Assembly: GCA_017633495.1 (NCBI GenBank)
Contig: JAGBPE010000235.1
Span: 1-38,277 of the forward strand
Reading direction: 5' to 3'
Length of the DNA: 38,277 bases
Source: Bacteroidales bacterium
Lineage (GTDB): Bacteria; Bacteroidota; Bacteroidia; Bacteroidales; WCHB1-69
Position numbers and translations under genes: made by a program. Positions 1 to 38,277 of the stretch are shown piece by piece. Within the stretch, counting starts at the first letter, position 1. Each line of letters starts with the position of its first letter. The notes under the pieces are model-generated. The model saw nothing but the letters and a program-made list of their open reading frames with translations. It had not been told where the DNA came from and ran no database searches.

Positions 1-1
1 A

Positions 2-241
2 GCCGACATCACCATCAACAAGAATATGGTGCCGTTCGACACTCGTTCCGCATTCCAGACCTCTGGTATCCGCGTGGGTACTCCCGCCATCACCACCCGC
101 GGTCTGAAAGAGAACGACATGCCCGTCATCGTGGAGATGATCGACAAGGTGCTCTGCGACGTCGAGAACGAGGAACTCATCGCCAAGACCCGTAAGACGG
201 TCAACGACATGATGCACGATCGTCCGCTCTTCGCTTGGTAG
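2..241 (+). CDS. glyA: Serine hydroxymethyltransferase, 3' end (truncated by window edge)
   Basis: Frame open from base 2: [34 protein letters not shown] is the conserved SHMT C-terminal motif. Confidence 0.96.
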
Positions 242-246
242 TCAAT

Positions 247-298
247 CAATAACTAAAAAAAATGCCCCGTCGTCACGGGGCATTTTTTTTAGTTATTG
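247..298. terminator. Bidirectional rho-independent terminator
   Basis: Perfect 24-bp arms CAATAACT-A8-TGCCCCGT / loop CGTC / ACGGGGCA-T8-AGTTATTG between convergent genes. Confidence 0.92.
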
Positions 299-1711
299 TT
301 TCGGATTCTTCTTCCGCCAATTGTCGTAATGTCCCCAGTTGAAGACAATTCCCGCAGTGGCGGTCAACTGTGAAACGTTCTTCACCGAAAGCGCGGCGAT
401 GATGTTCTGCGTGCCGGCATAGATGTTCAAGTAACCGAGGTTAAAGCCCACCCCTATTCCGAGATTGTCGTAAGAATGGCGCTGCATGGTGTAGGCCACG
501 CAAACGTCAATCGAATTGAAGAACAATCCGTCGTAAGCCAACGTGAGTGAGGGCTGGAAGTAGTTCTTGGCAAAGCGGAACTGCGTGGCGGCACTCACGC
601 GGTGATGCTTGGCAAACTCATAATCAGCCTGCAATACCAATCTCGGAGTGAGTCCCGTCGTATAGCTCCCTGTAGGCGCAATGCCCATGGGAAAATACTG
701 CGCCAAGGTGTCCAATAGTTCTTCGTAACCCTCCCCGTTCATCAGGGCTTCAATCTGCGACTGAGACAGTCCACTGAAAGTGAAAGAGCCGTCTTGGTAC
801 ACACTGCCATCATCGTCCAAACTGCTGGTCATCCGCGTCGTGGAGGTGTTCCAGTTGATGAACCCAAAATCCAAAAGTCCAGCCGACAAGTTGAGCGACT
901 CCATCAATTTATAGGAAAAGCCCATATCCAAACCGAATCCGACATTCTTGAAGACATTCCCCGCAATCTTTTTGGCATCATTGTCTATTTCGAAATTGAA
1001 ACCATCCTGCTGGTTGAAAGTCATGGTGAAAGGTACAACGGCAGCAGCACGCATGAGCGCGGCGTATGTCATGGTGATGGTGTAATCCGTCGGGTCGGTG
1101 TACACCTGCGCGTTAAGGTACTGCGTATTGATGTTGGCCACTCCGAAGAGCAATTTCGGACGCACACCCCAGGAAATTTTGTCGTTGACTTGATGGCGGA
1201 AACTGACCCCCAACTCCTGATAAGCATTAAGGTTGATGCCCAATTTCAAATCGGCTGGCTCATCCACGTATGCCATATTGCCGTAAATGGGCAAACCAAG
1301 CACATCGCGAGAGTAGGTAAAGTCGAGATTGGTGCGCAACCTATGGTCAACCGTCAAGAAAAATTTGTCCTTAATACGAAAACCTATGCCAAAAATTTCC
1401 AAATCAGCATTAACCCCTAAATAGTTTTTGTCGGAAAGGCTGTTCACGAATGTCGTGGCGGTCAGCACCGTCGGGTAGCCCTCTTCATTGGTCGCAAAGA
1501 GGTTTTTGTATCGTATGGAACCCAAATTCACACCGACTTGGATATTGCCGGTGGGCAGGCTGACATAACCGTTATAAATGGTGGAACTAGACGGCAGATC
1601 GTTGTGCTGAAACGGTGAAATCCGCATGAAATGGGTCACATCCAACGCTTGTCCGCTCACTGAAAAACAAAAGCAGCCCCACATGAACAATGTGAAGATA
1701 ATCTTCCTCAT
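293..1711 (-). CDS. Outer-membrane beta-barrel protein, DUF5723-like
   Basis: 472 aa; N-terminal signal peptide; alternating amphipathic strands (GFGLDMGFSY, NLGIGVGFNLG, AGIVFNWG); resembles Bacteroidota DUF5723. Confidence 0.7.
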   Translation of the reverse strand: MRKIIFTLFMWGCFCFSVSGQALDVTHFMRISPFQHNDLPSSSTIYNGYVSLPTGNIQVGVNLGSIRYKNLFATNEEGYPTVLTATTFVNSLSDKNYLGVNADLEIFGIGFRIKDKFFLTVDHRLRTNLDFTYSRDVLGLPIYGNMAYVDEPADLKLGINLNAYQELGVSFRHQVNDKISWGVRPKLLFGVANINTQYLNAQVYTDPTDYTITMTYAALMRAAAVVPFTMTFNQQDGFNFEIDNDAKKIAGNVFKNVGFGLDMGFSYKLMESLNLSAGLLDFGFINWNTSTTRMTSSLDDDGSVYQDGSFTFSGLSQSQIEALMNGEGYEELLDTLAQYFPMGIAPTGSYTTGLTPRLVLQADYEFAKHHRVSAATQFRFAKNYFQPSLTLAYDGLFFNSIDVCVAYTMQRHSYDNLGIGVGFNLGYLNIYAGTQNIIAALSVKNVSQLTATAGIVFNWGHYDNWRKKNPKQ

Positions 1712-1722
1712 AACGATCTCTG

Positions 1723-3291
1723 TTAGTTATTCACCAAGCTATTCAAGTCCACGTTCATCCGCGCACCCAACTGAATACGAATCGCTTGCGCCACATTGAT
1801 GGAGATTGACGTTCCGTCAGTATAGAGTCGAGCCTCCAAGATGATATTGTCGCAAGAAAGCATCCTCTGCACCTCCTGATAGCTCTCTTTAGTGGCGTAA
1901 ACCTCGCTGAAACGGGGCGTTCCATTCAACGCACTCAACACCGTTTGCGGTTCCGTAAAGAGACTGTCTTTCACCGTACCCGTCTGTGAATCATAGAAAT
2001 AAGCCTGCAATTGGAAGTTCAGCGGTAGCCCGTTGGTAAGTCCCATACGCAGCAGCATATTGGAGAATGCTGATTCGTTCGGGAGTGAGAGACCGCCGAA
2101 AGGTATCGTATCGCGGAACGAGATATCGTCCATGTTCATCTCTAGCGGAAGCACCACGCAAAAACGCATACTGATCACCTGATCATCGCGCAACACCAAC
2201 GTCGGGGTGCTGAAACCGTCGGGATTGATGGTGGCATTTCCTTTCAGCTTGAAGTGGTCGAAATTGGGAGAAAGCATCAAAGAACTGGTTATCGGCAAGT
2301 TGACAGGGATAAACTGTTGCGTGCTACCAGGAATCTCCACCGTAGCGGGAGAATAGGCGAGCAGTGAGGAAGATGTGCCACCTCCTGAAAGCTGGGCCTG
2401 GTTCAGCACAACGTTCCCCCGTACAGGAAACGTGTTCAATATCTCGCAAGTTACCTGCGGATTCAGCAACGTCATGCTCCCGGAAATATGATCGCGCAAG
2501 AATTCGCTGTCGAAATCCCACTCTTTATCCACCGGAAGGTTCACAGCGACAAATTTGCCGCGGATTTCAGAGAATGAAACCTGGCTGAATGCAGCACGAT
2601 AGTTGAATGTCAGCTGGTTTGGCAAAGATCCTATGTTCGCATCACAAGAAACTTCCATGAAAAAGTCTATCTTATTGTCAGACAGAACGGTAAGGGAATA
2701 ACCACTGAGATCCAACGTCGTGGTGTAGGATCCACCGCTGGACTGCGCCTGCACATGGAATGGCTGGCCGGAAGCACTGGTCAATTGCGGACATGTGACA
2801 TCGATCATTGTCGGCTGCGTCAGGTTATAAGTGACCTGCAGCTGAATCTGACCCGACTTCAGCGAAGCACTCTCCAGCAACACCATGTCGGTGGGGAACT
2901 GCGTGGTCAAAGTGTCTTTATACAACACCTGAACATTCCCTTGAACAGGAGGCAAATCGCCTAAGGAGAGGGTTTTGGTTCCCTCCACAGATATATCGTT
3001 GTCTATATACGAATCCAAATACTCTGACGCGGAAATCACCGAATCGAAGGTATACTCGTAACGGATTTCAAGCGTTCCATCGCTTCCTTGCTGAAGATAG
3101 CCGACATTGTCGCTCATCTCCAATATGTCACCAATGGTGTATTCGGCGTTGAGCAACGGAAAACCCCAATCGCCGTTCGCGTCAATCTCATCAAGTTGAG
3201 AAAAATTGAAAGCATTGTGGTTACAACCGATGAAAGAAAACGACATCAGCAGGAGTGCAACCCCAAGAAAAGTGTGTAATATTTGTCGCAT
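1723..3291 (-). CDS. Hypothetical lipoprotein, beta-rich
   Basis: Lipobox-like FIGC after a hydrophobic stretch; start moved to ATG 3291 because a TATTTTTG promoter box overlaps the track's TTG start. Confidence 0.7.
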   Translation of the reverse strand: MRQILHTFLGVALLLMSFSFIGCNHNAFNFSQLDEIDANGDWGFPLLNAEYTIGDILEMSDNVGYLQQGSDGTLEIRYEYTFDSVISASEYLDSYIDNDISVEGTKTLSLGDLPPVQGNVQVLYKDTLTTQFPTDMVLLESASLKSGQIQLQVTYNLTQPTMIDVTCPQLTSASGQPFHVQAQSSGGSYTTTLDLSGYSLTVLSDNKIDFFMEVSCDANIGSLPNQLTFNYRAAFSQVSFSEIRGKFVAVNLPVDKEWDFDSEFLRDHISGSMTLLNPQVTCEILNTFPVRGNVVLNQAQLSGGGTSSSLLAYSPATVEIPGSTQQFIPVNLPITSSLMLSPNFDHFKLKGNATINPDGFSTPTLVLRDDQVISMRFCVVLPLEMNMDDISFRDTIPFGGLSLPNESAFSNMLLRMGLTNGLPLNFQLQAYFYDSQTGTVKDSLFTEPQTVLSALNGTPRFSEVYATKESYQEVQRMLSCDNIILEARLYTDGTSISINVAQAIRIQLGARMNVDLNSLVNN

Positions 3292-3315
3292 AAGCCATAG
3301 AATTTTTAACTGCGA

Positions 3316-3323
3316 CAAAAATA
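3316..3323 (-). promoter_or_regulatory. Bacteroidota housekeeping promoter -7 box
   Basis: TATTTTTG (TAnnTTTG) on minus strand, about 25 nt upstream of ATG 3291. Confidence 0.65.
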
Positions 3324-3367
3324 CAAAAAATAAATTACATCATCAACAACTAAAACAGTGCAAAAAA

Positions 3368-4177
3368 TTATGTCCTGATAATCCTCACCCTTCCAGTTGC
3401 CTGGTTCTCTATTCCATTGTAGAAGAATGTGAACTCATAATAATAGATGCCTTCGGGACAGTCGCGGCCACCCCAAGTGTTCTGATAATTATTACTTTGA
3501 TAGACCACTCGACCATTCTTGTCGCGAACAATCAGCTTCGGAGACGTATACTGATCCAACCCTTCAATTACGAACAAATCGTTGACACCATCGCCATTTG
3601 GAGTAAACAGATTGGGGATTCTCAACTGCGTCGGCTTCGACCAGTCCACACTACCGTCGGAAAGATTCTTCAAGACAGGATCTTCAGCCAGCTGTTTAGC
3701 CAACGTGGAGTTGGCGGGTAGCACCTCCTGTTTGACATTCTGTTTCACAGGGGCCTTCTCGGTTTTATTTGAGACCTCCTGAGCGGGAACTTCCTCAGGT
3801 GCAGGGTTCTCCACAACAGGCTTCACCTCTTTCACCACAGGCAATTCCTCGGCAGGCGCCTCTTCAACAACTACCTTAGGTTCAACCACTTCCGATTCAA
3901 TCACCTCCTCTATCTTATCCATAGACTCCAACACGGCCAAGTCGTTGGGTTTGGAACTGCGATCAGGATGATACGCAAGCGTTCCAAGGGTTACACCTCC
4001 CAACACCAACAAACCTGAAACAACACCGATCACGGTTTTCTTCGCCACCGAAAGATTCGACCAAGACGAGGATTTACCCGTCGGCATCTCCACGTCCAAA
4101 CGCCCGCTCAACCTCTCCCATACATCCTCAGAGGGGCTCTTACTGTGTTCCTTCAACAAATCTTTAATTGTATTCAT
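3368..4177 (-). CDS. Anti-sigma-like membrane protein with T9SS type B (gliding motility-associated, CHU_C) C-terminal domain
   Basis: N-terminal PSEDVWERL, single TM helix (VIGVVSGLLVLGGVTLGTLAY), E/V/P/K-rich linker, C-terminal IPNLFTPNGDGVNDLF...PEGIYYY...GRVRIIR; lies directly downstream of an ECF sigma gene. Confidence 0.75.
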   Translation of the reverse strand: MNTIKDLLKEHSKSPSEDVWERLSGRLDVEMPTGKSSSWSNLSVAKKTVIGVVSGLLVLGGVTLGTLAYHPDRSSKPNDLAVLESMDKIEEVIESEVVEPKVVVEEAPAEELPVVKEVKPVVENPAPEEVPAQEVSNKTEKAPVKQNVKQEVLPANSTLAKQLAEDPVLKNLSDGSVDWSKPTQLRIPNLFTPNGDGVNDLFVIEGLDQYTSPKLIVRDKNGRVVYQSNNYQNTWGGRDCPEGIYYYEFTFFYNGIENQATGRVRIIRT

Positions 4178-4207
4178 TTGACTTTTACAATTGCAAAATA
4201 TAAAAAA

Positions 4208-4759
4208 CTAGTCTTTTTCCAATTTTAATCTTTCCATCAACCACTTCCTTCCCCGCATATACGAATTGCGGACAGCATTCTCCTTTTTGTCCAGCATTTG
4301 CGCAATTTCGGTGAAAGAGTATTCATCTACAGCCTTGAGGTTGAAAACCACCCGCATCGCTTCAGGCATTTGTTGGATCAGCTGCAACAGCTGATCCGCC
4401 ACAAGATTCGTTCTGATCTGTTCTTCCTCGTCAACATTCTCCAACAATTCCATATTCTCAGTGAGAATCTCCATGCGAAAACGACTGGAGTTGCGAAAAT
4501 GACTGATGGCAAAATTGAGCATCACTGATGTCACCCAAGTGCCAAAAGCACTTTTGTGTTGATAGGAGCCCAAATTTTTAAAGATCTGCATAAACCCCTC
4601 CATCAGCAAATCCTCCGCCTCTTCATCCGAACTGCTATAACGCCTACAAAGCCCGAACAGCTCCGACGAATACCTGTCATACAGCTGCCGTTGGCTCAAC
4701 CGGTCGTTTTTCAAACATCCAGCGATAATCTTTTCGATGTCAGAATCTATCTCCTTCAC
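4208..4759 (-). CDS. ECF-family RNA polymerase sigma factor
   Basis: 183 aa; region 2 (QRQLYDRY, EAEDLLMEGF, FGTWVTSVMLN) and region 4 (RVVFNLKAVDEYSFTEIAQML); GTG start. Confidence 0.93.
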   Translation of the reverse strand: MKEIDSDIEKIIAGCLKNDRLSQRQLYDRYSSELFGLCRRYSSSDEEAEDLLMEGFMQIFKNLGSYQHKSAFGTWVTSVMLNFAISHFRNSSRFRMEILTENMELLENVDEEEQIRTNLVADQLLQLIQQMPEAMRVVFNLKAVDEYSFTEIAQMLDKKENAVRNSYMRGRKWLMERLKLEKD

Positions 4760-4766
4760 ATTATAT

Positions 4767-4795
4767 TAGACGCGTGAAGTGTCGATTTTATCACA
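4767..4795 (-). promoter_or_regulatory. Putative ECF-sigma (autoregulatory) promoter
   Basis: TGTGAT-N17-CGTCTA on minus strand, ending 7 nt before the sigma GTG start. Confidence 0.5.
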
Positions 4796-4809
4796 TTTAA
4801 AATGAAAAA

Positions 4810-5790
4810 TTATTGTATCGACTTCACAACTGCCTCAACCTCACGCAGATAGTCTCTCTTTTTTTCTTGCGGAGCATACACAAATCCGTCCACAGTAATA
4901 CAGGAAAGGCTGTCGGGGGAGATTTGGGTGAAACTGTAGAAAGGTCCCCCCATCTTGTCGCGCACAGATGCCCACAATCCCCTCAATTCCAGACCTTCAT
5001 GGTAACGAATCTGCAGTTTTTCCGCCAACGGATAACCCTCCAAATCGGCCACAATGGGGTAAGCACCGGCAACAGCCCCTTGGATGTAGGCTTTGGTGAT
5101 GCGGTCGCGCTCGGCCACCACATTCTCTTTTGTAAGTTCATAACGAGGTGATTTGTAAATCATTACAAATCTGTCATTCTTTGGAGTACGGAAACAAAGC
5201 CACAGGAAATCTTCCTCTTCACGACCGACAAAATAGCCGTCCGGCACTGTCATCTTAATGCCGAATTTTTCATAAATTTTCTTCTCCAACACCGCGTTGT
5301 TCAACTTCCGATGGGCATTTTGCAAACGGGCAATGTCGTTTTCGTACATGGCTTTCACAATCTCGTCTTGATGGGCGAGAAAGAGTGCCAGACAGGAATC
5401 CTGATGATTGCCCTTGATGACAATCAATACCTGAGGATTGGCAATCGGATTTTTGACAATCTCGAATGTATTCGCCGAATAATCAGGACTATAGTCAAAT
5501 TGAACGATGTTGCGATGCCGCATGAACGAAGCCTTGTAATCGGCATTGGAACATTGGATGATGTCGAACATCGGCTCGATTTGGTTGATGGCAGGTTGAG
5601 GCTGTTGCAGCACAGCATAAATCGCCTTCTTTGCCGAAGTGCTCCAGTAGCTCGTATCGATAGCCAGGATCATCTCACCTGCCTTGCCTGTCGAAAAATT
5701 GTCCACCTTGATGGATGGGGTTGAATTATGATGGCAGGAGACCATCGTCACAAGCAGCAATACCGCTGCGAGGTAGCTGATTTTTTTCAT
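4810..5790 (-). CDS. DUF4837-like lipoprotein
   Basis: MKKISYLAAVLLLVTMVSC lipobox; motifs STGKAGE, Q.EPMF, ELRGLW, MGGPF, DGFVYAP..KKRDY recall DUF4837. Confidence 0.8.
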   Translation of the reverse strand: MKKISYLAAVLLLVTMVSCHHNSTPSIKVDNFSTGKAGEMILAIDTSYWSTSAKKAIYAVLQQPQPAINQIEPMFDIIQCSNADYKASFMRHRNIVQFDYSPDYSANTFEIVKNPIANPQVLIVIKGNHQDSCLALFLAHQDEIVKAMYENDIARLQNAHRKLNNAVLEKKIYEKFGIKMTVPDGYFVGREEEDFLWLCFRTPKNDRFVMIYKSPRYELTKENVVAERDRITKAYIQGAVAGAYPIVADLEGYPLAEKLQIRYHEGLELRGLWASVRDKMGGPFYSFTQISPDSLSCITVDGFVYAPQEKKRDYLREVEAVVKSIQ

Positions 5791-5836
5791 ATTTTTAAAA
5801 TTTATTTTTTCCATTGTTTTATATTCAATTATTTTT

Positions 5837-5871
5837 TATTTTTGCAGTGTGAAAATAAAACCGCAAAAATA
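5837..5871. promoter_or_regulatory. Face-to-face pair of housekeeping -7 promoter boxes
   Basis: TATTTTTG on plus at 5837-5844 (towards dprA) and TATTTTTG on minus at 5864-5871 (towards the DUF4837 gene). Confidence 0.6.
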
Positions 5872-5900
5872 AAACAATTATTATAAACTGAAAGCAAAAA

Positions 5901-6998
5901 ATGTACACAGAACTTTTTTATCGCATTGCACTTAGCAAAACAGCTGGGCTCGGAAAGTCAGCCCACAAGCAGATTTTGGCCGCCGCCGGCTCTGCACAAA
6001 ACGTATTCGAATTCCCGGAATCTTGGCAACGGAAGCTACAAAACCGCAAACGCTGTGCCGTGGACATCCGACTGACAGACAATATCAAATCACTGGTTGA
6101 ACGGGAGTTATGGCTCATGGAGAAGTACAACGTCCAACAATGCCACTACTTGGACACCTCCTACCCACAACGGCTGAAACGGTGCCCCGACGCGCCGGTA
6201 TCATTTTACTACAAAGGTTCCGGCGATTTCAACCGGCCGCGGATGTTGGCGGTGGTGGGTACGCGCAACGCCACCTCTTACGGAGCCAAGAGTCTGGGCA
6301 AAATCCTGGACGAACTGAAAGAGAGCGGCATCGCGACCATCAGCGGATTGGCATACGGCATCGACACCGTCGCCCACGAAGAGTCACTAAAGCTCGGAAT
6401 CCCCACGATTGCTGTGCTGGGCAACGGTCTGCACACCGTCTATCCATATAGCAACAAGGACCTGTCGGAGAGGATTTTGGCAACCGGAGGCACGCTCATC
6501 AGCGAGTTCGACTTCGACACAGGTCCCGACCGGATGAACTTCCCTGCACGCAACCGCATCATCGCGGGCATGTCTGACGCGGTGCTGGTGGCCGAAAGCG
6601 GCAGCAAGGGCGGCAGCATCATCACGGCAAACATCGCGAGTTCCTACAACAGGGACATTTTCGCCATTCCTGGCAGCATTTTCGACGAAATGCACGACGG
6701 CTGCCACGAGCTGATACGCAAAAACATCGCCGCGATGGTCACCTCCGGAAGCGACCTCTTGGAGATGATGAACTGGGACGCTGCTCCAAAATCTGTTCAA
6801 ACGCAACTGTTTCCAGAACTATCTGAAGAAGAAGATCTTATATACAGATTTTTGCTACAAGGGAAGAAAAACATCGATGAGATTTCAGAACATTGCAACC
6901 AGTTTTCCCCATCCAAATTGGCAGGATTATTGCTGACCATGGAGCTCAAAGGCGTGATTTTCGCGTTACCGGGAAAAAGTTACAGTACTGAATTGTAG
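5901..6998 (+). CDS. dprA: DNA-processing protein DprA
   Basis: AVVGTRNATSYG, ISGLAYGID, FPARNRIIAG, SKGGSIITA motifs plus C-terminal winged helix. Confidence 0.95.
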   Translation: MYTELFYRIALSKTAGLGKSAHKQILAAAGSAQNVFEFPESWQRKLQNRKRCAVDIRLTDNIKSLVERELWLMEKYNVQQCHYLDTSYPQRLKRCPDAPVSFYYKGSGDFNRPRMLAVVGTRNATSYGAKSLGKILDELKESGIATISGLAYGIDTVAHEESLKLGIPTIAVLGNGLHTVYPYSNKDLSERILATGGTLISEFDFDTGPDRMNFPARNRIIAGMSDAVLVAESGSKGGSIITANIASSYNRDIFAIPGSIFDEMHDGCHELIRKNIAAMVTSGSDLLEMMNWDAAPKSVQTQLFPELSEEEDLIYRFLLQGKKNIDEISEHCNQFSPSKLAGLLLTMELKGVIFALPGKSYSTEL

Positions 6999-7023
6999 AG
7001 ACGCGATTAATCGCGTCTCTACA
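6994..7023. repeat. GTAG-type REP-like palindrome, copy 1
   Basis: Perfect 30-bp palindrome TGTAGAGACGCGATTAATCGCGTCTCTACA; near-identical copy at 32352-32380. Confidence 0.85.
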
Positions 7024-7065
7024 TAATGCACACGCGATCCACACACGAAAACACAAAAAATTACG

Positions 7066-7098
7066 TTTGCATGGGTATTTATATTTTGTGTACCTTTG
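7066..7098 (+). promoter_or_regulatory. Housekeeping promoter (-33/-7)
   Basis: TTTG (7066-7069), 21-nt spacer, TACCTTTG (7091-7098), ATG at 7119. Confidence 0.7.
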
Positions 7099-7118
7099 CG
7101 CCCTCAAATATATTGAAT

Positions 7119-9428
7119 ATGTATAGTGCGAAATCCGGCTCATTGCCGAACAAAGATAAACAAAAACAACCGCAGACCGCTTGGCCGAAATGGGCGAAGA
7201 CTTTCTGGAAAGTCTATTTCATCCTGTTCGGCATCGTATGCCTCATGTTCTTTTTCATCTCCCTGGGATGGATGGGTTACATGCCCTCGTTTGCGGAATT
7301 GGAAAACCCCGACTCAAATCTGGCCACGGAGGTCATCTCCTCCGACGGCGTACTGTTGGGCACATATTACCGCGAAAACCGCTCCAACTGTAAATACGCC
7401 GACCTTTCCCAAGAGCTGAAAGACGCCCTCATCGCGACGGAAGATTCCCGCTTTTACAACCACTCCGGTGTGGACGTGAAGGCGCTGTTCCGCGTGGCTG
7501 TGGGCGTGGCGACCTTCCACCGCAAGGGCGGCGGTAGTACCATCACCCAACAGCTGGCCAAGAACCTCTTCCCCCGCGACCCGAAAGCCGGCAAAATCAA
7601 GATTGTCTTCACGAAATTCAAAGAGTGGGTCGTGGCCACCAAGCTGGAACGTGCCTACTCAAAAGACGAAATCTTAGCCATGTACTTCAACACAGTCGAT
7701 TTCGGCAACAACGCCGTGGGTATCAAGAGCGCCGCGCGCACCTACTTCGACAAGGATCCCGCTGATATCAACACCGAAGAGGCCGCTCTGCTGGTGGGTA
7801 TGTTGAAAGCTCCTTCCAAATACAGCCCGCGACGCCATCCGCAAGCCTCCCTCGATCGACGTAACACTGTGCTCAGTCAGATGAAAAAATACGATTATCT
7901 CACTGAAAGCCAGTACGATTCCATCAAGCAGATTCCGATTGACATGAGCAACTTCAAGTCGCAAGCCCACACCGCCGGCATCGCCACCTATTTCCGCGAA
8001 TATTTGCGTCTGGTGCTGAAGGACTGGTGCGACAACAACCCCAAGAACGACGGTTCCCGCTACGACCTCTACTGCGATGGTCTCAAAGTCTACACCACAA
8101 TCGACTCGCGTATGCAACAACATGCCGAAGCCGCTGTGAAAGAGCACGTTTGCGACTATCTGCAGCCGTTGTTCTTCAACCACATCAAGGGGGCGAAGAA
8201 CGCTCCTTTCGTCAACCTCAGCGACGAACAGACCCACAATATCCTGTGGCGCGCCGTGAAACAGAGCGACCGCTACGCGCTGATGAAAGACGCTGGCAAG
8301 TCTGATGCTGAAATTGAAGCCGCTTTCAACAAGAAGGTGAATATGACGGTTTACAGCTACAAAGGCATGATTGACACGGTGATGACCCCGATGGATTCCA
8401 TCCGTTACTACAAATCTTTCCTACAGTGCGGTTTGATGTGCATGGAAGCCGCCACCGGTCACGTCAAGGCTTACGTGGGCGGCACCAACTACGAATATTT
8501 CCAATTCGACCACGTGAAGCTTTCCAAGCGTCAGGTCGGATCCACCTTCAAACCATACGTCTACACCGTAGCCATGCAGAGCGGTGACTTCGATCCTTGC
8601 ACGATGGTGCCGAACGTTCCCGTGACCATCGAAACTCCCGGCGGTTCCTGGACGCCCCGCAACTCCGGTGCCCATAAAGAGGGACAAATGTTGCCGTTGA
8701 GCGAAGCGTTGGCATACTCCCTCAACCAAGTATCCGCCTATCTGATGAAACGCTACGGTCCCAACGCCGTGATCGACCTTGTGCGCAATATGGGCATGAC
8801 CTCCGACATTCCCGCCGTCCCCTCCATCTGTCTGGGTGCGTGCGAGTTGACCTTATACGAACAGGTAGGTGCCATCAACTGCTTCCCCAACCAAGGCGTC
8901 TATGTGGAGCCCATCTTCATCACGCATATCTGCGACAAGGAGGGGAATGTGATCTACACCAAAGTGCCCAAGACCAACGAAGCCATGGACCAGATCACCG
9001 CCTTCAAAACGGTGCGACTGATGCAGGGCGTGGTGGACTTCGGTACCGGCGGACGACTGCGCAGCCAATATGGCATCAACTTCCCGTGTGCAGGCAAAAC
9101 CGGCACCACCGACAATCAATCCGACGGTTGGTTTGTGGGCTACACCCCGCTGCTGACCTGCGGCGTATGGGTAGGTTGCGAAGACCGTGCCGCCCACTTC
9201 CGCAGCACAGCATTGGGACAGGGCGCTCGCACCGCCATGCCCGTGTTCGGATTGTTCATGAGCAAAGTCTATGCTGATCCGAAACTGCCCTATCTGGGAA
9301 TCGTCACCGGCGAGAACAAGAGCCAGGAATCGGGCTACAGTTTCAGGATTCCGGCGGCCTATATCGGCGATCCTTCCGGCTGTAATGAGACCAAACGGGA
9401 TTCCATCATGAAATTGGATTTCGACTAG
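7119..9428 (+). CDS. Class A penicillin-binding protein (PBP1A-like transglycosylase/transpeptidase)
   Basis: TG motifs EDSRFYNHSGVD and GGSTITQQLAKN; TP motifs STFK, SLN, KTGT; N-terminal TM helix; start placed downstream of the promoter box. Confidence 0.94.
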   Translation: MYSAKSGSLPNKDKQKQPQTAWPKWAKTFWKVYFILFGIVCLMFFFISLGWMGYMPSFAELENPDSNLATEVISSDGVLLGTYYRENRSNCKYADLSQELKDALIATEDSRFYNHSGVDVKALFRVAVGVATFHRKGGGSTITQQLAKNLFPRDPKAGKIKIVFTKFKEWVVATKLERAYSKDEILAMYFNTVDFGNNAVGIKSAARTYFDKDPADINTEEAALLVGMLKAPSKYSPRRHPQASLDRRNTVLSQMKKYDYLTESQYDSIKQIPIDMSNFKSQAHTAGIATYFREYLRLVLKDWCDNNPKNDGSRYDLYCDGLKVYTTIDSRMQQHAEAAVKEHVCDYLQPLFFNHIKGAKNAPFVNLSDEQTHNILWRAVKQSDRYALMKDAGKSDAEIEAAFNKKVNMTVYSYKGMIDTVMTPMDSIRYYKSFLQCGLMCMEAATGHVKAYVGGTNYEYFQFDHVKLSKRQVGSTFKPYVYTVAMQSGDFDPCTMVPNVPVTIETPGGSWTPRNSGAHKEGQMLPLSEALAYSLNQVSAYLMKRYGPNAVIDLVRNMGMTSDIPAVPSICLGACELTLYEQVGAINCFPNQGVYVEPIFITHICDKEGNVIYTKVPKTNEAMDQITAFKTVRLMQGVVDFGTGGRLRSQYGINFPCAGKTGTTDNQSDGWFVGYTPLLTCGVWVGCEDRAAHFRSTALGQGARTAMPVFGLFMSKVYADPKLPYLGIVTGENKSQESGYSFRIPAAYIGDPSGCNETKRDSIMKLDFD

Positions 9429-9450
9429 TACCTATATACTAAAAAAATAC

Positions 9451-9458
9451 TATATTTG
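9451..9458 (+). promoter_or_regulatory. Housekeeping promoter -7 box
   Basis: TATATTTG 15 nt upstream of ATG 9474. Confidence 0.6.
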
Positions 9459-9473
9459 CACGCTTTTTTTAAT

Positions 9474-10418
9474 ATGGCAAAAAAGACTTGTAATATATTA
9501 ATAATCATACTGTTAGCCTTCGTGACGAATGCGTATGCAACGGATTCTCGCGGAGTGCTTTCATACGATTTGCAAAAAGTGTGCTTGTCGATGGACACTT
9601 CAAAGCCTGTGACCAAAAAAGACTCCACAAAACCCGCCAAGAAGAAAACCATCACCCGTGTGCGCGACAAACGTGTCACGTTCGAGACTTTCGACCAGAA
9701 CTACGAACGCGCTCTGAAATATTACAACAACAAGCAATGGCTCTCCGCCGCCGGTCTCTTCGAAGAACTTTACCCGCTTTCTCTCGGTACGCCCCGTGCC
9801 GACACGATCCTCTACCTTTTTGCCGACTCCTACTACCAGAACGGCGACTACAACATGGCCGCTTTCCACTTCCGCGACTACGTGCGCCGTTACCCCAACG
9901 CAGACCGCACGGAAGACGCCTTCTTCCGTTGCATTCAGGCTGTCTACAAAACAAGTCCCGAATACTACCTTGACCAATCGAACACCGAATATGCCATCGA
10001 GCAGATCAAAGCATTCCTGCAGGCTTATCCCGACAACAAACATGTGGAGGAATGCAATGTGATGCTGGATGACTTGCGGCTGAAATTAGCCCGCAAAGAA
10101 CTGGAAATCATGAAATTATACTACAACACAGACCATTACGAAGCGTGTCAGATTGCTGCCAAGAACTTCTTCAACAAATACGCCTATTCCCCGCTCATGC
10201 CTGAAGCAGGCTACTATCTGGTACTGAACAACTACGAATACGCCAAGCGCAGTACCGAACGTAAAAAACCTGAACGTCTCAAGACCTGTCTCGAATCCTG
10301 CCAAAGAATGCTGCTCCATCATCCTGACTGCAGCTACATCAAGGAGGTCGAGAAAATCATGCTGGACGTCACCAATCAACTGAAAAAATACAATCAAAAA
10401 TCAAACAATAAATCTTAG
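9474..10418 (+). CDS. bamD: Outer membrane protein assembly factor BamD (TPR)
   Basis: TPR helices with YYQNGDYNMAAFHF..Y..RYP, SPEYYLDQSNT, KLARKELEIMKLYY; conserved position before rpoZ-coaBC. Confidence 0.88.
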   Translation: MAKKTCNILIIILLAFVTNAYATDSRGVLSYDLQKVCLSMDTSKPVTKKDSTKPAKKKTITRVRDKRVTFETFDQNYERALKYYNNKQWLSAAGLFEELYPLSLGTPRADTILYLFADSYYQNGDYNMAAFHFRDYVRRYPNADRTEDAFFRCIQAVYKTSPEYYLDQSNTEYAIEQIKAFLQAYPDNKHVEECNVMLDDLRLKLARKELEIMKLYYNTDHYEACQIAAKNFFNKYAYSPLMPEAGYYLVLNNYEYAKRSTERKKPERLKTCLESCQRMLLHHPDCSYIKEVEKIMLDVTNQLKKYNQKSNNKS

Positions 10419-10420
10419 TA

Positions 10421-10750
10421 ATGAAAGCTTTAGAATACAAAAAGTTGAAAATCGACCTGTTTGCCAAGACCAAAGACATCCGCAAATACGACAAAGATAC
10501 GGGCAACTTCTACAAGAGCATCGTCATCATGTCGAAACGCGCCGACCAAATCGCAGCGGAACTGAAGCAAGAGTTTCAGGAGAATTCCCACCTCTCCGCT
10601 CCGCAAGAGCGTTCTGGCGAGGAGATTTACGAAAACCGCGAACAGATCGAACTTTCAAAGATGTACGAGCAGCTGCCCAAGCCGACCCAGCTCGCACTCT
10701 ACGAGTTTGAAAACGACCAGATCTATTTCAACGACGTCGACGAAAAATAA
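10421..10750 (+). CDS. rpoZ: RNA polymerase omega subunit (Bacteroidota type)
   Basis: TGNFYKSIVIMSKRADQI, ENREQIELSKMYEQLPKPT; bamD-rpoZ-coaBC synteny. Confidence 0.88.
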   Translation: MKALEYKKLKIDLFAKTKDIRKYDKDTGNFYKSIVIMSKRADQIAAELKQEFQENSHLSAPQERSGEEIYENREQIELSKMYEQLPKPTQLALYEFENDQIYFNDVDEK

Positions 10751-10759
10751 TTCACTGGA

Positions 10760-11956
10760 ATGGGCAAACACATTGTCATAGGCATCACCGGAGGCATCGC
10801 GGCTTACAAGACCATGTACCTCATCCGGCTGTTCAAGAAGAACGGCTACGAGGTGCGCGTGACCGCCACGGCGAACGCCTTGCAGTTTGTGACCCCGCTC
10901 ACCATCGAGACGCTGTCTCAGAACAAGTTATACACTGACATGTTCGACTGCCACCGCACGCTGGAGGTCGAACATATCAGTATGGCGGAATGGGCCGACG
11001 CGCTGGTCGTAGCCCCGGCAACCGCCAACTCCATCGCGAAATTCGCGCACGGCATTGCCGACGACGCACTCTCCACCCTCTTCCTTGCGGTGAAAAAGCC
11101 GGTGTTTATCGCACCTGCAATGAACAGCAACATGTTTGAGAGTGCTGTCGTTCAAGAGAACATCGCCATCCTCAAAGAAAGAGGCTGCCAGATACTGCTT
11201 CCCAACGAGGGCTTCTTGGCTTGCGGCACCACCGGCAACGGCCGTATGGAGGAGCCGGAGGAGATTTTCGACGCGGTGGACGAATTCCTGACGGCAGACC
11301 ACACCCTTGAAGGAAAAAGAGTGATGATCACCGCAGGTCCCACCTACGAACCCATCGATCCCGTGCGGTTCATCGGCAACCACTCTTCCGGACTCATGGG
11401 CTTCTGCCTCGCAGAAGCGGCTGCACGCAAAGGCGCTGTCGTGTCGTTGGTCACCGGCCCTTCCAACTGCACTGCCCGCCACCGCAACATCCAACGCTAC
11501 GATGTAAAAACCGCCGAGGAGATGTACCAGCAATGCATGCAACTGGTGGACGATCAAGACATCATCATTATGTCGGCAGCGGTGGCCGATTTCACACCCG
11601 CAACCGTCGCGCCCGAAAAGATCAAGAAAGAGATGTCCCAACTCTCCATTGACTTGGTGAAGACGAAAGACATTCTTGCCTCCGTCGGGAAAATCAAACG
11701 CGACAACCAACTGCTCATCGGCTTTGCTTTGGAGACGGAAAACGAGGTCGAAAATGCCAAGAAAAAACTGCATAATAAAAACGCCGACCTCATCGTTCTT
11801 AACTCTTTGCGAACCGCTGGCGCAGGCTTCCGCACCGCCACCAACCAGGTGACGATTTTCGGTAAAGACGGCCGCGAGTTCGCCAGTGAATTGAAAAGTA
11901 AACAAGAAATCGCCCAGGAAATATTACAAACGGCGCTGAAATATATTCAACAATAA
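10760..11956 (+). CDS. coaBC: Bifunctional phosphopantothenoylcysteine decarboxylase/ligase
   Basis: GITGGIAAYK, APATAN, PAMN, ITAGPTYEPIDPVRFIGNHSSG, AAVADF, GFALET. Confidence 0.97.
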   Translation: MGKHIVIGITGGIAAYKTMYLIRLFKKNGYEVRVTATANALQFVTPLTIETLSQNKLYTDMFDCHRTLEVEHISMAEWADALVVAPATANSIAKFAHGIADDALSTLFLAVKKPVFIAPAMNSNMFESAVVQENIAILKERGCQILLPNEGFLACGTTGNGRMEEPEEIFDAVDEFLTADHTLEGKRVMITAGPTYEPIDPVRFIGNHSSGLMGFCLAEAAARKGAVVSLVTGPSNCTARHRNIQRYDVKTAEEMYQQCMQLVDDQDIIIMSAAVADFTPATVAPEKIKKEMSQLSIDLVKTKDILASVGKIKRDNQLLIGFALETENEVENAKKKLHNKNADLIVLNSLRTAGAGFRTATNQVTIFGKDGREFASELKSKQEIAQEILQTALKYIQQ

Positions 11957-11969
11957 GAAAAAAACAACT

Positions 11970-12872
11970 ATGAAACGCATTTTCGGACTTATCATCGTCA
12001 TGCTGATCTCCTTTGGCTCACTGAAGGCTCAAGACTTCCAATGCGCCATCTCCATTAACGCCACCCAAATCTCAAACACGGGCAATCAGCAGCGATACAA
12101 CGAGTTAAGACAGAAACTGTACTCCTTTATCCACGAACGGAAATGGTGTCAGTATAACCTGAAACAGAATGAACGCATCGAATGTTCCATCACCATCAAC
12201 TTGACCAAAGCCTCTGGTGACGAATATGAAGGTACCGCCACCATAGTTTTGCAACGCCCTGTCTACAAGGCCAGTTACAAGACTACGTTGATGAGTTTTC
12301 AGGACAAGAAGGTGAAATTCAAATATGCAGACGGCGACCCGCTGGAGTATGACGAAAACTCCAATCTTTCGGAAATCACCTCTCTGATTGCCTATTACCT
12401 GAATCTTTTCATTGCCGTTGAGCTGGACTCCTTCTCCCCAAACGGCGGTTCTCCCTATTTCAGCAAGTGCCAAAACATTGTAAACCAAAACCTTAGAGAT
12501 GTCGGTTGGAGTGTGGCGGAAAGCGGACAAAACAACCGTTATTGGATTACGGAGAATTTCACCAACGGCACCTACAGCAAGATTCACGATTTCTACTATC
12601 AATACCACCGTCTGGGTCTGGATGTGATGTACGAGACCCCGGATGCCGGCCGCGCTGTCATTCTGGAAAGTCTCAAACTGCTGCAGCAAGTCAACGCCCA
12701 AAAATCCAATCTGGCCGTTGTCCGCATCATTTTGAATACAAAAAAGGACGAAATCATCAATATCTTCAAGGAAGGAATGCCGTCTGAGAAGACGCAGGTA
12801 ATCAACATCATGAAGCAAATCGACCCGACCAACGCTTCTGCGTATGATGCCATCAACACCGCATCTAAATAA
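11970..12872 (+). CDS. DUF4835 family protein (T9SS-associated PorD-like)
   Basis: Signal peptide; ERIECS, RPVY, DSFSPNGG, NRYW, YHRLGLD motifs; position between coaBC and recN. Confidence 0.8.
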   Translation: MKRIFGLIIVMLISFGSLKAQDFQCAISINATQISNTGNQQRYNELRQKLYSFIHERKWCQYNLKQNERIECSITINLTKASGDEYEGTATIVLQRPVYKASYKTTLMSFQDKKVKFKYADGDPLEYDENSNLSEITSLIAYYLNLFIAVELDSFSPNGGSPYFSKCQNIVNQNLRDVGWSVAESGQNNRYWITENFTNGTYSKIHDFYYQYHRLGLDVMYETPDAGRAVILESLKLLQQVNAQKSNLAVVRIILNTKKDEIINIFKEGMPSEKTQVINIMKQIDPTNASAYDAINTASK

Positions 12873-12877
12873 CAGCA

Positions 12878-14551
12878 ATGCTAACTTCCCTGCAAATAGA
12901 GAACTATGCGATTATCCGGTCTTTAGAAATCCCATTTCAGCAAGGCTTGATCGTGATTACCGGCGAAACGGGTGCCGGCAAATCTATCCTTATGGGTGCT
13001 CTTTCCCTTATTCTCGGGAATCGCGCCGACACGGACGTTCTCTTCGACAAATCCAGAAAATGCATTGTGGAGGCCACCTTCAATGTTTCCGACCTTGACC
13101 TCCGTCCACTTTTCCAGCAATACGATCTTGATTACCAAGACGACACTATCATCCGTCGGGAGATCAACGAACATGGGAAGTCGAGAGCCTTCATCAACGA
13201 CACGCCTGTGACGCTCGCCGTGTTGAAAGCCGTCTCTTCCCTGCTTGTGGACATCCACTCCCAGCACCAGACCCTGATGCTGCAAAATGTCGGTTTCCGG
13301 ATTAAGCTGATCGACCAGTTCGCGCAAAACCAGCAACTTTACACCCAATACCAACAGGCACTGGAGACATGGCGGAAACAGAAGAAAGCGCTGGAACAGC
13401 TGCGCGAGAAATGCGCTGAGGCCGACCGCCGCTACGACTTCAATCGCTACACGGTGGATGAGTTGGAAGCTGCTGCGCTAGACCCTGATGAGCAGGCACG
13501 AATCGAGCAGCAAATCAACGAGTTGACACATGCAGAGTCGATAAAGTCGCACCTATACAATGCCACGGCGCTACTTTCGGAACAGGAGGGTGACAATATA
13601 TTATATATGTTGAAAACTGTCCGCGAAGAGTGTCGTTCCCTCTCCAGCATGGGTGGAGAATACGACCATTATCTACAACGGCTGGACAATCTGCTGGCAG
13701 AAGCGCAGGATTTGTCATACGAGATGTCAAAGAAAAACGACAACATCGAGATCAATCCTGAGCTGCTGAACCAACTTAACGAACGACTCGATCTGCTCTT
13801 CTCCCTGCAGAACAAATACCACGTGAACGACAACGCCGGACTGATTGAGCTACTGAACCAGCTACATCAGGAACTGGAAGAGTATACTGACAATAAAGAA
13901 GGGCTGAAAGAGCTGGAGAGAGCTGTAAGTGATTGCGAAAAAGAGACCAGGGAGTTGGCCAAAAAACTGACGGAAACGCGCCGGAACGCGATTCCGCAGT
14001 TGACTCGTGCCATGGAAGAGCGACTCTCCATGCTCGGCATGAAAGGCAGTCGCTTCGAAGTGCAACTGGACACCACGGACGAGTTGCGCGACAACGGAGC
14101 CGACACAGCCACGTTCCTCTTCTCCGCCAACGCCGGCATCGCGCCCGCTGACATCGCTAAAATCGCATCCGGCGGTGAAATGTCGCGTATCATGCTCTGT
14201 CTCAAGTCCATCATCACCGACACCATGTACCTGCCCACCATCATCTTCGATGAGATTGACACGGGCATCTCTGGGGAGACCGCTTCGAAAGTGGGGCAGA
14301 TGATGCAGCTGCTGGCCACCAACCATCAGGTGATTGCCATCACGCATCTGCCGCAAATCGCGGCCTGCGGAAACCAACATCTTCTCGTCCACAAACAGTC
14401 CACCGACACGCAAACATTCACCAATATCAAGATCTTAAGCACGCAAGAACGCGAACATGTCATCGCCACAATGATGAGCGGCGAAAGTTGCTCTGAATCT
14501 GCCATGAATACCGCTCGCGAAATGCTACAATCCACACAAAAGAAAAAATAA
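12878..14551 (+). CDS. recN: DNA repair protein RecN
   Basis: Walker A TGETGAGKS, DIHSQH, ASGGEMSR, IFDEIDTG, ITHLPQIA. Confidence 0.97.
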   Translation: MLTSLQIENYAIIRSLEIPFQQGLIVITGETGAGKSILMGALSLILGNRADTDVLFDKSRKCIVEATFNVSDLDLRPLFQQYDLDYQDDTIIRREINEHGKSRAFINDTPVTLAVLKAVSSLLVDIHSQHQTLMLQNVGFRIKLIDQFAQNQQLYTQYQQALETWRKQKKALEQLREKCAEADRRYDFNRYTVDELEAAALDPDEQARIEQQINELTHAESIKSHLYNATALLSEQEGDNILYMLKTVREECRSLSSMGGEYDHYLQRLDNLLAEAQDLSYEMSKKNDNIEINPELLNQLNERLDLLFSLQNKYHVNDNAGLIELLNQLHQELEEYTDNKEGLKELERAVSDCEKETRELAKKLTETRRNAIPQLTRAMEERLSMLGMKGSRFEVQLDTTDELRDNGADTATFLFSANAGIAPADIAKIASGGEMSRIMLCLKSIITDTMYLPTIIFDEIDTGISGETASKVGQMMQLLATNHQVIAITHLPQIAACGNQHLLVHKQSTDTQTFTNIKILSTQEREHVIATMMSGESCSESAMNTAREMLQSTQKKK

Positions 14552-14566
14552 CCAATCATATACCGT

Positions 14567-15187
14567 ATGAAAAAGACAATTCTTGTCCTCGCAGCCGTTA
14601 TCATTTGCTTCTCAGGGTACACGCAAAACCGCCGCCCTACCCCAGAAAGGAAATTCATCTATATGACTTCCTTCGGGTATGCAACTGGCATGGGACAAAT
14701 TGAACTGGAAAACAAGACCGTTCAGAACAGGAATTTCAATGTTTCAGTAAACCAATTGCTTGGTTATCAGTTCAATCCCTATTTCCAAATGGGATTAGGA
14801 GCAGGCTTCGACATCTGGAAGCACACCGCCTTCATTCCTGTATATCTGAATCTGACGGTGAATTTCACCGACACTAAGATCGAACCGCTGTTCTACCTCA
14901 ACTTGGGTTACAGCTTCAAATGGTATGTCTCTTCCGTGCCGGAGCCGATGGACAGAGTAGTGCACGGCACTAAGAGCGGTCCCACCGGCGAATCAGGCAT
15001 TGGTATGCGCATCAACCTTAACGAGAAGCTCTCCATCGTGCTGGCAGCCTGCTACAAAGCCCAATACACTGACATCCGCTACACCATCCTCAAGCCCGAC
15101 GAACAGGACCATTCCGCCTTCTCCACCAACTCCCGCAAAGACGTGCTGTATCATTTCGCAGGCGTCCGCCTCGGATTCCAGTTTTAA
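14567..15187 (+). CDS. Small outer-membrane beta-barrel protein
   Basis: Signal peptide, amphipathic strands (GYQFNPYFQMGLGAG), terminal VRLGFQF beta-signal. Confidence 0.7.
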   Translation: MKKTILVLAAVIICFSGYTQNRRPTPERKFIYMTSFGYATGMGQIELENKTVQNRNFNVSVNQLLGYQFNPYFQMGLGAGFDIWKHTAFIPVYLNLTVNFTDTKIEPLFYLNLGYSFKWYVSSVPEPMDRVVHGTKSGPTGESGIGMRINLNEKLSIVLAACYKAQYTDIRYTILKPDEQDHSAFSTNSRKDVLYHFAGVRLGFQF

Positions 15188-15219
15188 TTAGTAATGAGAA
15201 ATTTGTAATTAGTAATGGG
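15185..15219. repeat. Heptamer tandem repeat
   Basis: TAATTAG TAATGAG AAATTTG TAATTAG TAATGGG fills the whole gap from stop codon to the next ATG. Confidence 0.7.
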
Positions 15220-15424
15220 TGTTATGAGTAAACAAGAAGAAATTACATATACAGCAGCCTTTGAAGAACTCAAAGAGATCGTGGATCAGCTGGAGAACGA
15301 CAACATCAGCGTGGATGAGCTGACCGAGAAGATGAAGCGCGCTACGGTGCTGATGAAAATTTGCCGTGACAAACTGACCAAAACCGAAGAAGAAGTCAAC
15401 AAAACCATCGCCGAACTGTCGTAA
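15215..15424 (+). CDS. xseB: Exodeoxyribonuclease VII small subunit
   Basis: TYTAAFEELKEIVDQLENDNISVDEL...CRDKLTKTEEEV; true start may be the second Met. Confidence 0.9.
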   Translation: MGVMSKQEEITYTAAFEELKEIVDQLENDNISVDELTEKMKRATVLMKICRDKLTKTEEEVNKTIAELS

Positions 15425-16078
15425 ATGTCCACTTTTGAGCTGATAGACCCCGTAATCGAAGCCTACTGCGAATCGCACACTACTGCCGAATCGGAGTTGC
15501 TTCACCGTCTATACCGCCAAACACACCTGCAGACCATCAATCCACGGATGGCGTCAGGTCAACTGCAAGGACAATTCCTTTCACTGATTTCCAAAATGTT
15601 ACGTCCACGCAAGGTGCTCGAAATCGGCACATTCACGGGCTATTCCGCTATTTGTCTGGCCGAAGGACTTGCCGACAACGGCGAACTGCACACCATCGAA
15701 ATCAACGAGGAATACGAAGACCGCATTCGCGAGTATTTCGCGCAAAGTCCCGACCGCGACAAAATCAAACTGCACATCGGCGATGCGAAAGCCATCGTGC
15801 CCTCGCTCCAAGCACCATGGGATTTGGTCTTCATCGATGCGGAGAAAACCGACTACCAAGAGTATTACGACATCGTCTTACCATTGGTGCGTAAAGGCGG
15901 TTTTGTTCTGATTGACAACACTTTATGGAATAGCAAAGTAATCCATGAGGTGCAGCACAACGACAAAGACACGCAAGCGATATTGGCATTCAACGACATG
16001 GTACAGCAGGACAATCGTGTACGCAATCTGCTGTTGCCCTTCCGCGACGGCATCATGATCATAGAGAAATTACAATGA
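15425..16078 (+). CDS. Class I SAM-dependent O-methyltransferase (caffeoyl-CoA OMT-like)
   Basis: [33 protein letters not shown]. Confidence 0.9.
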
Positions 16079-16758
16079 TGAGAATAGACATATTGACCCT
16101 TTTTCCGGAGATGTTTCCCGGTGTTTTCGGCAGTTCGATTTTGAAACGCGCCGTGGAAAAGCAGTATTTGGAGCTTCATGTGCATGACATCCGTGCGTAC
16201 ACCTACGACAAGCACCACCGCGCCGACGACTACCCGTTCGGGGGCGGTGCTGGCATGGTGATGATGGTTGAGCCGATTGCCCGCTGTATCGAACAGCTGC
16301 AAAGCGAACGAGAATACGACGGCATCTTCCTGATGGCGCCCGACGGTGGCACCTTCAACCAGCAGAAAGCCAACGAGCTGTCACTGCGTAAAAACATCAT
16401 CCTGCTGTGCGGACATTACAAGGGTGTGGACGAACGCGTACGCGAACTCTACATCACCGAGGACATCAGCATTGGTGATTACGTGCTGTCAGGCGGCGAA
16501 CTGGCGGCCATGGTCATCACCGACGCCATTGCCCGCGTGATTCCCGGAGTCATCAGCGACGGTGCCTCCGCCCTCTCCGACTCTTTCCAAGACAACCTGC
16601 TCTCTGCTCCGGTCTATACTCGTCCCGCCGACTTCCGAGGCCACCGCGTTCCCGACGTTCTGCTCTCCGGAAACCAAAAATTGATTGATGAATGGCGTTA
16701 CAATCAACAACTTACACGAACCCAAGAACGCCGTCCCGACCTTCTGAGCCATGAATAA
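16075..16758 (+). CDS. trmD: tRNA (guanine37-N1)-methyltransferase
   Basis: [47 protein letters not shown]. Confidence 0.97.
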
Positions 16759-18019
16759 TTTCCGTGACTATTGCCAATCGCTGCGCACTCCCGATGCGTT
16801 TTTCAACATCAGCTATGTCATTATGATGTTCATGATGGCGACGCTCCCTATCACCATCTTTTTCATGTGGCCCGTCGCCATCATACTGATGCTGCTGTGG
16901 ATATGCCAATGGAACTGGCGCGAGAAGTGGGAGAACTTCAAAGCCAACGATGGCATCCCTTACGGACTATTTCTACTCAGCGTTTTCTTGATACCCGTTT
17001 TTGGATTTATTAACTCTACAAACATGCCCATTGCATGGCGCGCCTTCGAATGTCACCTGTGGTTTCTTTTTGCCCCGCTGATCTTCCTTACCACCTCTCC
17101 GAAACTCTGGTCTAAACGACATATTAACACCTTGCTGATACTCTTTTCCATCAGCGAAATAGCCTTCCTGACCTTCCTTTTCATTCATGGCATCTACAAA
17201 ACATGGCAGACTGGCGACTACATCCACATGTACAACGACCTTTTCTGCTACAACCGTCATCACGCCTATGTCGCCCTCTACGCCAACTTCGTCTATCTGC
17301 TCATCTTCCACTATCTCATCGAAAACAGCGAACGAATCTCCAGGAACCGGAAAATTCTCCTTTATGCATTAGAAGTCTTCCTCGCAGTCGGCGTCTTTTG
17401 CGCATACTCGCGGGCCGGCATCCTCACCTTCTTGTTCATGCACATCGTATGGAGTATTTACGCCATTTACCGCAAACCTGCCCGCTGGAAATTCATCATA
17501 GCACTGATTTTCATTTTGTTCACACTATTTGCAGGGCTCATTGTGACCTCGCCCAGCAACCGTTTCACCGAATTCAGCTGGACATTCCATCGTCACGAGG
17601 ACAACAAGGCCCCTGACGCCCGCCTCATCATCTGGCAGGCGGCATGGGACGGTGCTGTTGAAAACCTCCCGTGGGGCGTGGGCACCGGCGACGGCAACGA
17701 CGTAGTTGTGGAAAAATACCACGAAAACGGACATTGGAAGAGCAGAAATCACTCCTATAACGCTCACAACCAGTTCCTTTTCGCACTGCTCACCAACGGC
17801 ATCCCCGGACTCATCATCATTCTGCTCTACTTCTACGCACCGTTAGGACTGGCTATCAAGTACCGCGACATGTTGTTGCTTTCCCTATTCCTACTCATGA
17901 CTTGCAACTGTCTGGTGGAATGCATGTTCGACCGCCGCGCCGGAGTGGATTTCTTCGCCATCATGATCCCGCTGATGCTCTTAAGATGCAAAACCCGTTC
18001 AATGTATAATGTACAATGA
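16751..18019 (+). CDS. O-antigen ligase / Wzy_C family membrane protein
   Basis: Multiple TM helices; SRAG, RLIIW, GVGTGD, NAHNQF motifs. Confidence 0.85.
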
Positions 18020-18051
18020 ACAATGTACATACCGTAAATTGTAAACCGTAA
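18000..18051. repeat. Two adjacent heptamer tandem repeats
   Basis: CAATGTA TAATGTA CAATGAA CAATGTA, then ACCGTAA ATTGTAA ACCGTAA; spans the TGA stop. Confidence 0.75.
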
Positions 18052-18062
18052 ATCAACATCCT

Positions 18063-18998
18063 ATGATACAAAAAACACTAACCTCTCTACTTCTGCTTTT
18101 CACTTTTTTTAACCTCTTTGCGCAGGAGAAAGAGACCTACTTGTACGCAACAAAAGACACATCCAAGCTCTATATGGACGTCTATATCCCCCAAGTGCAG
18201 AACGACCAACAGGCGTGCATCATGTTCGTCTTTGGCGGCGGATTCATCAGTGGCAAACGGGATGACAATCAGGTGCAAAAGTTGAAAAAATACTACACCG
18301 ACAAAGGGTATGTCGTTATCGCCATCGACTATCGGTTGGGGATGCGCGGGAAGACGAAAGGTTCGGCCATTGCAAGCGTGAAACAGTTCCAAACGGCAAT
18401 CGATATGGCAGCGGAGGATGTGATTTCGGCGCTGAATTACACCATCCGTAATCTTCGAGACACCAAAAAATATACAATAGATTGCGCAAACATCATTGTG
18501 ATGGGAAGTAGTGCGGGAGCCATTGCTGTTCTACAAGCCGATTATGCGATGTGCAACGGCTACCTCAACAGCGACATACTGCCTTACAGTTTCCGCTTGG
18601 CAGGAGTGATCTCCTATTCGGGCGCCATCTTTTCCACCCATGGCAGACCGAAATACAAGTTGCACGAGCCCGCGCCTACGCTTTTCTGTCACGGCGACAA
18701 AGACAAACTGGTGATTTACAACAACACCCAGTTCTTCAACATTGGTCTCTTCGGTTCCAGCGCCATCGCCAAACAGTTCAAGAAAAAGGGTTACGGCTAT
18801 CATATCCGCCGCTATACCGGTCTCGGACACCAGGTGGCTACGATTTACAATGACGAATTTCCCGTCATCGACCACTTCCTCAACACTGTTGTCTTCGGCT
18901 GTCCGAAAACCCAAATCGATGAAACCTACTACAACCCGAGCATCGAACCCAAATGGATGAATTTGCGCGTTCGCGACTTAAAGAAATATGACAAATAA
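18063..18998 (+). CDS. Secreted alpha/beta hydrolase (carboxylesterase-like)
   Basis: Signal peptide; FGGGF oxyanion motif, IDYRLG, GSSAG nucleophile elbow, HGDKDKLV, GH. Confidence 0.88.
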   Translation: MIQKTLTSLLLLFTFFNLFAQEKETYLYATKDTSKLYMDVYIPQVQNDQQACIMFVFGGGFISGKRDDNQVQKLKKYYTDKGYVVIAIDYRLGMRGKTKGSAIASVKQFQTAIDMAAEDVISALNYTIRNLRDTKKYTIDCANIIVMGSSAGAIAVLQADYAMCNGYLNSDILPYSFRLAGVISYSGAIFSTHGRPKYKLHEPAPTLFCHGDKDKLVIYNNTQFFNIGLFGSSAIAKQFKKKGYGYHIRRYTGLGHQVATIYNDEFPVIDHFLNTVVFGCPKTQIDETYYNPSIEPKWMNLRVRDLKKYDK

Positions 18999-19001
18999 AA
19001 C

Positions 19002-19030
19002 GTAGGGCTGCCACAATGTGACAGCCCTAC
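19002..19030. repeat. GTAG-type REP-like hairpin, second sequence family; may act as terminator
   Basis: GTAGGGCTG-CCACAATGTGA-CAGCCCTAC between convergent genes, without poly-T tails. Confidence 0.7.
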
Positions 19031-19053
19031 ATCATTCCATTACTAATTTCTAA

Positions 19054-21978
19054 TTATCTAACCAAAGTCACCGTACCCGTGTACTCCTTGTCTTCCGCAT
19101 TCAGGTTTACAAGACGGATCAGGTAGATGTACACACCTTCGGGACACATTTGTCCGTATTTGTTGCGGCCGTCCCAATAATCGTAAGGATTCAGGGTGGA
19201 GAAAATCAACATGCCGGAGCGGTCGAAAATCTGCATCTGGTAATTGTCGGGATCCACGCCCTGACCTTTCGGAGCAAAAGTCTCGTTAACACCATCGCCA
19301 TCAGGCGTGAATGCATTGGGGATGTAAAAGAAGTAGGGCACTTCTACCGAAACGCGAGCCTTTATGGAATCCACACAACCGAACGTATCCGTAGCTGTCA
19401 GTGAGATAGTGTAATATCCAGAATGGGTATAATCATGTGTCACTTCCTCCACATTTTCCAAAATATTGACATTGGAGAAAATATCCCCGAAGTTCCAAAC
19501 CAAGTGATAATCACCGGAAGAGAGGCTCGTACAGGTCACTGTACCGACACCGTTTTCCACGTATATTTCAGTAGGTGAAGCCACGAAGGAGGGCACCGGC
19601 AGCGGCAATACTGTCACTGTGATATCATCCGTAACTTGACAGTTACCGATCATGGTGGCGGTCACCGTATAGGTGGTGGTCACCTGCGGGGAAACCGTGA
19701 TGGAGGAGGTATTTTGGCCACTGCTCCAATGGAACTCGTTGGATGAAGAGTGGGAAGCCGTCAGTGTGGTGGACTTGCCCAAACAGATGGTGTCGACACC
19801 CGAAATGACAGGCAGTTCCAGTTCCGTAACCAGCACTGTCACAGAGTCGCACTTGGTACAACCGTTGTCAAAGGTAACCGTCACTAAATAGGTGGTCGTC
19901 TCAGACGGGGAAACGACAGGAGTGGCAACCGTGTCACCGGAGCTCCAAGAGTAGCGCTCGGGGTGAATTTGCGGGTAATTCTGGAAATTCACACCCAAAG
20001 AAGCATTGTCATTCGGACAGATATAGTTGGTTCCTGTGCTGGTAGTGGCATCCACATCGGGAATCTCCACCTTGATGGTAACGGTGTCACGAAGAGTGAA
20101 CGGATCGCCAATGGAATTCGTGTACTTATATTCGGCGATATATTTGGTCGTTTCCGAAGGGCTCACCATAATTCTTGTATTCTTCGCGTGTGCATCATAA
20201 CTGATGATGTTTGCAGGAGAGACAGAATTGGCATACCACGTCAGCTCTGCATTTTCATCCAACGGAGTAATCGGGGTGAAACGCCAAGCCTCCTCGTCAG
20301 CCGTCCAACCAGTCATACCTCTGCCATTGGGAATCAAAATTTGGGAAGAGGTGTTGTTTTGCAAACCAATAATACCCTCATGGCGACTACTATTTGTGGA
20401 GGCACAACATGCTCTATGCTTCACATACACATCGATGATGTTCGTGCCTTCATAAATCACCATTTGGTAGGTATTGTAGTTGCTGGAACTGCTATGGTTG
20501 CCAAACAGACCGACATTCAAGTAGTTGAACACAAATGCGCGACACGGAGAGCTTCCAAGCACACCCACTCTGACCGCACCAGGAGTGTTGTAGCAATAAG
20601 AATTGTAATAATTACAGTCAATATCCTCATACACACCATAAATGCAATTTTTATAGTTGTACGGCACTGTCATACTTCCGCCGCCCATGGTCTGATTACC
20701 AGAAATACTCGTGGTATAGGGAGGTGAGGCGGGAGGATCACCGTATGCGTATGCACAAGAACCTGAGTGGTTATCCATGGCAATCAGGCCGTTAGTACCT
20801 GGCCACACGGTCGTGTACTGTTTTCCGAAGAAGATGAATGTAAACGGTAATTGGACCGCACTGAGCCAGTTATCATCGGAACTTGCATTAATACTGTTAC
20901 CCTGATTGAATTCGAAAATATGGGATTCAAACGGAATGGATTTCACCGTATAGTCGTTGGTGTATTGTCCCGTGGCGATAATTTCCGCCGAAAGCAGCAC
21001 AACCGGATTATTGCAATCAAAGTCAATTACATGCGGGTTTGGCACATCTGCGTAAGAACCACTTGGGACAATGGTGATACTCGGGCAGGCGCTACCGTCA
21101 GGACTATCGAAAAGTTCTGTAACACAAGAGATTTCGGCACGCCAACCTGCCTTGCTCACATCACCGGCAGCACCTACATAGACAAATGAGAGGGCATTGG
21201 TGCTGGAAAACAGCACCGGAGGCTTGTTACCCGTGGACGCGTCCAATGTGGAGGTACAGAACTGACCAATCAGACGCTTGTTGTTGTCGTAATAGAGACC
21301 GTCATACACCTTCAGCACACCATTGACAGCGAACTGGGTGAAGACACATTTGATATGCGATCCCGTAGGAGATGTAAACTGTGCAAATTGCGTTTCACCT
21401 TGGTTCTCGTTGTTGGAAGCGATATTGCCGTTCGGGCCGCCTGAATCATAGAAATAGGCGTTACAGGTGATATTGAAGACATCCTGTCCGAAAAGTCGGT
21501 TGCCTGGCAATGTGTCGAAGGCATAGACTTGCGCTACCCAACCACTCATTAAGCCCGGAATGTCCACATTATCAGAATGGAAGACAAAGGTCATGTTCTT
21601 TCCGGAAGCATAAAGTTCTCCGGGAGAGTTCACCAAATTGAATGCCCCAATCAGCGGTGCCGTGCAGGAGGGACCATCGTAAATCCACAATGTGTCGCCC
21701 TCTGACATCTCGAATTCTTCGAAATTGATATAGAGCACAGAATTGGTCATACTGATACGCAATGTCATCGTGTCACGCAAATTCTGAGCAAAATTGCCAT
21801 CCGGATCCTGATTTTCTCCCATTTCCGTCGGTGTGCCACCTGGGTCATAGAAAAAACGGGGCGAATCGTCAATATCACTCACCAAGGGTGCAGACCCCAT
21901 TATAATCGACTGGCTAATAGCAACTTGTGTAATCAACAACAATGATAACAACAAGGGTAAACGCAAAATTTTCTTCAT
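19054..21978 (-). CDS. Large T9SS type B substrate with CUB-like, Ig-like/PKD domains and gliding motility-associated CTD
   Basis: Signal peptide; two FYDxGG...YDG CUB-like units; ICLGKSTTLTA/VSPQVTTTYTVT repeats; WNFGD PKD; YIPNAFTPDGDGVNETF...GTVTLVR. Confidence 0.85.
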   Translation of the reverse strand: MKKILRLPLLLSLLLITQVAISQSIIMGSAPLVSDIDDSPRFFYDPGGTPTEMGENQDPDGNFAQNLRDTMTLRISMTNSVLYINFEEFEMSEGDTLWIYDGPSCTAPLIGAFNLVNSPGELYASGKNMTFVFHSDNVDIPGLMSGWVAQVYAFDTLPGNRLFGQDVFNITCNAYFYDSGGPNGNIASNNENQGETQFAQFTSPTGSHIKCVFTQFAVNGVLKVYDGLYYDNNKRLIGQFCTSTLDASTGNKPPVLFSSTNALSFVYVGAAGDVSKAGWRAEISCVTELFDSPDGSACPSITIVPSGSYADVPNPHVIDFDCNNPVVLLSAEIIATGQYTNDYTVKSIPFESHIFEFNQGNSINASSDDNWLSAVQLPFTFIFFGKQYTTVWPGTNGLIAMDNHSGSCAYAYGDPPASPPYTTSISGNQTMGGGSMTVPYNYKNCIYGVYEDIDCNYYNSYCYNTPGAVRVGVLGSSPCRAFVFNYLNVGLFGNHSSSSNYNTYQMVIYEGTNIIDVYVKHRACCASTNSSRHEGIIGLQNNTSSQILIPNGRGMTGWTADEEAWRFTPITPLDENAELTWYANSVSPANIISYDAHAKNTRIMVSPSETTKYIAEYKYTNSIGDPFTLRDTVTIKVEIPDVDATTSTGTNYICPNDNASLGVNFQNYPQIHPERYSWSSGDTVATPVVSPSETTTYLVTVTFDNGCTKCDSVTVLVTELELPVISGVDTICLGKSTTLTASHSSSNEFHWSSGQNTSSITVSPQVTTTYTVTATMIGNCQVTDDITVTVLPLPVPSFVASPTEIYVENGVGTVTCTSLSSGDYHLVWNFGDIFSNVNILENVEEVTHDYTHSGYYTISLTATDTFGCVDSIKARVSVEVPYFFYIPNAFTPDGDGVNETFAPKGQGVDPDNYQMQIFDRSGMLIFSTLNPYDYWDGRNKYGQMCPEGVYIYLIRLVNLNAEDKEYTGTVTLVR

Positions 21979-22067
21979 CTTATTCGTATAATTATATTCC
22001 CTTAACGAAATTCATCTCCGATTGTTACAAACTTTTTTCAACCTTGTATACAATATTATATAAAGCG

Positions 22068-22122
22068 CAAAAATACAAAAATTTTAAGAACGTGATTTTA
22101 TTTCAAAAAAAGTGTATTTTTG
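22068..22122. promoter_or_regulatory. Divergent housekeeping -7 promoter boxes
   Basis: TATTTTTG on minus at 22068-22075 (T9SS substrate) and TATTTTTG on plus at 22115-22122 (tRNA). Confidence 0.65.
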
Positions 22123-22137
22123 CAGCCGCAAAACGGA

Positions 22138-22210
22138 CGGGGTGTGGCGCAGTTGGTAGCGCGCTACGTTCGGGACGTAGAGGCCGGAAGTTCGAGTCTT
22201 CTCACCCCGA
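22138..22210 (+). tRNA. tRNA-Pro (anticodon CGG)
   Basis: Acceptor stem CGGGGTG/CACCCCG plus discriminator A; anticodon arm CTACG-TTCGGGA-CGTAG; T loop TTCGAGT; CCA not encoded (CTA follows). Confidence 0.96.
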
Positions 22211-22221
22211 CTAAAACATTG

Positions 22222-22249
22222 AAAAACACGGTATTCGCCGTGTTTTTTT
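22222..22249 (+). terminator. Rho-independent terminator after tRNA
   Basis: AAAAACACGG-TATTCG-CCGTGTTTTTTT. Confidence 0.8.
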
Positions 22250-22265
22250 CTTTTAAACCAAACTG

Positions 22266-22293
22266 TTGCCTATTGCCTTTTGCCTATTGCCTA
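22266..22293. repeat. Heptamer tandem repeat
   Basis: TTGCCTA TTGCCTT TTGCCTA TTGCCTA directly upstream of a TATCTTTG box at 22301-22308. Confidence 0.8.
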
Positions 22294-22327
22294 AAAAATG
22301 TATCTTTGCCGCCTAATTCAAAAAATT

Positions 22328-22999
22328 ATGACAAAACCCATTTTCTATATCGTCACCCTGACCGTCGCTTTTCTCGTGAGCGCCTGCACCCACACGGAGA
22401 CCACCTACTATCCGGATGGAAAAACCCAGTCTGTCATACAATATAAAGGGAAAAAGGAGCATGGCAAGACTGTCTATTTTTTCCGAAACCCCAGCAACAG
22501 CGTAGAGATTGAGGTGGAGATGAAAAACGGAAAACGCAACGGCGAATTCCGCCGGTACTTCGAAAACGGACTGCTGGACACCTACTGCGTTTACGAAAAC
22601 GACTCCATCGAAGGGCTGGAAATCATGTACATGGCCAATGGCTGCAAAAGTCAAGATTACACCTACGTGCACGGCAAAAAGTGCGGACCGCACCACGCTT
22701 ACCACATAGATGGAAGCATCAAAATCGAGGGCGGATTCAACAACGACCTCTTCGACGGACCTTGGACCTACTACGACGAGCGCGGAGTGGTGGTGGGCGA
22801 AGGCACTTTCCATAATGGAGATGGAGAGGTTACATTCTACGACAAAAACGGGCAAAAAGCACGCACCACCCATTACAAACACAACCAAAAGGAGGGTGCA
22901 GAAACCTATTTCACCCCCTCTGGCGAAGTCTACCGCGAAATCATCTTCAAGGCTGACCGCATCCTCAGCGACAAAACCGACTCCACCCTGCTGAAATAA
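22328..22999 (+). CDS. MORN-variant repeat lipoprotein (YwqK-like)
   Basis: Lipobox VSAC; repeats such as KNGKRNGEFRRYFENG and DGPWTYYDERG; start placed after the promoter box. Confidence 0.8.
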   Translation: MTKPIFYIVTLTVAFLVSACTHTETTYYPDGKTQSVIQYKGKKEHGKTVYFFRNPSNSVEIEVEMKNGKRNGEFRRYFENGLLDTYCVYENDSIEGLEIMYMANGCKSQDYTYVHGKKCGPHHAYHIDGSIKIEGGFNNDLFDGPWTYYDERGVVVGEGTFHNGDGEVTFYDKNGQKARTTHYKHNQKEGAETYFTPSGEVYREIIFKADRILSDKTDSTLLK

Positions 23000-23002
23000 T
23001 TC

Positions 23003-24529
23003 ATGAGACATCTTCTCCCGATATTAGCCATCATCGTTCTGTGTATCAGCAGCATACACGGACAAGGGGGCCGCAAGATCCTCTATCGCGCGGACATGGG
23101 CTATTATGACGAGGAAGCTTACCCTGGTGCGCAACGCCTTATCGGAAATGTTAAGTTCAAGCAAGACAATGTGATAGGCTATTGCGACAGCGCATATCTC
23201 TATGAGGCAGACAATTACATTATCGCTTTCGGCAATCCCGTGCGGTTTGTCATCAGCGACTCCATCCGACTGTTCGGACAGCGTGCCACCTACGACGGTA
23301 ACATCCGACAAGCCTCCATCTCCGGCCTTGTTAGGCTCGAAAACGGCAAGTCCTACCTCCTGTCCGACAGCCTCTTTTACGACCTCAACATCGACTGCGG
23401 TTTTTATGTCACTGGCGGTCAAATCTTTAACGAAGCCGATACGCTCACCAGCCAAATCGGCAAATACTACACGAACACCGACGATGCCTACCTCCACCAA
23501 AATGTGCTACTCCGCAGTAGCAGCTACCAAATGGACTGTGACTCACTGCGTTACAACGCCGCATCCAAAATTGCCTATTTCATCTCGCCCACACACCTCG
23601 TCAACGAAGAGAACACCATCTTCACCGACCGCGGCCTCTACAACACCGAAGCCGACGTCTCCATCCTCTACGGCAATGTGCAGCTTTTGGGCGAAAAACA
23701 GCAGCTTTTCGCCGACAGCATCTATTATGACCAGACGCTGAAATACGGAAAAGCTTGGAACAATGCCCGTTTCGTGGACACCGTCAACCACTTCATCGTG
23801 ATGGGGAACTACCTTGAGCATCATGAAAAAGGCGGCACCTCCATCGCCACCGACAGCAACCTGCTTATCTACATCGACGAGAATCACGACTCCTTGTACC
23901 TCCATTGCGACACGTTGAAAGTGGATTTCGACACGGCCTCAAACCCCACGTTGTTCCGCGCCTATTTCCACACCAAATTCAAGCACAAAGACCTGCAGGG
24001 TGCTTGTGACTCAATAGTTTACAATGTGGAAGACTCCTTATTGGTGATGTATTACAACCCCGTGTGCTGGACCGACAACTACCAACTCTCTGGCGATACG
24101 GTGCGGTTCACCATCCTCGACTCCATCCATTCCACCATCGAATTGTGCAAGTCGGGATTTATTGTCGGCAGTCTATTCGAAGATACGGAATTCAACCAAA
24201 TCAAAGGGCTGAATATCAAAGGGTTCCTGGAAGACAAAAACCTGCAACGGGTAGACATCGTAGGCAACGCCGAGTGCGTCTACTACATCCAAGAGGAGGA
24301 CAGCACATTGATTGGCATCAACACCTCCATCACCAGCGAAATGCGTATCTACCTCGACAGCAACCACATACAACAAATCCGCTACTTCGACGCCCCCAAC
24401 GGACAAGTCTACCCAGATGAAAAGATGGAAGACAAAAACCGTAAACTCCTCGGCTTCCGCTGGCTCGACCTCTACCGTCCCCGCAAGCCGGAAGATCTTT
24501 ACGTAAACCCCATCCCGCGAGAAGATTGA
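23003..24529 (+). CDS. OstA-like (LptA-type beta-jellyroll) protein
   Basis: Signal peptide; GNVKF...CDSAYLY and repeated (A/C)DS(L/I)xY units; C-terminal LLGFRW...RP. Confidence 0.8.
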   Translation: MRHLLPILAIIVLCISSIHGQGGRKILYRADMGYYDEEAYPGAQRLIGNVKFKQDNVIGYCDSAYLYEADNYIIAFGNPVRFVISDSIRLFGQRATYDGNIRQASISGLVRLENGKSYLLSDSLFYDLNIDCGFYVTGGQIFNEADTLTSQIGKYYTNTDDAYLHQNVLLRSSSYQMDCDSLRYNAASKIAYFISPTHLVNEENTIFTDRGLYNTEADVSILYGNVQLLGEKQQLFADSIYYDQTLKYGKAWNNARFVDTVNHFIVMGNYLEHHEKGGTSIATDSNLLIYIDENHDSLYLHCDTLKVDFDTASNPTLFRAYFHTKFKHKDLQGACDSIVYNVEDSLLVMYYNPVCWTDNYQLSGDTVRFTILDSIHSTIELCKSGFIVGSLFEDTEFNQIKGLNIKGFLEDKNLQRVDIVGNAECVYYIQEEDSTLIGINTSITSEMRIYLDSNHIQQIRYFDAPNGQVYPDEKMEDKNRKLLGFRWLDLYRPRKPEDLYVNPIPRED

Positions 24530-26325
24530 AAGAAACTCCCGAACATATTAAACTGATTCTCAAAACCTTGCCCGAGAAGCCCGGCGTATACCGCTTCTAC
24601 GACGACAAGGGCGTGGTCATCTATGTCGGGAAGGCAAAACGGCTGAAACGTCGCGTCTCCTCCTACTTCAACAAGGATCACGACTCCGCGAAAGTGCGGA
24701 TGCTGGTAACGAAAATCCGTGACATCCAGACCGTTGTGGTGGATTCCGAGTGGGACGCTTTGTTGCTGGAAAACAGCATGATCAAGCAGTTTAAGCCGAA
24801 GTACAACATCATGTTGAAAGACGACAAGACCTACCCGTGGATCGCAGTGACTAAGGAGACTTTTCCGCGGATATTCTCCACACGCCGTCCGGAACCTGCC
24901 AAGATGCAACTCTTCGGACCCTACTCCTCTGTGCGGCAGATGAACGTGCTGCTTGACCTCCTCAACGAGATGTTTCCGTTGCGTAACTGCAAGATACTGA
25001 GGAACAACGATCGTCCCTGCATGCAGTACCAGATCAAGAAGTGCGCCGCACCCTGCTGTGGACTCATCTCGGCGGAGAAATACCAGTCGAACATCGACAA
25101 GGCCGTCCAAATCATCAAGGGCAACCGTAAGGAGGTGATTCGGCAGCTGCGCGAGGAGATGATGCAATACGCCGACGAGCTGAAATTCGAACAGGCCGGC
25201 GAGGTGAAGCGCAAAATCGAGGCATTGGAAAACTTCATCGGCAAGTCTGTGGTGGTGAACCCGTCGCTGACCAACATGGACGTTTTCGGGATGGAAGAAG
25301 AGGACAACTGCGCCTATATCAGCTTCTTGCGCGTGGTGGACGGTGCAGTGGTGCAGGCGCACACCTTAGAAATCGACAACCGTTTGGAAATGTCGCGCGA
25401 AGACACACTCTGGGCCGGCATCCTCGAAATCCAGGAGCGGCTGGGCAGCCTCTCCCCCACTCTGTTGGTACCCTTCGCACCCGCACTCGCGCCCGAAGGC
25501 TGGGATCTGCAAGTGCCTCAGCGCGGCGACAAGCGCAAGCTGCTCGAACTGGCCACCCATAACGCCCACTTTTATATGTTGGAGAAGAAAAAGCGGCAGG
25601 ATCTGGTGGATCCCGACCGCCGCAACCAGCGGGTGCTTCTCGCATTGCAAGAAGCCCTCGGCATGAAGACGCTGCCGCGCCGCATCGAGTGTTTCGACAA
25701 CTCCAACACGCAGGGCGAGGAACCTGTGGCCGCCATGAGCTGCTTCATCGACGGCAAACCCGCCAAGAGCGAATACCGCCACTTCAATATTAAAACTGTG
25801 GTCGGCGCTGACGACTTCGCTTCCATGGAGGAGGTCATCTACCGTCGCTACCACCGACTGTTGGAAGAGAACAAACCGCTGCCCGACCTCGTGGTTATCG
25901 ACGGCGGCAAAGGACAGTTGCACGCCGCCTGGAACGCCATCATCGCCCTCCACATCGAGGACCGACTGATGATGGTGGGCATCGCCAAGCGACTGGAGGA
26001 CATCTACAAGGTAGGCGACGACCTGCCCGTCTACATTGACAAACGCTCCGAAGCGCAAAAACTGCTGCAACACGTGCGCGACGAGGTACACCGTTTCGGT
26101 ATCACGCACCACCGCAAACGCCGCAGCAAAACGAGTATCGCCTCTATTTTAGACGATGCCCCAGGTATCGGCAAAGTATTGAAGACCAAACTGTTGAAAG
26201 AATTCAAAAGCGTGGCGAAAATCACCTCAGCTTCTGAAGCGGAACTTGCAGAAGTCATCGGTCCGAAGAAGGCCGCGGACTTGAAAGCATACTTGAATAA
26301 TTCCCAAAAACCGTCTCTTAGCTGA
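24526..26325 (+). CDS. uvrC: Excinuclease ABC subunit C
   Basis: GIY-YIG (PGVY...IYVGKAK), UVR domain, IECFDNSN, IDGGKGQL, RDEVHRFGI, HhH; TTG start overlapping the upstream TGA. Confidence 0.97.
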   Translation: MKETPEHIKLILKTLPEKPGVYRFYDDKGVVIYVGKAKRLKRRVSSYFNKDHDSAKVRMLVTKIRDIQTVVVDSEWDALLLENSMIKQFKPKYNIMLKDDKTYPWIAVTKETFPRIFSTRRPEPAKMQLFGPYSSVRQMNVLLDLLNEMFPLRNCKILRNNDRPCMQYQIKKCAAPCCGLISAEKYQSNIDKAVQIIKGNRKEVIRQLREEMMQYADELKFEQAGEVKRKIEALENFIGKSVVVNPSLTNMDVFGMEEEDNCAYISFLRVVDGAVVQAHTLEIDNRLEMSREDTLWAGILEIQERLGSLSPTLLVPFAPALAPEGWDLQVPQRGDKRKLLELATHNAHFYMLEKKKRQDLVDPDRRNQRVLLALQEALGMKTLPRRIECFDNSNTQGEEPVAAMSCFIDGKPAKSEYRHFNIKTVVGADDFASMEEVIYRRYHRLLEENKPLPDLVVIDGGKGQLHAAWNAIIALHIEDRLMMVGIAKRLEDIYKVGDDLPVYIDKRSEAQKLLQHVRDEVHRFGITHHRKRRSKTSIASILDDAPGIGKVLKTKLLKEFKSVAKITSASEAELAEVIGPKKAADLKAYLNNSQKPSLS

Positions 26326-26332
26326 CGTCACC

Positions 26333-27439
26333 TCACGACAGCTTCACGATTTCATCGTAAATCAGGTCAATCGCATTAGGCAGAGCGAACTGCTTGATGT
26401 TGTTGGCTAATGTCTCCATACGATGTGGATCATTCACTAATTGCAACAGCGTGGGTATCAGCTTCTCCTTCGCCTCTTTATCCGAAATGAGCAGCGCGGC
26501 ATCCTTCGTGGAAAGGGCTTTGGCATTGAAGGTCTGATGGTCCTCGGCGGCGTATGGGAACGGTACGAGAATAGTGGGCACTCCCACGATGGCCAGCTCT
26601 GCCAACGCAAGTGCACCCGCACGTGAAATGATGACATCGGCCATGCTGTAAGCGTCGTTCATGTTCTTGATAAACGGCACGATATGGATGTATTCGTCTT
26701 GCTGTTTCAGCAGTTCGGGGTCAATGTTTTTGTAGAACTGCTCGCCAGTTTGCCACAGCAGCTGCAAATCTGCCTTTCGGAACTCATCGAGATGAGCAGC
26801 CATGGTTTGGTTGAGGGTGCGCGCACCGAGGCTACCACCGACCACCAACACGGTCTTTTTCTCTGGATTAAGGTTGAAATATTCGTAGGCGCTGGCCTTC
26901 TTGCGCTCCAGCTGCAGAATCTCTTTGCGAATAGGGTTACCCGTTTTGATGATCTTCTCCGGCGGGAAAAACTTTTCGAGTCCGTCGTATGCCACGCAGA
27001 TGGCTTTGGCGTTCTTGGCTAACATCTTGTTAGTGACGCCAGGATAGGAATTCTGCTCCTGCAAAAGGGTAGGAATACCGAGCTGGGAGGCGGCCTTCAA
27101 AGCGGGACCGCTGGCGAAACCGCCGACCCCGATGGCCAAATCGGGCTTGAACTCGCGCATGATCTTCTTGGCCTTGGCCATGGCCTTCAGCATCACCATC
27201 GGCAGACGCAGATTGCACATCATCCCGTTGAGCGACTTCTCGCGACTGATGCCGTAAATCTCCAGTCCCTCAATGGGATAGCCAGCCTCGGGCACGCGCC
27301 GCATCTCCATTTTGTCGCTCGCTCCGATAAAGAGGATTTTCGCCTCGGGATTCTCACTTTTGATTTTGTTGGCAATGGCCAATGCGGGGAAAATGTGTCC
27401 GCCGGTGCCGCCGCCGCTGATGATGTATCGCTTTTCCAT
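26333..27439 (-). CDS. murG: Lipid I N-acetylglucosamine transferase MurG
   Basis: GGGTGGHIFPA, GVGGFASGP, EQNSYPGVTN, GNPIR, GGSLGA, SRAGA, DHQTFNA. Confidence 0.97.
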   Translation of the reverse strand: MEKRYIISGGGTGGHIFPALAIANKIKSENPEAKILFIGASDKMEMRRVPEAGYPIEGLEIYGISREKSLNGMMCNLRLPMVMLKAMAKAKKIMREFKPDLAIGVGGFASGPALKAASQLGIPTLLQEQNSYPGVTNKMLAKNAKAICVAYDGLEKFFPPEKIIKTGNPIRKEILQLERKKASAYEYFNLNPEKKTVLVVGGSLGARTLNQTMAAHLDEFRKADLQLLWQTGEQFYKNIDPELLKQQDEYIHIVPFIKNMNDAYSMADVIISRAGALALAELAIVGVPTILVPFPYAAEDHQTFNAKALSTKDAALLISDKEAKEKLIPTLLQLVNDPHRMETLANNIKQFALPNAIDLIYDEIVKLS

Positions 27440-27459
27440 AATGGTTAGGTTTTGTCCCG

Positions 27460-27467
27460 CAAAAATA
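27460..27467 (-). promoter_or_regulatory. Housekeeping -7 box for murG
   Basis: TATTTTTG on minus strand 20 nt upstream of the murG ATG. Confidence 0.6.
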
Positions 27468-27484
27468 CAATTTTTTACTTTCGC

Positions 27485-28603
27485 CTACTCTATCGCCTTT
27501 TTGTAACAACGACGTCGGGAAATCACCTCAGCATCATACTTTTGCCAGATGCGGGCGGCAATGTTGTTTTCCAATTGCTGTGAGGTGTAGGCGTATTCGA
27601 AGCCGTGGCGCAGGAATGCTTCGTGCAGCTGCTTGTGGTAGATGGCGTGAATGCCCGTGTGTACGTATTGCGGCAGCACGCCCGTAAGCAGCATATCGAC
27701 ATTTTTGTTGTGGTTCAAGGCATGCAACAGATGAAACACACCAAAAGGCCACAACTTGCCGTTCGCCTTTCTAAATGCCTGATTCAATGACGGCAAACTC
27801 ATGGCTATGCCAACCAATTGTCCGTTTTCATCCTCCAAAAACGACATCAGATCAAGCACCCCCATGGCCAGATACTCGTCAATGACCCATGTCATCTCCT
27901 CATGCGTGAGCGGGATGAAGTTGAAGATATCGTGATAGCTTTCGTTGAGCACTTCAAGGAAGCCGTAGCCATCGCGACGCAGCTGTTCTTTGTCTTTGAT
28001 TTCGCGCAGTCGCACGTGATGCTTTTTCGCCAAGAGGTCGGCCATACGCGAAATGCGTTCCGAAACGGGCGTCACCTTCACGCGATACTGAAGGTAGTCC
28101 ACCTCCTTCTCGAATCCCATAAGATCCATGTATACAGGATAATACGGATAGTTATAATCCGCTCCCATAGAGGTGATGTGGTCGAAGCCCTCCACCTGCA
28201 TGGCCTGTTTCTCCATGTTGGAGAAGCGCGAAGGACCGCAAATTTCCGTCATGCCCTGCGATCTGCCCCACTCTTCGACGGTCTGCATGAGCATTTTCGC
28301 CACTTCAGGATCTTCCACCATGTCGAACCAAGCGAAGCGGACGCGTTTTTTCTCCTTCAACTCGTTGTAGCGCCGATTGATAAGACCGCCGATGCGTCCG
28401 ACAACTTCACCGTTGCGGAGGGCGAGCCACAACCGCAGCTCGCAAAACGCCAGCGCGGGATGACAAGTCAGCTGCTTCTCCTCGCCGCTGTCCAATGCAG
28501 GCACAAAAAAAGGGCAGTTTCGATACAACTTCCTTGGGAACTGGATAAACTGCCGCAGCTCCTTTTTGCTTTTAACTTCCTTAATTTCTATTCCCGGCAC
28601 CAT
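27485..28603 (-). CDS. Tandem-GNAT fold protein (YghO-like N-acetyltransferase)
   Basis: FIQFPRKLY, GEVVGRI, YNYPYY, ANGKLWPFG, LENN motifs; start uncertain (28603 ATG or 28618 TTG). Confidence 0.78.
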   Translation of the reverse strand: MVPGIEIKEVKSKKELRQFIQFPRKLYRNCPFFVPALDSGEEKQLTCHPALAFCELRLWLALRNGEVVGRIGGLINRRYNELKEKKRVRFAWFDMVEDPEVAKMLMQTVEEWGRSQGMTEICGPSRFSNMEKQAMQVEGFDHITSMGADYNYPYYPVYMDLMGFEKEVDYLQYRVKVTPVSERISRMADLLAKKHHVRLREIKDKEQLRRDGYGFLEVLNESYHDIFNFIPLTHEEMTWVIDEYLAMGVLDLMSFLEDENGQLVGIAMSLPSLNQAFRKANGKLWPFGVFHLLHALNHNKNVDMLLTGVLPQYVHTGIHAIYHKQLHEAFLRHGFEYAYTSQQLENNIAARIWQKYDAEVISRRRCYKKAIE

Positions 28604-28626
28604 CAATGGAAATTTCAATCAACATG

Positions 28627-28656
28627 CAAAAATAGTAATTTTATTTTGTATTTTTG
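28627..28656. promoter_or_regulatory. Back-to-back housekeeping -7 boxes
   Basis: TATTTTTG on minus at 28627-28634 and on plus at 28649-28656. Confidence 0.65.
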
Positions 28657-28690
28657 CCCCATAATTATTCACCAACAAAAATTTAACATA

Positions 28691-29482
28691 ATGGGATACA
28701 TTAAAGATTTAAAAGACCAAGCGTTAGCAACGCTGAAAGGCAAATGGGGCTCTTTTGTAGGAATTACTTTCATTTACATGCTGCTGTATGGTATTGCATG
28801 TTGTCTGATGCTATATGGCACTGTTTTCGGAGGCAGTTCATTCAAAACTCTGGCAATTGTCTTCACCATTATCGGGGCAATCGTCTCTGTTTTGTTCATT
28901 CCGATCCAGTACGGCTACTATATTGCGCATCTGAATTCTTCGCGTCAGGATTTGCCTGCCGACATCGGTGATCTGTTCATCGGCTACAAACGTTTTTGGC
29001 ATGTCATTGGCACATACCTGCTGATGATGGTCGTTTTCATGGTGGCGGCCATCCCGCTCATCATTATGGGTGTTCTTTCTGCTGTTTATGCAAATACCAC
29101 AGCAGGCTTGATTATTCAGGGTGTGTTGTTCTTCTTTGAGATTCCAGTCATCATTCTTGCGCTGGCATATAGCATGGTGACCTTCATCCTCTATGACGAT
29201 GAAGAATTGAGCGCGAAAGAGATTCTCACCAAGAGCCGCATGATGATGAGAGATCACAAAGGGGAACTCTTCTTGCTCATGCTTAGTTTCATCGGTTGGA
29301 TGTTTCTTTGTGTCTTCACGTTCGGCATTGGTATGTTTTGGCTGATGCCTTACATGCAGATGACCATTACCAAATTCTACGAACAGATTCGCGCTGAACA
29401 CGAAAGTGTTGGCGAAGAAAACGAGCCTGTCGTGATGAACGAACCTGTTGAAGAAGTAGCTCCCGTCGAGGATGCGGAATAA
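28691..29482 (+). CDS. DUF975 family membrane protein
   Basis: LKDQALATLKGKW, YSMVTFIL, SRMMMRDHKGELFLL.LSFIGW, WLMPY...FYE; real start ATG 28691, the track's extension is antisense to the GNAT gene. Confidence 0.85.
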   Translation: MGYIKDLKDQALATLKGKWGSFVGITFIYMLLYGIACCLMLYGTVFGGSSFKTLAIVFTIIGAIVSVLFIPIQYGYYIAHLNSSRQDLPADIGDLFIGYKRFWHVIGTYLLMMVVFMVAAIPLIIMGVLSAVYANTTAGLIIQGVLFFFEIPVIILALAYSMVTFILYDDEELSAKEILTKSRMMMRDHKGELFLLMLSFIGWMFLCVFTFGIGMFWLMPYMQMTITKFYEQIRAEHESVGEENEPVVMNEPVEEVAPVEDAE

Positions 29483-29495
29483 ATAAGGATTAGGT

Positions 29496-30425
29496 ATGGA
29501 ATTGAGTGTTGTATGTCCGGTGTTCAATGAAGAGGCGGCGATAGATGCCTTTTATCAATCGTTGAGCCGGACGTTGGAGCAGCTGGGAATCTCTTACGAG
29601 ATAGTCTTTGTGAATGACGGCAGTACGGACAATTCTCTGAACATTCTGCGCGAAAAGGCGGCTGCCGATGCGCATGTCAGGGTTTTGAACTTCGCTCGCA
29701 ACTTCGGACACGAGGCGGCCATGATCGCCGGCATCGACTACAGTCGCGGCGATGCCATCATCTGCATGGACAGCGACTTGCAGCATCCCACGGAGATGAT
29801 TCCGCAGATGGTGCAACGTTGGAAAGAGGGGTTCGACATCATCAATATGGTGCGCACCCGCCGCGAGGACGACAAACCGCTGCATCGTTTCAATTCCGCT
29901 CTTTTCTACAAATTCGTAAACCTTGTCTCAGAAGTGAAAATTGCCGAAAACGCTTCTGATTTCTTCCTGATATCCAAACCGGTAGCTCAAGTGCTGAGGA
30001 CAGACTACCGTGAGCGTACTCGCTTCCTCAGAGGGCTGATCCAGCTCGTGGGTTTCCGACGCACGACGTTAGAATATGTGGCAGCGCCGCGTGTGGCAGG
30101 CGAAAGCAAGTATTCGTTCTGGAAGTTGCTCAAACTCTCCTTCTCCGCCATCTCTTCAGCCTCCAAAATGCCGCTTCAAATCGGTATTTACGCCGGGCTG
30201 TTCTTTGTGCTGCTGAGTATCATTCTGATTATCTATTCGTTAGTGATGTGGATCCTAGACACACCCGTCTCGGGATACACTACCCTAATCGTCTTCATGA
30301 GCGCGTTTGCGGGCATCCAGCTGTTTGTCACCGGACTCATCGGATTGTATATCGGCTACATTTTCGATGAGGTGAAAGCCCGTCCTATCTATCTTGTCAA
30401 AGATGTGATCGACCATGAAGAATAG
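29496..30425 (+). CDS. GT2 polyprenol-phosphate glycosyltransferase (GtrB/CsbB-like)
   Basis: PVFNEE, VNDGSTD, RNFGHEAA, MDSDLQHP, two C-terminal TM helices, EVKARPIY. Confidence 0.92.
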   Translation: MELSVVCPVFNEEAAIDAFYQSLSRTLEQLGISYEIVFVNDGSTDNSLNILREKAAADAHVRVLNFARNFGHEAAMIAGIDYSRGDAIICMDSDLQHPTEMIPQMVQRWKEGFDIINMVRTRREDDKPLHRFNSALFYKFVNLVSEVKIAENASDFFLISKPVAQVLRTDYRERTRFLRGLIQLVGFRRTTLEYVAAPRVAGESKYSFWKLLKLSFSAISSASKMPLQIGIYAGLFFVLLSIILIIYSLVMWILDTPVSGYTTLIVFMSAFAGIQLFVTGLIGLYIGYIFDEVKARPIYLVKDVIDHEE

Positions 30426-32355
30426 ATTCCCCAAGCTGACTTTTGAGCAGGTAGTCCTCCTATTTCTGGTTCTACTCGTTACCGTCATCTCCCTGACTCC
30501 CTTTTTCAAAATCGGTTTCACCATTTCGGATGACCTCGAAAATTACATGACCTTTTTGAAAGGTGATTATTATCAGGATGCTTGGATTTATGCCAACTAC
30601 TCCGGCCGTTTCTATTTCCTGATCACCAAACCACTCTACTCGTTAGTCTATGCCATCGGCAATCCCATTTGGCTCAAAATGTTGCAATATGGATGTCTTC
30701 TGTTCGCCTACTTCTCGTTTACCTATCTGATACAGAAGCTTTTCCATTCAAAAATACTGAGCATCGCGCTGTTCGTGTTGCTGGTATGCTGCACTCCCGC
30801 AACGCCCTGTCTTCACATCCCGTTCATTGCCTACCCCTGTTTCTTTACGGTTAGTTTCGCCATCTTTTGCTGGGCGCTCATCCTGTTCGTGAAATATACG
30901 GAAACAAACCGCTATGCGCTGGTCATCTATTCAGCCATGCTCTGTTTTGTTTCCATGTTGTTTTATGAAAACTATTTGATCTTCGTTCTCCTTTTCGGAA
31001 TGGCCATCCTGATACGGAATCTGTACAAATCCGGTATTCGTAAGACACTCAAAACCAAATCGTTATATAGCGAATTACTGCCAATTGCCATCGCGGCGAT
31101 ACTATATGTGACGCTCTATTTCCTATTCCGGCAATTTGTGGACAACCAATACGACGGAAGCAGTTTTGCCCACCCATTGAATTGGAAGAATTTCTTTGGG
31201 ATTCTTAAACGCTGTACCCTCGCGGTAGCCCCATTGCACCAGTTTAAGTTCGGTTTTGAGGTGATGAGCGTCAACTCCCTATCCGTAGTGGGCCATTTCC
31301 ACAACTATCGTTTCATGCTCACGCATGCTTCGTTGGCCGCTTATATCAATGCTTTGGTAGTGAGCTTTTTATACGCCTATTTTCTGAAGAATTTCAACAA
31401 CAAACTCTCTTGGAAAACGTTGGTTGTGGCGACTATCTCCGCCTTGATATTCACATTTTCCGCCCATCTGCTGATTGCAGTCTCCTGCAAGTACAATCTT
31501 GAGTGGGGTTGGTGGCTTGACGGATATGTCACCAGTTTCTACTCTTACTTCGGGCTGATTCTGGCCATGCTTCTGATTGGTTACGCCCTCTACAAATTGG
31601 TGTTCCGCATCAACTACGTGCGGATGGCAATGGGCACCGTGCTGGTCCTGTCGCTCTTTGGCATCGTGGTGATCAACTACGCTACCAACGAGCACATCTC
31701 CCACGAATGGGCCCGCAGCCAGCAACGTTTCACCATTTTGGACGAGATGATTGCAGACAATGCGTTTTCACAGATGAGTGAATCCGACATCCTCTATTGC
31801 CCCTCCATGTACCAGTCTGGACTTTGGGGAAACAGTCTGTTTGGCATTGATATCAACCGATTCAATGAATATATCTTTCTGAAATCCGGAAAGCAGCTTT
31901 CAGAGTGTTACGACATGCAGCAATTAAAGGATCTGTTGGCTCATGACAGCACTCGGCGTGTGGTGCTTTTGGACATGAAAGAGGGGCTGACACACAACGA
32001 CATGCTCTTGACAATGGCCTCCGTCAAGCCGTCCAGCTGGGATTTCACATCGGAGAATCCTTTGTCCGAAGCTTTGTGTGACAGTGCGACATTATACTTC
32101 CTTTCCGCAAGCAAACGCTATCTGCTGATGCTGAACAGGTTGGATATGGATACCGTACCGGCATTGTTGGGCGGACAAGACACGGTTTGGCTGACCGGAC
32201 AGTGGAATCGCATTCCGATTGCGTGCGCCTATTGGCAGCACAAACGCCCCGTTTCCGTGGTGCGCATCCAAAGTCCGGACATGAAAGCCTCAGATTTCTA
32301 CATTTCGGATTTGTCGGAACGTTTTCCGGAAAGACACGAATTGGTCCAACCGTAA
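30415..32355 (+). CDS. Polytopic membrane protein, probable GT-C glycosyltransferase (GtrII/GtrC-like)
   Basis: DD after TM1, SGRFY, FYE motif, about 11-12 TM segments plus a soluble C-terminal domain; overlaps the GT2 gene. Confidence 0.6.
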   Translation: MKNRFPKLTFEQVVLLFLVLLVTVISLTPFFKIGFTISDDLENYMTFLKGDYYQDAWIYANYSGRFYFLITKPLYSLVYAIGNPIWLKMLQYGCLLFAYFSFTYLIQKLFHSKILSIALFVLLVCCTPATPCLHIPFIAYPCFFTVSFAIFCWALILFVKYTETNRYALVIYSAMLCFVSMLFYENYLIFVLLFGMAILIRNLYKSGIRKTLKTKSLYSELLPIAIAAILYVTLYFLFRQFVDNQYDGSSFAHPLNWKNFFGILKRCTLAVAPLHQFKFGFEVMSVNSLSVVGHFHNYRFMLTHASLAAYINALVVSFLYAYFLKNFNNKLSWKTLVVATISALIFTFSAHLLIAVSCKYNLEWGWWLDGYVTSFYSYFGLILAMLLIGYALYKLVFRINYVRMAMGTVLVLSLFGIVVINYATNEHISHEWARSQQRFTILDEMIADNAFSQMSESDILYCPSMYQSGLWGNSLFGIDINRFNEYIFLKSGKQLSECYDMQQLKDLLAHDSTRRVVLLDMKEGLTHNDMLLTMASVKPSSWDFTSENPLSEALCDSATLYFLSASKRYLLMLNRLDMDTVPALLGGQDTVWLTGQWNRIPIACAYWQHKRPVSVVRIQSPDMKASDFYISDLSERFPERHELVQP

Positions 32356-32380
32356 AGACGCGATTAATCGCGTCTCTACA
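32352..32380. repeat. GTAG-type REP-like palindrome, copy 2
   Basis: GTAAAGACGCGATTAATCGCGTCTCTACA; one substitution relative to copy 1; contains both convergent stop codons. Confidence 0.85.
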
Positions 32381-34052
32381 GGGAGAACACCACCTTCACC
32401 GGCACTTCCCACTCTCCCATCATCACCTTGAACTTCTTGACGTTCTTGGCGGAAATACCTTCTTGAGGCAGACTTAACTTCCGTTTTATAGTCACCGTCT
32501 GACCGTCAACCTGAACATCTATCAGCATCTTGGCGTTTTCGACGGTGATTTCTTTATGCACAGGTTTCGTGAGGCAACGGGTGTTGGCAGGCAGTGTGAC
32601 GGTGTACGTGTAGGTTTCGTCCGACTTTTTAGTGTCGATGTTGTATTTCAAATCAGAGGGAATGTCCACTGAGTGAATCGTTGTGCCGTAGTTGCCGTCG
32701 TCAATGGTCATTTCGTAGTATTTACCACTGAGTTGGGAGACAGTCACTTTTGAAACATTGACGTCCTGCAGTTGTAACGTGTGCATAAGCGGTGAAAGGA
32801 CTTCTTTTTTCGTAACATCCACTTTAGGATCGTCCAATTTCCCGTTTTCAAAAGTAATGTTAGATGCCACATTGATGTTTATCGGTTGCGCATCTACCTT
32901 TTCCATCTTACCACTTTGCAGGGTAAGTGTGGCAGGTGCAAAATAGGCATCCAAACTCAAATCCTCAGCTTCGTTTGCAGAAATGTATTTCGTAAATATC
33001 CAAGTGCCGGCTTCGTATTGTAAACGCACTATGGTCTCTAAATCAGTAGCTAACGAGTTGTTCTTGAATGCAAGTTCCGCATCATAACCTAAACTTTTCA
33101 GCACGCCAGCCAAAAGAATGTTTTTCTCAATCGGGGTGGCACAGTTGGTCTCCCACACCTGCTGCGGTGAAGCGAACATATAGTTCAACGTCTTGGCTTC
33201 CACATCGTTGGTGCGAATATAATCGTGGATGTAATCCCGAACCAACAGCATTCTATTCTTGTCGCTCTCTTCGGTAAAACGGCTGCGGAAGAAATCCGTA
33301 ATCTTTTGATTGTCAAATTTCTGCATGGAGTTCTGGTTGGTGATTCGGCTGATAAGGGCCTCAGGATTATCCAGCGTGTAGAAAGTAAGGGAAGACCATG
33401 CCGATGGGAAGACCAAGTCGCATGTGGGTGCTTCCGGAAGGTTGGTAAATGTATAGACAGTGGTGGCAAGATTCTTTTCCTTGCTCTCGGTTGTAGTGTA
33501 GGAGAGATTCTCGCCGTTGAGCTTGAACTTTGCAGGTTTGTAGTCTGGCGTGGTGACGCTGACCACGTACTTTTCGATGGGCACATTATCGTATAACTCA
33601 ACCTTTTCCATCAACTCCTGGAAAAAGAAGTTCTTGGAGCGGATGGTGTAGTCGAGGACGATGATGGCGTCGTACTCTAACGCCGTGTGCGTCACCACCA
33701 TCGTGCGAATGCCGTTGAGTCGCTCGCACTTCGTGCAACTCTCCGGCAGCATCGGGTTGAAGGCGTTGGCGGGCGTCTCCACCTTGCTGCCATCCTTGCG
33801 GATGGTGTATGCCTCATTAATGATTAACTCCTGGAAATCAGGATTGTATGTAATGAACGTCTCCCCGAATTCATCGAAAGTCATTCGGGTGAAGATCTGC
33901 AATTCCACGCGCTTGCGAAATTCCGTGGAACCATCGCTGTTCAATGTGTAGCTCTTGGAGACGAGCTTGTACACGGCGTCCTTTTCGGGGGCTTTGGCGA
34001 AAATGGTTGTTATGGCGCATATTGCCATGATCACGAATATGTATCTTTTCAT
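32376..34052 (-). CDS. DUF3857 domain protein with degenerate transglutaminase-like domain
   Basis: Signal peptide from ATG 34052; YTLNSDGS, AYTIRKDGSKV, ALEYDAIIVLDY; CATPIEKN at the catalytic-Cys position. Confidence 0.75.
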   Translation of the reverse strand: MKRYIFVIMAICAITTIFAKAPEKDAVYKLVSKSYTLNSDGSTEFRKRVELQIFTRMTFDEFGETFITYNPDFQELIINEAYTIRKDGSKVETPANAFNPMLPESCTKCERLNGIRTMVVTHTALEYDAIIVLDYTIRSKNFFFQELMEKVELYDNVPIEKYVVSVTTPDYKPAKFKLNGENLSYTTTESKEKNLATTVYTFTNLPEAPTCDLVFPSAWSSLTFYTLDNPEALISRITNQNSMQKFDNQKITDFFRSRFTEESDKNRMLLVRDYIHDYIRTNDVEAKTLNYMFASPQQVWETNCATPIEKNILLAGVLKSLGYDAELAFKNNSLATDLETIVRLQYEAGTWIFTKYISANEAEDLSLDAYFAPATLTLQSGKMEKVDAQPININVASNITFENGKLDDPKVDVTKKEVLSPLMHTLQLQDVNVSKVTVSQLSGKYYEMTIDDGNYGTTIHSVDIPSDLKYNIDTKKSDETYTYTVTLPANTRCLTKPVHKEITVENAKMLIDVQVDGQTVTIKRKLSLPQEGISAKNVKKFKVMMGEWEVPVKVVFSL

Positions 34053-34092
34053 ATTTTTCTGTTTTTCTTTTTTTATCATCGGTTTACCCTTC

Positions 34093-34224
34093 CCCCACAC
34101 TGCGCTCCTTCGTCGCTTATGTGGGGTTATTAGCACTTCGTGCGTCTTGCCTCTTCGAGGCTGCTTAAGGAAGCTGTTTTATATTACTACCCCGCCCTTC
34201 GGGCACCCCTTCTAAAAGAAGGGG
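34093..34224. repeat. Cluster of five short hairpins (REP/MITE-like or structured RNA)
   Basis: CCCCAC..GTGGGG; GCAC-TTC-GTGC; GCCTC-TTC-GAGGC; GCCC-TTC-GGGC; CCCCTTCT-AAA-AGAAGGGG. Confidence 0.6.
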
Positions 34225-34229
34225 AATTG

Positions 34230-34266
34230 GGGTCGCCTGCAACTGCTAATTACTAATTGCTAACTA
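34230..34266. repeat. 37-bp direct repeat, copy A (includes heptamer array)
   Basis: GGGTCGCCTGCAACTGCTAATTACTAATTGCTAACTA; 32/37 identical to 36190-36226. Confidence 0.8.
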
Positions 34267-36186
34267 TTTCACGTAGACCACGGGATTATCGATGTAATAC
34301 CGTTGCGATTGGACGGCGTTGCGGTAGGCCGGCCATTCGGAGGCTTCGTAGACGCGCTTGCCGAGGGAGATGTTCTCGGTGAAGGTCACCATGTTGTAAC
34401 CAATGGTGTAACCGCCCTTGAACGAGATACTTGGCGTTACAAATTGCCGCGAATCGGGCGTACTCACGCGTGTGTAACCCGACGGCACCTTCATCGTTTC
34501 CGAAATGGCCACGTAACGTGAACATCCGTCCGTGAAAGGATAATCACGCTTTTCGAGACTCACATCGTAGTAGAGGTGGCGCATAACGAAGGTGTAGAAA
34601 CCGTTGGCCAAGAACGGCGTAGCAATCACCTCTTTGTCCGTGACTACCGCATAATCAGGTATTTCAAACTGATAAGTAATCTTAACAGGCTGCTTGAGAT
34701 AGTCGTCCTCGCTGGTGTATTTCACCGATTTGATTTTCGCGTTGGGATACTCCCAATAGAGCATATTCTCTACGTTCCGCTGCCACTCCGTGCGAAAACC
34801 GTCGAAGACATAGCGCACGGTCCGGTCGGATTGGCGGTCGGCGGTGATGGTGACGGTGGCTTTCAACGTGCCGTTCTTCGTGACCTCGCTCTGCGCGGTC
34901 ATGCGCACGTAATGGTTCTTCGGGTCGGAGACGGGCGTTAGACCCAACTTCGCACCGTTGGGAAGTCCCATAAGGTAGTTCTGCTGCTGCTCCGCACTGG
35001 ACCACAACTCGCCTCTGACGCCCGGAACCCACGTAGGATCAAGCAGTTGATAGTTACCATTGCGACGTTGCACCACTGTAACACAGTGGTTGAATTGGTC
35101 AGCGGGGATGTCCTCGATACGCTCGCCAGCCATCGTCATGGCAGCGTATGCCTTGAAACCAGCTGCCCGCAACATGCCGATCAGCATGCCCGCTTTGTCT
35201 TTGCAGACGCCGCAGCGGTCGCGGAAGGTCATCTCGCACTTATGCAGCGTGTAACCTTCGCCCTCGCCCATCGAGATGCCGGAGTAGCGGATGTTGTCGG
35301 CAACCCAGTGCGTCAGGATGTCCAAACTGTCGTTCTCAGTCTTGGCAGGTTTCAGCAGCTCATTGACCTTTTGCTGGATTTCCGGAGTGGCCTCGAAGCT
35401 ACCGAAGTCCTCGTTCACACCATAAAACCACATCGACTTGGACTCCCAATTCTGCGCAGTCGTGACAATCAGTTTCGCCTGAATGTCGTTATTCGCCACG
35501 GTGTAACGCGGGGTTTTCAGCGGCATGATGTCCTTCATAGCGAAAGTGAAGATAGTGCGGTCACCGTCCGTTTGGGTTCTCACGACAAGATGACCGTTGT
35601 AAACATGGTACTGCAAGTTCTTGTTTGTCAGCACACTGACCTGATACACCTTCTCTTTCACAGGCTGACTACTCCAGAACGGCACGATGTCGTAGAAGTG
35701 ACCGCGCATAGGCGGAATGTACTTCGCATCGGGATCCTCGCCCTGCAGCAGCGCGTAGGAGTAGCCCTTCTTGTAAGTCAGAAATTCCACTTCATCGCCG
35801 ATTTCGAGGCGACCAAGGGCGACCATTTTCTGCCGCGCACCCCAGTAGATCATGTGGGCAGGTGCTGGATAGTCGCACACCATGAAGTCAGGGTGCTCCT
35901 CTGTGCCGTCGTGACGGTAGATCACCACATCGCGGATTTCGCAGTAAGCCGACAGCGGATCGTAATCGACGATGACAGCGTTGTTGTCGCGGCATCCTGC
36001 GTCATTCAACACTCTGTATCGCTGATGGTTAACATAATGGCTAAGACCGTTCTCCTCCATGCGCACCGTCATGCTGTCATAGAGGGTCACCCGGTCGTAA
36101 CCGGCGTAGGAGTCGCTCTCCTGCGCGTATGCCGCCATGCAAAGGCAAAGCAGCGGGATGGTGAATAGTAGGGTTCTTATGTTCAT
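34264..36186 (-). CDS. DUF3857 plus transglutaminase-like domain protein with intact Cys-His-Asp triad
   Basis: Signal peptide; WVADNIRY, GVCKDKA, QFNHCV, LLDPT. Confidence 0.88.
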   Translation of the reverse strand: MNIRTLLFTIPLLCLCMAAYAQESDSYAGYDRVTLYDSMTVRMEENGLSHYVNHQRYRVLNDAGCRDNNAVIVDYDPLSAYCEIRDVVIYRHDGTEEHPDFMVCDYPAPAHMIYWGARQKMVALGRLEIGDEVEFLTYKKGYSYALLQGEDPDAKYIPPMRGHFYDIVPFWSSQPVKEKVYQVSVLTNKNLQYHVYNGHLVVRTQTDGDRTIFTFAMKDIMPLKTPRYTVANNDIQAKLIVTTAQNWESKSMWFYGVNEDFGSFEATPEIQQKVNELLKPAKTENDSLDILTHWVADNIRYSGISMGEGEGYTLHKCEMTFRDRCGVCKDKAGMLIGMLRAAGFKAYAAMTMAGERIEDIPADQFNHCVTVVQRRNGNYQLLDPTWVPGVRGELWSSAEQQQNYLMGLPNGAKLGLTPVSDPKNHYVRMTAQSEVTKNGTLKATVTITADRQSDRTVRYVFDGFRTEWQRNVENMLYWEYPNAKIKSVKYTSEDDYLKQPVKITYQFEIPDYAVVTDKEVIATPFLANGFYTFVMRHLYYDVSLEKRDYPFTDGCSRYVAISETMKVPSGYTRVSTPDSRQFVTPSISFKGGYTIGYNMVTFTENISLGKRVYEASEWPAYRNAVQSQRYYIDNPVVYVK

Positions 36187-36189
36187 AAT

Positions 36190-36226
36190 GGGTCGTTTGT
36201 AACTGCTAACTACTAACTGCTAACTA
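36190..36226. repeat. 37-bp direct repeat, copy B (includes heptamer array)
   Basis: GGGTCGTTTGTAACTGCTAACTACTAACTGCTAACTA. Confidence 0.8.
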
Positions 36227-36814
36227 AATAATGTCTTTTTCCTCAATCAAGTTGTTCAATATCGCATACACCGTCAGCGCCGCCACAGATTTGATTCCCG
36301 TCTTGCGAACGATGTTCTTGCGGTGGGTGATGACGGTGTGGACGGAGATGTTGAGAGTGTCGGCAATCTCGTTGTTTTTCAAACCTTTGGAAAGGCAGAT
36401 GAGGACCTCTTTCTCTCGATCGGAGAGCGGGTCGGTGTCGGGTTCGTCGCTGTCCGATTGGAGGGTGTTGACCACCTGGTTGATGGTCGACTTCACCCGC
36501 TGCAGGTCGTCGTTGAGTTCGATGATGCCGGAGAACTGATGGAGCTGCTGGGATTCGAGGTAGGCGGTGACGAGGCCGATGAGGCGCAGCTCGGGGTAGT
36601 TGTCGAATTCGGCACGAAGGGTTGCGCGATGGGAATAATCGAACAGCAACGGATTGAGAATCAGGATGTCCGCATGCAACGCCGGAAGCCGGGAGAAGAG
36701 GGCGTTCAGGTTGTCCGTGGAGAAGACCACCTCCGAATCGGGCACATCGCGCAGGAGGCTGACAAGGCCGCTGCGCAACATCTGTGAGGGTTCTGCTATG
36801 GCGATCTTAATCAT
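36224..36814 (-). CDS. LuxR/NarL-family regulator with atypical receiver domain
   Basis: HTH LSDREKEVL...GLKNNEIADTLNISVHTVITHRKNI; receiver-like N-terminus with AEPS and DILILNP. Confidence 0.9.
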   Translation of the reverse strand: MIKIAIAEPSQMLRSGLVSLLRDVPDSEVVFSTDNLNALFSRLPALHADILILNPLLFDYSHRATLRAEFDNYPELRLIGLVTAYLESQQLHQFSGIIELNDDLQRVKSTINQVVNTLQSDSDEPDTDPLSDREKEVLICLSKGLKNNEIADTLNISVHTVITHRKNIVRKTGIKSVAALTVYAILNNLIEEKDII

Positions 36815-37526
36815 GGCTCTGCGATTCTAAGTACTGGATATATGGCAGCAAAATGCGGTCCTCCATCATGGCATGCTTCCCGATGTCGTTGGAAAGCGCA
36901 TACATATCTAACAACATATCAACACGTTCCGAAGAAGAGACCTCCGCCGGAATGTACTTCAGCAACAAATTGGTGAGGTCGTTGAGCGTATCCTCGATGT
37001 CGTCGTGCTGCTGCTGAAAAGCGGATTTGTGATGATGCTCGCCATTATCTGTCTCATTTTCTGACAACATCTGCCGCATATAAGGGAACACCACCTCCTC
37101 CTCATACTGAAAATGCTTCACCATCTCCTTCTTGAACTCCTTGTAGAAATTGACGATGAGCGTGCTGTACTTCTTGTCCATCGGATCCAGTAACGTATTG
37201 AAATGCTGCTCGATATGCGGCAATTTATACTCCAAATAATCCTTGTGGGAGGAGACGAGATAGTGCAAAATGTCGGTCATCGGACACTGCCGCAGCTCCT
37301 CAATGGAGGGATAGTAGTCCTGCTCGATATAGACGCGGCTGATGAGGGTGAAAAGCGTTAGCGAGACGTGATGCTCTGCACACAGCTGCTCCACGCTCTT
37401 CTCACCGAAACCAAGGGGAATACCCAAACGCGGCAGTACCGTTAACAAACTGTGGTACTGATTGATAGCATCAGCCATCTTCATTTTGGGAGATAATCGC
37501 GAAGGTAGATCGGAACGATTGTTCAT
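36807..37526 (-). CDS. Hemerythrin-domain (Ric/ScdA-like) protein
   Basis: SHKDYL, KHFQYEEEVVFP, QHDDIE, KHAMMEDRILLP ligand motifs; ScdA_N-like start (RLGIPLGFGEKSVEQLC). Confidence 0.85.
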   Translation of the reverse strand: MNNRSDLPSRLSPKMKMADAINQYHSLLTVLPRLGIPLGFGEKSVEQLCAEHHVSLTLFTLISRVYIEQDYYPSIEELRQCPMTDILHYLVSSHKDYLEYKLPHIEQHFNTLLDPMDKKYSTLIVNFYKEFKKEMVKHFQYEEEVVFPYMRQMLSENETDNGEHHHKSAFQQQHDDIEDTLNDLTNLLLKYIPAEVSSSERVDMLLDMYALSNDIGKHAMMEDRILLPYIQYLESQSHD

Positions 37527-37541
37527 ATTTCAAAATTTTGG

Positions 37542-37549
37542 CAAAGATA
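37542..37549 (-). promoter_or_regulatory. Housekeeping -7 box
   Basis: TATCTTTG on minus strand 15 nt upstream of ATG 37526. Confidence 0.65.
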
Positions 37550-37556
37550 CAATTTT

Positions 37557-37577
37557 TGGTTTAAGGTTTATGGTTTA
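37557..37577. repeat. Heptamer tandem repeat
   Basis: TGGTTTA AGGTTTA TGGTTTA between terminator and promoter box. Confidence 0.65.
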
Positions 37578-37587
37578 TAGTATGGAT

Positions 37588-37625
37588 AAAAAAAAGAGGT
37601 GCGGTTTCCCGTACCTCTTTTTTTT
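37588..37625 (-). terminator. Rho-independent terminator
   Basis: Minus strand: A8-GAGGTACGG-GAAA-CCGCACCTC-T8, just after the stop at 37644. Confidence 0.85.
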
Positions 37626-37643
37626 CCATTATATTTGTTCAAT

Positions 37644-38276
37644 TTATTTGCGGATCACCGGCCTCGTGCCGACGATGCCCTGTTCGGTGAAAATCTTAGC
37701 GAAATAGGTGCCCGTGGCGAGTGTGCTGACAGGAATCTCCATTACAGCGCTGTTCACGTCTACAACTTTCACCAACTGACCGTAAGCATTGTACAATTCA
37801 ACCTTCTCAAAGTTAATGCTCTTGCTTTCGAAATGAATAAAGACTCGGTCGGAAGCCGGATTCGGATAGACCATAAGAGGATCGTCCATATCAATAGTGG
37901 GCAAACCAGTGGGATCATAGTCATAAACCGCAATCTCACTGTTGACCATACCCTCCTTCATGGCGATGGCCTTGATAATGTAGTGGACATTCAAATAGAA
38001 TGGAACTGCGTCGGTGTACGCATAGCTGTTCTCATCGGGATCAGAACCATCAATGGTGTAATACATGGAAGCACCTTCCGTGGCGCAAGTGAGCGTCATA
38101 CGGTAAAACTCGCCGTCGCGTTGGAAGAAGAACTCCGGTGTGGCAACTGTTTCTAACGTAGAGATAATAATGTCGTTGTTGTCACGAGGATAAACCTGAT
38201 AGCCATACTGGGTGGAATAGCTGACAAAACCGATGACATCGGCGTGATCACCAGCGGAAATCTCCACATCAACCGT
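37644..38276 (-). CDS. T9SS type A substrate, 3' part (chitobiase/Fn3-associated domain plus Por secretion tail)
   Basis: YQVYPRDNNDI; VATPEF...YYTIDGSDP; VYPNPASD...LYNAYGQLV...GTYFAKI; frame open to the window edge. Confidence 0.85.
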   Translation of the reverse strand, partial: TVDVEISAGDHADVIGFVSYSTQYGYQVYPRDNNDIIISTLETVATPEFFFQRDGEFYRMTLTCATEGASMYYTIDGSDPDENSYAYTDAVPFYLNVHYIIKAIAMKEGMVNSEIAVYDYDPTGLPTIDMDDPLMVYPNPASDRVFIHFESKSINFEKVELYNAYGQLVKVVDVNSAVMEIPVSTLATGTYFAKIFTEQGIVGTRPVIRK

Positions 38277-38277
38277 A

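Follow-up and report, generated by a model that had tools for sequence, protein, structure and literature searches.

In the DNA analysed here, a stretch of 38,277 nucleotides from a rumen Bacteroidales (the window), an ECF sigma gene is directly followed by an ORF of 269 aa whose product combines a predicted sigma-binding module, one transmembrane (TM) helix, a disordered tether, and a type B CTD of the T9SS. On balance, we consider it probable that this protein is a Dma-like anti-sigma factor docking on the T9SS via its CTD and thereby coupling the transcription of cargo genes to the secretion system. The architecture of the protein, its conservation, the synteny of the locus, the promoter sites and the cargo content of the predicted regulon rest on computation. 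Every carrier of a TM-tether-CTD protein of this kind is an uncultured MAG. In the published literature, we found no description of an anti-sigma factor with a CHU_C domain or a type B CTD. The features of the locus and of its setting are listed in Table 1.

Table 1. Features of the sigma/anti-sigma locus and of the T9SS setting, with positions in the window.
Feature	Position	Strand	Description
ECF-type promoter of sigma operon	4766..4795	(-)	-35 TGTGATAAAAT (4785-4795), 10-nt spacer, -10 CGCGTCTAA (4766-4774)
ECF sigma factor	4208..4759	(-)	183 aa, GTG start; Sigma70_r2, Sigma70_r4_2, TIGR02937
CTD-bearing anti-sigma ORF	3368..4177	(-)	269 aa, single-pass, type B T9SS CTD
Sigma-binding module (predicted, cytoplasmic), residues 1-34	4076..4177	(-)	helices 4-8 and 17-30; motif PSxxVWxRLxxRLDxEMP
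Single transmembrane helix, residues ~47-68, N-in/C-out	3974..4039	(-)	hydropathy, positive-inside count, AF2 helix 45-67
Disordered acidic tether, residues 69-146	3740..3973	(-)	sequence variable, length conserved; pLDDT ~30
Conserved pre-CTD segment, residues 147-185	3623..3739	(-)	NVRQEVLPxNSTLAKQLAxDPVLKNLSD..., near-invariant columns in 24 sequences
Type B T9SS CTD, residues 186-269	3371..3622	(-)	PF13585, TIGR04131, beta-sandwich model pLDDT 93-97
PorD equivalog	11970-12872		306 bits vs cut-off 170
Type B cargo	19054-21978		in window
Type A cargo fragment	37644-38267		in window

An earlier note on this DNA had named an ECF sigma gene followed by the 269-aa ORF, and our coordinates and domain searches agree with it. 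Only regions 2 (Sigma70_r2, 51.6 bits) and 4 (Sigma70_r4_2, 50.9 bits) were found in the sigma factor by the Pfam scan, with no match to region 3, and the NCBIfam scan yielded TIGR02937 at 94.1 bits (cut-off 42.9). Regions 2 and 4 on a protein of about 180 aa place it among the group 4 (ECF) sigma-70 factors. The best named NCBIfam equivalogs fell under their cut-offs (sigma_PG0214 83 vs. 130, Sig70_bacteroi1 74 vs. 126). All 19 related loci have a GTG codon at the aligned start, next to another candidate start in some cases. The sigma gene is separated from the ORF downstream by a gap of 30 nt, and contigs of RNA libraries from three studies span the junction of the two genes. Such contigs cannot map a transcription start, on which two RNA runs without cover over 4763-4843 give a weak hint.

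Within the 269-aa protein, conservation at the protein level spans the first 32 residues, and P15, W20, R26, L27, E30, M31, and P32 are invariant in an alignment of 24 sequences. K and R together average 3.7 in the 15 residues before the TM helix and 1.5 after it (118 homologues). Because of the conserved N-terminus and this positive-inside count, we take the hydrophobic stretch for a signal anchor with N-in, C-out topology instead of a cleaved signal peptide behind an internal start, in line with the earlier claim of a short N-terminus and one TM helix lacking a cleavable signal peptide. From the end of the TM helix to the P.NSTLA motif, the tether comprises 81-101 residues (median 85) with a median net charge of -8 in 118 of 120 homologues. 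The linker of roughly 110 aa rich in E/V/P/K described previously is to be corrected to a variable linker of about 85 residues in which E, V, T, A, Q, and P are the most abundant. By our own estimate, 85 residues are the lower limit of reach through the outer membrane. The tether is followed by a segment modelled as short helices with low confidence. The CTD had been taken for the only outer domain; a passenger domain is indeed lacking, but a conserved segment of about 35 residues precedes the CTD, and due to this segment (residues 147-173) the CTD is not quite the sole conserved periplasmic element. The full-length AF2 model was of low confidence (mean pLDDT 51) and was used for secondary structure only. 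CHU_C (PF13585) and TIGR04131 were the only Pfam and NCBIfam families found in the ORF at E <= 0.1, and the classical anti-sigma domains of Pfam (zf-HC2/RsiW, RskA, FecR, FlgM) gave no match at this threshold.

The anti-sigma role proposed for the ORF is supported in silico by synteny and by a complex model with controls. In 19 of 19 related genome loci, the sigma gene lies immediately 5' of the anti-sigma gene, and the same holds for all eight metagenome loci in which the upstream DNA is present, some of them from members diverged to about 30% identity. A second, divergent paralogous pair is present elsewhere in the genome and also in five of five relatives. In the complex model, residues 1-34 of the anti-sigma factor are placed between sigma regions 2 and 4 with ipSAE values of 0.77, 0.77, and 0.76, while the best of three controls reached 0.00. 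The mark applied to these values is attained by 58 of 80 solved complexes and by 2 of 110 mismatched pairs. The runs, for which our own alignments served as input, had at least 87% of their contacts in common and a partner pLDDT of at least 72. The contacts of lowest error fall on invariant residues, namely P15, W20, and L27 of the anti-sigma factor and Q23, Y27, and F56 of the sigma factor. Binding of the adjacent ECF sigma by residues 1-34 is thus supported in silico; like the fold, it rests on models.

A different reading of the locus would be that the protein is no regulator at all and instead a small T9SS cargo, with its true start at an internal Met and the hydrophobic stretch as cleaved signal peptide. 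We consider this very improbable. In its favour, the invariant M31 precedes the hydrophobic stretch, and databases list the family under the name 'gliding motility-associated C-terminal domain-containing protein'. Conservation at the protein level, however, includes residues 1-30 with the invariant P15, W20, R26, and L27, and exactly these N-terminal residues carry the complex model. The protein differs from T9SS cargo in having about 46 conserved, cytoplasmic residues before its sole hydrophobic stretch and no passenger domain. The strict linkage to sigma genes argues against a plain cargo as well: among 20 ordinary short CHU_C ORFs of other Bacteroidota (top matches), none had a sigma gene in the fetched stretch, three of these stretches ending at contig ends. 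Since the databases name all members by their CTD, their regulatory nature is hidden in the annotation.

Profile comparisons indicate that the N-terminal module is homologous to that of the Dma-type dual-membrane anti-sigma factors of Bacteroidota. The profile of the module retrieved 268 representatives at E <= 1e-3, and the 148 of them that were scanned included 28 with CHU_C, 10 with OMP_b-brl_2, and 6 with OMP_b-brl. Proteins that carry the module at residues ~12-76, end in a barrel, and have a total length of 478-580 aa show the design of Dma1; homology to Dma-like proteins was found at a profile E of ~1e-5 against 1.8 billion proteins. On the own genome, the N-terminal profile matched the query alone at significance, and the likeness of the module to the paralogues C137 and C241 (PSAWRRF, EEGWASI) is for this reason one judged by eye.

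The assignment of the C-terminal domain to the type B CTDs was confirmed by both families searched, each above its curated cut-off: CHU_C (PF13585) covers residues 186-261 of 269 with 68 bits (cut-off 27), and TIGR04131 residues 186-254 with 41.5 bits (cut-off 35). All ten columns that are invariant among 45 aligned type B CTDs are retained, and with canonical CTDs from cargo of Sphingobacteriia, the domain shares 45-54% identity. The NRWG stretch canonical in type B CTDs reads RDKNGR here with loss of the Trp, and an invariant Cys is gained; given both changes, the CTD may have drifted away from secretion competence. The CTD shows identities of 61-81%, compared to 39-79% for the sigma factor. 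This conservation is on par with that of housekeeping neighbours and points to a specific partner. In the available text of two reports, PorP/SprF-like barrels bind type B CTDs (PMC9143113; PMC12618676).

Such a partner could also lie outside the T9SS, the CTD then being a co-opted beta-sandwich that binds a ligand, a glycan, or an inner-membrane or periplasmic protein, comparable to the PorA CTD and PorY. The available part of one study describes that the PorA CTD signals to PorY-PorX-SigP in the periplasm and stays active on an inner-membrane tether (PMC12152298). The altered NRWG motif and the gained, conserved Cys would fit such a sensor. A Foldseek search of the PDB with the CTD model would fit it, too: there was no match at E <= 1e-3 and no solved type B CTD was recognised, the matches being generic Ig-like sandwiches at E >= 3.4e-3 with the T9SS CTDs 5m11 and 8glk_D among the weak ones. 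We nevertheless regard a periplasmic sensor lacking contact to the T9SS as unlikely, because the domain scores above the curated type B cut-offs and keeps all residues invariant in the type B CTDs as well as the identity to Sphingobacteriia cargo CTDs given above, and because an inner-membrane partner needs no long tether of conserved length.

The promoter in front of the sigma gene ends 6 nt before the GTG start at 4759, which appears to be leaderless. All 18 aligned loci show it as a gapless conserved block that lies behind the DUF4837 stop and ahead of the sigma gene, with the consensus TGT[G/A]A[T/C]AAAAT-N10-[C/G][G/T]GCG[T/A]C. Its -35 region is of the AAC type and its -10 region of the CGT/CGA type, and the promoter appears to belong to the autoregulated ECF promoters. 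A generic scan of positions 3100-5000 for sigma-70 promoters and terminators gave sites not above shuffles. In the own genome, four sites with at most one mismatch of 20 were found, three of them beyond the sigma operon with one mismatch each, whereas the reversed pattern used as control gave zero sites at up to two mismatches. These three sites precede the gene of an Fn3/MAM protein of more than 1702 aa, at the end of which a type A CTD begins, that of a secreted protein of 150 aa with the gene of a P_proprotein/PKD protein (at least 722 aa) behind it, and that of a DUF6624 protein. For the conserved 150-aa member, a Protein Atlas search gave unnamed Bacteroidota clusters only.

In five relatives, 43 promoter sites were found, compared to 0 for the reversed pattern. 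Thirty of the 43 sites were inspected, and at each of these 30 a gene starts 4-193 nt downstream. Five of these genes are the sigma gene itself; the other 25 encode proteins with signal-peptide-like N-termini, as judged by eye. A C-terminal T9SS CTD is present in nine of the 25 (four type B, five type A; eight assigned by Pfam and one by an identical tail), and three further ones belong to CTD-bearing families but are truncated. In the remaining 13, comprising Fib_succ_major, DUF6624, the 150-aa family, and two others, a C-terminal CTD was not found. From these motif matches, the sigma factor is predicted to drive a regulon of secreted proteins rich in T9SS cargo, and it is because of this cargo content that the sigma/anti-sigma pair would be tied to the T9SS.

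The predicted regulon also bears on the possibility that the CTD serves as an anchor only, sitting in a PorP/SprF-like barrel and fixing the anti-sigma factor to the outer membrane, with a signal other than secretion activity, for example envelope spacing or damage, vesiculation, or growth phase. This would agree with the occurrence of the N-module in barrel-bearing Dma-like proteins and with the conserved tether length of 81-101 residues, and Dma1 itself controls vesiculation and is cleaved depending on the growth phase, according to the available part of its description (PMC10927553). Moreover, none of the SprA, GldM/PorM, and PorP-family genes located in the genome carries a promoter site, and no Pfam match among the scanned regulon targets names T9SS machinery. 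The enrichment of T9SS cargo among the targets (9 of 25, plus the three truncated members) would be unexpected for a general envelope sensor, however, and a CTD as conserved as housekeeping neighbours likewise speaks against a mere anchor. We rate an anchor of this kind as rather unlikely.

In the window, the PorD-like protein and the type A and type B substrates reported previously were all found, and the T9SS assumed from them is borne out by SprA, GldM/PorM, and three PorP/SprF-family genes encoded in the genome. As a point against docking, there is no PorP/SprF-like gene beside either of the two sigma/anti-sigma pairs, and the three contigs with PorP-family genes carry no CTD-B ORF. Across the GTDB family, SprA occurs in 77 of 81 genomes and the TM-tether-CTD protein in 40 of 81, from which it follows that the T9SS works without this protein. 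SprA was found in 37 of the 40 carriers and in 40 of the 41 non-carriers; the three carriers with no SprA match are 73%, 86%, and 94% complete. The co-occurrence with the T9SS is uninformative, SprA being present with or without the protein. Of 301 genomes sampled across the phylum, 245 contain PF13585 as such. When the protein was searched for in 151 genomes that represent the order with roughly one per family, two gave a match at E <= 1e-25, both of the genus of the window.

In the docking mechanism that we favour, residues 1-34 would insert between regions 2 and 4 of the sigma factor and clamp it on the cytoplasmic side, a single helix would pass the inner membrane, and the acidic tether of about 85 residues would cross the periplasm. 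At its far end, the near-consensus type B CTD would take the place of the outer-membrane barrel of Dma1 and dock on an outer-membrane component of the T9SS, either the translocon SprA or a shuttle of the PorP/SprF type. How much sigma factor is freed would then depend on occupancy, pulling, or cleavage at the CTD end, and the freed sigma factor would act on the conserved promoter of its own operon and of a few genes whose products are secreted, in many cases as T9SS cargo. In this way, cargo transcription would be linked to the secretion system through its state or its capacity. Docking of the CTD, any proteolysis, and the sign with which the system responds are inferred. A more specific version is the checkpoint with a tethered pseudo-substrate, in which an unoccupied, working T9SS captures the CTD and pulls on it via its proton-motive motor, so that the strain opens the anti-sigma factor to regulated intramembrane proteolysis and the sigma factor is freed; we see this as possible, though improbable in this particular form. 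If true, cargo genes would be transcribed only when there is export capacity, the paralogous pairs would gate different cargo sets, and the T9SS would have its own counterpart of FlgM, one that is tethered to the membrane and works mechanically.

The matching of the synthesis of the often very large T9SS cargo proteins to the capacity of the machine in Bacteroidota is known mainly from the PorXY-SigP system of Porphyromonas. The locus offers a compact and testable candidate, consisting of a sigma factor, an anti-sigma factor with a secretion signal as its sole folded periplasmic domain, a defined promoter, and a small number of predicted targets. With the promoter motif, sets of cargo genes under joint control could also be predicted in rumen Bacteroidales.

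With known systems, the protein shares single traits. FlgM is a soluble anti-sigma factor of sigma-28 that is fully exported by a type III system. The likeness to it is one of logic only, in that an anti-sigma factor is a substrate or substrate mimic and late genes track the machine; a relation in sequence or fold is absent, and export of the protein described here would be topologically impossible without cleavage. FecR-type anti-sigma factors contact an outer-membrane TonB-dependent transducer with their periplasmic end and undergo proteolytic processing. An inner-membrane anti-sigma factor with its periplasmic end directed toward an outer-membrane protein would be common to both, but no FecR or FecR_C domain was found here, and the partner in the FecR-type systems is not a secretion system. 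With ordinary type B cargo such as SprB and PG1035, the protein shares the family of the C-terminal domain; such cargo, as portrayed in the available sources, has a cleaved Sec signal peptide, a passenger, and often an adjacent shuttle gene, none of which is present here.

The PorA - PorY/PorX - SigP pathway of Porphyromonas gingivalis is closer, since there, too, a CTD acts as regulatory signal and a T9SS-linked ECF sigma factor stands at the end. PorA comprises a signal peptide, a FimH-like domain, and a type A CTD and is confined to Porphyromonas according to the accessible portion of its description (PMC7712824), while the protein found here has a type B CTD, no signal peptide, and no further domain. 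PorA, as depicted in these partial sources, is a free protein acting via a two-component system, in contrast to the CTD fused to an anti-sigma factor in our case; and SigP, which they present without an anti-sigma factor, controls the T9SS machinery, whereas the regulon predicted here consists of cargo.

The Dma proteins share the position of the gene right after that of an ECF sigma factor, the short cytoplasmic N-terminus that binds sigma (predicted here), the single TM helix, and the long disordered periplasmic linker following it, which in Dma proteins reaches the outer membrane as far as the available text describes it. Judged by the same text, they differ in the C-terminus, which is an 8-stranded outer-membrane barrel (OMP_b-brl_2) in Dma proteins and a soluble type B CTD of 84 residues in our protein, in the linker, which is much shorter here, and in the attachment to the outer membrane, which is covalent for the Dma barrel and, if any, would be non-covalent here via a T9SS component. 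Dma1 is presented there as regulating vesiculation, while secreted proteins and T9SS cargo make up the predicted regulon here. The sigma partners of the Dma proteins belong to the ECF21 group. The Dma proteins and the PorA CTD are closer precedents than those drawn on in the earlier note, and the recently described Dma design is extended by an outer-membrane end that appears exchangeable: a barrel of its own in some members, and in others a CTD for which the docking site would be a barrel in trans.

The product of the sigma gene (regions 2 and 4 recognised by Pfam) scored 94.1 bits against TIGR02937. [quoted passage not shown] No known anti-sigma domain was detected in it by Pfam. One hydrophobic stretch (about residues 47-68) follows 46 residues that are conserved at the protein level and K/R-rich at their end next to the helix (3.7 K+R in the 15 residues ahead versus 1.5 after; 118 homologues). 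The conserved N-terminus and this charge bias make it an N-in/C-out signal anchor rather than a signal peptide, in line with the earlier claim that no cleavable signal peptide is present. An AF2 model showed helices at residues 4-8 and 17-30, a TM helix at 45-67, disorder at 68-157, two short helices and a beta-sandwich. The sandwich modelled alone with 45 aligned CTDs reached a pLDDT of 93-97. Foldseek matches were all weak and Ig-like, and included the T9SS CTDs of PorZ and NucA. Four blocks were conserved, namely the N-terminal motif PSxxVWxRLxxRLDxEMP, the TM helix, the pre-CTD segment NVRQEVLPxNSTLAKQLAxDPVLKNLSD and, very well, the CTD. The tether joining TM helix and pre-CTD segment is variable in sequence, yet its length is kept (81-101 residues with a median of 85; net charge about -8; 118 of 120 homologues).

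Features of the two pairs of ECF sigma gene and CTD-protein gene, their surroundings and their predicted targets (G000, genome of the window; C, its contigs; L, fetched loci; positions without a contig refer to the window)
Feature	Position	Strand	Remarks
ECF sigma gene	4208-4759	minus	183 aa, GTG start
269-aa ORF (anti-sigma)	3368-4177	minus	starts 30 nt after sigma gene
-10 to GTG start of sigma gene	4757-4774	minus	-10 ends 6 nt ahead of GTG
Two genes directly downstream of anti-sigma	293-3318	minus	531-aa putative lipoprotein and 472-aa DUF5723 protein
PorD equivalog	11970-12872		306 bits, cut-off 170
CUB/PKD protein with type B CTD	19054-21978		974 aa
Chitobiase-like protein fragment with type A CTD	37644-38267		
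Second pair: ECF sigma, and protein with TM helix, linker rich in T, P and Q, and type B CTD	G000 contig C241, L082:507-1971		185 aa and 309 aa
Tandem promoter motifs of both sigma types	G000 contig C100, ~5207-5306 (L097)		ahead of Fn3/MAM gene, >1702 aa
Own-genome target 1			Fn3 + MAM protein, >1702 aa; end at contig edge is the start of a type A CTD
Own-genome target 2			150-aa secreted protein, then P_proprotein/PKD protein of at least 722 aa
Own-genome target 3			DUF6624 protein

Modelling of the sigma factor with anti-sigma residues 1-46, close to the 1-45 that the earlier note had proposed, gave ipSAE values of 0.77, 0.77 and 0.76 versus 0.00 for the best of three controls, the ipSAE mark being one that 58 of 80 solved complexes and 2 of 110 mismatched pairs reached in a calibration that is rough because own alignments were used. 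The runs had at least 87% of contacts in common, with a partner pLDDT of at least 72. In the model, residues 1-34 are placed between sigma region 2 (17-61) and region 4 (114-146, 174), and the contacts of highest confidence engage invariant residues of both proteins (anti-sigma P15, W20 and L27; sigma Q23, Y27 and F56).

Searching 1.84 billion representatives with a profile built from the first 70 residues gave 268 proteins at E <= 1e-3. Pfam analysis of 148 of these identified CHU_C in 28, OMP_b-brl_2 in 10 and OMP_b-brl in 6. The barrel-bearing matches are 478-580 aa long, with the module at about residues 12-76 and a C-terminal barrel. Dma-like OMP_b-brl_2 proteins headed by this module include the profile matches P0193, P0202, P0230, P0237 and P0241. 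Many other matches of 100-750 aa were without any Pfam domain. The module thus seems to be a widespread anti-sigma head of Bacteroidota with exchangeable periplasmic ends. The same architecture is found in the Dma family described in Bacteroides thetaiotaomicron, whose members bind sigma through their N-terminus, cross the inner membrane once, continue in a long disordered stretch and end in an outer-membrane barrel, with the genes adjoining an ECF21 sigma gene (PMC10927553). On sequence and modelling, the 269-aa protein is thus a Dma-like anti-sigma factor with a T9SS CTD in place of the barrel.

A word-indexed search retrieved 221 homologues of the 269-aa protein at E <= 1e-3. The best 120 were all 247-299 aa long and contained PF13585; where named, they were called 'gliding motility-associated' proteins, and the database label is gliding-motility CTD protein. 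Full-length or near full-length relatives occurred at 20 loci of species-representative genomes, all from uncultured Bacteroidales of rumen or gut. The synteny proposed in the earlier note was borne out, as a sigma gene lay directly upstream in 19 of 19 loci with upstream DNA, itself preceded by a DUF4837 gene; on metagenome contigs the sigma gene was again directly upstream at 8 of 8 full-length loci with upstream DNA (four of the first group, four diverged). A third, more diverged group, of about 300 aa, has the same layout and 25-46% identity within the group. The remaining 60 loci kept from the genome scan were CTD-only matches, which, where the frame was fully resolved, belonged to ordinary, mostly large cargo ORFs. 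Beside ordinary short CHU_C proteins of other Bacteroidota, no sigma gene was found in the stretch fetched (0 of 20). Of the 12 type B CTD ORFs in the window's genome, two are short, TM-anchored and sigma-linked, namely the 269-aa ORF and one of 309 aa from contig C241. At E <= 1e-25, 40 of 81 sampled genomes of the window's GTDB family had a match, in 38 cases in frames of at most 391 aa; in an order-wide sample of about one genome per family, 2 of 151 matched, both from the window's genus.

The 50 nt that separate the DUF4837 stop from the start of the sigma gene hold, in 18 of 18 aligned loci, a conserved ECF-type promoter that aligns without gaps (TGTAACAAAA-N11-GTGCGAC; in the window's clade TGTGATAAAAT-N10-CGCGTCTAA). 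GTG occupied the aligned start position in 19 of 19 related loci. The block past the -10, TAATAyAATGTG, was also kept at three other promoter copies ahead of unrelated genes. One RNA-library contig stopped right at this GTG (4759). The sigma gene appears to have little or no leader. At window position 4799, loose contig ends from RNA runs X16 and X18 match a related species' version of the promoter (reverse complement of TGTAACGAAATCCGGGTTTCGTGCGAC); those samples therefore include relatives that have this operon. Four bovine-gut RNA libraries contained 62-65% of the operon's words, and contigs from three studies bridged the sigma/anti-sigma junction, although contigs prove neither a single transcript nor its start.

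Four promoter sites with at most one mismatch of 20 were found in the window's genome (reversed control, none at up to two), one belonging to the operon and the other three lying upstream of the own-genome targets in the table. Five relatives had 43 sites at this threshold, 28 of them exact, versus none for the reversed pattern. At all 30 inspected sites of the 43, a gene started 4-193 nt downstream. Five of these were sigma itself, and the other 25 genes all encode signal-peptide-like N-termini, as judged by eye. Among these 25, four end in CHU_C, five in Por_Secre_tail (four scanned, one by the same tail), and three are truncated members of CTD-bearing families (IgGFc_binding, giant Fn3); the rest comprise Fib_succ_major proteins with an internal Por_Secre_tail-like domain, DUF6624 proteins, a 150-aa family and two unknowns. 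In the regulon members at L105, L128, L129 and L130 (462-492 aa, Fib_succ_major C-terminal), this internal domain lies at about residues 88-173 and scored 21.9-31.7 bits (cut-off 27). All three own-genome targets have orthologues among the relatives' targets. The predicted regulon is cargo-rich, but part of it is not cargo, which counts against the proposed coupling to the T9SS. No site preceded the T9SS machinery genes located in the window's genome (SprA, GldM/PorM, PorP family), and no Pfam match among the relatives' scanned targets names a T9SS component.

The PorD-like protein and the type A and type B substrates noted earlier were recovered in the window, and its genome holds SprA, GldM/PorM, three PorP/SprF-family genes and PorD. 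SprA was found in each of 5 relatives, and 77 of the 81 GTDB-family genomes have it (37 of the 40 that encode a 269-aa-type protein, 40 of the 41 that do not); the three carriers of the protein without an SprA match were 73%, 86% and 94% complete. Co-occurrence with the T9SS, which the earlier note had suggested surveying, cannot discriminate, because SprA is so common in the family. About half of the T9SS-positive family genomes are without a 269-aa-type protein, which counts against the proposed coupling. The lipoprotein, which had no family match, and the DUF5723 protein probably stand outside the system, since this gene pair occupies the same position at only 4 of 19 related loci (L001, L011, L014, L018).

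In the second pair, which is divergent from the first, the 309-aa gene overlaps the end of the sigma gene by 20 nt; all 5 relatives retain the pair, sigma gene included. Its own promoter, TGTAA-N14-TTTCGTC, recurs 74 nt downstream of the first-pair site before the giant Fn3/MAM cargo gene of the window's genome, a motif with only four genome matches, two of them chance-like. Downstream of the closest sigma paralogue (contig C137, L099:2275-2793) lies the gene of a 173-aa protein that has a TM helix, no CTD and the N-terminal motif PSAWRRF, similar to that of the anti-sigma factor. Several further ECF sigma genes in this genome have a short single-pass protein next downstream.

Architecture, strict sigma linkage, promoter sites and the cargo-rich predicted regulon rest on computation, and sigma binding and the CTD fold on models. 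The CTD of the anti-sigma factor may dock on a T9SS component of the outer membrane; PorP/SprF-like barrels are known partners of type B CTDs (PMC9143113; PMC12618676). Against such docking stand the altered canonical NRWG stretch and the gained conserved Cys in this CTD, and no shuttle gene was found beside the pair. If docked, the anti-sigma factor would span both membranes, and sigma release would then be set by occupancy, pulling or cleavage at the CTD end. The response could have either sign, through FlgM-like gating by a working machine or through feedback by competition between cargo and tethered CTD.

The likeness to FlgM is by analogy only. Closer in regulatory logic is PorA-PorXY-SigP of P. 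gingivalis, where the PorA CTD was shown to signal in the periplasm to an ECF sigma factor linked to the T9SS, also when an inner-membrane tether holds it (PMC12152298; PMC7712824). Dma1 spans both membranes covalently, whereas the protein described here would do so only via CTD docking. Literature searches found no published description of an anti-sigma factor with a type B CTD. Dma-type ECF anti-sigma factors are already known; the type B CTD as their end appears to be new.
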